DNA of 62,418 nt, the filler included, from Choristocarpus tenellus KU-1152 (Eukaryota; Protista; Phaeophyceae): assembly GCA_964200185.2 (NCBI GenBank). It is 12 parts of 12 records of this genome, joined end to end, with 100 filler letters (N's around TTAATTAATTAA, not from the genome) between each part and the next. Parts side by side here need not be neighbours in the genome. Positions count along the whole stretch, not along the records: positions 25,694 to 31,343 come from CAXNAD020010136.1; 11 more parts are not named here. One strand, written 5' to 3'. The translations under genes and the position numbers were made by a program. Positions 1-62,418 of the stretch are shown piece by piece. Positions within the stretch are counted from its first letter, which is position 1, and each line of letters opens with the position of its first letter. Under the pieces are notes generated by a model. It did no database searches and was not told the origin of the DNA. It saw nothing but the letters and a program-made list of their open reading frames with translations.

Positions 1-3000
1 GTCTTGTGGTCCGCTTCTCAAACCGCTACTGCTTGACTCAAATTATCTATGCCACCATCCAGGGTGATGTGGTGAGGAAAGATTCAGGACCCTCCCCTCA
101 AATCGATAGCATCGTACTCGATTCTCTCCACTCCGCAATTTACTTCAATTGTCACAACCTAGAGATGCATATAATCCTGAATTTGGTGGTTGAAGGGAGG
201 GAGGGTGGTCGGATCTACAACCCTGTATGGTTTTTAACCGAGTCTAAGAAGCCTTCGTGACGACCTCACCATACAGAGTCATGTCAGCACTACCTGACTG
301 TGACTCTGATGTGTGGTTTGGTGTATCGGTGTATCTACAGCATGTAGGAGTCGTATTCACACCAGGCATGACTCTTATAGAAGACCCTTCTCACCAACTA
401 TGTTGTAGAAATGCCTTGTCTACAACATTACACTTCTCAATTGTGGGTTAACCCAAAGATGCCTCGTGCCCGTCAAACTACGCTTCTCGCAAAATGTTAC
501 AAAACCTCAAGTGCATGTGCGCAGCATCTTCCGCAGAGCTCCCCCGCTATGGTGTGAAGGTTGGACTTAAGAACTACTCCGCCGCCTACTGCACCGGTCT
601 TCTGGTGGCACGCCGACTTCTCCGCTCGCTTGTAAGCCTTGTCCCAACCTCCTCTTCCCGCTGCTGTTCTCTCTCACTTCGTTAGATTTAGTGTTACTTC
701 AAGGGTTTGCGTACTACTACCAGGAAGAGTAGCAAAGTCGTGTTTTTTTTTTTTCCGCTCTTGTTTGCCTATTGTCAAGCCGGGGCAAGAAAAGAAAATG
801 CTTGGAGATTTCCTGGGTTTTATACGGTGATTTTCTGTGGTTTGCTGTGTTACACCCCTGCCCTTCTCTGTGCTGTGCTTGGGTTGGCTTGACCAAGAGG
901 ATTTGCCCTTGTTCTAGTTTGTGGGAGTGTGGTATGTGTTGAGCTGTTGAATCTTGGAGTTCGTTTCTTGTTTCCGTTTGATTTTTCTTGAATCCATCTT
1001 TGCATTTTTTTTCAGTTGGACTAGTGAAAAAGAATATCCTTACTGTTGCGCTAAACGCAGGTGTGAGTGGAGTGTTTTTTTTACTCATCACGTGTTTTTG
1101 TAAAAATTCTTTTGCTTTCCTGCTGGGGTGTAACCAGGGCATGGATGAGAAGGATGAAGACCAAAAGCTGGAGAACATGTATAAGGGACAGGGGGTTGGT
1201 GTGGACGACGATGAGGGGGATGATGATGATGATGATGATGATGAGGATGGGGAGGCAGATGGACAGGTGTTCTAAGGGGGTTGTGTTCGTATGAATTTGT
1301 TGGTTTAGGTGGGGTGCTGGTTATGGAGGGAGGCTGGTTGCCATGGTTTTGTGTGATCGATATGTTCTATTAGGGAGGTACATCGTTGAGGCGGAGTTGT
1401 GCTCTCGTCTTTGTTGCCTTCTGATGTTTTTGACAATGTCATGTTGTCACCTCGTGAGTTTTGGGAAATGATTTTCTCCTGGTACGATGTGGTGGAAGTT
1501 ACCTGCCAGTTGAGATATGGATGTCACAGCATGGCTGAGAATGAGCCATCCTGTGTGTGAGAGGTTTGTGTTGTTTCTGATATTTCTATCCCATAGCTTG
1601 TTGATGATTTTTGTACTCAGAATGTGTTTAATGAACTCTTTTTTTTTTTAATGTCCGTATCTAGAACGGTTATATTTTTTCGATTTTTGTAAGGTTGAAG
1701 CGGCGTTGGTGGTGTGAACTGTGATTGTAATCTCTTCTATCGTTTTGGTTGTTTTGGATGTGTGGTTTTTATGGAAACATGGAAAGGTGTATCTATGCTC
1801 GAATGTCCCTTCTTAATCTCCACAACCAACTCTACCCCATCACTGACCTCTCTCGAGGGATAAATACCAAAAGTGCAGTTACTTCTCTTGTGCAATTTTC
1901 ATGTTTGTAAATTTGTTTGTTTCAGGTGGTGAAGTGTGAGATGAAAGGCCGTACGTACTATGTGGATGAAGTTGATGAAGATAGGCGTCCTTTCCGAGCT
2001 CTTCTTGATGTTGGTATCCGCTCCACCTCAACCGGGTGTGTGTTATTTGTCGTGTGACTTGTGAGGATGGTGTTGAAGGGGTCTGTTTAGCTACCGTGGG
2101 ATCGTTTTGCCGGATGAGGGGATGGTCCACAGTTTCGCGAGTTTTTGTTTTTGACTGTTTAGCAACCATGGGATCATTTTGCTGGATGAGGGGATGGCTC
2201 GCCTTGTCTTGAGTTTTCGTTATTGACTTCTTAGCACACTTGCGTGGTTAGGTTGTGTACTGTGGATGGATTCCTCTATAGATTTGGACAGAGTGAAGAA
2301 TGATGTGGACCCTATTGAAATCACAATGGAAGTGCATGTCGAGAGTATGCATGTCCTGGAGAGATGGTTTCTAATATTTTATTTTATTTTATTTTTATTA
2401 TTTTTTTTGTGCTTAGATGGAGCAATGGCAAGCCGTTTTTTTTGTGACATGAACGTGAAGGTGTCCTTTTGTGTCTGGCTTGTGATTATCCTCGTTAGAA
2501 TGGCAGTGCTGCATGAGATGAGTGGTGGGCATGGTTTAAAAAGGAAAAGCTCTTCCGAAACTTTTTGTGGTGAGATGATTGAGTATACTGTGTTGAATTG
2601 CAAGCCTGAGTACAAGCAATGTATTGCATGCATGCCTCTCCAAACTAAAATGCTTGTCCTTCTTCCACTCTCCCTTAACATTCCTGTTAAATTATGTCCC
2701 TTTTGTGTATCTCTTCCTAACCTGTGAACATCCAGCAACCGTGTGTTTGGATGCATGAAGGGTGCTACCGATGGCGGTCTTGATGTGCCTCACAATGAGA
2801 AGAGGTTCCCTGGTTATGACAGGGACACTAAGTCATACGATGTGAGGATGGTTATTTCCATGCTGTTTATCTTTTGGTGGTCTGTTAATAGAGGAGGGAG
2901 CTTGTAGTGATGGAGTTGTGTAGTCTCTTGCACCTCTGGTGGTGTACTCTGATAAAAAAAAAAATTCTTTGACCATGTGCGAAGAGGCGTATGTTCAGTG

Positions 3001-4218
3001 TGTTACGAACTTTTGAGGATGACGTTCTTCTATGGAGGTTTGCTGTGGTAGGTTGAAGGTCTTATTTTTCTTTGTATTGTTGTTTGGGTGTGTGCTGTTC
3101 GTGTGTGTTAATGTCTAGATGTTTACATATTTTGAACAACACCCATGTTTTTGTGGCACAATAATTATGTTTTTTTGCATGTCTTTTGAAAAATATTTTG
3201 CTGGGCAAACACAGATTGTGACTGAGATTGGATAAAAGCGTGAGTCCATTGTATACATGTTAGTCTTACTGTCCAGGTCATCCTGTTGAAGTAGTTGACA
3301 CTTTATTGATCCCTTCTCCCCTTCCGTACATGCTATATTGTCAACCAGTTTTTTTGCGAGTCCATGGTATATCAATAGTCTTACCCTCCACGTCATCCTG
3401 TTGCTGTAATTGAAAATCTATTGATATCTCCTTTCCTTCTGTACATACTATGTTATCAACTTTTTTTTTCTTACTCTTTCTCCTCCTTGCTCCTCGGTCT
3501 TTGTTGGACCTGATTTGCCTTCCTCTATGTTTTCATCACCTTGAAAGGCGGAAGTCCACCGTGATCACATCTATGGTGCTCATGTGGCTGAGTACATGGA
3601 ATACCTGATGGAGGAAGATGAAGCCAAGTACAAGGAGCACTTTGCCGAGTACATTGCTGAGGACATTGACAATGACGGAGTGGAGGAAATGTACAAGGAA
3701 TGCCACAAGGCTATCCGTGAAGACCCTTCCCCTCCTCCCAAGAAGGCCTACACTCCCGACAAGTCCTTCAAGAATGCGGTATGTTCTGTATATTGCTGGA
3801 AGGTTACTCTTGATGAAGAAAATACATTTCCAGATTGTTGCTCTGCCTGTATCTTGGAGTGTGTTATGTTCTTCAATATGAACCTACCAGTCTTTTCTGA
3901 AAGATGTACGTACTCTAGTGTATCCTATTTGTTTTTATTAATTTTTTCTAAACTGTTAACCGTTTTTTGAGACGTGCTCTTGTATTGGTATTCTGATATT
4001 GCTCCCACTTCTTGGATGTACCTCGTTTGTTCTTTCTACCTGTAGGGTTTGGATCAGACATTCATGTGCCGTTGTCTTGACCTTTTTGAAACTGTTTCTT
4101 GCTTTTTTTTTGTGGTCAGGTGCGTCTCTCATACGACGCCCGGAAGGCTCGTGTTGAGGAGAAAAAGGCAGCCCTTAAGGCTGCCAAGGAAGCTGAAGAT
4201 GATGATGATGATGAGTGA
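1..4218 (+). CDS. RPL5: 60S ribosomal protein L5 (uL18), 5'-truncated. Exons <1-71, 512-631, 1138-1266, 1926-2035, 2736-2841, 3548-3778, 4120-4218
   Basis: All introns are GT-AG with matching phases. The spliced translation carries uL18 motifs: [93 protein letters not shown]. Stop TGA at 4216-4218. Confidence 0.97.
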
Positions 4219-5566
4219 GGAGATTCTTACGCTCTCCGGCACTCTTTAAGTTTGTCTTTCATTAAAGACGGTTTTGGGAGCGCGGGATGGTAGAGAGGAA
4301 GTCGGGGAGGACTGATGACCAGCAATTGTCCTCGTGTACGTTATTTCTTTGCAGAGTCTGTGCAACGTAAACCCACTCTTTGGTGGGATAGATACCTTTC
4401 AGTGGTGAACCCTGTGGTGGGGTTTTTTGTCGCCACGAAGGCGTCAGTCGCAAGGCTGACGCTTGCTGCCGAGCTAATGAAAAGGCATAAAACTTGATTA
4501 TTTACATTTATTTTTTATGGGCATTGCGATAAGAGTGTGCTGCTGTGCGTGCGAATGGTCCTCTTACGTTTGATGCTTCTTGAGTGTTTTGTCTTGACTC
4601 AGGCTCAGGTAGGTTCAGGTATATTACGTCGGTTGGACGCTGTAAGACCCATTTAACACTATTAGTTCTCCTCGAGAAGGGGCTGATGGAGGGGTCACCT
4701 CCGCTCAGGTATGTGCTTCCTCAAGTCCTGAAGGTATACTACTTCAAGGTGTATGATCGGTTCATACTATGTAGGATCTCTACGCCAAGGTTGGTCTCCT
4801 CTTGATTCGTACATACATAAGAAACGCTGATCAAGTGTGTTGGTGAGTCTCCCACAAGACCAAAGTGTGCAGACAACGAGACAGATCAAATATAGGCAGC
4901 TTCAGTTTCTGTTATGGAGACGGTGAGATGGATGATGTTCCACGACACATACTTTTGGTGTAGTGCTGCATATTATGGTGCACCTTTAATGATAGGAGTT
5001 TATGTAAGTGTCTTACCAACAGGTGAACAGGAACTAGAGAGTTGACCCAAGTGCATGATCGCACACCTACTTAGTGGAGCCTACTGTATGCGCTGCATGT
5101 TTTTGCTGGCACAGGTATCCGTGCTTGTACAAGACACGCATAGGTCACAGTAGAAACATGAGTTACAATAGACCAAGATTTTTCTTGATGGTACTAAAAT
5201 GCTAAAATTTTTGATTTGATTGAAACATGGTATACCTTGGGGTGTGGGTGTTACGCATTACCGGACCCTGCCTACTCCTCCCTTTTCCCATCTATAAATT
5301 CATCATGATGCCTCCAACAGCACAATGTGCGAGGCATTATTGGTTGTCGATGACAGGTCCATGCTGGTCTCCTCCTTTCCCTGGCTTGTTTGGGTAACCA
5401 GTCAGTATCCTTTTCTTTTTCTAATACGTACTAATACTAATACTTTGAGAAGTAAAAAATAAATAAAAGAGTGCAGTTCAGCATCTCAAAACACAGGATC
5501 TCTTGAACCCAAAGTTGCTCGCTGAAACCCAGAGTGACATTTGGTAGGAATCTGTTTTTGTAGAGT

Positions 5567-5770
5567 TTGTTGAAATGAGAGCTGTTACGAGTGTGTTGTA
5601 CCCACCTCTCCGTGATGATGATGCCTGTGTTGTGTTGTTATAACCCCGTCTTTTGTGTGTTAACCGTTGAATTGTTGAAATGAGAGCTGTTATGCGTGTG
5701 TTGTACCTACCTGACCGTGACGATGATACCTGTGCTGTGTTGTCATACCCCCCTGTCTTTTGTGTTAACC
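5567..5770. repeat. Tandem duplication of ~104 bp between RPL5 and LSG1
   Basis: Two copies beginning TTGTTGAAATGAGAGCTGTTA. Confidence 0.85.
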
Positions 5771-6749
5771 TCTGTTGTTTTCTGTAGTACTACTACCGCT
5801 ACCACTACTCATCATTCTGTAAATGTTCTCAAGTTTTAGAATCTAATAAAGGACTTGTGACATTCCATCCCTTTCAATCAATCTACAAGCAACTGATATC
5901 ACAATCAAGGAAAAAAAAAATCAATTGTTCCGTTACTCACAAAATCTCTTCTATTTCGAGCACCAGGACCCTTAAGAACAGGAGAACCTCATGCCCACAA
6001 CACATGACAATGAATCTGCCTGATGTCTGTGTAGGCTTTGGATCTCGAGACCTTGGGAAGCGGAAGTCCATCTGGTGTGCAAGTCCTCCCACGTATAATC
6101 TACGGCAATGAGCCTTTCTTGACTAAAGCATGGGCAGTAGTCTGTCTCAGAAAGTAGTTGCAGGAGATGGTGCTTCTGGCAGTAAAGAAATAACACAGAA
6201 ACAATGATCAATTGTGTCCTTTGGTAACCCCTAACCACCCAGGTGGCGCTTTCGATGTGGTGCTACATGTTTGATATGTCTGCTGAATGCACCCTTTGAC
6301 TCAATCCCAGTAAAAAGTATTTTTGAGCCGATTGAGGTTACACCTGTGACATACTTCGATTTACAACAATGTAATACCTCTCCATAAACGCCTGGGCATC
6401 TATCACAGAAAAAGGATCACAATCTATTTGTACTTTGTACTCTGGAGGAAACAGGCAGCAAGAACATAAGGGCGAACAAGCGAGCCCCGCTGCTCCTTGC
6501 AAAAACAAACAAGTGAGGAGTCTCTACCTGCCAAAATTTATCAATTACAAACTCAACTTGTCACTTTCCTTACTACTGTCAAAATCCGCAACACACTCAC
6601 ACAAGCACAAACAGGACCTTTCCAAAAACACACAATGCCAACAATTAAAATAACACACATTCAGTAACTGACAACCAGATTACCACAGTGAACCTCCAAA
6701 AAAACAAACACACAACACATAATATGTAATACTTGTATGCCTATCACAA

Positions 6750-7853
6750 TCAAGCAGAGGGCCCTTGATACGTATGGTGGTGGGGCAGCGTTACTCTAGT
6801 AAACTGATCCCTCTTCTTCCCTCGATGGCCTTTCTTACCCCCCCCTGCTACCATGGCCCCAACCGACACAGTTCCTGTGAGGCTGAGATCATCGTATGGA
6901 TTCTTGTTCTCCACCTTGTGCCCTTTCTTGCCCCACCTCAGCAGACCCATTTCTCGCTTCGTCGGCTTTGACCGTGCGCTACCACTTCCTGCCCCCCCTT
7001 TCCCAACACCTGGGATGCCTTCTTGAGACAAAGGCTGTGATGCCAACCCTGCAGCAACCGCCTCCTCTGTTGCAATATACCTTGCTTCCAACGCCTCGGC
7101 CATGAGGTCAATGTCGTCAGACTCCAGCACCACCTCTGCTGCAATGCCAGTGCCTGCTGTACTACCTCCTGCACCATTGTTGCTCTCAGAGCTGACGGAG
7201 ACCCCTCCCGTGCCTCTGCCAGAGACCCTCGCAGATGCAATTGAGGATGCCTTATTGAGCTGTGCTTCGAGTTTCACGGCTAGCCTTGTGGATCTCAGGG
7301 AAGTCTTGTCCGTCTCCCTCAGGAATTGAGTTGTGGCCTGCACAAGCAAATGGCCAGAAGAAAGGCAGGGACTCGTTCGTAAAACAAACGCTCTAAGCTT
7401 TGACAGAGCTAGGGCACCTAACTCATAAATGGGCACTTTAAGCCTCTCTACTACTTTATATATATATATTTTAGGATGGAAACCGTTTCTGTCCTACTGA
7501 GGGACCAAAGAAGATGACAATTTATGAAGCCAGGAGTCCAATTCCGTTTTTTTTTTTTCTAGTGTTTTTTGCACGAACCCTACTACCCACCGTGGGATCC
7601 AAGTCCGGTGGGGCATGGCAGTATAGCAGTCGACCATCAGTATAGTCCTTGAGAACAATCCTCGCACCCCGAGGAAGATCTAGATCTCCCAGTGCCCTTG
7701 GCCGGAACAGGCTACGGGCCTTGCAGAAGGCTGAGAGGAGCTCCTGAGCTGTCAGAACTGCCCTCCCACTGGAATCTCGCTCAGCCTCTTCAGGTACAGG
7801 GAGCTTGATGGTGTAGGCCAGCTCGAGGATGTGGCGGGGGACCCGTCGGGCAA
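6750..7853 (-). CDS. LSG1: Large-subunit GTPase 1 (LSG1/GNL1 family), 3' part. Exons >7853-7591 and 7337-6750
   Basis: Exon 7853-7591 reads RRVPRHILELAYTIKLP...TAQELLSAFCKARSLF...GDLDLPRGARIVLKDYTDGRLLYCHAPP, matching the LSG1 post-G-domain motif (ARxILKDYxxGKLLYCxxPP). A phase-0 GT-AG intron leads to a last exon with a basic WGKKGHKVENKNPY tail. Confidence 0.88.
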
Positions 7854-8957
7854 NNNNNNNNNNNNNNNNNNNNNNNNNNNNNNNNNNNNNNNNNNNNTTA
7901 ATTAATTAANNNNNNNNNNNNNNNNNNNNNNNNNNNNNNNNNNNNNNNNNNNNGTGCACTTTTCCGGGTAAGAGCCAAAAGGAAAACCCTTGTATAGAAC
8001 CCCCCCCCCCCCAGATACTTTGAGCCAAGGATACAAAAAATAACAAAGTTTTGAGTATAGTAATAAAACAATAACTATTATTATTACGTGGTGCTATTTA
8101 CAGCATGTTGATGGGGTTGGAGTACATTGCAGAGACAGCAACATGTACACCATGGGGTGGCCTCCATGTACTGATTGGCCAAAACAAATGCAAACAAATG
8201 TTTCAGAAAGAGGAAAGCTTCTTATTTACATTTTCTTTGGGGGAAACATGACAGGATCATCCCTTCTTCTCTTTCCCCCGAACCAACATGTGCCTCCGGC
8301 CATCAAAGACTCACCAACTCCCCTGAGGTACTTGAGGTACACGAGTCCTTGCCTAGTGATGAGGAATTATCCTTCCATTCACTCAATTCAAAGTAGTTTT
8401 CCCCTTCCTCCTCGTAGAATACCGTATCACCCATAGCCTGCTCTTTGCCATATGATTTTCAGGATGGGGGCAGGTGGACAGAGCAGGGAGGAATAAATAC
8501 ATCCACACCTCGTAGCTCATGGCATACTTGCATTTGGGTGGGTATACGGATTGTGATCATGATGTATTCGAAGCAAAAAATATTTATCTCTATATTCCTA
8601 TTGTTTAGTTATTTGTGTACTTGTCATTACATTTTGGAGGGAGAGCACAATTCAAAACATTGTACATGTCATTACACATCTGACCGCGGTACTTTCCCCA
8701 CCCATCCACCCCACTAATTCAATCTCGCCACTGTTACCTTTATCCCTCACAACCCCTCTAGGACCTTGACCTTGCCGCCAAACGTATAGACACTGTGCAG
8801 CAGCATCAACATTACAACTGTTTGCTTGTTTGCTTGTTTGCTTGCTTGCTTGCTTGCTAGCTTTTCAAGGCATTGTATGTAATGACATGTTTCCTCTGGC
8901 TGGATGATGTCAATTGTCTTCTCATGCATTGATTGATCCTGCTCCAAGTCAGTTACC

Positions 8958-11900
8958 TTTCTGTCAGTGGGTCGAATGCCTTTAACCAGCATATCACGGA
9001 GGCGGGCATTCTCGTCCCTCAATGACTGGAACTCTTCACGTGATCCCCCGGCCCCAACACTGCTGCATTCTGCTGAAACCTATTTTTGATGATATAAAGT
9101 GTGTACAGTGGTTGGGGGTTGTACTGTGCCTCAACATGCGCTCACCGAGGTAGACATCTATCGTAGATAAGGGCTGCACATCTCACAGACTTTTGTCCTC
9201 TGTGCCTGATCCTTGACAACAATCCCCGACATACTCCTTTGGACCAGCCCTAGACTCCAATGCAAACTCAAGACCAACGTTAATCCAAGTCTAGCCCTGC
9301 ATTTGGTTGGGGTCTTTTGTCCAAGGGTCATTATTCTGCATCACCAACAAGGAATTGGTGACACGACCCCAGATTTGCTCAGACTATCATCCTGTCAAGT
9401 GAGAAAAAAATAAAACTCCAAACTCATTACAAGCGCCTCTCACTTTTTCACACAATGATATTTCATAACTATTAGTATCCAAAGTGTTCCAGTAGCTTAG
9501 GCACTCAAAACTACTATAGGTCCGGTTTTGGTTGAATTTACCACCCCCCATTAATGCTCTCTGTACGGAATCGCTTTGGAGTAGGACGAATGTACAGAAA
9601 AAATGTACTATACAGCCTCTGGTTACAAGCAGTCTCTCAAATTTTATGGCTCAAAGTATCTGGGGGGGGGAGGGGTTCTACACCAGGGTGTCCATTTGGG
9701 CCTTGACCAGGAAAAGTGCACTTGCATTATCCATACGACACATGCAACCAAATCATCCAAAAATTGTGACATGGAAAAATTGGGCCTAAATGGACAGCCG
9801 CCACCCCCCACCAGATACTTTGAGCCTATTCCCCTCCAAGCCACTAAACCTAGACCAAGCAAAAGGCTCAAACAATATCAACATTATCAAACAGTATCAA
9901 CAGTATCAACAGTATCAACAAAGACGAGTCAAACATGAATCCCCCTATCCAGTGTAAAAGGCTTCCTCACCTCTACTTCCTCCAGAAGTTGGTTGTAGCT
10001 TTTTGTCATCTCTGCCAGATTTTCTTGAGCCTTGCCTAGATTCCCCTTGCATCTCTCATATCGCACCTTCTCTTCATCAAGCAAGATCACGGTTGCCTTG
10101 TGATTCTCCTGCAGCAGCGGGTGGAATAGATTCGTACACTTGTTCATTCATGAACATCATGAGGGAATACTCCTATATCATCAACGAACTATTGGAACGG
10201 CTTGGAATCAGTTGCATCTAGTTGGTTGTACTTCATCGGTTTTTTGGTAAGACAGAGGAGAGGCCAAGACATGAAGCCCAGGTGATAGATGATGGTCAGC
10301 AGCCAATTGTTGATTGGTGTACTGGCTGGTTCATTTGAGAAAAAAAGAAGATAGGTTCCTGTTTCCCCCCCTTTTTTTTTTAAGTGTAACCACAAAGTAG
10401 TGATGACTGCCTCATCTTGATCCTGGAATGTTCTCATAGAGGTACAGCTGCATATCACGATAAACCAACCTTCACACTTTGTTCATTGAACTCAAATAAA
10501 AATTATGGGGGAAAAGAGGATCCTTGTCTCGAAGCTGGTGCACTGTTGTGCGAGTCAAGACAACACAAAAAAAAATACTCTGAGTATATAACTGTGTGCA
10601 CATTGGCACCCGTAACCGTAACTGAAGGAGCACAATATTTCTCGATTTTTTCCCTAGTGGTAATGACACCAACTCCATCCCTGATCAAGTCAGATTGATA
10701 AAACATGTGTTATTTGTTTGCTGGTTGGCTGGTCGTGTACCTAACCCTAGCCCTAACTTACCAACCGTGGTGGTCAACGAAATCTACATTTTTTTTTCCA
10801 GAAACAATAACCCTATTTTCACAGCCCATGTTGCCCGTTTCATAGGTGTTCTAGATTGTTCTAACTTGTGGTCGAAGGGTTTTCAGTGTTTCTCGTTCAG
10901 ACCAACTTGTAGGTTCAAAAAGCCCACACAAACTCCAGTACGGTGTTATTGCATCTGCACACAGGCAGTTACTTCACTGTGATACTCCTCGCATAAAGAG
11001 CACACATGATCCCCATGTACAACCATGATTCTACCCAACTTGCTTATTGAAGGAGGAACTTAATGCCCGTGTAGTGAGGTATTGGATGGAGCACTGCTTG
11101 GAATCGGTCTGTTTTTGTGAGGGTACTCGGGGTTCTCTCGTTCTAAGCTTTCACCTGCTCGGCTTCAAGTGCCTCCATAATGTTAGTGCACTTCTGTTCC
11201 TCTTCCTTCATTCTTGATCGAGTCCTCCCTACACTCTCTTCCATCCTCATGTACTGAGTGCATGCCATTAAAAGGCAAGGGGGAGTCAATTGCATGCCTG
11301 GTGAGAGGCATCTATGATACATTCAAATGGAAAGGAGCGGTTTTTGTTGTATTGTAAAGGAAGGGATTGTTGAATTTTCAAACCTACTTGTTCGGATATA
11401 TTGGAGAAATCATGGGTAGACTATATTTTGCAAGTGCTTTTTTCAACCCAGGTGTTCAGTTGAATGCGGACACTACCAATTCCCTATTCAACCCCCTGGC
11501 AGTCGCCAATCAGCCAATCACAAGATGACAATAAATATATAAGAATATATCATCGAAGGAAGACTAACATGTCACTCTTACCTAGCCCCTACACCAATCC
11601 CAACCCCAACTCCTACCACATTCCTAGTCTAAACCCTTCCACTTTTACGATTTCAATGGAAGTTATACTGTATTCTGAGGCACTGCTTTGAAGTACCAGG
11701 TTTATACAGTTACTACAAAGGATTAGTGAGGTACACCTGTAGTCCACATAGAACTAACTCGCATGTAATTGTGGAGACTAGCAGGTGCTAGAACCTTTAT
11801 CACAATGCTCGTTAGGCACCTTTATCACAGGTAAGAAGACCGTACAGCTCAAGCTGTTCCAAATTAGAGACGGACCATATTGAGAAGCAAAATTTCGCAC

Positions 11901-12218
11901 GACCCTGGCACATATTAGCACAAGCATTTCAAGTGTACCTCAGTCTTCAGCTTAGAAATTTCTCGATCTCGGATGTGCACTTCCTCTTCCCTCCTTCCAA
12001 CTTCTTCTCGGATAACCACCTTCAACCTTGCCACCTTTGCCTCCAGCACAGGAATTACCTCCATATCTTTGTCCTGGATCAGAGGCAATGCCTGGGGTCA
12101 AGATCTAGAGTCCCAACATGGAGTTGCAGCCCTCTGATCGATCAAAGTAATTGGTGCATTATATTCAGAAATAGAAAAAACGTTTTTCTGCTCAGTAAAT
12201 CAAACAGGAAGAGAGATG

Positions 12219-12275
<57 letters not shown>

Positions 12276-15200
12276 CTACTGTCAAACAAAGAGCTGCTTC
12301 TCTTTTGTTACATTCCACTCACCTGTAAGACAAAGCCATAGTCAATAGGTTAGTCAATAGGTTGGAATGCATCGTCAGACAGGGAAAAATTGCGTAGATG
12401 TCATGGTGTGCCATTTAGGTGTGCTAACGACTACCCCGTGCCTCGCCAAGTGCCGTTGAACTTGTGCCTTCAAGACACATTGGTCCCCTCCCTCAACCCC
12501 AACACCACAGACAAGAGAGAGCCTTTGAATAGTGCTGTGTAAAATCTGAATCTTGAGCATACCATTGGCCTCATTTATCTTCCAATCCCGGACCTAGGCA
12601 GACGAAGCACAGTACTGATCCACTCATGTAGAAACCCATGATTTGACCCATCCATGCACCCATACATTGGCTTGAGTTGATCTACGTGCTTGAACACATA
12701 TCCCAAGAGTAGACCCATTGATGAGTACTTGGCCACTAACTCAAGACTCAGTCTGTCATTGACCATCTCACCTTTTTCAACATTTTTGCCTCCCAGACCT
12801 TTTCTTTGTTCTCACTCTGTCTCTGGGCCTCAGCAAGCTGCGCTGCTGATTCTTTTTGATCCCTGTAAGGGCACTCTCGAGAAGAGCGAGGTCAAGACAA
12901 AAAGAAAAAAAATGTCAACATTTTACATATGTAAGGAGGCGAGCATGCCAAGTGGTACTGTTTGAGGGATTACTTGCAATGAACTTCAACACTGAGTGAG
13001 AACCCTTCTGAGAACCACCTACTTCGGAGTATGTGGTACTCTCAAGCCCTTCGGTTCAACCTCTACTTACATCAGGCTCAAAGTATCTGGGGGGGGGGGG
13101 GTTCTACACCAGGGTGTCCATTTGGGCCCTGACCAGGAAACGTGCACTTGCATTATCCATACGACACATGCAACCAAATCACCCAAGAATTGCAACATGG
13201 AAAAATTTGGCCTAAATGGACAGCCGCCACCCCCCACCAGATACTTTGAGCCTCAGGCGGAGAGAATGCTGCAAGGCATACTGAATACCTGAAAATTAGA
13301 GGTATAGTAGGATGGGAGTAATTGGCACTGTCAAGATTACACTCAGAGTTTATGAGCCTGACAGGATGAAACAAGATGAAGAAGCTACTTCTGAGAATGA
13401 TGGTCAGGTGATGTGCCCTATAATGTGAGGTTTAGTCAACATCAAACTAGTATGTGTTGCATTTATCTCAACCACGTAGAAAGTCCCAAGCCGCTCAACA
13501 GCTTGGACCATTTGAACATAGCTAGTTGTGTGTACGCAGTTGAAAGTCCAACGACCATCTCTAATCTTAACCTTACCTTTCCATTCGACCTACTAGAATG
13601 TCTCTATTCTGAGAGTAGTTATCATGCTGGCTAAGGAACCTTTGTCGTAATATCATGAGCTCCGCCCTGAGCTCTGCAGACATCTTGTTTGCCTCACCCA
13701 ACTGGGTGCTCATTGAACTGCTTGAGCAAGATAGGGAAGTATTGTGAGGGTACCAAAATAATATAAGAAAATAATATATGAAAATAAAATGTGAAAATAA
13801 TATATGAAAATAATATATGAAAATAATATATGAAAATAATATATGCACTGTTCGAGAGAAGGCAAGTGGATGTTACGCTCATGAAGGTGGAGTTTGGCTT
13901 GATGGAGTTCTCTGTTGGTATTATATTTAACTAGGATATTTCATTTTTTTGAAGTGGGATGATGGAAGGTTGGCTAAAGGTAACCTTGTGGGAAAGATGA
14001 AAGGTAGGCGATATTTTCCTGTACATGGCTGCATACTGTAGGTTTTGAAGGGAAAAAAATGCAATAGCAAGGCTTTGATGTCTGAACGGAAAAGCAGGAA
14101 AAACACAATAAATTCCAAAAGCTGAACAAAATGTAGTATCAACCATAAAACAAAGTAACAGTTTTGTTGCTCAATACAGGGGGGATGGGAAGTCTAGGAT
14201 CTCAATGCCTGCAATGTTACTATACAAGCTTGCCTTGCTCCCTTGGTTTCAAATCTTGCGCACTGACCAGTCTAGACGTCAACATAAACTTTGAAGGAAA
14301 GTGTATACCTGATTTTTTTGTTGAGGTTTGCAACTCTCTTGGTCTCTCGGGTCACAATTTCCAGCGTACCTCCACACGCAGAGCAGCCCTTAACCTGCAG
14401 GTATGCATCCTCAGGGGAGAACAGAGCTAGCACTGGTCGCATGTCCAAGCTAGGGATGGCATCTATGATCTGTGTACTTGGACCACCCTGCTCAGCGTAT
14501 TCCTGCAGGTAGAGGAGGATAGCTGATTAACCGTTTGGCGCTTGAAGCAAAATCTGAGTTCGAGGCCACTACTGTCATGCTCAACACGATGTACCTGTAG
14601 TGTACTGAATATTGATGAATGCGGAATATCTTTGTTGGGGGAATGGAACGTGAGGGAAGGTTGAGTAATTTCTCGCACCTGAATGTTTTCTACCGCAGTG
14701 TCTTTGCACAAGGAAGAAGATTTGTTGATTGGTAATGAGAAGTCGCTCACAAATGAAACCTGACCCCAAAGTATCTGGGGGGGGGGGGGCTGTCTACACC
14801 AGGGTGTCCATTTGGGTTAAAACCAGGAAAAGTGCACTTTCATTATCCATCCGACGTATGCAACCAAATAACCCAAAAATCGCGACATGAAAAAATTGGC
14901 TCCTACTGGACAGCCGCCCCCCCGCCCCCCAGATACTTTGAACCACCTTACCTTATCGGTCATACCACACTTTCGGATAAGCTCCTCCTTGATCATGACC
15001 ACATCGCGAACATACGCCTTGCGGATTTCATCGATGATTTGGCTTCTGCGTAGCAACTTGAGTCTTGAGGCTTCAAGTTCCTTCAGAAGTTCCTGAATAC
15101 GGTGCGTAGGTGAGAGCGACCAGGCAAATTATATAACAGAAAATACGACCTTGCCACGACCAGGTTATTTCCATCTTGGCACCAAATTTGATAGTAGTTC

Positions 15201-15699
15201 AACAAAACAGACAAAGCAAAGTCATATGGTCCCGCGTAGGGTTAGTTCGGGAAAGAATAGAGAAGACTTACTAAAGTTATAGATTATTTTGCCTGTGCGC
15301 TTTTTGCGTCTGCGACTTCTTGAGTGGCTTCTCTGGTTGCGTCCGCCGCATCCAGGTTTCCTACTTTGTTTGATGATCTAGTCTCATCCACGAGACTCAA
15401 ATCAAGATCGAAGCCAACGGGCCCGCCCCCGATTGAAAGTGTACCGCAGGGTCGACTGAGTCCGGGACCCACGGGACTTCTTGGTGCCTGGACATATTTT
15501 GGGATGGGTCCATGGTTGTGAGAGACATGTCCTCTACACTATTACAAAAGATGCGTTTGTCTGCAGGTACAATTTTGAGATCTGTTAGGCCCATTGTCAC
15601 CTCAGGGGAAAGTAGCGATCCAACAGAGCCCATACTGGATTCCGATCCATCGAATACGGATGGTGATCCCTTGGGGGACCGCTTGGGCGTCCGAGGCAT
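8958..15699 (-). CDS. Multi-exon coiled-coil protein of unknown function. Approximate exons 15699-15601, 15488-15293, 15092-14952, 14503-14309, ~13720-13577, 12864-12771, ~12120-11939, ~11240-11155, ~10112-9971, 9079-8958; 3' end unresolved
   Basis: Series of splice-bounded, E/K/R/L-rich open segments: ELLKELEASRLKLLRRSQIIDEIRKAYVRDVV, IPSLDMRPVLALFSPEDAYLQVKGCSACGGTLEIV, DQKESAAQLAEAQRQSENKEKVWEAKMLKK, LEAKVARLKVVIREEV, LRDENARLRDML. Some boundaries are approximate. Confidence 0.7.
9648..9826. mobile_element. ~180-bp MITE family A (TIR GGCTCAAAGTATCTGGGG...CCAGATACTTTGAGCC), TSD TAT
   Basis: Terminal inverted repeats, duplicated flanking TAT, and many dispersed near-identical copies in the window. 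Confidence 0.9.
12224..12268. repeat. (GT)n microsatellite
   Basis: Direct read. Confidence 0.95.
13075..13252. mobile_element. MITE family A copy, TSD TCA
   Basis: Nearly identical to 9648-9826; TCA on both sides. Confidence 0.9.
13757..13845. repeat. 13-bp minisatellite (GAAAATAATATAT)n
   Basis: Direct read, about 6-7 units. Confidence 0.9.
14762..14944. mobile_element. MITE family A copy, TSD ACCT, 7 nt inside an intron donor end
   Basis: Same internal sequence; ACCT at 14758-14761 and 14945-14948. Confidence 0.85.
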
Positions 15700-15850
15700 C
15701 GTCCTGGTTGTATCTCTGTGTCCCTGTCTCCTGTACTCTCGACAGCATAGCCGCCAATCCAGTTGCCTGTTTTGTGCCGTTTCGCCGTGAAGTACCATTT
15801 TGTACCGTTTCGAAGTGGGTGTACTCAAAGTTCACGCTCTTTAGAGCAGA

Positions 15851-16558
15851 ATGGGTGCAATGTCTGTTGAAGTGAACGATCTGGGAGGCGAGGCATCGAA
15901 GCACGGAAAGGTTGAGGATGGGATTACGAGAAGAGCACAAAGTTTGGCTCCAAGCTGCCCCTCTTTCATGAGCAACAAGACAGAGAAGCAAATATCTGTC
16001 ATGCTGGAACCAATATCACAAAACTGTGGAAATAGTAGACCTGTGTCAGCGGGACAGCTCGGGGCGAAAATACTTGGGCCACGCGTAAGAAGACCAGAAA
16101 CTGCACCTCGTGGACAAGAGAGAGACTGCATTTCCAGACAGCGGAGACGGCGGGCGGGTGGTCACCTTGCAAGGGAGTTGGACAACCGCCTCGATATCTT
16201 ACGGGAAAGCTCAAAAGAGAGGTGGGTTACATTGGTGACATTTTTTTTGCACTGACACCAATGTGATACTACGTTTGAATCCCGTAAGTCCTTTTCTTGC
16301 GAATGGGGTATCAGAGTTCAATAGTGAACAAGAGAAACACTGTAATCGAGACATGTCACTTTGATCCATTGGCACCCCTTCTCCCTTTCTTCCCTTACCA
16401 CCTGCAGGGAAGATCTCTTCCATAGGGTCGATGCCATACTCTCAGAGAGGAAACATCAAGTCTTCAGAGGAGTCAACTACGTACTACAAAGAGAAAATAG
16501 GAAAAGAACTCGAAAATCTGTTGCTTCTCTTCTGGCGGGGATTGATCCTTGTGATACG
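15851..16558 (+). CDS. 5' exons (15851-16221, 16408-16558) of an unknown protein, divergent from the coiled-coil gene
   Basis: Long ORF, then AG|GTGGGT donor and pyrimidine-rich CTGCAG acceptor in matching phase 2 (...RESSKER|EDLFHRVDAILSERKHQ...). Confidence 0.6.
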
Positions 16559-17120
16559 GTGACGTTGGGCAGTTTGTCTCTACTTGTCCATCCACACTGA
16601 GCGAAACCCTAAACCGGTCGGAAATACCTGTTTGCCTTTAAGTGCTTGAGAATAGTCAATGCTTGGACAAACTATCACCTCTCCCCGATTTTTTGTTGAG
16701 TATCACAAACTGTGGGTGACAAAAGTCCCATAGAGCTAAATGTAAATGACGTAGAGCACTGCTCCATTTTGGAATCATTATGATAGCAGTCACTATCTCT
16801 CGAAGAAAAGGTTGTGGAAATTTGTAACTACTGTTACCAATCACCTCAATATTGCCAACGAGGGTCGTTTGGGCAGGAGGATTTGCGAAAGTAGAGGTGG
16901 CATGTGAAGGTGTCCTTCACCCAAAGTATCTGGGGGGGGGGGNNNNNNNNNNNNNNNNNNNNNNNNNNNNNNNNNNNNNNNNNNNNTTAATTAATTAANN
17001 NNNNNNNNNNNNNNNNNNNNNNNNNNNNNNNNNNNNNNNNNNTGGTTTGGGATGGGGTCTTGTAAACCGGGTGCTTTGGCAGGCTTCAGCTTTTTTTTGA
17101 TTTGTTGTTTCGTAAGTCTT

Positions 17121-17151
<31 letters not shown>

Positions 17152-19184
17152 ATACGTCCTTGAGCTTCTCTTACCTTAGAAGGCTGTTGGGGGTCCCCCC
17201 CCATCCAATGTCCCCAACCCTATTTAGGGCTCACCCCAGAGACTCGAGTATGTAACATGTATGTATTAGTCTAGCACATTCTTAGTACCCCAATTCTTGG
17301 CTACCCATACACTCCTTCTATCTTGGACATTAGACTCCCCTTTATCTTTCATTTTTTTAATATATATATTTATTATTATTATCATTTTTATTTATTTATT
17401 TTTTAACAGTTTGAGATGGAATCCGTAACACTTAATGCTTTGACACCTTTTCGCTTGTTTTTATTACCAGTTTCATAGGTCTACCCCCCTCCCCTTTTTC
17501 TCTATGTTCTTGGACTTCTCTTACCTTGGAAAGGTTTGGGGATCACCTCCCTCCAATGTCTATGCCGTACCTATATTCTCAAGTTCACCTTCCCACCCCT
17601 AGTCAAGGATCAACCCATTGCTCCAACAATGGTCCTGCACCCTCCTCATCATTGTCTTGTATAATCTGATAGAAGCTAATCTGGATGGGTGCCGTAAGGA
17701 TTCAATCGTGTATTGGGCATGTATTAGTCTAGAACATTCGTAGATGCTAGTGAGTTGACCAGGACATGGGACCTTCATCACTACATTATGTACTTACAAT
17801 CATCAAGGTGTGCACTTTCCTGGTCTCATCTACGCAATTCGCATCTTCCGAAACTTTTTTTTTGTTAATATATAATTACATATCTTTTTCTTTTTTTTGC
17901 GGCCTGAATCTCTCTTCCCCTCCACCCCTTTTATTCACTTGGACTGATTATCCCACTAATATTAGGCACTGCCCCTTCTTTAATCACATAATCTCTGTCT
18001 AATAAAAGGTTTCGTTACTGGCCTCGTACCTTCCGCGCGTGACCCTTGTCTGGGATGGTCCCCCCTACATCATCCTACAATGCGCCCACGCTGTTCTATT
18101 TTTCTTGCCATATGGCTTGGGTTGGCCCATGTCAGCAGCGGAAAACAACCTGCGTCCTCTATCGCCGATCGATACTGACCTGATATCTGCCCCCGCTCTA
18201 CATTTCAGGCCATATTTAAACTGTATTTTACCAAATTGTCGCAGGTACACTACCTTTACCCTGACCTATTATCTTTTCTCTTTTTGTCTTGAACCCAACA
18301 GGATAAACATGTTAGTGACATAAATGGCGTACTCTACTATTCGTCCCCAACTACCCTTACACTGTCGCTCTACAACGACCCTCAACCTTTTTCCGTCCTG
18401 CTTTGTGTACCAACCTATATATTATTGTTTGTAACCTGCAGTATTAAACATGTACTCCCCTCTCTGCCACGACCATTACCGTCGGGATCGGCCCGATTCG
18501 TCATTTACGCGTTCATCCTGTTTTACTCCGCCGTAACATCGTGGTCCGTCCTTCGCACTTTCTTCTTCTATGGATTTCCCCGGGTACCCCTTCGATAGTG
18601 TCTGAATCTCTCACTTAATACACATGTCCTATTCCTGCCCAACAATTATCCACGATGTTTTTCATCGTCACTGTCATCACCCCCCTTACCTTGTGAGCTA
18701 TTCCCTACCATTTGTATATCTTGTCCTCACGACTCCCCGCCTTTTCCTCATGGCCCTTCCCTCTTTCGACTGTAGGGAAGATTGTTCGGGCTCTTTCTTG
18801 ATCCATTCCGACGAAAGCTTGCTCGGGGGTCCTCTTGATCTAGCCTTCCTCGTCTTGTCCCCCAGCCTCAGGTTTCCTCGTTCGATTCAATACTGTTCAT
18901 TCCTTCTCTCCTTGTGCCTACCTCCCTCTGCCACCTATTTTCTTAACCACTCAATCTTAACTCTTCGTTCCCTCCTTAATACTTATATTTATTTACTGTC
19001 CCCTTCCTTGCCTTGTGCCCCCAACCAACCAGAATTCTTCCGCCCACAAAACTCAGAATACTTTATAACTTTCCCTCTCTGTTTGCAATTCACCGATTCC
19101 CCTTTCCCTCCCCATTGTATCCCCACTTAAGACCATCCAGTGCGGCCTCTTCGCCAATGATTTCCTGTCCTCCCCACCCTTTAC

Positions 19185-19402
19185 GATGGTCAACCAATGC
19201 GAACCTCATTCACCACTGATCTCCAGCCAACGCCCACCTCTGATGACCAACCAGGGTGAACCCCCTTGGCCACTGGTTTCCAAGTTACCCCCCACATCAA
19301 ATGACCAACCAGTGTGAACCCCCTTCGTCACTGATTTCCAGTCACTTCCCACATCTGATGACCAACCAGTGCGACCCCTTCGCCACTGATTTCCAGTCAC
19401 CC
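19185..19402. repeat. About 4 tandem ~57-bp units (GATGACCAACCAGTGTGAACCCC...CACTGATTTCCAG)
   Basis: Visible diverged tandem units downstream of the recombinase relic. Confidence 0.8.
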
Positions 19403-19612
19403 CCCCCACCCTTCAACCCCACACAAGTTACCACTCCTTTCAACCCCACCCCAGTTACTACTCCACTCACCTCACACCACTCAACACCACTCTACAATCA
19501 TCCAAGAACACTCCTTCATCATCCACTTCATACCGTGCCTTTGAGCTAGAAGACATCTACCCCGCCCGAACTTGCCCTCCCCTCCCCCTTCGGGGTTAAG
19601 TTCCTTTCTATT

Positions 19613-20990
19613 TCATCCCTTTACCTCCTGTCCTAGTTGAACCCAATCCTTCCTACTCTCTGCCAGGCCCTTCGAAACCGACACTGGGTCTCTCTGGTTG
19701 GTCCTTCCATATACCATAAATGCACTCGACTTCCATCTCCCCTCCCTCTGTATTACTAACTCTGATACCCCCATGGTTGCCAATCTCGTGGCTCCCCCTA
19801 TCCTATCCGAATGCAAAGCATATTCCTCTGGTCTCAACTTGAGTTCCTTCACTATTCTCCTCAGGACATACGTCGCTTGTCCCCTTGCAATCACCCTCCA
19901 CTCTTTTCCCTGCCTATATGTCATCAGTGGGGCATCAGGGGGAGAGTTCTGGGAAGCATTCCATAATATCTACTACCACCTCAAAACCTCCCATGCTTTC
20001 TTCCCCCCCTTTCCCCTTCACTTTTTAAAGCTTGTCGACACTGCTCCCTTCCTGCCCTGATCTCCTTTCGACCCTGTAAATGTTTCCTCTACTTTTTATG
20101 CATGGTGTCTATCCTCCCACCTCAATCTTTCCACTTCCCACCTCCACACTACATCTCTCCTTCTTACTGCAAAATCTCCATATACTCCCCCACCTTCATC
20201 GTAAGCCCACAACTCTGATGCTCTTGCTAGGAAGAAAACGAGAAACCCAATCCTAGCCTCATCAATTCTCCCTCTATTCCTAACATTTCGATGCAATGCT
20301 TTGTCTCTACAACCATTTTCCATGTCAGGGGTCTCCTCCTCTTAGGCTCACTGCATATTTTTTTGTGGCTCCTCCCCATCCCTTTCAGGACTGGATGAAG
20401 GCTCAAAGTATCTGGGGGGGGGGGGGGAGCGACTGTCCATTTGGGGTCAATTTCTTCATGTCGCGATTTTTGGGTGATTTGGTTGCATACTTCGGATGCA
20501 TAATGTAAGTGCATTTTTCCTGTTTTTAGCTCAAATGGACATCCTAGTGTAGCCCCCCCCCCCCCTCCCCAAAACTTTGGGTTCGAAACATGAAGGGTTT
20601 GTTGGGAGGTTGGAAGTTAAGAAATCGTTTGTGGTAATACTGGATTACTGAAGTCTTACCCTTAACTGTGCTTACTTGGCTTCCCTTACTCCCGCAACAA
20701 AAACACATGAACTCCGCTAGAGCCTTCAGTACATCCAGTTCTCGACTCTTGGGGTCTAACCACCTACTCAATCCTCTATATGTACGGAACTCAGACCATT
20801 GGTCCCAACCTATCTCATCACACTTCTGAGTAGATGGCACAACCAATCCTCTAACGTACATGGCTGCAAGGCACTCATGTTACAGGCGAGTAGCGCGTGT
20901 ATTTCTTCCCGCGCTTTAACTGGCGCGAGCAGTATACACACGTGGGGAACCCCAAAAGGGGGAACTCCGATTTGCCTAGAAGTTGCAGAA
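19613..20990 (-). pseudogene. Tyrosine recombinase relic (DIRS/Ngaro-like retroelement or Crypton-like)
   Basis: N-terminal LAEFMCFCC..SQVSTVKGK, box I FFLARASEL, box II YALHSDRIGGAT...QREGRWKSSAFMVY. Contains stops, frameshifts and a MITE insertion. Confidence 0.85.
20400..20584. mobile_element. MITE family A copy inserted in the tyrosine recombinase relic, TSD GAA
   Basis: TIRs and internal sequence match family A; GAA duplicated. Confidence 0.85.
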
Positions 20991-22356
20991 TAAACTGTAA
21001 CTCGGCTAGTTGCAGAGGGTCACGGATGGATGGCCGGGAAGGGTTCTCAGATATATGCCAGTATTTGTAACCCTGAATAAACCCCAAACGGTAAATGATG
21101 ATTAGATTTCCAAAAAATGGCTCAAAGCGAGTCAGTTCTTCTGACCTAACAAGACCCACATAACTCACTCTCTATTCTGATACCAAACTTTATATACATT
21201 TCTTATACTGATTTATTCATTGAGAGTACCCCTGTTCTGCTGAGCTGACGTTCAATAATGTTTGAATTGGATTTGACTTGTACATCCTGGGAAGGTGAGC
21301 ATTGAGGGGCGCCTGTAACACTCAAACACATCATCTCCCCTTCCCGACTCAGGGGCTCCACTCCAGAACTTCCCTTGTTCATGCACAAAGACAGCCTGGA
21401 TGTCACTACCTACAACTTCAACACTTGCTTCCTCCCCGTGCAAAGATAGCATGGACATCGCTGCCTGTCCCTCTAACCCTCAACACCAACTACCTAACGT
21501 TTTGAACAAGATCATAAAACAAACACGTTTCCAAGATCTTCGATTTCTACTTCTTCTTCCGACGTAGGAAATCGACTCTTATCCAAGTGTTACATTTGTA
21601 GTCCTTCATAATCCTTTTATGTTGTATTCACTAGACGCATCTGGATATGTTTTGTGTTATTTATCTTTTCCCTCGAAGTACTGGAGTTTTTTTTCCTGAA
21701 CTCAACTTCTCATTTCTTTCAGTCTTGTAGTTCCCCTCTTCTGAACTGCCTTCTCTTTTGTTCAATGTTTTGGGTATGTTATTCTGCTCATAGCCGTACA
21801 TCATACTCCTTCACCACTGCTCCACTTCTTTCAGTTTGGGGAGGGTGCTAAAACATAGGCCACTCATTTGTTTGTTCCTTGATACAATACAGTTCCACCA
21901 GTGAACACTGACTGTTGATTGATCTGTTACGCACTGGCCTTTGCTGTCACTAGCTCATCATCAACACATCAATTACTGTCAGAATACCTTAGTACAGAAC
22001 AGTTGCTCTGCATTCTGCATAATAGGAATAGTATTTTTATTATATGCCCTCTGACATTTTGCAGATGTGTCAGGGGGGAAACAAATGAAAACTATACATA
22101 TGTCGTTATTAGCCCTAAAGAAATGAATATCCTAAACATAATAACACTATAAAACATTGTAAGTGTGGAAACCACTAATCTGTCAGTTACTGCACCACTA
22201 TCAAATATTGTACTACNNNNNNNNNNNNNNNNNNNNNNNNNNNNNNNNNNNNNNNNNNNNTTAATTAATTAANNNNNNNNNNNNNNNNNNNNNNNNNNNN
22301 NNNNNNNNNNNNNNNNCCAAATGGAAGAGACCCTACCCTCTAAGATACTTTGGCTC

Positions 22357-25300
22357 TGAATTTAGCCACTATATCTAGTCATTCCTCTTGTTCAGACAGT
22401 GTCAGTTGAGTATTTGTAAAAGCCTTCTTAGAAAAAACCAACTTCAATTCTTCCCTAGCCTGTTTCAGCTCTTCAGGGGTAGATGGTGTGGCTGCAACTG
22501 CACTTACTGTGGTGTCTGACAAGGTAAATGTTTTTTGATACAGGAGAAACATGACCAACTACAAACTCAGCTGGTAACTTGATCCCTTTTTGTGAAAAAT
22601 TGGCAATTTTGACTAGACATCCTCCATCTTCTTCCCAAACAGTGAGGGTAAGACTGACCATTATGTGTTGCCAGTGGGGATGTATGTCGTCCTCATACTG
22701 GAGGTCTGTACCAGTGTAAATGATAGGTTCCACTACTTCATCGGTAGCTGCTCCTCGAAGTGCCTGAGAACAAACTGGAACAAGCGTTTCCGTGCCAGGG
22801 GGAAGGAATATATTTTTTACTGTGTACACTGGTGTATTGAATTCAGATGTAATTACTGAAATTGAACATGAGATGCATTTTCTGTCTGGCAAAAATCTTT
22901 GGGGGGGAACAGATGGGAAGGGGTACGATTTTGTGTTTTGCTGGAATGCATTGATCACTGTCTTTAAATGACATCTCCTCTCTATCCCAATCTAGCACTG
23001 CCCCAAATGCTAACATAATGCTGTTATCCTACAAAATTTTATCTACTCCCAGATTAGGTATGACCACTGCTTGGACAGGCATTGATATGTCACCAAGTTG
23101 TATTATAAATTGAATGAAACCAGTTACAGAGAGAGGGATACCACCTGCTCCTTTTAAATTCAGAGCGTCTGCTGGAATCTCCCGAATGGGTGCCTTGCAA
23201 ATTGTTCGGTGGGCTTCAATGTATCTGAGAGATATTACTGGAATGTGAGTAGCAGTATCAACAGTAATGCTCATTAAAGGTTCATTTTCAACATACCCAG
23301 GAATTCTTACGCGGCGAGATGAAACATTGAGCACGCGAGGGGAGTTTGAATAGTGTTGGATTGCTGATGTGTGCCAACAATATGATAAGGTGGAACAACA
23401 CATTTGAGATGTAACAGACATGTCGCCCCCATCCAAAATTGGTTGTGGGGAAAAAGAAAGAGCAGATGCAACAGTTGTTACATGTCCTGCTTGTGGCAAC
23501 TTTTGGTGTGCTGACCTTGAATGTTTACAGTGTCGGGTCTTATTTGCTCTCTCTACTACATCTGAGGCTGCCCTACACAACAAATCCCTATTTTCTTCTT
23601 GGACTCTTATCCCTACAGTGTCCTGGGAACCAGATTCTGCAAAGCACCCCTATTTCTGCCCGATCCTAGTTCGTTTCTCACCAGGTTCAGGGTGATCTTG
23701 ATAGTCCTTTGAATTCGACTGCAACTGCTGTGAAGACTCTGTCAAGCGTGCTGTGATGGCCAATACCAACTGGTCGAATGACTTGTTCGAACCTTGGGGT
23801 CGGCGGTCTCTTCTGGCCAGACGTTCGCGGGTTGTCCTTAAGGTGTGATAATGGTTGCCCTCAGGATTGTACCAACAGTTGTCCTTCGTATGTCCCCGCC
23901 GTGATCTTGCGTTACACCCTTCGAATTGGCATACTGGGTGGGTATCAGTGGGCTCGGGGAAGGTTTGGGAAAAGTTCGCGAGGTTTTGTCTGGGCCTTTT
24001 GTTCGTCGTTTTGCTTTGAGGTGGCGGATTTCGGCATTTGCCCTCTCGAGATCGTTTGCAAGGGTCTTTGCAACTGTCAACAACGGGGCAAGGTCAGATG
24101 GTCGTAAGTCCGTTGGGTGTAAATTCCCCAAGTTATCAACAGATATACTAGAGGTCACCACATTAGCGAACGATTCTCTGTCCAAGCTCGACATTGCAGA
24201 TGCTTGACCAACCGTTGCGTCAACTAGTGTCGCGAAATTCTCGTAACGCTGAGGATTCGATCGCAAAACTCCTAGAATAGCAGGCAGAACACCGACGTTG
24301 AATGTGCAGTATTGGAGTCTGTCCCTCAGAAGGGAAATCAGGGCTGTGGGGGTCAGGTCAACAGGATCGAGGTCACCTCTGCCATGTGGGTGGACTCTCA
24401 ACTCACGTACAAAGGAATCGATTGACTCAATTACCTGTCTTGCAAATGCCCGAACATCCTCCTTCGGTTCCTGCCGAATATCAATCAAATCGCGAAACGT
24501 TCGATCTAGCGGATTTGGTACAGAAAATTATTTCAGACTTGCCGCAACAAATTCCTCCCAAGAGGCTACATTCAATGTTTCATAAAACGATCGAACTCTT
24601 GCTTGGGCGGGACTGGTACATCTAGGAATCTGATGAACAGGCGCATGCACATATCTCCAAGAATTTGTTCGTATGTGGGAATTTGGCTTGCTTCTAACGA
24701 CGATTTATTCACCATTGCAATAGCGCCTAATCGATTTTTGAAAATCATGAGCAACTTTCCGAAATTGGCTACGGGGAGACAACCTTGTTCCTGCACGTCC
24801 CAAAAACGCATGGGGGGTAAGTCTTTATGTGAAGGATACTTCACAATCAAGGGGTTACCGTGGGGTGATCAGAGACAGGTGGGTTGTTTGCATCTGCACA
24901 CATCTTACTCATCTTCATGTTTAATGTCTGCATTGCCCCAGCCACCAAAACCTTGGTCGTGTGGAGTCCCCTCCGTAGCTTCATCCACGATCTTCTTGGC
25001 GTAGACAAGCTGGCGACTTATGCACGCGTGGATATCGAACGTCACCTCCACACTGTCTTCGACTTGCTCTTCTTAGTCTTCACCCAGCACGCTGAACCGG
25101 TTCAGGCCCGGATTACAGGCAGGGCCTTCCCTCAGCCTCTGCGCCGCCACCCCTTCCTGCTCCAGCGAGCTACCAGGGATGCCTCTGTCTACCGAAATAG
25201 ACGCAGGACTCGGTTGACGTTGGGTGTTTATACTACCCCCCTCATTACCTCCTTCGGTTGTTGGCGTTGCATGGGTCGCCTTCTTCTTCCCCTTGCGAGT

Positions 25301-25593
25301 TGTGGACTTCTCTTTGGTATTGCTGCTGGTGTGTGACGTTGCAGCAGGTGTGGGGGTAGTAGTGTCCGACATAACATGGCGTGAGTTAGCTCCTCTTGAA
25401 CCCCCGGCGTGAGTACCACTGTGAAAGTGTCAAAAGGTGCCAAGTTCTCTGCTCAGGGAGGCAATCACAATCACCGGAATGAAACTCTTTTACCTCAGAG
25501 GGTGAGACCGAGTTACAAGGTTGTTAAAGAAACTGGTGTTCCCAAGACTTGTGTGTGTAAATAACTCGATTATTTCCTCATTATGTAGAACAG
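22357..25593 (-). mobile_element. Ty3/gypsy-like LTR retrotransposon 5' part: partial 5' LTR 25420-25593, PBS 25401-25418, degraded gag (~25372-23600), aspartic protease (~23300-22980)
   Basis: Minus strand reads ...CA-G-TGGTACTCACGCCGGGGG (LTR end plus tRNA-like PBS). Gag ATG at 25372. Protease ITVDTATHIPVIS...LKGAGGIPLSVTG...VDKIL. Truncated by a family B end before RT. Confidence 0.8.
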
Positions 25594-26081
25594 NNNNNNN
25601 NNNNNNNNNNNNNNNNNNNNNNNNNNNNNNNNNNNNNTTAATTAATTAANNNNNNNNNNNNNNNNNNNNNNNNNNNNNNNNNNNNNNNNNNNNCACGACA
25701 AGAAGGACGGCATAGTAAGCTACGGTGCAGGCAATCTTTTCATTAAGTGAGTTCCTGACAATATTTCCACGGCATCTCCAAAATGTCAGGCCGTACCCTC
25801 CACAACGTCAGACTCATCAGATACATCTCGTGGAAGGAGGGTAGACGTCAAATCACTAAGTTCCATGATCCATGGAACCCTCCAAAAAACGACACATCCA
25901 AGGTACAAAGGAGATGAGCAATCCACATGATGTACAAGCAGCAAAGACCTATGTGCAAACCAACGCGAAAACAAACACGCAGAGACGACTTGTGTGTCTG
26001 TATAATGTGCAACCACGCCGAGACCCACATGCACTTCTCCATGTCGGCTGTTTCGCTGCGTGAGGGGGGACGTAAAAGGCT

Positions 26082-29000
26082 TTACGTCGTGGGTGACCCG
26101 CTCGCACTCCTTGCGCGAGCCTTACCCTTGCCCTTGCCCTTGCCCCTGCCCCGACCCGCCGCTTCGTTCCTCACCGATCCAGACCCTTCACTGCCCTCCT
26201 GTGCCATGGGGCATTTGATACATAATCGATCCTTGTGCCTCTCGTTGTCTCTAATCTCTGCGTAGGCACACTTGCCCATATGCATGATGGAGCACTTTGG
26301 GCATGAATACCTGTCGCGCGTGTCATTGAATCAGAGCGTTAAACGAACAGTATAGTATTTTTCCAGATCATTAATTGGGCGCAACAACGCAACGCAGGGA
26401 TCCACGGTTACGAAGGACCACGAAATTGGCCGCGCAAAACAGTACGAAGTAGTACAGGTGAGATACAACAGTTGGTGATGTACATGCATTAACACACAAT
26501 CGGACAGTGGCATTTCTTGAGACGTGGGGGTAGCGACCGCAGCACCGCACATAGAGGGACCCCACAACTTACCATGGATTCAATGGCGTGCGCCGCTGAA
26601 AAGATACAACGTATCTATCCGTTCGGGGGATTGGATGGAAACCAATCTTAAGCTATTAACTACACTCCGCCCTACACGTACACCATTACAACTACATTAC
26701 TTACCGAGACGTAGGTGGAGGATTGCATTCAGTACAGCAAACGCCCGTGTTCCACCCTCCAGCCGTTTTGTTCTTCTTCCGCACCAGGAACACTGCCGAC
26801 AGAACCCCCTTCGCCCGTATCCTCCCTGTCTGGCAGTCCGTTCCCTCCCTCGTCTCCATCCCCTCCTTGGTGTTCGCGCCCTCCCTCGTCTTCTGTCTCA
26901 CGGTCATCTGATGCCGATCCGTTCTTGCTCTCAACTTCTGCACTGCCGCCATCACAGCCCCGCTCGCTATGAATCTGGTGGAGGTTGACCTGGTTGAGTA
27001 CATCCTGGTATTTACCATCCCAGGTGGTGAGGTAAGCCCCACAACTGGACAAACAGAGAAAAAATCCTACCCTCTAAGATAGTTTCACTCAGAAACGAGG
27101 TGGAGATTGACCAAGATCGTTGTCTACAGTTGAAGGAAACGATTTGCAATTCCCGCTATTAGCAACGAAAGGCTAGAACTGACAAAACGGCAAAGTTAGT
27201 AGTATGGAAGGCACTCTGTCGCCAATGATGACGAAGAAGACCTACAACCAATCCTACCAAGCATCAACTATTTTTTTCGGTACAAGCCATTTCAGCTGTA
27301 ATTACGAACATAGGAGGCACACTCACAGCTCTGATCCGTTGCAGAGGTTTCATTTCGACTATCGTGGAGATGTTTGCCCTCAGTTGGCGGACGGGCCCCG
27401 CCTGTTGGTCGCCAGATGAAACCTTCTGCAGAAGTTGGGCCACCTCCCTCTTCCTCTCCTCGTAGTGGCGCTTGACCCAGAGCTCGTGCATACCGCACTT
27501 CTCGTATGCGAGCCTGTCCATTTCCCTGGCAGCCCGTGCATCATTCACGTAACGTCCGGAATTCAGGGTGGTTTCGCAATAATCAGTAAGTGCGGACAAG
27601 AAAAAGACGCTGACGGTGTATGTTACAATGCAGGGGCGCATGGCGACGTATGGGTGCGCAGGAGATACGAAAAAGGCAAAAAAAGATAACCGCTGCAACT
27701 GCACTATTTACCAACCTTTGGAGCTCTGGTGTCCACTTCTCCTTGGGCACAATCTGCCTGGTGCGTGAGATAAGCATCTCAGACATGTGCGCGTCCGATT
27801 CGATCTCCTTGTGGTCCCTCGTCATAGGAGGCTTCCCGCAGAACGACTTGTATCTGCTAAAATAGAATTTCCACGAAGAATGTCAAGGAGAACGATGCGC
27901 AGGTTATGAAGAGGAAAGGGTCGCCACTACAGCAAATATTCATCACTCGATTGTTGTACTTCCTAAAAGACTAGAGCTCATATACACAGGCAACACGCAC
28001 CGTAGAATTACCAGAATACTACGAAGGGATTTTCGTTCGACACAACAATGGCTGACTACATTCTTCATCGTAGGAGACACTTATTTCACGCTCCTGTGCA
28101 ATGTGCTGCGACCTGCATAAACTGTGCTTACTGCTGCCTACACGATAAAACACAGTGGCATTGTGACTTGCCTAGCAAACAGGTGGATGCATAGCCCCTG
28201 CTTGAGAGAAGTGAAGCAGGCAAACTTCACGCAACACAGATAGTTTAGTGAGATTGCTTTGCGGTCAATCTGTGGTGACAAGGACTCACACACTTCCTTC
28301 AGTACCTCGAAGGACTCTGGTTGAAGGGAGTTTACACCTTGCTGCCAGTTTCGTAGAGTTGGTTTGGACGGGGTAGTAACGCCCACCTTCGCAATGGGCA
28401 GAAAATGGAAAACATTATGCACCCAGCCAGCGAGGATGAGGCATCGTTATGACCCAAAGTATCTGGGGGGGGGGGCGGGGCGGTGGGGGAGGGGTGCGGT
28501 CTACACCAGGGTGTCCATTTGGACCAAATCAGGAAACGTGCATTTACATGATCCATTAGGCGTATGCAACTGAATCGTCCAAACATCGCGACATGAAAAA
28601 AATTGACCCCAAATGGACAGCCGCAACCCTCCCCCCAGATACTTTCTGCCTTATTACCCCACCAACGCGGTCTATATGTGTGTGTGTGTGTGGGGGGGGG
28701 GGGGTTCAGGCAACACCGTCGATAAAACAATCAAGGACGCTTTTTATTGCACGTCTATGGTTAACCACACATACATACTACATGGTCACCCGAAAATCAA
28801 TAAGTTGGTTGACAGGGTATCTGAATGTGGGATAACTATCTCAACTTAGGTTGAATAGTTCGACACAGGGATATCTCGCAACAGCTGTAACCCAACTAGA
28901 GGAGGAGTAGAGCGCGACCATCCCATCAATGTCGACAACTCTCTCACCTTTTGGTACATTCTGCGGATCTCTGCTAGTGACACTTCTTTCTTCTTTGTCT

Positions 29001-29847
29001 GTCGCTTGATAGCTTCTTGGAGCTCGTGCTGAAAATATATCTTATCATATAACGTGTGCTCAACCACACTCTCGGTCGCGTCGCTGAGCGCTATAAGCAT
29101 GGCGGTGCAGTGGGCGAACGGGACAAGGGTTAGGTGGGGAGCGATCGCGGGACACACACGGCCTGCGGCACCGAGAAACATGTTGCTGTGGACAGGAATA
29201 CCACGAGGGATAAAAAAGATGAGCAACGAAAAGATCCACAATGGGCTGACTGACAATGAACATAGCAAGAGAAACTCGGCAACAACTTAATATATCAGAA
29301 TAGTCATCAGGCGATCACGGAACAACGAAAACACTCAACTTACTTCGGTGCTTAGTTGATCAGAACGGTCAGGCGATTATGGAACAACCAAAACACTCCA
29401 TCACCCACCGTTGGCAATTAGCCTCTCTTCTGCTTGGTTGAACTCCATGTAGATCTGCATGGTGAAAGCGCGCTCGGGATCAAACACTCTCTTCAGCACC
29501 GTTACTCTATGGTTTCCATCCAATACACGCCCCTCAATGGCAAGCGCAGTTTCGGCGTTGAGTTGATCCACATCACCTAAACATTTTCACTGGATGACAG
29601 CACTTGGAACAAACTGCTCCAGCCAGCCTTTCTCCTTTATAGACTTCCTCACGTGCGCAAGGCCACACTCGCTTAAAGGACGCACCATATCTGTGCATGT
29701 GACGTTTGTGAGTTTCATCTTATACAAGCTAAGATAGTGTTGCTCTAGGAGCTGGGACATGCCCTTCAGAGTTAAGTCCCGCGTTCTGGATCCGTGGGCA
29801 TTTCCATCGGCGGGCGGGTGGGTTGTTGTTGAGGGAATGTTGGACAT
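26082..29847 (-). pseudogene. Spliced gene for a ParB/Srx-like domain - helical/HTH-like - acidic - PHD (C4HC3) - basic tail protein. Exons 29847-29409, 29090-28948, ~28387-28172, 27853-27716, 27525-27327, ~27030-26705, ~26310-26082; disrupted
   Basis: VRPLSECGLAHVRKSIKEKGWLEQFVPSAVIQ*...GRVLDGNHRVTVLK fits the ParB/Srx pattern. Phase-consistent splice sites. The last exons give CTEC...CPKC...HMGKC...CIKC. In-frame TGA at 29587-29589 and frameshifts near 26750-27030. Confidence 0.65.
28451..28650. mobile_element. MITE family A copy in an intron of the ParB-PHD gene, TSD TTAT
   Basis: TIRs and internal sequence match; TTAT on both sides. Confidence 0.85.
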
Positions 29848-30169
29848 GGCAAAGATTGGGAGGGTGTGATGGGGATGGATAAGTAAGAGGTCTGCGTGGT
29901 ATCTACGGAAGGGAATGAATTGAAATGAGGACTGAGGGATGGGAGGTGCTGTTTTATGTCGTCTGGTCTGTCGATCCTAAAAACTCAGATTTCACAATTT
30001 TTATGAGAATTGTGTTACAAAAATACAAATATCAAACAGCATATGATTTCATATTGAACTGGGACAGAGAGTACCTGTATTTTTGTGACCTTTTCGTTTC
30101 GTACATTTCAAACGGATTAGATCAATGAAGGATGTGGTTTTATCTGTATTTGTTGATGTAAAGAGTAGA

Positions 30170-31260
30170 ATATCATTCTAATTTTGTAAAAACTCTAACG
30201 CACGTGTTTTGGGTGTTCAACGGTAATCAAGATTAGCGCTAATCTTGAATACCATAGATCCGCTTTTTTGTGGTCTCTAGTGTTTATTTAAATACTAAAG
30301 ACACCAAAAAGCGGATTTAGTATTTAAATAAATAGTGGGTGCCAATTGGAAAGACTTCTTTTCGTTTCTGAAAATTGGAAACGTGTAAGACCCATAAAGT
30401 GCGTTCTTGGTATTTTTAAAAACCCTAAGAACGGTTATTAGTGGATTTACTATTTTTTAAAACCCTAACGCACGTGTATGGTGGATCTTTGGGTATTCGT
30501 GATTAGCACTAATCCCTTTTAACCAAAGAAGCACTTCTTATCGACTCTATAGTTTATGACAATCGATATGTCGTTTGATAAGATTTTGTACTTCAAATAT
30601 GTAGAGTGTGAGAGTTGTTTTTTGACGTTTTGGTTACTGAAAATTGGAAACATACAAGATCAATTAAGTATGTGATTGCTATCTTGAAAAATACAAATCA
30701 CTGATATATATATATATATTTTTTTTAATTGAAATCACGGATATAATCTGATCTACAAATTCCAAAAAATGTAACCCACGGATTTTCAGGAACATGGATC
30801 TCAGGGTGGTCCCACCGATCACCCGAGGATCAAACAAAGTTGGTTTTGGAAGGTTGGAAATGTACAATATCAATGAAGTATGTGTCTGGTATCTTAAAAA
30901 ATACAAATCACTGATATAATTGGGTTTTTTTAAAATAGAAATCACGGATATAATCTGATTTACAACTTCCGAAAAATGTAACGCACGGATTTTCAGGATC
31001 GGTGGGAACAATCGCCTGAGGATCAAACAAAGTTGATTTCGGAACATTGGAAATGTACAATAACAATTAATTATGTGATTGGTATCTTAAAAGATACAAA
31101 TTAAGATACCAATCACTGATATAATTGGATTTTTTTTAAATAGAAATCACGGATATAACCTGATTTACAACTTCCGAAAAATGTAATGCACGGAAATTCA
31201 AGATCGGTGGGATCTCAGGGTGGTCCCACCGATGGCCCGAGGATCAAACAAAGTTCATAC
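30170..31260. repeat. AT-rich tandem array: about 2 units in 30170-30640 and 3 units of ~190-230 bp in 30640-31260
   Basis: Repeated blocks GAAATCACGGATATAATCTGAT...AAAATGTAACGCACGGATTTTCAGG...GAGGATCAAACAAAGTT, and CTAACGCACGTGT...GATTAGC.CTAATC. Confidence 0.85.
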
Positions 31261-31443
31261 GCTCGTCTTGGAATATAATCACTCCTACACCTTCTCACTG
31301 CCCAAGACCACCTGTTGCTCGAAAAGACCATGCCAGCTGCTTCNNNNNNNNNNNNNNNNNNNNNNNNNNNNNNNNNNNNNNNNNNNNTTAATTAATTAAN
31401 NNNNNNNNNNNNNNNNNNNNNNNNNNNNNNNNNNNNNNNNNNN

Positions 31444-31871
31444 CTAACAATCGCGACATGAAAAAATTGACCCCAAATGGACAGCCGCCACCCCCTCCCA
31501 GATACTTTGAGCCTGACTTTGATCCTCTCCATTCCGATAACACAATCCACCTTCACCGCACCTGCCTGAACATCCCTCCACAAACATTCTGCCATCGACT
31601 TGATTGATACAGGTGCAGAATACAGAGCAGGAGAGGGAGAGTATGTGAGCAAAAAAAGACATGGCTCGTAGCAAGAAAAATCGCAGGCTTGAAGTATCTG
31701 GGGGGTGGTGGCGGCTGTCCATTTGGGGCCAATTATTTCATGTCGCGATTTTTGTATGATGTGGTTGCATACGTTGGATGGATAATGCAAGTGAACTTTT
31801 CCTATTTATGGTCCAAATTGACACCCTGATATAGACCACCCGCCCCCCGCCCCCCCCAGGTACTTTGGGTC
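31444..31871. mobile_element. MITE family A copies (partial 31444-31513; full 31686-31871). Other partial copies at 7954-8026, 16919-16942, 45693-45713, 57200-57366
   Basis: AAAGTATCTGGGG/CCCCAGATACTTT termini and the CCAAATGGAC subterminal motif. Confidence 0.8.
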
Positions 31872-33187
31872 CGCCATGATTTGGTGATTGCAACATATTG
31901 TCAAGAACATGCCTTTTATTCATGTGTATAAGTAGGTTATGTAAGAAACAATATGATGATGGAAGAGACCATGTTTGTGTTTTCTGAGGAACAGAAGATG
32001 AGTATGGGTTAATGGACATGAATATGGAAAATTTCAGGGATAGGAAATATTGTAGGAACTAATCTGTGATTAGTGATTTCTGATCCACACGAATAGGATA
32101 GATTTGGTTGCAGGGACCCCCCCCCTTGGGCTTGAAGGCTCATTCCTCCTTTCTCCTTCCTTACTTCACGTACAACCTGTTCAACGCAATAAGGATTTAA
32201 CCAAGTCACATATATACACAAGTCTTGAGAGCACCAGCTTCTTTATCATATAGAACTTGGAAGTCATTCCCATTTATAGCATCAGGAACCTTCTTCAACT
32301 CACCGATATTCACTGTTCCTGTGCTGACCCCAAGGTACAATTCACTACCTACTGTGGAGAGGGTAGATATTTAGAGGTATGGAGTAAGCATTAATTTGAA
32401 GTAGTGGTACAAGGTAAATATATATATATGCTCGAATAAAAATATTATGTACACGATAAACAGTACTCTGGGAATACTTGCTTGCAGTAATAGCCGATAA
32501 TACAAAGAACAAGATTGAAGGAGTATTCCAGGAGATGTTGAAGGACAGTTTATGCTTGTGATGTCACTGTACAACAGTGTATTTCCATCTTTGAATAGCT
32601 TGAGTGAGGAAGGCATCTGAGGTCTCAGGGGTCAAGGTCGGCCTGTAAAGTTGACCGGCAAAGCACCTACTCTGCTCATGAGGATTTACATCATGCTAAC
32701 ATGCAGGGAGTTCCAAGCCTTAATCTTGGTTCCTGTTCATTCATGCTAGAAAACCCCAATAACACTATAGAAACATGTGGCAAACTGTGTTTCAGCTCTG
32801 AATCCGGATAGCACAATGTAGCAGCCTCAGTGCTCAAGGACCCAGGTAGATGATGATTCTGCAAGGAAGTCAAGACATTATGCCACTGGGTCTCTGACTT
32901 CAAATATTGCTTGTTAGCATTTGGTTGAAAGATGTTGTCTTAACTGGCAACGATCCATTTTATGGGCATGTGATCCTGTTGGCAAATGAGAAACCCAAAA
33001 GTCCAACACAGAGCCAAAGTAAACCTAGAGGTACCCAGAGTTGTATATTAAAGATGCTGACAAATGCTCCCTCTGTCCCATACATCTGGACCGCTAAGGT
33101 TTTTTGTGAATAACTTCTTCAATATGTGAGATGCAGAAACTACAAAATAATATAATTCAATACTCAATAACATTGGCTTGCGCACTG

Positions 33188-33737
33188 ATATCTTAAAAAA
33201 AAATTCATTTCGAAATGGTTGAGAAACTGACCTCTGAACATAAGCGCGTTTTTTTCGGAAATGTCAGATTTAGCAAAAACTGCAAAACCGTCCAAAAATG
33301 GATGGAAATGATGGTTAATCGTCCATAACGTCCCAACGAGACCCTCCGATGAAACTGCGGCTAGTTGCGTTGGATTCCTTGGCGTTTTTTGCATTAAAGC
33401 AGTTACTCTCCATTCTCATTTTCTCCTGAGGGCGTTCTGGATCACTTGATCCCTATTGACAGAGACGCGTACAACGCAGCCACAACTTGGCGGATTGAGA
33501 CATAGAATGAGAGTGAAGAGTAACTAGTGCAATGTAAAAACCGCCAAGGAACCCAACGCAACTAACCGCGTCTTCATCGGAGATCTCGTTGAGACGTTAT
33601 GGTCGATTAACCATAATTTCCATCCATTTTTGACTGGTTTTGTTGTTTTTGCTAAATCTGCCATTTCCGAAAAAAACCCGTTCGTGTTCAGGGGTGGGTT
33701 TCTCAACCATTCCGAAATAAAAAATATTTTAACGATA
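33188..33737. mobile_element. Foldback element with ~230-bp imperfect inverted arms and an ~85-bp spacer
   Basis: 33188-33420 is the reverse complement of 33505-33737 (e.g. AAATGGATGGAAAT/ATTTCCATCCATTT, TCCTTGGCG/CGCCAAGGA). Confidence 0.85.
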
Positions 33738-34411
33738 GCACTACTTCATCTACAGAAATATGGATGATTTGCAGAAGATGGGAAAAAGTGGCTCAAAATG
33801 CAAAACGATCAAAACCTGGGTACCTTTCATTTACATTTATTATGCGGGAAAGTGCGCAACAAACTCGCAATTGGCGCGAACGCGTTGCTCTTCCGCATAA
33901 TGTGCTCACTCATTTTTTTAAATCATTCAGACATAATTTTTTTCACTGTGTTATCAAGTTCTACCAGCGTTTCCTCCTGCACCTCCACATGCTCTGGCCC
34001 CATACTAAGAATCAGGCTGTGCCCAGAACAAAGTCCTTGTTTTAAGCAAGAGAGTGCATCGAGATGACGAGTGGGTGGACTTCTCTGCTGACATGTATAT
34101 GCGTGATGTATGAGATAAAATGTCCTGTGTGCTCTGTAGGACAAAGAGTGATCACCAAATAAAGCACTTCAAGGTCCTCTGCTCCAAATATATGAACATC
34201 TATCTTCCTCCTTGAATGGAGAATCCAAGGACTTGAACGTTGGAGTATCAGTTAGGATGTGGAACTCACCAAATCCGATCAGCGAGTCCTTGCAAGGACC
34301 ACCTGGCGACCCTTTTCAACCCTCCTACCATCGCCTGGAATTCAGTATTGATGATGGCGGAAATGGTTATCACCATTCATTGTAGTTATATTCTGTGCCA
34401 CCTCCTCTGCA

Positions 34412-34445
<34 letters not shown>

Positions 34446-34894
34446 ATTATTGTTCTTGTATACTCCATTCTCATTGTCGAGTTGCTGTTGCATGTAGAAC
34501 TCCTACTATTATTTTATTATATTGTTTTGCCCTTCAACATCATTATTGTAGCAGTATGTACCAGAGGAATATCCACCCAGTACAAAACAGCAACAAAATG
34601 CTCCCCCCCACTACACCATCTTTCTTAGTATGGAACAAGCAATTGAAGGAACAAGAAAATGGAATGGGCTGGAAATAGTATTCAGAATATAGAATTGTTG
34701 CTTGACTGTGGAATAAAACTGTCTCGAAAGGATCCAACTATAAATAAAAAACGATGTACAGAAAGAGTTTGGCAACAAACGATCCTCCTGTCTGTTAACA
34801 TTGTATTCAATAGTAGTATTTTTTTGCTTTCCAATACTTCGGATTTGCTCGTTATAGTACTTGATATATTTGATAGCCTATATATTTATTATTA

Positions 34895-35445
34895 TGTCCT
34901 CTAACATTTTCCAGATGTGCGAGGGGAAAAACTAATGAGAACTCATATAATATATCATTATAGCCTCTAACATTTTCCAGATGTGTCACGGGAAAACCAA
35001 GGAAAAACTATTCACATGTCAGAAAAATCCCCAAAGAAGAAGTAAAATTTGTCACGAATGTGAAAAACATTATTATACCCTCTGAAGTATTTCAGATGTG
35101 TTAAGAAAAACCAATGAAAAGCATATTAGATATAGAACCCATGAAAAAGTAACACTTGTCATAAATTTCAATGGCCTTTTTCTATGATATATTTACTATT
35201 TTACTACATACCAACTATGCTACACCGCTCCCATCCTCCTACGACTCCAACCAAGCTACCTGTATTATATTATTATGCCCTCGGACATTTTACAGATGTA
35301 TCAGGGGGGAAACCGATGAAAACTATATATAATATGTCGTTATTAGCCCTATAGAAATAAAATATCCTAAACGTAAGAACACTATAAAACATTGTAAGTG
35401 TGGAAACCACTAATCAGTTACTTCACCATCAAATATTGTACTACT
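34895..35445. repeat. Dispersed repeat with internal CCTCTAACATTTTCCAGATGTG units; second copy at ~22040-22216
   Basis: 35270-35445 closely matches 22040-22216; four motif units at ~34898, 34964, 35077, 35277. Confidence 0.75.
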
Positions 35446-36149
35446 ACTGTCTTCGATAGCTTCCCATCTACCTACTCCTGCTGTGCTCCGGGGGGGGGAG
35501 CTACGGAAGCATCCCAAGAATCGTTTTCCTCTAATCACCTCATACACCCACAAACTATACAGAGTAAGTAGTTCAATTGATATCGGTTTTTTTCTACCCG
35601 ATTTATTTTAAAGGATATTTCTCTGATCATCACAACTATACGATATTTAATCCAGTTTTTTAGTTGTGTAATATTTAGGGGTGAAGTGAGCGGGTCAGTG
35701 AGATTGAAGTTGAATAATCAATGTTCCAATTAATAATTCGATATGGGTTATGTGTTCGACTGACTACATATTTTTTAAATGATACAAGTAGTAATTTAAA
35801 TTGTTTATTCTTGTAGCAGTAGTAATTTTGAACATCTTCATGTGATAGGTGTTCAATTTTACGATTGAAATCGGTGTTTCGCTGATAAATCGGCGGTGCT
35901 ACATATTTGACGAAACGACCTTGAGTCAGGACTCTTTTTTGGGTCAACAATACCACTTCAAGGGAGAAAGTCTGTTGCCTTCTCGGCTCAGGGTTTACTT
36001 AGACCAGATACACATTGATTAAGTCCGTCTTGAGGTACACCAACATTTCAAGGGAAGTTTGGAGCAAGTGATTATAGGTGTGGAAAGCCTGTACGCTCGA
36101 CAAACTCACATACACGAAGGTGTGGACTTTGTAGACTTGAGACGTTGCC

Positions 36150-36472
36150 ATGGCAGGAGTAACATGCGGGAAGATGGCTGCGGTCGTCTACCTCCAGACG
36201 CTCCTGTTAGGTTCGGCTTCGTTGGAACCCAGGGGCTTTGCAAAAATAGGTGTTCTCTCGCAGCAAGGTCATGCAGCTTTTATTGGAGGAAGTGGAACAC
36301 GACACCGGACAGGGATATCTCGAAGGATGGAATCAGCTGGACGTAGCAGGTCCCTAGGATCACCAAAGGGACTGAGGCGTGCGCGGAGTGGAGATCCTGC
36401 AAATGACCGAACTTGGTTATCCATGGCAGTATCTGCAGGAGCGGGCAAAGGTGTATCGAAGCCTACTAGCAG
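36150..36472 (+). CDS. Probable first exon of a gene with a presequence-like N-terminus (possibly plastid-targeted)
   Basis: GC-richer ORF MAAVVYLQTLLLGSASL...HAAFIGG...R/S-rich...LSMAVSAG after an AT-rich upstream region. Candidate donor AG|GTACAT. No mature domain visible. Confidence 0.35.
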
Positions 36473-37124
36473 GTACATGCGACTCCCTCCAGCTTGTCTG
36501 CGTCCATCCGTGTGTAGGATAGGGTGCGCTTCGTTATGCAGTTTGGATGGTGTTTTGCATCTCAATTTCTCCAGCAAAGTATATACTCCATGCTACAAGG
36601 CTCTTGAAGTGGGAAATAAATTGTATCATGTATGCCCTCTCTTGAAGGCGGTCCTTTTTGTGATGGTGCCTAGATTCTAGAGCAGCGAGTTTGGTGATTT
36701 TCTCGTTACACTAGTGAATGAAGGCCTGACCATTAGAGAGATATTGTTGTTGATTGGGTTATCTCCGCCTCGCCCTTGGAGTACACCGTTGTGAATTGTG
36801 AATCTTGGCATACCATACACCGTGGTCACGGGCGAGATCATACTCTGGCCGACCAATAGAGGTTAGTGGTGTGCACACTCCATTATTTTGTCCCTCCTGC
36901 TTCCCCATACCGTGGAAGGGGTCAAGGAGGGGGGGTGGGACTGGAGATAGTGTATGGTCTCCACCCCGTCCTACTTTTAANNNNNNNNNNNNNNNNNNNN
37001 NNNNNNNNNNNNNNNNNNNNNNNNTTAATTAATTAANNNNNNNNNNNNNNNNNNNNNNNNNNNNNNNNNNNNNNNNNNNNCCCCCCCCCCCCCCACCCCC
37101 CCCCCCCCCCAACAACCAACATAC

Positions 37125-40100
37125 CAACATGGGACGCCCAACAGATCCGATCTTCCAGGCTTGTGGGGTATTTGTAGTGTGAGGACCAGTGCATTCTGAC
37201 TGTCCAAACACTTCCAGGATATGCATGTTCAAAGATGCAAAATAGTTGAGAATCTGCACTCCAAAGAAGAAAAGTAAGAACAGAAATCAAAAGAAGACAG
37301 CACCAAATTCAAGTTAAAAAGAATCAGTGACTTCAGTGGGAAATTGATTGGGATTGGTACCAAAACACTCAAGAGATCAAGGTTTTCCAGTATATGCAGA
37401 CTTTAAAATTTTAAATCCAACTAAGAAATAAATCAATAATCAAAAAGGAGAATAATAATAATAATAATCAATAATAATAAAAGGAGAGAGAAGACAGAAA
37501 CTTTACTCATTTTGTATCGAGCACCTCAAGGATATGTACAAGAAGGGAAAGATGCAAGCTAATGTTCTCTTTCTCAACAGAAACAGCAGGTGCAAGTAAG
37601 ACCTCTACATGTGAAGAACAAATCACATTTCAGGAATAAAAACACAATGAAAAAGGTGGTGGATACGTTCACACAGCACTGATCAAAACACAGACTAAAA
37701 TAAAACATGAACATGGTGTATCCTGGTGTGTAAAAAGTAAAATATATCTCAGAAAAAAAGAAAAAAGAGGATAAGAGTTAAGGGTCTGTCTGTCAATCAC
37801 TCCACCTTCACAGGTCAACCCTTACGCTGGTCCATTCCAAGTCGTGTCTGAAAGGAAGACTTCAACGTTGATAGGGTTATGGAACAGTCAATAATTAAAA
37901 GATTTAACATACATATACTCTACTGTTTTTCACTTGATTGGTTGAATGGACTACTAACATTTAAAGTCAACATTTAAAAGATTGAACACATACATTGCTA
38001 TTTTTCACTTGATTAGTTGTACCAACTCTAACATCATCCCGTCAACTAGAAACACTGCAATTATTATTGTTATTATTAACATATACGAGATATAGCCAGT
38101 GTATCTATCAGTTGGATTATGTTGCTTGACTTTACAAATAAAGTTCCCTCATAGTTCAACTGGACAAAAAAAAAAGTTATTTTTGAAACACACACATAAA
38201 CCAGTAGGGGTATCTATCGATCAACACCATTGTTAAAACTTGCAATATATACATACCTACATACCTACACCACACTACTGAAAATATTGCATCACACAGA
38301 AACCATCCTAATCAACTTGTCTCCATTCCGTAAGCCTCTTCACCAATCACAACCCAAAAACCTGAACACACAATACAAACTACAACACACCTCGACAGAA
38401 ATGGGTGCAGCTGCAGTGAACAGGCACTTCGCCTGGTCCAGACCCAGGTTTGTCTTCACCTTGGAGAACGCCAACTAGTCACAGAAAAACCACAGCAAAG
38501 CACACACATACAAATGCAACAGAACAGTAGTAGTCGAGGCTCTGCAACCTACAATGTAAAAAAATTATTCAGAGGGACGCTCTTTCACAGAAGGATCAAA
38601 TCAATAGAGAACACTTTTCTTTACCAAAATATGTCATCATCTCTAACCTTAACCCTAACCCTTTTTTACTAGCAAATTATCAATATATTCACTCTCCTCC
38701 ACAATACGTTTATATTTTGCAAATTAATAAAGGAACAAATTTATTATTATTTTATTAAATTGTTTTTTCTCTACGTCATAGACGCCTCCTCCCTCCTGAA
38801 AAAAAAACATTAAAAAGTGCCCTCCAGATACGTGCTGTTTCATTGACTGTTCTAAAAATAGAACAATCAGAATAACCTATTCAAGATGTGACAATAATAG
38901 GACCAATATGTAGTTCAAACTGAAGGCATCACCAATCTCCTATATTCATTCCTCCTGCAGTTAGAGGCAGTGATGTAAAAATACCTGTGAACTTAGTTTT
39001 GAGGCACACCTTTCAAAATAATCTTACATTAAATTAAAATTTAATATTCCATTTCACATCCAAAATACATCTATCTTCTCAATCTACAACAAGAAACCAT
39101 TTCTGATGCACAAAACTCATGCATCCACACTAAATCAAGTAAACTATACAGATAATGCTTTGCATAAATACTAGTGGATAAAATAAATACAAAAACAAGG
39201 TTGCAACTACATACATGAGAGGTATCCACCACAAAAACAATAGAACGATCAAAATCCTGTACATAGAATACAAACCCACATCAAAATCCTGTGCATTTCA
39301 CCTCAATATACAATAGGGGCTATACCACCCAAAAAACAAGAGTGGGATAATATCAACCCCTTCTCATTCTTACAAAAACTTCCCAAACTTATGGCAATGA
39401 ACAGTGTCATCCATTGCCCCATTGCCTGGCATGTAATCAATCTTTCATATAATAGAAAGAGCTGTCTTTCAAATAAAAGATTAGGAATGAACAGTTTCAC
39501 GTATCTATCCCAGGCAAATGTTTTACAGTAAAGAAACAGACTCTGAGCCAAAAAAATTCACCTTAGTCCAAAAATCACATTTCAACACATGGGCTATCAA
39601 AAGTGTACTCAAACTAGAAAAAAATATGTATGGGAAAATCTCGCATAAGCCCTAACCCTAACCCTATAGCCCGATGTCGATGTACAATGTGCCATACAAA
39701 AAAAGTCATAGAGCATCAATTCAAGTTCAGGTACAAAATACAGTAACAAGGCACACTACTCTTCTAACCTCACAACCAATTTCAAAACCTTGTACACAAA
39801 ATAATAATAATAATAATAATAATAACAAAGCAAAAAATCAGGAAGGTGTAATAAAAAATGAACAGAGGAACCAACGTAAGATTCCTGTCAAAAAGTTAAT
39901 GGACAAACCTAAACCTGGTCCAGATGTGAATCCAGTACGACATAACTAGGTATACCTTCAATATACATAAATTTACACACCACCTATTGTACACTGTCAA
40001 TAACCTGTAACCCTAACGCTACTTACATACCGTCATACCCTCTGATTTACTCCACCGTATGAAAATATTTGTGAAATCTATTCACTCTTCTGCTGCATCC

Positions 40101-40987
40101 TTAACCCTAACCCTAACCCTAACCCTCATACCGTATTGGCTACACCAAACCCACAAGGAGAACCTCCCCCCCCGCCATACTGCAGCATCCTGGCTTGTTC
40201 TGTCCCCTGTACAACATTAACAGCAGAAACACCAGTTATCAACAGCAAAAGCCACCATGGTGTATTACAAGCAATAAATAAATAAATATAAACAGTAGTT
40301 TTCAGTCCAGTACCACACAAAAAACGAAATATACACAAAAAGAGCCGTCTGTCGTACCGTGTACCTCAGCAACAAAGAATTTCATACACAAGTAAGTTAA
40401 CAAGGAATGCAAGGAATGAATCTAAGATTCAAACACAAAAAAACAGATCACTCGGGGTTTTTTTACACATTTTCATACCATGGAGACAACAAAAAATATT
40501 ATTTTTTAACAATTTAAAGAGATAAAAAATAATATCTGTAGGAGTGAAAAGACACATCCCCTGTACACACTTAACAACTTCAACCAAAAAGAGGTACACC
40601 CTATCCCTAACACCAAAAAAAGAAAAGAAAAATGAAATGAATCTCTGAAGCCATCTCCTGCACACCCTCACTACTGAGAGTATTTCTCAATAGCCATCAT
40701 CAGACCACGAAGCAAATCACTAACTTTGCTTGCGGATAGATCCACACACGGCATAGTTGAATATTCAATAAAATCAATAACCACAATTAACAAAACACTT
40801 CATTCTACTAACAGCTCGGTTCAGGGTAAGGATTAGGAACGGAACAGGGTCAGCAATCACACTACCACTTTACCTTAGACTTTGCCCATGTGGAGATCTT
40901 CTTCTTAACACCTGTGATGGAACGACCAACGTCCATCATCTTCTCATACATCTTCTCCCACACCTGCACATCCAACAAAATACAAAT

Positions 40988-41022
<35 letters not shown>

Positions 41023-41872
41023 CATATTATGTGCACAAAAGAATAATATGTATGTAGACAATTATATATATATGTAATATATTAACACAAGATTAACACA
41101 CATAATATACACACACATACAACCAAAAAAGCAAACACGGTACATAGATACACACACACACACAAACACACAAACGTAACAAAATAGCAGGGCTCCTGAA
41201 AAACCAAGAAGTTTCCTACACTTCAAAGAACTTGGATACTGGCAATCACCAGAATTTCACCAACTTAGAGCTTCACCCCATACAGTACAAGCAATTCCAC
41301 AATCACAAGGACTTTTTTTATTTTAGTGATAAAGTACCGCCTGTTACCCTGAAACCCAAATAATACCTAGTAATAGAGGGAAGTACCACATCACACACAC
41401 ATAATAACAAAAAATAATAGACTAAAAAGCATAAAAAAATAGGCAATCACTAAAAAATAGACTCAATCTTTTGGAAGGCACCCCATGAAGTTCAACTAAC
41501 TATATAATTCAACCACTTCCACAACCCTCCCCACCCACCCTTCTCACAATGTTCTCCCGAGGTAATTACCCACATAAAAAAAGCTAGCTCATGAAATAAA
41601 CCTTATCAAGGCACTTGAGACCGCTACAACTCTCAATCAAAGTACACAAGTCTTGCCACAGTCAGACCACCTCAATAATAACACACCAAAAGTCACCAAT
41701 TGCGTCAAAAAAAGCCCCAGCCTATTCTTGTCTATGTTCTCACCCTGGGTACCCCAAAGAACACAGTGGGTTTGCACTCCCTCAAGGTCTTCACAAGAGA
41801 CCCCTTGAGGGCATCAGGCTGTGCAAAGAACACCTGACACTTGAGCATCATTGGACCATGGACATCCAGGAT
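37125..41872 (-). CDS. ACSBG: Long-chain-fatty-acid--CoA ligase, bubblegum (ACSBG) type, internal fragment. Exons 41872-41744, 40963-40874, 40206-40132, 38474-38391, 37253-37125
   Basis: Five phase-0 GT-AG exons translate to FFAQPDALKGSLVKTLRECKPTVFFGVPR|VWEKMYEKM...KKKISTWAKSK|G...|LAFSKVKTNLGLDQAKCLFTAAAPISVE|ILNYFASLNMHILEVFGQSECTGPHT...IGSVGRPM. Confidence 0.93.
40102..40126. repeat. Interstitial telomere-like (TAACCC)n; shorter runs at ~38644-38661 and ~39650-39666
   Basis: Direct read TTAACCCTAACCCTAACCCTAACCCT, a few nt inside an intron donor end. Confidence 0.7.
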
Positions 41873-43153
41873 CTAATCCACAAACACAAATGAAAAAACA
41901 AAAAAGAAACAAGAGACGGTAGATGGGATGGGATGGGAGGGGATGGGATGGGATGGGAAAGGGGGTGTGAGGAGNNNNNNNNNNNNNNNNNNNNNNNNNN
42001 NNNNNNNNNNNNNNNNNNTTAATTAATTAANNNNNNNNNNNNNNNNNNNNNNNNNNNNNNNNNNNNNNNNNNNNCAATTGAGAGCATACTTTTGCATCTA
42101 TAATTCGTTTGTACATAATATATTTTATGAAGGACCACCAACCCATTACCCTCTACTTCAGCAATATATATAAACAGTACTATACATACATGTCCTCTCT
42201 GAGATTGAATATTTATTTAGAGGAGAGAGTGATATGACATGCGTCATGTATTGTTCATCTCGATTTGATAATCAAATGGCGTTCCTTACACATTTTGCGC
42301 AAGTCTGCTTGCCTTGTTATTTTACACCTATACTATCAAAGATCTTGTGGACCTTCAAAAAGTCTTTTGTTGATTTCAAATATGTTTGACGCGTTTCTAA
42401 AACACTTCAAAATTTGAAACCCTCCATTGAAAATTATTCCACCCGATCAGTTCCTCCGTTCGTCCCGTCAAGTACTGCCAGTTACTGGCCCAGCGAAAGA
42501 CCCATCTGTCCCAAAGGAATATCACCAAAAATGTTGAAAGAGAGGTGGGGAAGGAGATTATTCAACTCCAACCACCCACAAGTGTGAAGGACAGACCTGC
42601 ATCGTGCCTTGGACTTAGAATAATCGTACCGTTCAACATTGAGAAAAGAATTACGATACAGGTCCATCTTCATCTCCGAGGAGATTCTTGTATTTGTTGG
42701 GGATAACATGCAGGGAATTTGTTGGGATAAGCCCGTCACCGAAAAAGAATGCTTGGAAGAGGGTGAAAGAGATCCTCCTGATTCAACCACCCATGAGGAA
42801 AATGGGGAAGGAGATGACGTTATTTTGACCACCAGCAGGATTCTGGAAATAGGAAATAGGAGGGGATTCAACGCCGGAAGAAAGTATAGAAATGTAAGGA
42901 AGCGGTCCTCCTCATCATTTATTGTGCAGTCACTTACCAGGAACCAACCAGGCGAACAACCCAACACACCAGAAGGGATATTTCCTTGACCGGAAGATTT
43001 TGACAACAAGAACTATCGAAAAACATTAATTTGTTTCAAATGCTACCGCGATCAGGTACGAATTACACAAAGTTTATTCGAATACCTCAAGGAAAGGTCA
43101 AGTCTATGAATAAATGTTCAGCTTAGTGTGCCATGTAATCCCAAGTCTTTCGC

Positions 43154-44155
43154 TTTTGCTTTGTGCCACACCAGTCACCATCTCTGGGCTCCAGACGGTA
43201 AATGGAGTGATGGATAAGACCTGTATGATCCTACAGGAGCACATCTGGAGGTTGACGAGGTTGGTCAGCTCTACACTCCACATCAAGCCCCTGGAGCACG
43301 GGCAAACGTTCCTGGCTATGGTGGGATACATCTGCAAACAGTCAAACCAACAGTGGTTCAGGAGTCACCTGGTTGGTGTGTCTGATTAGTGGGGTTCTTG
43401 GGCTTGATCAAGTATAAGAAGGGTCAAAGTATCTGGGAGGGGGGGTGGTTTGTGAGGGGGCGTCCGTTTCGGTTAAACAACTCTTTTTTTTGCTGACATT
43501 TCAAATCCCGACAAGTGCGACCAAATCACACCAAAAAGTGAAAATAAAAAAAAGGGTGAAAAACGAACGCTGACACCCCCCCCCAGATACTTTGACCCAG
43601 AAGCTGGCCTGGTACTTACAGGAGGCCACTTTTTGGGTGTTATGTAGCATATTGTATATTTTGTTGAGAGGGTGTGCCAATCATGTAGTAGTAGCACGTA
43701 TTTCCATGCTTAGATTAACATCACCTAAATGTTGTTTGCAAGAAATGACGGGGATGAACTAGTTTTACCAACGGATCAAAGTATCTGGGGGAGGGGGTGC
43801 CGGCGTCCGTTTTTCACCCTGGCTCGAAGTATCTGGGGGGGGTGGCGGTTGTATATTTGGAACCAATTTTTTCATGTCGCGATTTTTGGGTGATTTGGTT
43901 CCATACGTTGGGATGGATAATGAAAGGGCACTTTTCCTGGTTTTGGTTCAAATGGACACTCTGGTGTAGAACCACCCCCCCCCCCCAGATACTTTGGGTC
44001 AACCTACTGCCAGACGGGACGCACAAGGTTGAATACAACGGAGCCTTGTCCTGGGATCTGTGCAAGGTTCCTCCACCGGATATGTAGCTTGACCCAGGAT
44101 GGCCGTTACATTTGCAAAAAGTGCTCAAAGTGGCTATCCCGAGCAATGACATGGT
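43154..44155 (+). pseudogene. Putative Replitron-like HUH endonuclease fragment followed by a PHD-like zinc-finger exon, both interrupted by MITEs
   Basis: LHIKPLEHGQTFLAMVGYICKQSNQQWFRSHLVGVSD resembles the Replitron TFxxMxGYCxKD segment. Removing the 43773-44000 insertion gives VLPTYCQTG...CPGICARFLHRIC...YICKKC. The HUH motif itself was not found. Confidence 0.45.
43421..44000. mobile_element. MITE variant A' (43421-43598, TSD AGAA; sister copy from 45368) and composite A'/A element 43773-44000 (TSD AAC)
   Basis: Same TIR core with a different internal sequence. The 43773 element has two successive left ends (43773, 43821). Confidence 0.8.
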
Positions 44156-45718
44156 AACCACAGGAGTGTTAACATGCAAGGTTGTCCTTTTTTATGTTTT
44201 TGGGGAGGTTCTTCTCCTATTTTCCCCAATAAACCTATTTGCCTGCCTAGGTGTATCTCAGTAATATATATTGTATATATCCACGAGTATGACCTGCTTT
44301 GGAGGTCGGCATTGTTGTAACATGCATGTACTCCAGAGTACACGATTGCTGATATGCATATTCTCTATTTTCCATTCATTTATGTGAGTTGGTATGATGA
44401 AGGACAAAGGGGAGGTTTTGCAGGGGTGATGATGTGTGAAGTTGTCCTGCTTAGGTGTGGCTCAGGATATTGTACATACATATATTTGTATGACCTGCTT
44501 TGAGCCAAACCAATCGAAAGGTAGGCAGGTTGGACCCTTTTGTATTCCAAGTCATCTTTCTAACCATGTACAATACACTCCATTTTATTGGTTTATATGG
44601 ACAATAGTGTGCACAAAATTAGTATTCTTCCTTTCAACAAAAAAAGTGACACCATAATTCAGCACGGATTCTTTCTACAAATGTACAAAATGGAGTAATT
44701 TTTCCCCATCTATGAATCCTTTACCCTGCCTACCTCTCTGGTTCAACTTCTTCATTAGTAGTAATTCTGGAAGAACTTACATGCATATATGTTGTAGGTG
44801 TAAATGTACGTCTTCTCAGTACTTTCCCTCAATAAATATATTTTAATGTAAGTGGACATGGCCTAGGACACAAGACGTTAAACATATGCTTGTTATCTCT
44901 CACTAATTCTGTCATTAAGCTCCTGTTTGGATTTTTTAACTTCCTCATAAATCAGTCACAAGTTGCACATAGGTGTAGGACAGGTCCGGGCTGCTCATCT
45001 CAAATTAATTCTTATTGCAGAAATTGTGATGAAACATCAATCATGGCCTCTGAAGGTGCGAGGTTATGTACCTCAACTTTTCTAGATGAGAGAATGATTC
45101 ATTTTCGCTTGGCCCTGTTCCTCGCCATGTTGTGACTCGGAAGGCAGACTGAGTTGAGATTTGCCACTGTTTGATGTAGATGGTGTTGGTGGTGTTGGTG
45201 GATGTGTAGCCCATTTTCGTTGTGCTTGTTGGAACATAGGTCATCCCACCATACTCCAGTTCATAGAACCCAAACAAACAATTGTGCAACAATCATATAA
45301 CTGACTGAACTACACTGTATGTCAGACACATACTGAGCAATGATTAGGAAGGAAAAAATAATGTCCTGGGTCAAAGTATCTGGGGGGGGGTTTCGGCGTC
45401 TGTTTTTCACCCTTTTTTCGATTTTCGCTTTTTTGGTGTGATTTGGTCGCATGTGTCGGATTTGAAATTCAGCAAAAAAAATAGTTGTTTGACCGAAACA
45501 GACGCCCCCTCACAAACCACCCCCCACCCCCACATAATTTGGCCCCCCCCGTTGAACAACACCTTATCCCCCCCCCACCACCATCCAACTAGNNNNNNNN
45601 NNNNNNNNNNNNNNNNNNNNNNNNNNNNNNNNNNNNTTAATTAATTAANNNNNNNNNNNNNNNNNNNNNNNNNNNNNNNNNNNNNNNNNNNNCCCCCCCA
45701 GATACTTTAAGCCATCAC

Positions 45719-47818
45719 CTGTGAGAACCGTGATGCTGCCCAGGAGAGGATGGGAAAGGCCAAAATGATTGGTATATGCACCCACATGCTGAAGGTGAGG
45801 AGACCCCCAAACAAAACAAATAGTTTGATAAACTCAGCCACTTTTTGCCTTGCCAAAGGCTTGTCACTGTGGTAAGGTATCGGGTGATGGTAATGGGGAG
45901 AAGGAGCAGTTTGAGACAGTGGTAGGGAATTAAATGTTTTAGAGGATGTCCATAGTAATGAGTCAGGCATGACATATCAATTCAAGATTCTCTAGCATTA
46001 CACCTCCCTGAACAATCCATGGCGCAGGACAATTGTACTCATCTCAATAGAGACGGAAGGCTTGAAGAGAAGGCTAGAGCTAGCGTTTTTCTGAGCAAAG
46101 TTGGACCAGAAATGAAAGCTACACATTGATGATCATTCCGGAGCAAGTGAAGTGCTAGGGGATAAGCATGAGGCAAGACCATAGCCAACAACATTGACGC
46201 ATGACCAAGACTATTTTAATCTCACCATATCATTTTGCATAAGTTCTATGGATCAGGTTTCAAGTAAACAACACAGACCATGGAATTGGTGTGAGAAGTG
46301 CCAGGGGCACATCGGGTGACTTTGCCACCCTTCTTCATTCGTTCATGTGTGCTGCGCACAGGTATGGGAAAGAATGTTGGATGCTGCACATAGGTTGTAG
46401 GGGTTCATGCAGAAGTAAAATGGTCTACTATTACCTCATATCCCAGGCCATCTCCACAGCCTTCTGAATCCGACGGGGTCCAGGGAAGTATCTCCCTGTT
46501 GCACTGTGTACGTACGTCAGTAGAATAAGGCTTGAATATACCACAATGAAGTTGGAGCTAGAAGGCCCGCAGGAATAGATTACAAAGGGTTTGGGATTGA
46601 GAAGGTGGAGCAAGATATCAAGGACCTCTGAAATCAGTCAAGCAAAGATAACCAGAACCTGGTATGGCACAAGACAGTTTCGATTGATGACCTCACCTAG
46701 CTTGGCCAATCAACCTCGAGCGGTAGGTGCCTGGAAAGTCGATTAATCCCTCACCCAGGGTAAGATACTCAACAAGGGTGCTCAGTGCGACACCGATTGT
46801 CGGTCCAAGGATGACTGGGAAGAGTGTCACACACCAAACGTACCTTACACAATGAAGACACGACCATGAGAGGTTAGGATGGTAGTCTCGCACAGTTTAA
46901 TGTGTACTTGATCCTCCACTAACGATGTCTAAATTCTGTATAGACTATAATATGTTGGCCTGGGTCGTCACGTTCTCTTACCTTGTGGAGAAGATCTCCT
47001 GGTCCAAATCTGGTACACGAGTTGTCAAGGCGAGCCCCGCAGTCCCAATTGTAATCTCGACTGTGTTAGCAATAATAACACCGATTATTCCTTCCAGTGA
47101 GGTGTATTCAGCATAGGGTGACACTTTCCGAACGGCATAAGCTACCCCAACGACGAATATTGCTGAAGGAGGGAGCATAACAAAACATGGAAAGTCCAGG
47201 TTCAGATACAGCATTCTCCTTCTTTTGCACAAGCAACGATCTGAAGAAGGATGGCAGTACAGACGAAGCGTATTGACCTAAGACACACACCTGCCACTCG
47301 CAGCCGTCTGGCCGCCAAAACAACGTATGTGATTGCAACACCTGGAAAATGTGATATGTGACGATGAAAAACACAACAGATTAGTGAAGGATCCGGTCGT
47401 GAGGGTGGCGAGTCGATGTGTGAAGCATATTAGATTCATTTCGTAATATTCAAACAAACGACATTTTAAAGTTCACGCAGCAACGTTCACACTTGAGCCT
47501 AACAACCTCGCAGCACCCTCAATTTCAACACCTCACACAAAGAAATTCGGCACATAAACACTATTACAATAGAGAGACAAATGAAAAGATTAGAAAATAC
47601 GGTAATGACCTCACACCAAAAAAAACACTGCCACATACAACAGCTACAATACTCTCACCATTGGCAGGACTGAATAGAGAGTTTCCATTCAGGGATAACA
47701 AAAGCCCAAGTTCGATGGACGCATAGTAGGCAAGACCTAGTAACGCAAGCCCAGTCATTTCCTCTTTCGAAAGCCCCAGGTTTCGCCATCTCGAAGCCAA
47801 CTCATCCATCATCTGCAT
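45719..47818 (-). CDS. MASE1-domain multi-pass membrane sensor, probably the N-terminus of a histidine kinase; 3'-truncated. Exons 47818-47659, 47341-47291, 47162-46982, 46843-46697, 46557-46435, 45866-45719
   Basis: Six GT-AG exons with consistent phases (1,1,2,2,2,0) and no stops. Hydrophobic helices with MASE1-like motifs LAYYASIELG, SPANGVA, IIANTVEITIG, GPTIG and LAFPILSWAASRF. Confidence 0.8.
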
Positions 47819-50800
47819 CTAACGGGAACGAAGTTGAAACGCACCTTCACAAGACCCCTTTTCCCAACTTCTATCCCTCTTATCTCGATTGAGACTCAAA
47901 GAGACGATCTTCTATATGCTCTCCCTTCACAATTCTTTCCTATTCCCTTAGGAGTATTCTGTAAAAAATAACAAGAGAAATATTGGACTGTAAAAATACA
48001 TTTTCATAATATATGGAGAATAAATAGAGGATAATTCAAGATACAATTTCTAACTTTGTAACGTTGTAACAGTAGATTTGAAAATAAAATATAATATAAT
48101 GCCAATATCAATATTTAGAATGATGTGAATTCAAAATCAATACTCAACATTTATACATATATATATATGTATGTATATATACTCAACTTTGTTCAAAAGG
48201 TATTTTTTGTTTTCAAAAATATTTTGTAAGGAAGATGATCTTGTATTTTTGTGAAGAAGAAACGGTGGTTATTTATGCAAGTGTATGTGTTGTACATTAA
48301 TTAATAGTGGTAGTAACATCTCCAAATAATATAATATTAATAATAGCAGTTACAATTCTTTGAGTGCCATATTATATTTCTTGTCTTGACCTCCCAATCA
48401 TAACATCTTGCAATGGAAAAAACAGTTTTGACATGCCATCAATAACATAACTCCAAAATTGGTTGATCAACACAAATCTGGAAAATTCAACAGAAAACTA
48501 AAATATATTAGTAGGAGTTTCTTACATACTATATATAATACAAAGTAATAATAGATTGTGAGAGATAATATACCGATATTTGTCTTTTTATGGCAAAGAC
48601 TTATTCCGCCCCTGGTTAGCACATCATACCCGCACAGAAGAGAAATATTATTGATTCGCCTTGACCAGCAAAAAGGTTTTTCGCATTGTTGTTACGAAAG
48701 TAAAGGGGTTTGTAGTGTCAATACAACATTTTACCCTCTCACATTTTCGACGACCCTTGAAAAATTACAGTTTTCAATGAAAGATAATAGTTGTCGTTCA
48801 TGAAAAAGATATCTAAGAAACTACACATTTGAATACTAAGAGGCTGATGATGAGTGAGATCGAGAGCCTCCCCACAACGGATACGACCTTAGACGGCGAT
48901 GACGAGATACGCACTAAGAACAAGGTATACATTTATCGTACCCATAAATATCATCTTGATACATTCAAGAGTATGTATGGTGTCACTTAGTGTCCACATA
49001 CTCGCTTATGAAGACCTTCTGTGTTCACCACAAATCTCCAAGACTCTGCTTAGGAGACTTAATCGACTCGGAACCCGCCCCGTTCCAGAAGAGGTTCGTT
49101 GGTCGAAATAGACGCTCCCTTTCCAGGTACACTGATGACGATGACCTCCAAACCGTGTACCCAAGGTAAGGAGATAAAACATGTTTTCCGCATCACCCCT
49201 CCCTCTGATCGGCCTTCAAGCCATGTAAACATGATTCAAGGTCAACCAAAAGGTGAGCTCTGAGAGCGAAATGGGAAACATGTGTGGTTGTTAGCATACA
49301 TTGCACCATTCATTGTATTACACGACTCCATTAACACGAAATGAAGTATACAATATAAACGAGGCTAACGATGTATATCTGATCAGGATAACATAGCCTA
49401 AAGGTTGATGGTGTGTGGTCAGCACACCAATCAAGCTTACGAACGAGGTCTGAGTGTATGGGATCAGCATATCAGTCAGCCTAAAGACGAGGCGAGAGGT
49501 ATATGTGGCCAGCATATAGGTCTCTAATATCTTGTTTAAAACAGAGGATACACTCAGAATGGGGAGACGAGGAGCAAACACTATACACGATGTCAACAAA
49601 ACGATTTGACTAGTGTTTGTGATTCGACGTTGCTATAAGTGTTATACGATGATTTGATCACCACTCCGATGCGTGAAAACAACATCGCGTGTTACGCAAT
49701 CAAATCAACACAGCAAACGAAGAGATCAAATGTGTGCACCCATTCTCCTTCCTCAATTCTGACTTCGATGGGAAATATTGCTCACGACAACAATATTCCA
49801 AGTGGACAACTCGGACAAACGTTCGATGTTGGTGGTTCAACTCTCCTAAAACGATACGAGGTGGTTGTACGATCATTACATCATGTCGGGGGTTCATGCA
49901 ACACAAAAAAACGAAAATAAATACATGACAATTATGGCTCGCCTTAAGTCTCCATCCTTTACCTGGTGGTAGACTTGAGTCTCCTTTTTTTTCTGTTTGA
50001 GGATGGTGTTAGTCATTTCATGATGATCAATAAATCCATTTCATGAAAACATGACATGATGTAATGAACAACCACCTTTAGCATACACGAGCTAATATAA
50101 TGTGCCCGGTGATAACGGTCTCTTCACCATCGCATGTGTCCACTCATGCAAACGAGGAGAGTTGAGAGATAAAATTAATTGTATATTAATTTATCTAATC
50201 CACCATGTATGTATAGTCTATTTGCAAGGATTGATATAAACCTGGTAAACATGAGATGCCAAGTCAGAGCTGGACGTGAACAGGATAACTGGCATCTGTT
50301 ACCAGTTATCTCATCTCTTTTCACAAAACGATAGACTATACCCATCTATGACAAAATGACACAAACACGATTTGTCTAAACTAGATGGACAACCTCTCTA
50401 TGTAAAGGATTACAGTATGTAGGTACACGAGATATGGCCAAAAGACACTAGACTAAAAACAAGTATGCCAACACAAAATCAAACAACCACAAAAAGAAAG
50501 AAGAAACAGAAAAGATCAGTAACAAAAAATATAAATAAACTAAAACTTTGGCCATGATATGTACCACACATACCCACGATAATCTCTTTACTGACACGAA
50601 ATATTATGACACGACAGAAATGCATGATATACAGACTATCCAAAGGAGTATGATAACAGTAAACACGAATTCTCAAGTCACCAACACGAGGGACGAGAAT
50701 TTTTACTATTTATCCAATCCATTTACTGCACGATATAGGCTGCAATCATTTCACGGCATTGTAGGATCTGTTCTATTCTCTTGTGAAGATCACAAGACGG

Positions 50801-51142
50801 TCCATAGCCATAAAGACGAAGGCGATAGATAACATTAGTGGACGAACNNNNNNNNNNNNNNNNNNNNNNNNNNNNNNNNNNNNNNNNNNNNTTAATTAAT
50901 TAANNNNNNNNNNNNNNNNNNNNNNNNNNNNNNNNNNNNNNNNNNNNGTGAGGTCACAGTCACTACCCCCAACAGCCTTGGCAGTCCTTCCTCGTCTCCT
51001 ACCCTGACCCCTGCCATCTCCTTCATCAACGCCCTCATAGACCTGGGTTGACATAAAGAATGGTGTTACTTATCTTGACCACTAGAAAAGTGAAGCAGTA
51101 CTAGGACACACTACCACAGCATTCCGGAGAGTAATCTCTCGA

Positions 51143-52436
51143 GAGCCAAAGTATCTTAGGGTTAGGGTAGAGCTGTGTTCGTTTGGGGGCTACAACCCAA
51201 TGTTGCAATTTTGATGTAATTTTGGCTATCGTGCTTGTTAGGAAGCGTCAATATCCTTGTTCCGGACACACCTTTTCATAACGTATACGTTTTACCTGCT
51301 CCGAAATATCTTGGAGTAGGAGGAAAACATGTCATAAAAAAAATAAAATGGGAAGCCAAGTCCCAAACAGACACAATCAGGGCGACCATCGTACCCTCTA
51401 AGATACTTCCACTCTCACAAGTGTTGCTAACAATGAGCATGCGATTAAGGGCATAGGGAGTAAAAAAAAAAAAGAAGAAAATTTTCACATATGGGTCATA
51501 GCATAATGTGACAAAATGAGTCAATACCGTGCCCTTACTCCGCCACCTTGCCTCCATCCTCAATGTTGGCACCATAGTCGGAACTCGAAAATATTATACG
51601 AAGCAAAGCCAAGGCATGGGATCATTTGTCCAACGTCGTGGTTCTGTCATTGTCCGTGGAACATCTGGTTTGTCAGGGTATTGGTATCACACATAAGCCC
51701 TTCCATTCTTCGTAGTTTATAAACAAAGAGTGAAAGCATCTTAGAGGGTACGAGTTTTGCCCTGTTTGTCCATTTGGGGCTTGGCTTCCTATGGTCTTTT
51801 AATGACATTTTCCTACTCCAAAAAGTTTCAGAGTAGGCAAAATGTGTACGATATGAAAAGGTGTGCCTAGAACAAGGATATTGAGCCAAAGTATCTTAGA
51901 GGGTACAATCGCGTCCATTTGGGGACCAAAATCCAACATTGCAATTTTGATGTAGTTTTGACTATCGTATTTGTTAGGAGATGTCAATATCCTTGTCTGG
52001 ACACTCCTTTTCATAATGTATACATTCTACCTACTACGAAAACGTTTCGGAGTAGGTAAAATGTCAATAAAAAAATCCATGGGAAGCCAAGGCTCAAAGT
52101 ATCTGGGAGGGGGTGGCGGCTGTCCATTGCGGGTCAAATTTTTTATATCGCGATTTTTGTGTGATTTGGCTGCCATATGTCAGATGGATAATGCAAATGC
52201 ACTTTTCCCGATTTTGGTCCAAATGGACACCCTCGTGTAGACGCCCCCACCCCCCCAGATACTTTGGGTCCAAGCCCCACATGGATAAACAGGACAAAAC
52301 TCGTACCCTTTAAGATACTTTCACCCAATTGACACTTCCTAACAAACACGATAGTCAAAATCACATCAAAATCGCAACATTAAACTTTGGACCCCAAAAT
52401 GGACGTGACTCTACCCTCTAAAAGATACTTTGGCTC
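51143..52436. mobile_element. Cluster of ~260-bp family B elements (GAG...CTC termini, AAAGTATCTTAGAGGG TIR): 51143-51414, and 51728-52436 containing nested B 51883-52326 containing nested MITE A 52091-52270
   Basis: Comparison with the intact copy 58210-58467 shows the outer element split at GGATATT|GACACTTCC. The inner MITE has TSD CAA. Confidence 0.85.
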
Positions 52437-52894
52437 AAATTGAGATAATACTCAGTGGAAAAGTTCAACAAACCAGTGAAAATTTGGGAAAGCTCTCTTG
52501 CAGAAGTTAAGCTTCCCGCAGGGCTGACTCTACCACTATTTCAAGGCACTTGATCCTACCACCGTGTCTGGCTTGATGCATTGCTCCGGTCCTCAGAGCA
52601 GAAAGACATATGTCTCCTTGTTTCAACCAAGGAAAACAAAAAAGGTATACCTTCCAATGGAATTTACCTCGGTCATCCCCAAAAGCCCTATCCCAATGCG
52701 AGTTTTATCCCTAACTCTGTACAACGACTCACCACAACATTACTCAGTCCTCAATAATAGTCTCGAATAATACATCCATAGTTTGGGAAGACATCCTGCT
52801 CGGAGATCTACCCAACACAGAAGGTCTGCGGCAATCCCCCCCAGACGTATAGTATAGTATAAATGATTCAATTTCCAGGATGCATTAAACTCAC

Positions 52895-54095
52895 CTTGAA
52901 AAATGATCCTGAAGTGGCTGATTCAACATGCACAACCCTCCTAGGTGGTATGTTCGTGTTGCCTCCCAACATGCCCGTTTGTCTGCCCCACCCCCGTCCT
53001 TCTGCAACTGGGGCATGTGCTTCAGCTTCTCGAAAGACCCGTACAACATCCTTAGGCCCCAGGACAGTGTGGCCAGTCCCGTCACAAAAGTCTATGTTAA
53101 TGAAAGCTCGAACCTGATGTATGGGAAGCAATGCGTCTGAGTTTGACAGACGAGAAACACTGGTGCATCCCAAGCTCTGACAATTCAACCTAAAGGGGCG
53201 CCTATTTATATTGCCCTAGGTGGTGCTCCTCCAATGATCTATCTCATTGATCCCACAAATCCTATGTTGTTGCATCATTGAGACACAACCACGAGCACAT
53301 TCAGTATGTATGAAATCAATTGTATATTTTCATCTGCATAATCTTGGGTGAAGATATGGAGTCGTCAAGGTGAACTTGGGAGGTAGTGTAAGGAGATGCA
53401 TCCCTATGTGGAGGTTGAAGGTCTCAGTAGTTGTTACTATTCATTACCGACTTTGGGGGATATTTTGGTTGGTGCGTTAATTCTGGGTAACATGGAAGGC
53501 GGGTTGGTTGGTTGGGAGGGTGATCGAGGCGATTTATAAACGGTGACTATTGGCACATGCATGGGTGCTTTGATCGATGCATAGATTGGAGGTGTGCTTA
53601 AATAATGGTTACGTGTATCCCTGAACTATGTGCACCAATAGAGTGCACTGTTTAGCCGTTCAGTCCAATATACTCAGTTCTCCCAGTATAGTAGCCGAGT
53701 TGTTATATCATGTTCAACTGTTATTCAAGTGCTGAAAGCATAGTAGACGTTTGTTCACAGGTCGTAGACATGTCACCTACACACCACGTTGAGGAATGAT
53801 GATACACTCATTGTGCAACCCCTCCCCCCCACCATGCAATGCGACCATTGGTCTATCCCCTCACCTCCTCAGGAAGCAAAGGTTCGCCCTCACAAAGATC
53901 AGTGTCTGTCAGTTCCGAATGGTGGTGGTGGTGGTGCTCCCTCCCCCGTCCCTTGCTCTGGGAAGTACTTGGAGGCTTGCTCAACTTATCCGCTAAAGCA
54001 TCTGTCCCTCCAAAGCCTCCCTGCCATTGTTTGTTGAGGAGCGGACTCTCGGGTCCTGTGCTATTGCTCCGGCTATTCACAGCTGGCTTATGTAT
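52895..54095 (-). CDS. Two internal exons (54095-53865, 53113-52895) of an unknown protein with a poly-His linker
   Basis: Both exons are phase 0, open, and bounded by AG/GTGAG sites: IHKPAVNSRS...HHHHHH...PLLPEE|VRAFINIDFCDGTG...SGSFFK. Confidence 0.5.
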
Positions 54096-54624
54096 CTAGG
54101 ACGACCACATGTAGGGCATGGTGTACATCATGGATTGAAGGCCACAACAGGGGCTACGATAGTTGGAGGGATTGTGGTAGACACAACAAAAAAAATCATT
54201 AATGGGGTGCCATGATATGATATCCAGACAAGAGTTCTTGATCCTCGATCATAATCCCGAGGTAGAATTCAAGACATTCAACTCTGCGTAAGATGTGAGG
54301 TATATATATATATATACATATTATGTATGATTAAGGTGTAAGACAGTCAGAGAGAAAAAAGTGTATAGATAAAAAATATATATTAAAAAAAAAAGTGGTA
54401 CTGACACACTGCAAGAAAAAGGGCCAAAGTATCTTGGGGNNNNNNNNNNNNNNNNNNNNNNNNNNNNNNNNNNNNNNNNNNNNTTAATTAATTAANNNNN
54501 NNNNNNNNNNNNNNNNNNNNNNNNNNNNNNNNNNNNNNNATCAAAATCGCAACACTGGATTTTGGCCCCCAAATGGACGCGGCTCTACCCTCTAAGATAC
54601 TTTGACTCAGACACTCCACAAGAT

Positions 54625-55250
54625 CACTCTTCTTTTCAACCATGTAATCGCATTTTCATACTCGTAATTGGTCTCACTCCCCCACTCAGCCCCTACTGGT
54701 CAATGACTAGTGCTGCGGCCCCAGCAAGTCCAGCTCATCAGTTGCCACACCATCCTCCTCTGACGTTGCGTGCACTCCAGTCGATCGCTCCAGATCAATA
54801 TCCATTCCCACCATCTTTGACGTAGTCCCTGGGTCGATGGCATCTCCTGAAACACCTCCAAGGGTATACTCCCCTGTCAAAGCCTGGGGGGAGGCAGGAA
54901 CTGACGCACTCATCCCAATAAGGACTGGAGTAGATATCATCACCTGAGGAACACCTGAGGAGAATGCAAAGTCAGAGGAGGATGTTGCAATGACAGGAGA
55001 GTATACCTTTGGAGGGGTTTCAGGAGATGCCATTGACCCAGGGGCTACGTCAAATATGGTGGGAATGGATATCGATCTGGAGCGATTGACTGGAGTGTAC
55101 GCAACGTCAGAGGAGGATGTTACGGGAACTGATAAGCTGAACTTTGCTAGAGTCACAGCACATGTCACTGACCCGTGGGGGCAGAGTGGGGGAGTCAAAC
55201 CCACTACAAGTATAGAAATTCATCAGATGCATCACCAACTTGGTCATTGT
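54625..55250. repeat. Inverted repeat with ~250-bp arms (54625-54880 / 54990-55250)
   Basis: For example CCTCTGACGTTGCGTGCACTCCAGTC (54757) pairs with GACTGGAGTGTACGCAACGTCAGAGG (55088). Confidence 0.85.
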
Positions 55251-57099
55251 CACGAGAGATGGTTCGAAGGGAAGCTAAGGATCTTGCATTCTTTTTACAG
55301 GAAAACGGAAGAAGTACTTCAAGGGATGTGCTATTGGCAAGGCTCATCGATAACCGGTTCCAAAGGTGACGTCAAGCAGGTCGGAGGAACTTCAGGGAGG
55401 GTCTTCATTGATCTGAGTGGTCCGAAGCCTAGGGCGAGTAGCCCAGGAGGTATTTCGCACGAGATACTAATGTTTGTGATAATACTGGGATGGGTTGGAT
55501 AACATTTTTTTTTAGATCCGAGGATGAGACTGGCAAGGTGTTCAGGAAGTTTATTCCCAATGTGGCTGAAACAGAGACATCCAGCATTGCGTATGTGAGG
55601 ACTGACGAGGGGCCAGAGTATTGACTTTGAGGATGTACTTGATGAACACAAGATAAGGCATGAGTACATGGTGCATGGAGTTCTTCAACTCAATGGGAAG
55701 TGGGACGGGTCAGCCCACTGATTGCGGGAAGAGGCTTGTTCATGATACATGCAGCTGGTCTGGGGGATTGAGTGGGATTGAGGGCCGAGGTACACAAAAT
55801 AGCTCTAACGCCCTTACTAACTCGTCCCCCACGTCTGCTAATCCTCACTGGAAGTTCCCATATGAAATTATTTATGGTGTTCCTACTCATCCTCATCTAT
55901 CACCACTTTGGGGTCTAAAGGGATACACTAGAGTGGATAACAGCATGCAAAAATGGCTCCTCGAGCTGAACCATGCTTGATGATGGGACTTTCCTCCAAC
56001 CACCCTTCCATACACTGCGGGTCCTGCTTCTCAACTCAAGAAAAGTAGTCCGTAGGAAGGACTACATGTGGGAACATTACACTGATTCAGTGACTCCAAT
56101 GACAGATGGGGACACTGTGGGATCTGTGTTAAGTCCTGAAGTACTAGGCAATGAGCGGGAGGTAGAAGGAGAGACAGTGGGGATCAGATGGGGTATTGGA
56201 TACAGGCATGGGTAATGTGGATCAGAAGTCGCAGAAGGGGAGTGGGAGGAATACATTGATGCTGAGACTTGCATATCGCAACTGAGACCCTACACCTGAG
56301 CCAAGATCACCATCCAAGCAACAACCGAGGTATGAGAGGAGACTGATTGGTCTTCTTGTTGGTGGAAAATAAACATTTTGCTCCTACCAGAACCCAAGAC
56401 AATTCGAGAGGCGATTTGGATAGCAGGGGAGTGTGGATTCAAATGGAGAAGTGAAGAGGTACAAGGCTAGGTTGATTGTTTAAGGATTTCGGCAGAGGAA
56501 GGGGAAGGACTACTTCAAGTCATTTGCACCTACCTACTTGCGTTTCTCTTCCCATGCTGCTTGCTTTTTAGGCGGGAGTTGAATTATGTTTTGATTCATA
56601 GTGATGGGAAGAAGGCCTTCACCGAGTCTGGCTTGGAGGAGACACTGTATGTGTAACTACCAGAGGGGAAGGCAAAGTTTGATGGAGCAGTAGGATTACT
56701 GGAGAAGTCCTTGCCTGGGATAGTCGAGCCGTCTCGGAACTGGGATTTTCTACTTGTGGAAACCTTACTGGAGCTGGGATTGGAACAATCTGAGGCAGAT
56801 CCATGTGTATTCCGATTGATTGTGGATGTTAAGGTCGTAGTAATTGTGATCGTCCATGTGGATGACATGCTGATGACAGAGGAATCAGGGGCAGGCTATG
56901 CTGTTGGTGTCATCAAAGGGTTAAACAAGAAGTTCGAGGTGGTGAATTTGGGTGAGGTGACCAAATTCATGGGCTGCAGGATGAGAAGAAACAGGAAAAC
57001 CAGGACACTTGTGGTGGACCAGAGCTTGTACATAGGAGAACTGGTGGAAGTGTTACAGGCGAATAGCGCGAGCGTTTCTTCTTGTATTTCAACGAAGTG
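54990..57099 (+). mobile_element. Degraded Ty1/copia retrotransposon pol (GAG-pre-integrase, integrase, RT)
   Basis: HHQLGH; VFIDLSGP; PYEIIYG; then RT motifs EETLYV, KSLPGIVEPSRNW, QSEADPCVFR, IVHVDDML, NLGEVTKFMGCR, DQSLYI. Integrase-before-RT order; many stops. Confidence 0.92.
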
Positions 57100-57759
57100 N
57101 NNNNNNNNNNNNNNNNNNNNNNNNNNNNNNNNNNNNNNNNNNNTTAATTAATTAANNNNNNNNNNNNNNNNNNNNNNNNNNNNNNNNNNNNNNNNNNNNG
57201 GGGGGGGGGTGGGGGGGGCTCTGCGCCAGGATGTCTATTTAGGCCATACCCAGGAAAAGTGCACATACATTATCCATCCGACGTATGAAACCAAATCACC
57301 CAAAAATCACGACAAAAAAAATTGGCCCCAAATGGACAGCCACCACCCCCCTCAGATAATTTAAGTTATATGCTGCTAGCTATTCCTGTAACAAGTGTTT
57401 GGTACATGGCAGATGTTGATACGAAAAAGAAAACAATAACTTTGAGTTTTGCGCGAGTTTGTCAGTTGGCGAACTTACGCAAAATAGAAGGCAAAGATTG
57501 TAAGTGTGAAAGGACGGTCTGCAGTCGATTGAAACGTACGTATGTACGATTCTCACGCTGCGCGTGGTGTTGACGTAAAGGGAAGGCACGGATGTGGCAT
57601 AATTTTCATTGATATCTATTGCGTGTTTTGTGTAGGAGTGGACAAGGGGCAGGAGGGGGGGGGCTGTCACCAGCGGCAAATAGAGGCGAACTATGTGAGT
57701 GTGGGGGACTGTGCATGTGGAGGGTATCTACCTTGGTCACGATTGTCTATCCTGGAGGA

Positions 57760-60150
57760 ACCTTATGGCCCTTGCAGTAGCATCACTCTTCCTCTGGTGT
57801 CGTATCCCTCAAGGTGTATTGGGTTTTGGTTGCCTTGATTGTCTCCAAGAGGGATGAGGTTCCTGGCATGCGCACCCCGTCTAACTCCAGCCTCCTGGTA
57901 GCAGACTTCACCACAGCTCCGACTCCAACGGACAAGGATTTTGCCGTGACAGGAGGCAAATAAGTTGTATACTACAAAAATTCCCATCCGTGCTAAAGAC
58001 TGAGAAACCCACCACATCTGCCATTTGTTCTTGAACTGACTCCCGCAGCCATCGGATAAGATATTGAGGACCTCTAGGGTCTGTCCGTATTCCCAGGCTA
58101 GAGGTATCAAGTGGTCTGTCACAAACATCTCCACGGCGTTCTTGACGAACTGATTGTCTTGACTTCGGTCCTCACTACACACCGTAATGCTGTGGGCCCA
58201 CGCCCTTCCGAGTGAAAGTATCTTAGAGGGTACGATTTTTGCCCTGTTTGTCAATTTGGGGCTCGACTTCCCATGGTTTTTTCATGACATTTTACCTACT
58301 CCGAAATATTTTGGAGTGGGTAAAATGTGTACGTAATGAAAAGGTGTGTCCAGAACATGGATATTGACACTTCCTAACAAACACAACAGTCAAAATTATA
58401 TCAAAATCGCAACATCGGATTTTGACCCCAAATGGACACGGCTCTACCCTCTAAGATACTTTAGCTCTTCCCTTTTCAAGGTTTCCCTCTTCCCTCAGAT
58501 CCCTCAACCACCAAACTATGGTCAGAAGCGCCGTGAGGAGTAGATTGAAGAACTCTTTTGTGTCAAGTCTTTGTGGTTGTGTTGAAGGTGGACACTGAAG
58601 TCCATGGACATGGTGGTGTGGCCTTTGGGGAGACAGGATTCGCAGTGTTTGTATTGTTGCGCCTGCCAGATCGTGGTGTTGCGATGAAGGAAAACGCTAT
58701 TGTCAAAGTTTGCAAAGATGACCTTTACGAGTGTAGGGAACCCCTCCGTCCGTGGGAACAGCACCTGAATTTTAGAGGGCAAATGATCGCGTTTCGAGCA
58801 TTACAGCTAGTGATAAGTCGTAACGATGCAGATTATCCGCCCTCAGCTCTGCATGTTTTGCCTTGATTATCTGGATAATGTCACCTTTGGTGACCCTGCT
58901 GGGGGCGGCGATGCCAATTCGGGAGGACAGCCCCTTGGCAGCAGTGTACAAGGAGATAGAGATTTACTGCAGCATGGGTGGGTCGTCAGGATGTTGACAG
59001 CGAAATATGCGTGACTGGTAGGGTTAGTTGCTGTATATCCGGGACTTGGTATGAGGGTGGAACCGGGCAGGTGTAACATCCCAACCTAATTGTTGGTCGT
59101 GTGTTTTTGCATAAGTCACAACTTGATCTCCAGGGAGGGGTTTTTGTTGCAGGTCTGCCTCCACCACCGGTGTATACACGTGGACGAACTTGTTCCATGT
59201 TACACTGATGCTGTGTGAGTTCAACATACGAGGGCATGTCCAGATCGGATGAAATTTCCAGTCACACTTGTCACATGCACCGTCGACACAAGAGCTTTTG
59301 CAACTGCCCAAGAAACCACCAGAGGACGGTTCACTGAGGGGCTCCAGCACGATCCTCTTGCATCTATTTTGCTTCGATTGGTCAAAATGAGTTTTTTGGG
59401 TCTGTGTAGAGGTCTGAGTATGGGATCACATTTCACCATTGAAGTCCGGCTATAACTTGGTACATGTGTACAGGACAGGGTGAAACGGTTTGAGAGCAGG
59501 TATGTAATGTGCGTTTCTACAGTGGGTAGATTATTTGGTTATTGCTCCAGCTCGTCGTGCTGACACATTAACCACGTTGTGGTTATGGTTTCACACAATA
59601 ACTTACAACAAGAAGGTTATCAAATCAGCAGCACTTTCGAGTGTTGCTACTTTTTCAGAGCCGCATCCTTTCCCTTTGTCGCAATATGCACATGTCCATG
59701 CGCAAGCCCATTGTCCATCATCACCAATGATCGTCCTCACATGTACTTTCTTCCAGTTCACTCTCAGGCACTGAACCTGAAGGTCGGTGGTCATGTGGTC
59801 AATGCAAACACATGACCTGTATCGTGTGAAGGAGGGCAGGAAGGGAGACGGTGGGCGTTAACACTCCCTGTGTGTGGAGACAGATGATGAGGTATGTGAG
59901 TGGACAGCCCGTGGCGGTACGGTACCATAGACTTACCCAAATTCCACTGTACTGTGCGTCCCAAAAAGTAGAAATACTGTTTCCGTACATACCTTGGCGT
60001 GGCTTTTGTGATGTAGAACTGTGTCCACTTCAAGAATGTCGACAGGAAGTGTATTGGTCCTGACGTCCCCTCCAGCTCGAATATCTCCCTGAAGCTCGCA
60101 TAGACATCCTCATCTGTCCCAATCTGTGTCCTGTTTCCACTTCGGTTACA
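57760..60150 (-). pseudogene. Sola2-like DDE transposase relic, frameshifted and interrupted by the family B element
   Basis: Motifs in order: STFLKWTQFYI; SCVDGACDKC; MSMDFSVHLQH; HSITVCSEDRSQDNQFV; ILSDGCGSQFKNK; YNLFASCHGK. These resemble Sola2 transposases (DFSENY...SDGxxxQYKN...FFATSHGK). Confidence 0.75.
58210..58467. mobile_element. Intact 258-bp family B non-autonomous element, 4-bp TSD TTCC. Partial ends also at 22317-22356, ~27050-27090, 54421-54439, 54540-54609
   Basis: GAGTGAAAGTATCTTAGAGGGTA...TACCCTCTAAGATACTTTAGCTC flanked by TTCC/TTCC. Confidence 0.9.
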
Positions 60151-61119
60151 CCATGTATATGTCGTGTTATTTTGAAGATTCGTTCGTAAAGAATGAAGAT
60201 GGTATAATGATTCACCCATAGTGTGGATGGGGGATGCACAATGCTTGTAACGATGCGAGATGCTCGTGTTGAATACCTCTGAGCGTGCTGTTGACCTCAT
60301 GTTGTAATAAGCGCGAGCAGTATACGAGATTAATAGCACATAAATAGCCTTAAAGAATAAGTGCTGATTCCTTAGAAGATGCAGAGTAAGATTCGTAATG
60401 CATACGTAACCTTACAGAAGAACCGTCAAAGTCCCTAGAAGTTGTAGAATAAAGATTTATGATCGGAGTATGTATACATCAGTTGCAGATATCTTTTTCC
60501 ATATAAAGGGCTTTTGGTCACAATCCATCTCCCCTCTTTAAAGAGTCTTTGATCTTGAACGAAACATTGAGTCGAGCTTGAGCTACGAACTGAGTGGAGT
60601 ATCGAGAGAAGGCTGTCTGACACCCCAAGAAACTGTTACCAAGGGCAATGCCCCCATAGCGTCGTTTTAAGGTCTATGGATTTGAGTTATACATCCTGTG
60701 GAGGTGAGTTCCGGAGTGTGCTGTAACATGGAGGTCCTACTGCCTCTCTTCAAACTGGAGAGAATATTCCGTATTCACCTCAGCACTTAGGATTCCTGGT
60801 AGCTTTCACGTCCGCCTAGATCTTTTTTTTCCTACTTGGGTTTGTGGTCTTCATTTGTCGTCTACGGGGTTTTCTTCTTCTTGGCCTCGTCGTCTCCATG
60901 GGTGTGATGGCATCTGCGGCTCTGAGGGAACCATCATCCTTCTATAGTCATAAAACGAGTGGCCCCTGATCGCCACATCATCTGCCTAGTCATACAACGA
61001 GTGGTCTCTGACCGCCATGGTCGAGACGTTGCCTAGGTAGTTAATTGTTCGTGATTCACCTACTCACATCCCTGTTCTCTTTTTGTGTGCCACCTTGCCC
61101 TTTATCTCCCTGGTTCACA

Positions 61120-62418
61120 TACATGTCTGGCTCACAGTATTCACAAGAAGTTGAGGTCGCCTCTGACCCACAGATTCTCCAAGGAATCGATGATTCGGAG
61201 AGATTCCAGCCCAGTACCACACCTCAAGAAAATTATGGTCGCAGCCATGTCCACTCTGCTGAATGTCAAGACAGGTAAAGAGAATACGTTCGTTTTCGGT
61301 CTTCCATTTGTGGCAGATCTCGCTCCAGGTTGAGATCCCAAGACAGGCACTCTCATCGAGACGGATGGAGGACCAGAGAAGAACACAGAGGCCGCACCCA
61401 CTCACCTCGACGTCACCATCGGACCAGCGATTATTGTTCTCCACACAGGTCTGTATCACCCAGGTCATTTCAGAGGAATAGCCTGAGTACGGTACATCAG
61501 TCCAGAGAGGTCGAGGCACAGTTGCGAAGAGAAATCCACGAGGTGCGTAAACGAGTTGAGTTGAAAGAGTTACAATCCAGTAGGCAGCAGCGGGACCGAA
61601 CCTCTCGCAACCTTGACATGCGTTATCGTCAAGATTGTGTTAGAACCATGGAACGAATTCATAAGAAACTCGGAGACCCTGCCAATGGTCCCATTTTTCT
61701 TGGAGTACCTGCAGATAACTCCGCCCCAACCATGTCAAACAAACCCATTTTCTTCGCTGATGCTCTTACAAAGGCTTTAGTGAGGGTTCAACGAGGATGA
61801 TGGACCTTACGTAAAGACCATGCCCACTATCATAATACATCACGTCCACGCAGTGATGACCTAACCCCTTTCCGCATCGAGCTTCTTGAGTAACTACTGT
61901 CTGAATCTCTCGGGATCCACAATGATCATCTGAGTGACTCATCTACAGTGGAAGTCCTGAGCACCACAGGACAACTCCTCCGGGTTCCTCGGGAAGATAT
62001 GATGGCTATTGAGTGGGTTCGTATCCTGGTGAGAGAATGTACTCTTTCTTACAGCCAATGGAAAAACGTCGTGAAGAATGCAATGAGTTCTTTAAGGACA
62101 GAGAGAAGGGAATCGTGGAAAGCTGCAGCCAACTGTCTTGTTTTATACTATTGAGTGTACAGCGTAGATTCGCGGATGCCTCATGTCTGCGAGATGACTT
62201 TCTTTTGGAGGTATATAGCTGAAGACCAACTCATTGATCTATATGAACGAGCTCTTTGTGAAACAGGTGGAAACAGCCAACAGGTTCTTCGTAATGAAGA
62301 GGAGCGGGAAGACCCACAGGAGGATAGATCAAAGAGAGACAAGGTCAAAGAGGAAGATCAATCCCTTCGAAGATAACTCAGGAAAAGAACCAACAAGCAG
62401 GAAGAGTGAAGGAAGGGG
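61120..62418 (+). pseudogene. Degraded long ORF, possibly gag-like from a retroelement
   Basis: Intronless low-complexity and coiled-coil segments in successive ORFs separated by single stops. No diagnostic motif seen. Confidence 0.3.

Follow-up and report, generated by a model that had tools for sequence, protein, structure and literature searches.

The first descriptions of ParB-like accessory genes in eukaryotic transposons reportedly date from 2025 and concern red algae and Ectocarpus. In red-algal Plavaka elements, the accessory gene PAG3 is adjoined by tandem arrays of inverted repeats and encodes a protein whose best HHpred match is 7BNR (bioRxiv 10.1101/2025.02.11.637652), and the Ectocarpus transposon Sola1-1_Ec32 carries a ParB-like plus DNA methyltransferase gene (PMC12477816).

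The window that we analysed (the whole stretch of 62,418 nucleotides, from Choristocarpus tenellus) contains a gene that invites comparison with these systems. As judged from published descriptions, it shares with the PAG3 and Sola1 genes an N-terminal domain whose resemblance to ParB emerges only from remote or fold-based comparison (7BNR is among the top matches here) and a location on repeated algal DNA beside tandem arrays with inverted repeats; because of this resemblance, we group its family with accessory genes of that kind. The proteins differ in their remaining parts: The Plavaka and Sola1 proteins have a 2OG-oxygenase or methyltransferase, neither of which gave a Pfam match in any exon of the window gene or in a downstream exon 8, whereas in the window family a helical region is followed by an acidic linker, a C4HC3 finger and a basic tail. 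A further difference is that neither a carrying transposon nor a transposase was found for the window family on the contigs examined. On balance, we read the window gene as a dead copy of an accessory gene borne on a high-copy repeat, most likely a DNA transposon, whose protein would bind the repeats lying upstream.

The gene occupies seven exons on the minus strand (29847-26082) and encodes the motifs SIKEKGW and LDGNHR, a C4HC3 Cys/His cluster and a Gly/Lys tail. Its parts, and the features that flank or interrupt them, are as follows:

30183..31255, no strand: upstream repeat field, with ~205-bp tandem units at 30608-31255 and 270-bp-spaced units at 30183-30514
30217-30258 and 31064-31127, no strand: palindromes or inverted repeats in the upstream field
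29409..29847, minus strand: exon 1, encoding the predicted N-terminal ParB/Srx-fold domain, with an in-frame stop inside (from ORFs, alignments A1 and A2, and the P0008 fold)
29587..29589, minus strand: in-frame TGA (CGA in L004 and L005, AGA in L001)
28948..29090, minus strand: exon 2 (ALSDATESVVEHTLYDKIYFQHELQEAIKRQ...), modelled in P0008 as a long helix
28451..28650 (200 nt), no strand: MITE within intron 2, flanked by a TTA(T) target-site duplication and bearing terminal inverted repeats (AAAGTATCT...)
28142..28386, minus strand: exon 3, which holds SKPTLRNWQQ; 3' end uncertain (28168 or 28142)
27716..27856, minus strand: exon 4 (RYKSFCGKPP...TPELQ), from conservation, with the donor set by an X3 junction
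27715-27526, minus strand: intron 4 (GT..AG)
27327..27525, minus strand: exon 5 (EMDRLAYEKC...PLQRIRA), with X3-only joints 27524/27715 and 27037/27328; kept in L002, L005 and L019
27038..27090, no strand: MITE remnant (right end), of the same MITE family as the element at 28451-28650
26705..27037, minus strand: remainder of exon 6, with YLTTWDGKYQ, the acidic linker and the first zinc knuckle (CTEC)
26082..26310, minus strand: exon 7, with the remainder of the C4HC3 finger (CPKC..H..C..CIKC) followed by the RGRGKGKGKGK tail

The end of exon 1 was set by an intron-less junction (29409 to 29090) in run X3, and the boundaries of exons 3 to 6 by cross-species conservation together with X3 junctions; the architecture of the joined protein was examined via the database gene models P0008, P0009 and P0036. 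All the sequence features given in the initial annotation of this gene were confirmed. The exon-1 motifs RPL-x7-VRKSIKEKGW (earlier given as x6) and VLDGNHR are present on the minus strand at 29847-29409; the phase-consistent splice from exon 1 to ALSDATESVVEHTLYDKI recurs in the NCBI gene models of relatives (P0008 and P0009) and as an intron-less X3 junction; SKPTLRNWQQ lies within exon 3, 73 residues of which are kept in L002, L005, L006 and L012; and the series CTEC-x9-CPKC-x3-H-x3-C-x15-CIKC is followed by the RGRGKGKGKGK tail, with the finger-coding sequence interrupted by an intron between 26705 and 26310 that is spliced identically in P0036. The ancestral protein ran from a ParB/Srx-fold, putatively nucleotide-binding domain through a helical region (exons 2-5, about 270 residues, mostly helical), an acidic linker, the C4HC3 finger and a Gly/Lys-rich basic stretch to one further conserved C-terminal exon (exon 8), which lies just outside the piece. 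Three intron-less junctions, seen only in run X3, hint at transcription of the family. Neither Rfam nor a tRNA scan gave a match in the piece.

The window copy itself is a pseudogene, and its decay goes beyond what had been annotated, comprising the TGA at 29589-29587, two MITE insertions, a 2-nt frameshift and a TAA. The MITE at 28451-28650 is absent from L012 and L013 and shows a contig depth about ten-fold above that of neighbouring bins; the remnant at 27038-27090 stands in place of about 263 ancestral nucleotides, including the acceptor of exon 6 and that exon's first codons (ILEKDSTLR). The loss of 2 nt between 26762 and 26761 breaks the reading frame between the acidic linker and the finger, and where this copy has TAA at 26084-26082, L012 has CAA, position 26084 being G in essentially all of the covering contig depth. 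Better-preserved paralogous segments, whose existence had been anticipated, were found in L012, L013, P0008 and P0036. The dead copy itself is useful solely as a pointer to its family.

That family is a high-copy one in a brown-algal genome. The exon-1 motifs are common to 25 related protein clusters, including members from Choristocarpus, Sphacelaria and Ascophyllum (alignments A1 and A2), and are therefore more than chance; two other products of the family search, P0007 (a gibbon protein) and P0011, were low-complexity artefacts and were dropped. In L002 and L005, exons 1-5 retain 34-75% amino-acid identity, with little beyond the exons alignable at the DNA level. In run X1, we recovered 15,939 short contig pieces at 80-100% identity that together span 30 of 30 bins, i.e., the whole piece. 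Copies have decayed neutrally, as exon and intron identities between them are about equal (92.9 vs. 90.4%, 85.7 vs. 84.2%, and 85.8 vs. 89.1%); one copy, L004, is internally deleted, and MITEs are nested. The high copy number, the deletion derivative and the neutral decay point to mobility. The window gene belongs to a repeat-borne family, probably carried by a transposon, and is one of its decaying copies. Of the earlier proposal that this is probably a transposon accessory gene, the repeat-borne part holds, on the strength of copy number and neutral decay. As for the carrying element, Pfam recognised no transposase on the neighbouring ORFs of L003, L005, L006 and L012, and terminal inverted repeats or target-site duplications of a carrying element were not found on any contig examined (the Choristocarpus ones are all 3-5 kb).

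The non-coding DNA upstream of exon 1 has travelled with the gene. The upstream field is kept at 83% in L001, and tandem repeats precede exon 1 in the window, L001 and L004, in Sphacelaria (L002, 113 bp x3; L006, 270 bp x2) and in Ascophyllum (L018 and L019). Such repeats thus occur in four lineages; in three of them palindromes or inverted repeats were also detected, the Ascophyllum arrays having been scored for tandem repeats only.

These patterns bear directly on an alternative that we regard as unlikely, namely that the window gene derives from an old brown-algal host gene family, ParB/Srx-like, that was amplified segmentally or in a satellite-like manner in one lineage, leaving its copies as dispersed pseudogenes. 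The same exon blocks are found in relatives from three named orders, a transposase was not found on the contigs examined, and in Ascophyllum, where only two diverged loci were seen, exon 1 is conserved and the flanks are not, which looks more like a low-copy host gene. However, a host family would not readily account for some 16,000 contig pieces whose divergence is graded over gene and flanks alike, for an internally deleted derivative (L004), or for upstream non-coding repeats that were co-amplified and have an identity equal to that of the gene; together, these form a pattern typical of mobile elements.

The N-terminal domain of the encoded protein was modelled on P0008, an intact paralogue from Choristocarpus tenellus that is roughly 75-80% identical to the window copy (72-79% over the aligned exon-1 and exon-2 pieces). 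The AF2 model (pLDDT 84) supports a ParB/Srx fold: In a Foldseek search of the PDB, the top 48 matches were all ParB, Noc, Srx, KorB, PadC, SbnI or SerK (best E 3.7e-3), and VIA-align of residues 1-91 placed 30 ParB/Srx entries at Z 5.8-8.9, with the next scores below 5. ESM Atlas returned ParB_N in nine of its ten listed rows, the tenth being without a Pfam family. Sequence-based searches were silent. Pfam found no match of any kind in the eight separate window exon pieces, nor any to PF02195 (the ParBc family proposed in the initial annotation) in nine intact homologues at E<=0.1; PDB sequence searches with both exon-1 halves and the family profile A1 returned chance matches only, none to ParB; and PHROGs gave no match for family members or for their phage look-alikes. 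Since Pfam, PHROGs and the profile-versus-PDB searches gave no ParB match, kinship with ParB rests on predicted structure and motifs, and it is through the fold (in the P0008 model, Foldseek, VIA-align and ESM Atlas) that the original assignment was borne out.

Alignment A2 shows S26, G31, L33, D66, G67, H69 and R70 to be invariant, as is a Y, with W32, A37 and P38 nearly so. A putative Box I (S-I-x3-G) and a putative nucleotide-binding motif (G-x-x-R) are both present in the family; we take them to be equivalent to the ParB boxes, judging by secondary-structure order in the P0008 model. Like the CTP-dependent DNA clamps ParB, Noc and KorB, the family thus has the N-domain fold (Z up to 8.9), a Box I-like SIxxxG and a motif at the Box II position, and the palindrome-bearing repeats beside its gene recall parS arrays. 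Unlike them, it lacks a Pfam ParB_N or HTH_ParB match, and its protein is eukaryotic, encoded by an intron-containing gene, and equipped with a zinc finger. Moreover, the GERRxRA arginine patch of ParB CTPases is replaced across the family by L-D-G-N-H-R, and a ParB-type CTP clamp, as first suggested for this gene, is therefore not indicated.

The DGNHR motif instead resembles the sulfiredoxin, SerK and DndB branches, and lines up with the GCHR of sulfiredoxin, whose position the family's G-x-H-R occupies, and with DGQHR-/DGQQR-type ParB-like enzymes. This raises the prospect, which we also hold to be rather unlikely, that the ParB/Srx domain is not a DNA-loading clamp but works as an enzyme in the manner of SerK, SbnI, Srx and DndB-type proteins, whether as a nuclease or as an ATP-dependent kinase or phosphotransferase, with the finger and basic tail serving only to tether it to chromatin. 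Consistent with an enzyme, SerK (5x0b), its homologue 1vk1 and Arabidopsis Srx reach Z 8.2-8.5, level with ParB and Noc. But no catalytic residue can be assigned: The position of the catalytic Cys of Srx is held by Asn in nearly all members (Tyr in P0009, Ala in P0003), and the adjacent palindromic arrays better fit a DNA-binding role. Sulfiredoxin itself, although a eukaryotic enzyme of the same fold (Z 7-8.2), differs further in that the family proteins are much longer, have unrelated C-terminal parts, and are repeat-borne and multi-copy. It is very improbable that the gene is cargo left behind by phage-derived DNA or by a virus, such as a phaeovirus or another giant virus, that had become integrated, since, even though its nearest ESM Atlas neighbours are largely phage ParB_N proteins (many of them ParB_N-methylase fusions) and small proteins bearing RVLDGNHR(V/I) are encoded on four phage-like metagenome contigs, its exon blocks and exon-1 boundary recur in relatives of several brown-algal orders, IMG/VR scans found no relative, and the contigs examined carry no viral hallmark genes.

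The C-terminal Cys/His cluster had been taken for a PHD finger. With its eight Cys/His ligands, C4HC3 order and three CxxC knuckles, it does share the framework of PHD, ZZ and RING fingers, and in the Choristocarpus lineage it is of the C4HC3 cross-brace type; it did not turn up in the relatives from Sphacelaria or Ascophyllum. In the PHD consensus, the spacing is C4-x4-5-H-x2-C and the last CxxC is preceded by an aromatic residue, whereas the family finger has C-x3-H-x3-C and the residues R-L in that place. The intact, spliced finger of P0036 (tested as P0036 and as P0036:40-100) matched no Pfam family at E<=10, and hence no PHD (PF00628), RING or ZZ; phmmer against the PDB returned nothing relevant, and the nearest ESM Atlas cluster, ZZ (PF00569), scored 0.88, below the 0.9 lead threshold of that tool. 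A PHD finger is thus unsupported, and the notion of a chromatin-reading module, which depended on it, is likewise unsupported.

Exon 3, earlier described as HTH-like, was modelled as four helices at low confidence (AF2, pLDDT 61), from which the best Foldseek matches had E of about 5, and no Pfam HTH was matched in the window exon pieces or in the ORFs of relatives. ESM Atlas was uninformative for the downstream exon 8, where a faint DUF6589 row at 0.82 was disregarded.

Returning to our preferred reading, in which the window holds a dead copy of an element-borne accessory gene, the family protein would be an accessory protein encoded by the element, and would bind the tandem repeats immediately upstream of the gene that encodes it, which bear palindromes where examined. 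Its ParB-like domain would act as a nucleotide-dependent switch or as an oligomerisation module, paralleling proposals made for the ParB-like proteins that accompany Plavaka transposons in red algae and Sola1 in Ectocarpus. A bolder version, which we consider improbable, is that the DNA transposons of brown algae harbour a full ParB/parS-like system, here in a eukaryote: A ParB-fold protein, gated by nucleotide, would load onto the palindromic tandem array of the element and, by way of its zinc finger and basic tail, tether the element or its excised copies to chromatin, thereby controlling inheritance or silencing.

The family extends the theme of ParB-like accessory genes to the earliest-branching brown-algal orders, and does so with a different domain make-up, in which a zinc finger and charged tails are present and no methylase or oxygenase was detected. 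Because the gene stands beside tandem arrays in four lineages, three of which also show palindromes or inverted repeats, it offers a concrete, testable pairing of a protein with its candidate site, and such a pair allows one to ask whether eukaryotic mobile elements use a mechanism of the ParB/parS type.

The piece studied (25694-31343) falls into three parts:

gene, minus strand, 3.8 kb, about 50% GC
upstream AT-rich repeats, about 1.5 kb, 5' of the gene
downstream stretch, about 390 bp, 3' of the gene

Translation of the minus strand recovered all of the peptides quoted in the initial annotation. Exon 1 opens with an ATG at 29847 and encodes RPL-x7-VRKSIKEKGW, an in-frame TGA (29589-29587) and VLDGNHR, in that order; the exons after it encode ALSDATESVVEHTLYDKI, SKPTLRNWQQ, an acidic stretch, a Cys/His cluster (CTEC-x9-CPKC-x3-H-x3-C-x15-CIKC, interrupted by an intron) and an RGRGKGKGKGK tail. 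On the minus strand, the GKGKGK of the tail is encoded by a hexamer tandem repeat (CCTTGC x5.3, window 26120-26151), and because copies differ at this repeat, the length of the tail is probably unstable. The exon map was refined with three intron-less junctions, present in just one of four sequencing runs, X3:

exon 1/exon 2, minus strand, 29409 joined to 29090
exon 4/exon 5, minus strand, 27716 joined to 27525, the skipped 190 nt being GT..AG
exon 5/exon 6, 27327/27037, in frame to the ancestral exon-6 start (RIRA joined to IIEKDSSLRAYLTTW)

The exon 1-2 splice also occurs in the NCBI gene models of two relatives, P0008 and P0009, and the exon 6-7 splice in that of a third, P0036; it was through these database models that the joined multi-exon architecture was examined. 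Because runs X1 and X2, from the same organism, have far more contigs and are without the three junctions, run X3 is probably RNA or cDNA. The alternative is that the intron-less junctions represent processed DNA copies; we consider it probable that the gene family is transcribed and spliced.

With the first half of exon 1 as query, a word-index search led to one protein, from the brown alga Choristocarpus tenellus (71% identity), and an exhaustive HMMER search led to 25 real relatives, all short ORFs or partial gene models, from Choristocarpus, Sphacelaria rigidula and Ascophyllum nodosum, the remainder coming from Logan, ENA and JGI assemblies. Their alignment has a sharply conserved core (VRPL..GL..V..SI...GWL.QFAPSVVI ... 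RVLDGNHRV ... RVY.EF ... IAN), and the relatives' ORFs all end at one point past IAN, where intron 1 lies. Exon blocks 1-5 and the beginning of exon 6 were found in the Sphacelaria contig L002 and in a further contig, L005, at 34-75% amino-acid identity, with little DNA outside exon sequence alignable to the window, and exons 1, 4 and 5 were found again in the Ascophyllum relative. Such conservation of exon blocks indicates that selection acted on the ancestral sequence as a real gene. An extra coding block, shared by Choristocarpus L012:3038-3340 and Sphacelaria L002:7796-8068 (42% amino-acid identity, E 5e-26), lies just outside the left end of the piece (L012 position 3008 corresponds to window 25694) and in both organisms is followed by a stop about 10 codons past the conserved part. 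It is a further exon of the gene, probably the terminal one; it has no Pfam match and no known domain, and its pattern of strand, AEP, helix, HPxGT and strand resembles a portion of an alpha/beta fold domain.

The proposal that exon 1 encodes a ParB/Srx fold is supported by the predicted structure of a paralogue, and sequence profiles fail to reveal it: Pfam gave no match for window pieces or intact homologues, PDB sequences searched with the family profile gave none, and neither did PHROGs. The model was built with the family alignment on P0008, from C. tenellus, whose aligned exon-1 and exon-2 pieces share 72-79% identity with the window; the mean pLDDT of the model is 84. The best 48 Foldseek matches in the PDB are all Noc, ParB, sulfiredoxin, KorB, PadC, SbnI or serine kinase, the best E being only 3.7e-3; VIA-align of residues 1-91 gave Z of 8.9-5.8 for 30 ParB/Srx-type entries and below 5 for unrelated helices. 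In an ESM Atlas shape search, nine of the ten rows listed carry ParB_N (the tenth has no Pfam family), and many among them are phage ParB_N-methylase fusions. The positions that Box I and the GERR motif hold in ParB are occupied by an invariant S-x4-G-(W)-L and D-G-x-H-R, and we take the family's G-N-H-R to be closer to the G-C-H-R of sulfiredoxin and the DGQHR/DGQQR of other ParB-like enzymes than to the CTPase motif. On the predicted structure and this motif, we accept a ParB/Srx fold for the modelled N-terminal domain but not a ParB-type CTP clamp.

IMG/VR scans found no relatives of the family. Small RVLDGNHR proteins do occur on four phage-like metagenome contigs (e.g., L014:4703-5215 and L017:3832-4539, with ELKES..GY and RVLDGNHR(V/I), then hydrophobic membrane-like tails); these match nothing in Pfam or PHROGs and may represent a phage ParB/Srx-like subfamily, not yet described, that is close to the algal domain.

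The Cys/His cluster is a real C4HC3 motif, conserved in three Choristocarpus-type copies, and the Choristocarpus model P0036 (contig L013) has the acidic linker and the entire finger in a single frame. Its reading as a PHD finger, and hence of the protein as a chromatin reader, is unsupported: neither P0036 nor the excised finger matches any Pfam family at E<=10, and the finger departs from the PHD consensus in its C4-x3-H-x3-C spacing and in having no aromatic residue before the last CxxC. The finger has no match among PDB sequences; in the ESM Atlas, its closest clusters are ZZ-type fingers (0.88, below the tool's own lead threshold), and no finger was found in the Sphacelaria and Ascophyllum relatives searched. 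Exon 3, the proposed HTH region, has 73 residues conserved across five sequences; its model has a pLDDT of 61, with best fold matches at E of about 5.

That this is a decaying, repeat-borne copy is borne out by its copy number, its divergence and its lesions. When Logan contigs of four runs were mapped, 15,939 contig pieces from run X1 fell on the piece (1,737 at >=99% identity, 3,720 at 95-99%, 6,368 at 90-95% and 4,114 below 90%), spanning 30/30 bins, flanks included. Four Choristocarpus contigs, each 3-5 kb long, represent paralogous copies at 80-91% DNA identity. Because exon and intron identities between copies are about equal (92.9 vs 90.4, 85.7 vs 84.2 and 85.8 vs 89.1%), the copies must have drifted neutrally after amplification. 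Contig L004, which retains exons 1-2 and continues from there with sequence found downstream of the gene in L012, is by this arrangement an internal-deletion derivative. The remaining copies have their own lesions; the five of the window copy are:

29589-29587, in-frame TGA, CGA or AGA in other copies
28451-28650, 200-nt MITE with TTA(T) duplication
27038-27090, remnant of the same MITE family, in place of about 263 nt, the exon-6 acceptor among them
between 26762 and 26761, 2-nt deletion
26084-26082, TAA, CAA in L012; 26084 is G in essentially all covering contig depth

The MITE family also occurs at L001:428-846. Its terminal inverted repeats, beginning AAAGTATCT, and the TTA(T) target duplication suggest a PIF/Harbinger type. 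Contig depth in the MITE bins is about ten-fold above the rest of the piece, and many contigs join 27090 to 28450-28455 because full-length MITE copies exist elsewhere.

In the window, tandem units of about 205 bp and units at 270-bp spacing, with palindromes, lie upstream of exon 1, and a homologous repeat field is present in L001 and L004. Arrays unrelated to these hold the same upstream position elsewhere:

Sphacelaria, 113 bp x3, inverted arms
contig L006, 270 bp x2, palindrome
Ascophyllum L018, second Ascophyllum-type locus, 523-bp direct repeats at 8507-9029 and 9478-10000, 99% identical, adjoining exon 1
Ascophyllum L019, 117-121-bp arrays

L018 has more arrays, of about 130 bp, 5-8 kb downstream. 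L019 and L020 are one locus in two assemblies (99.7% identity). At L019:11056-15333 (also in L020), direct repeats 94.6% identical lie 4 kb apart with an RVT_2 match between them; by these features this is a Copia-type LTR retrotransposon nested in a long intron of the Ascophyllum relative.

A transposase, termini or target-site duplications of a carrying element could be found on none of the contigs, the 20-kb windows that surround the Ascophyllum loci included. ParB-HTH-methylase fusions were noted earlier in chlorophytes and chytrids (PMC4738411), and an Ectocarpus Sola1 element carries a ParB-like and methyltransferase gene (PMC12477816). In red-algal Plavaka, the repeat-array arrangement has been reported for the ParB-like accessory gene PAG3 (bioRxiv 10.1101/2025.02.11.637652); as in the gene described here, a repeat array adjoins the ParB-like gene. 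The best reading of the gene is as a variant of this recently recognised class, the ParB-like accessory genes of algal mobile elements, and the encoded protein is predicted to act, most likely, by binding the adjacent repeat array.
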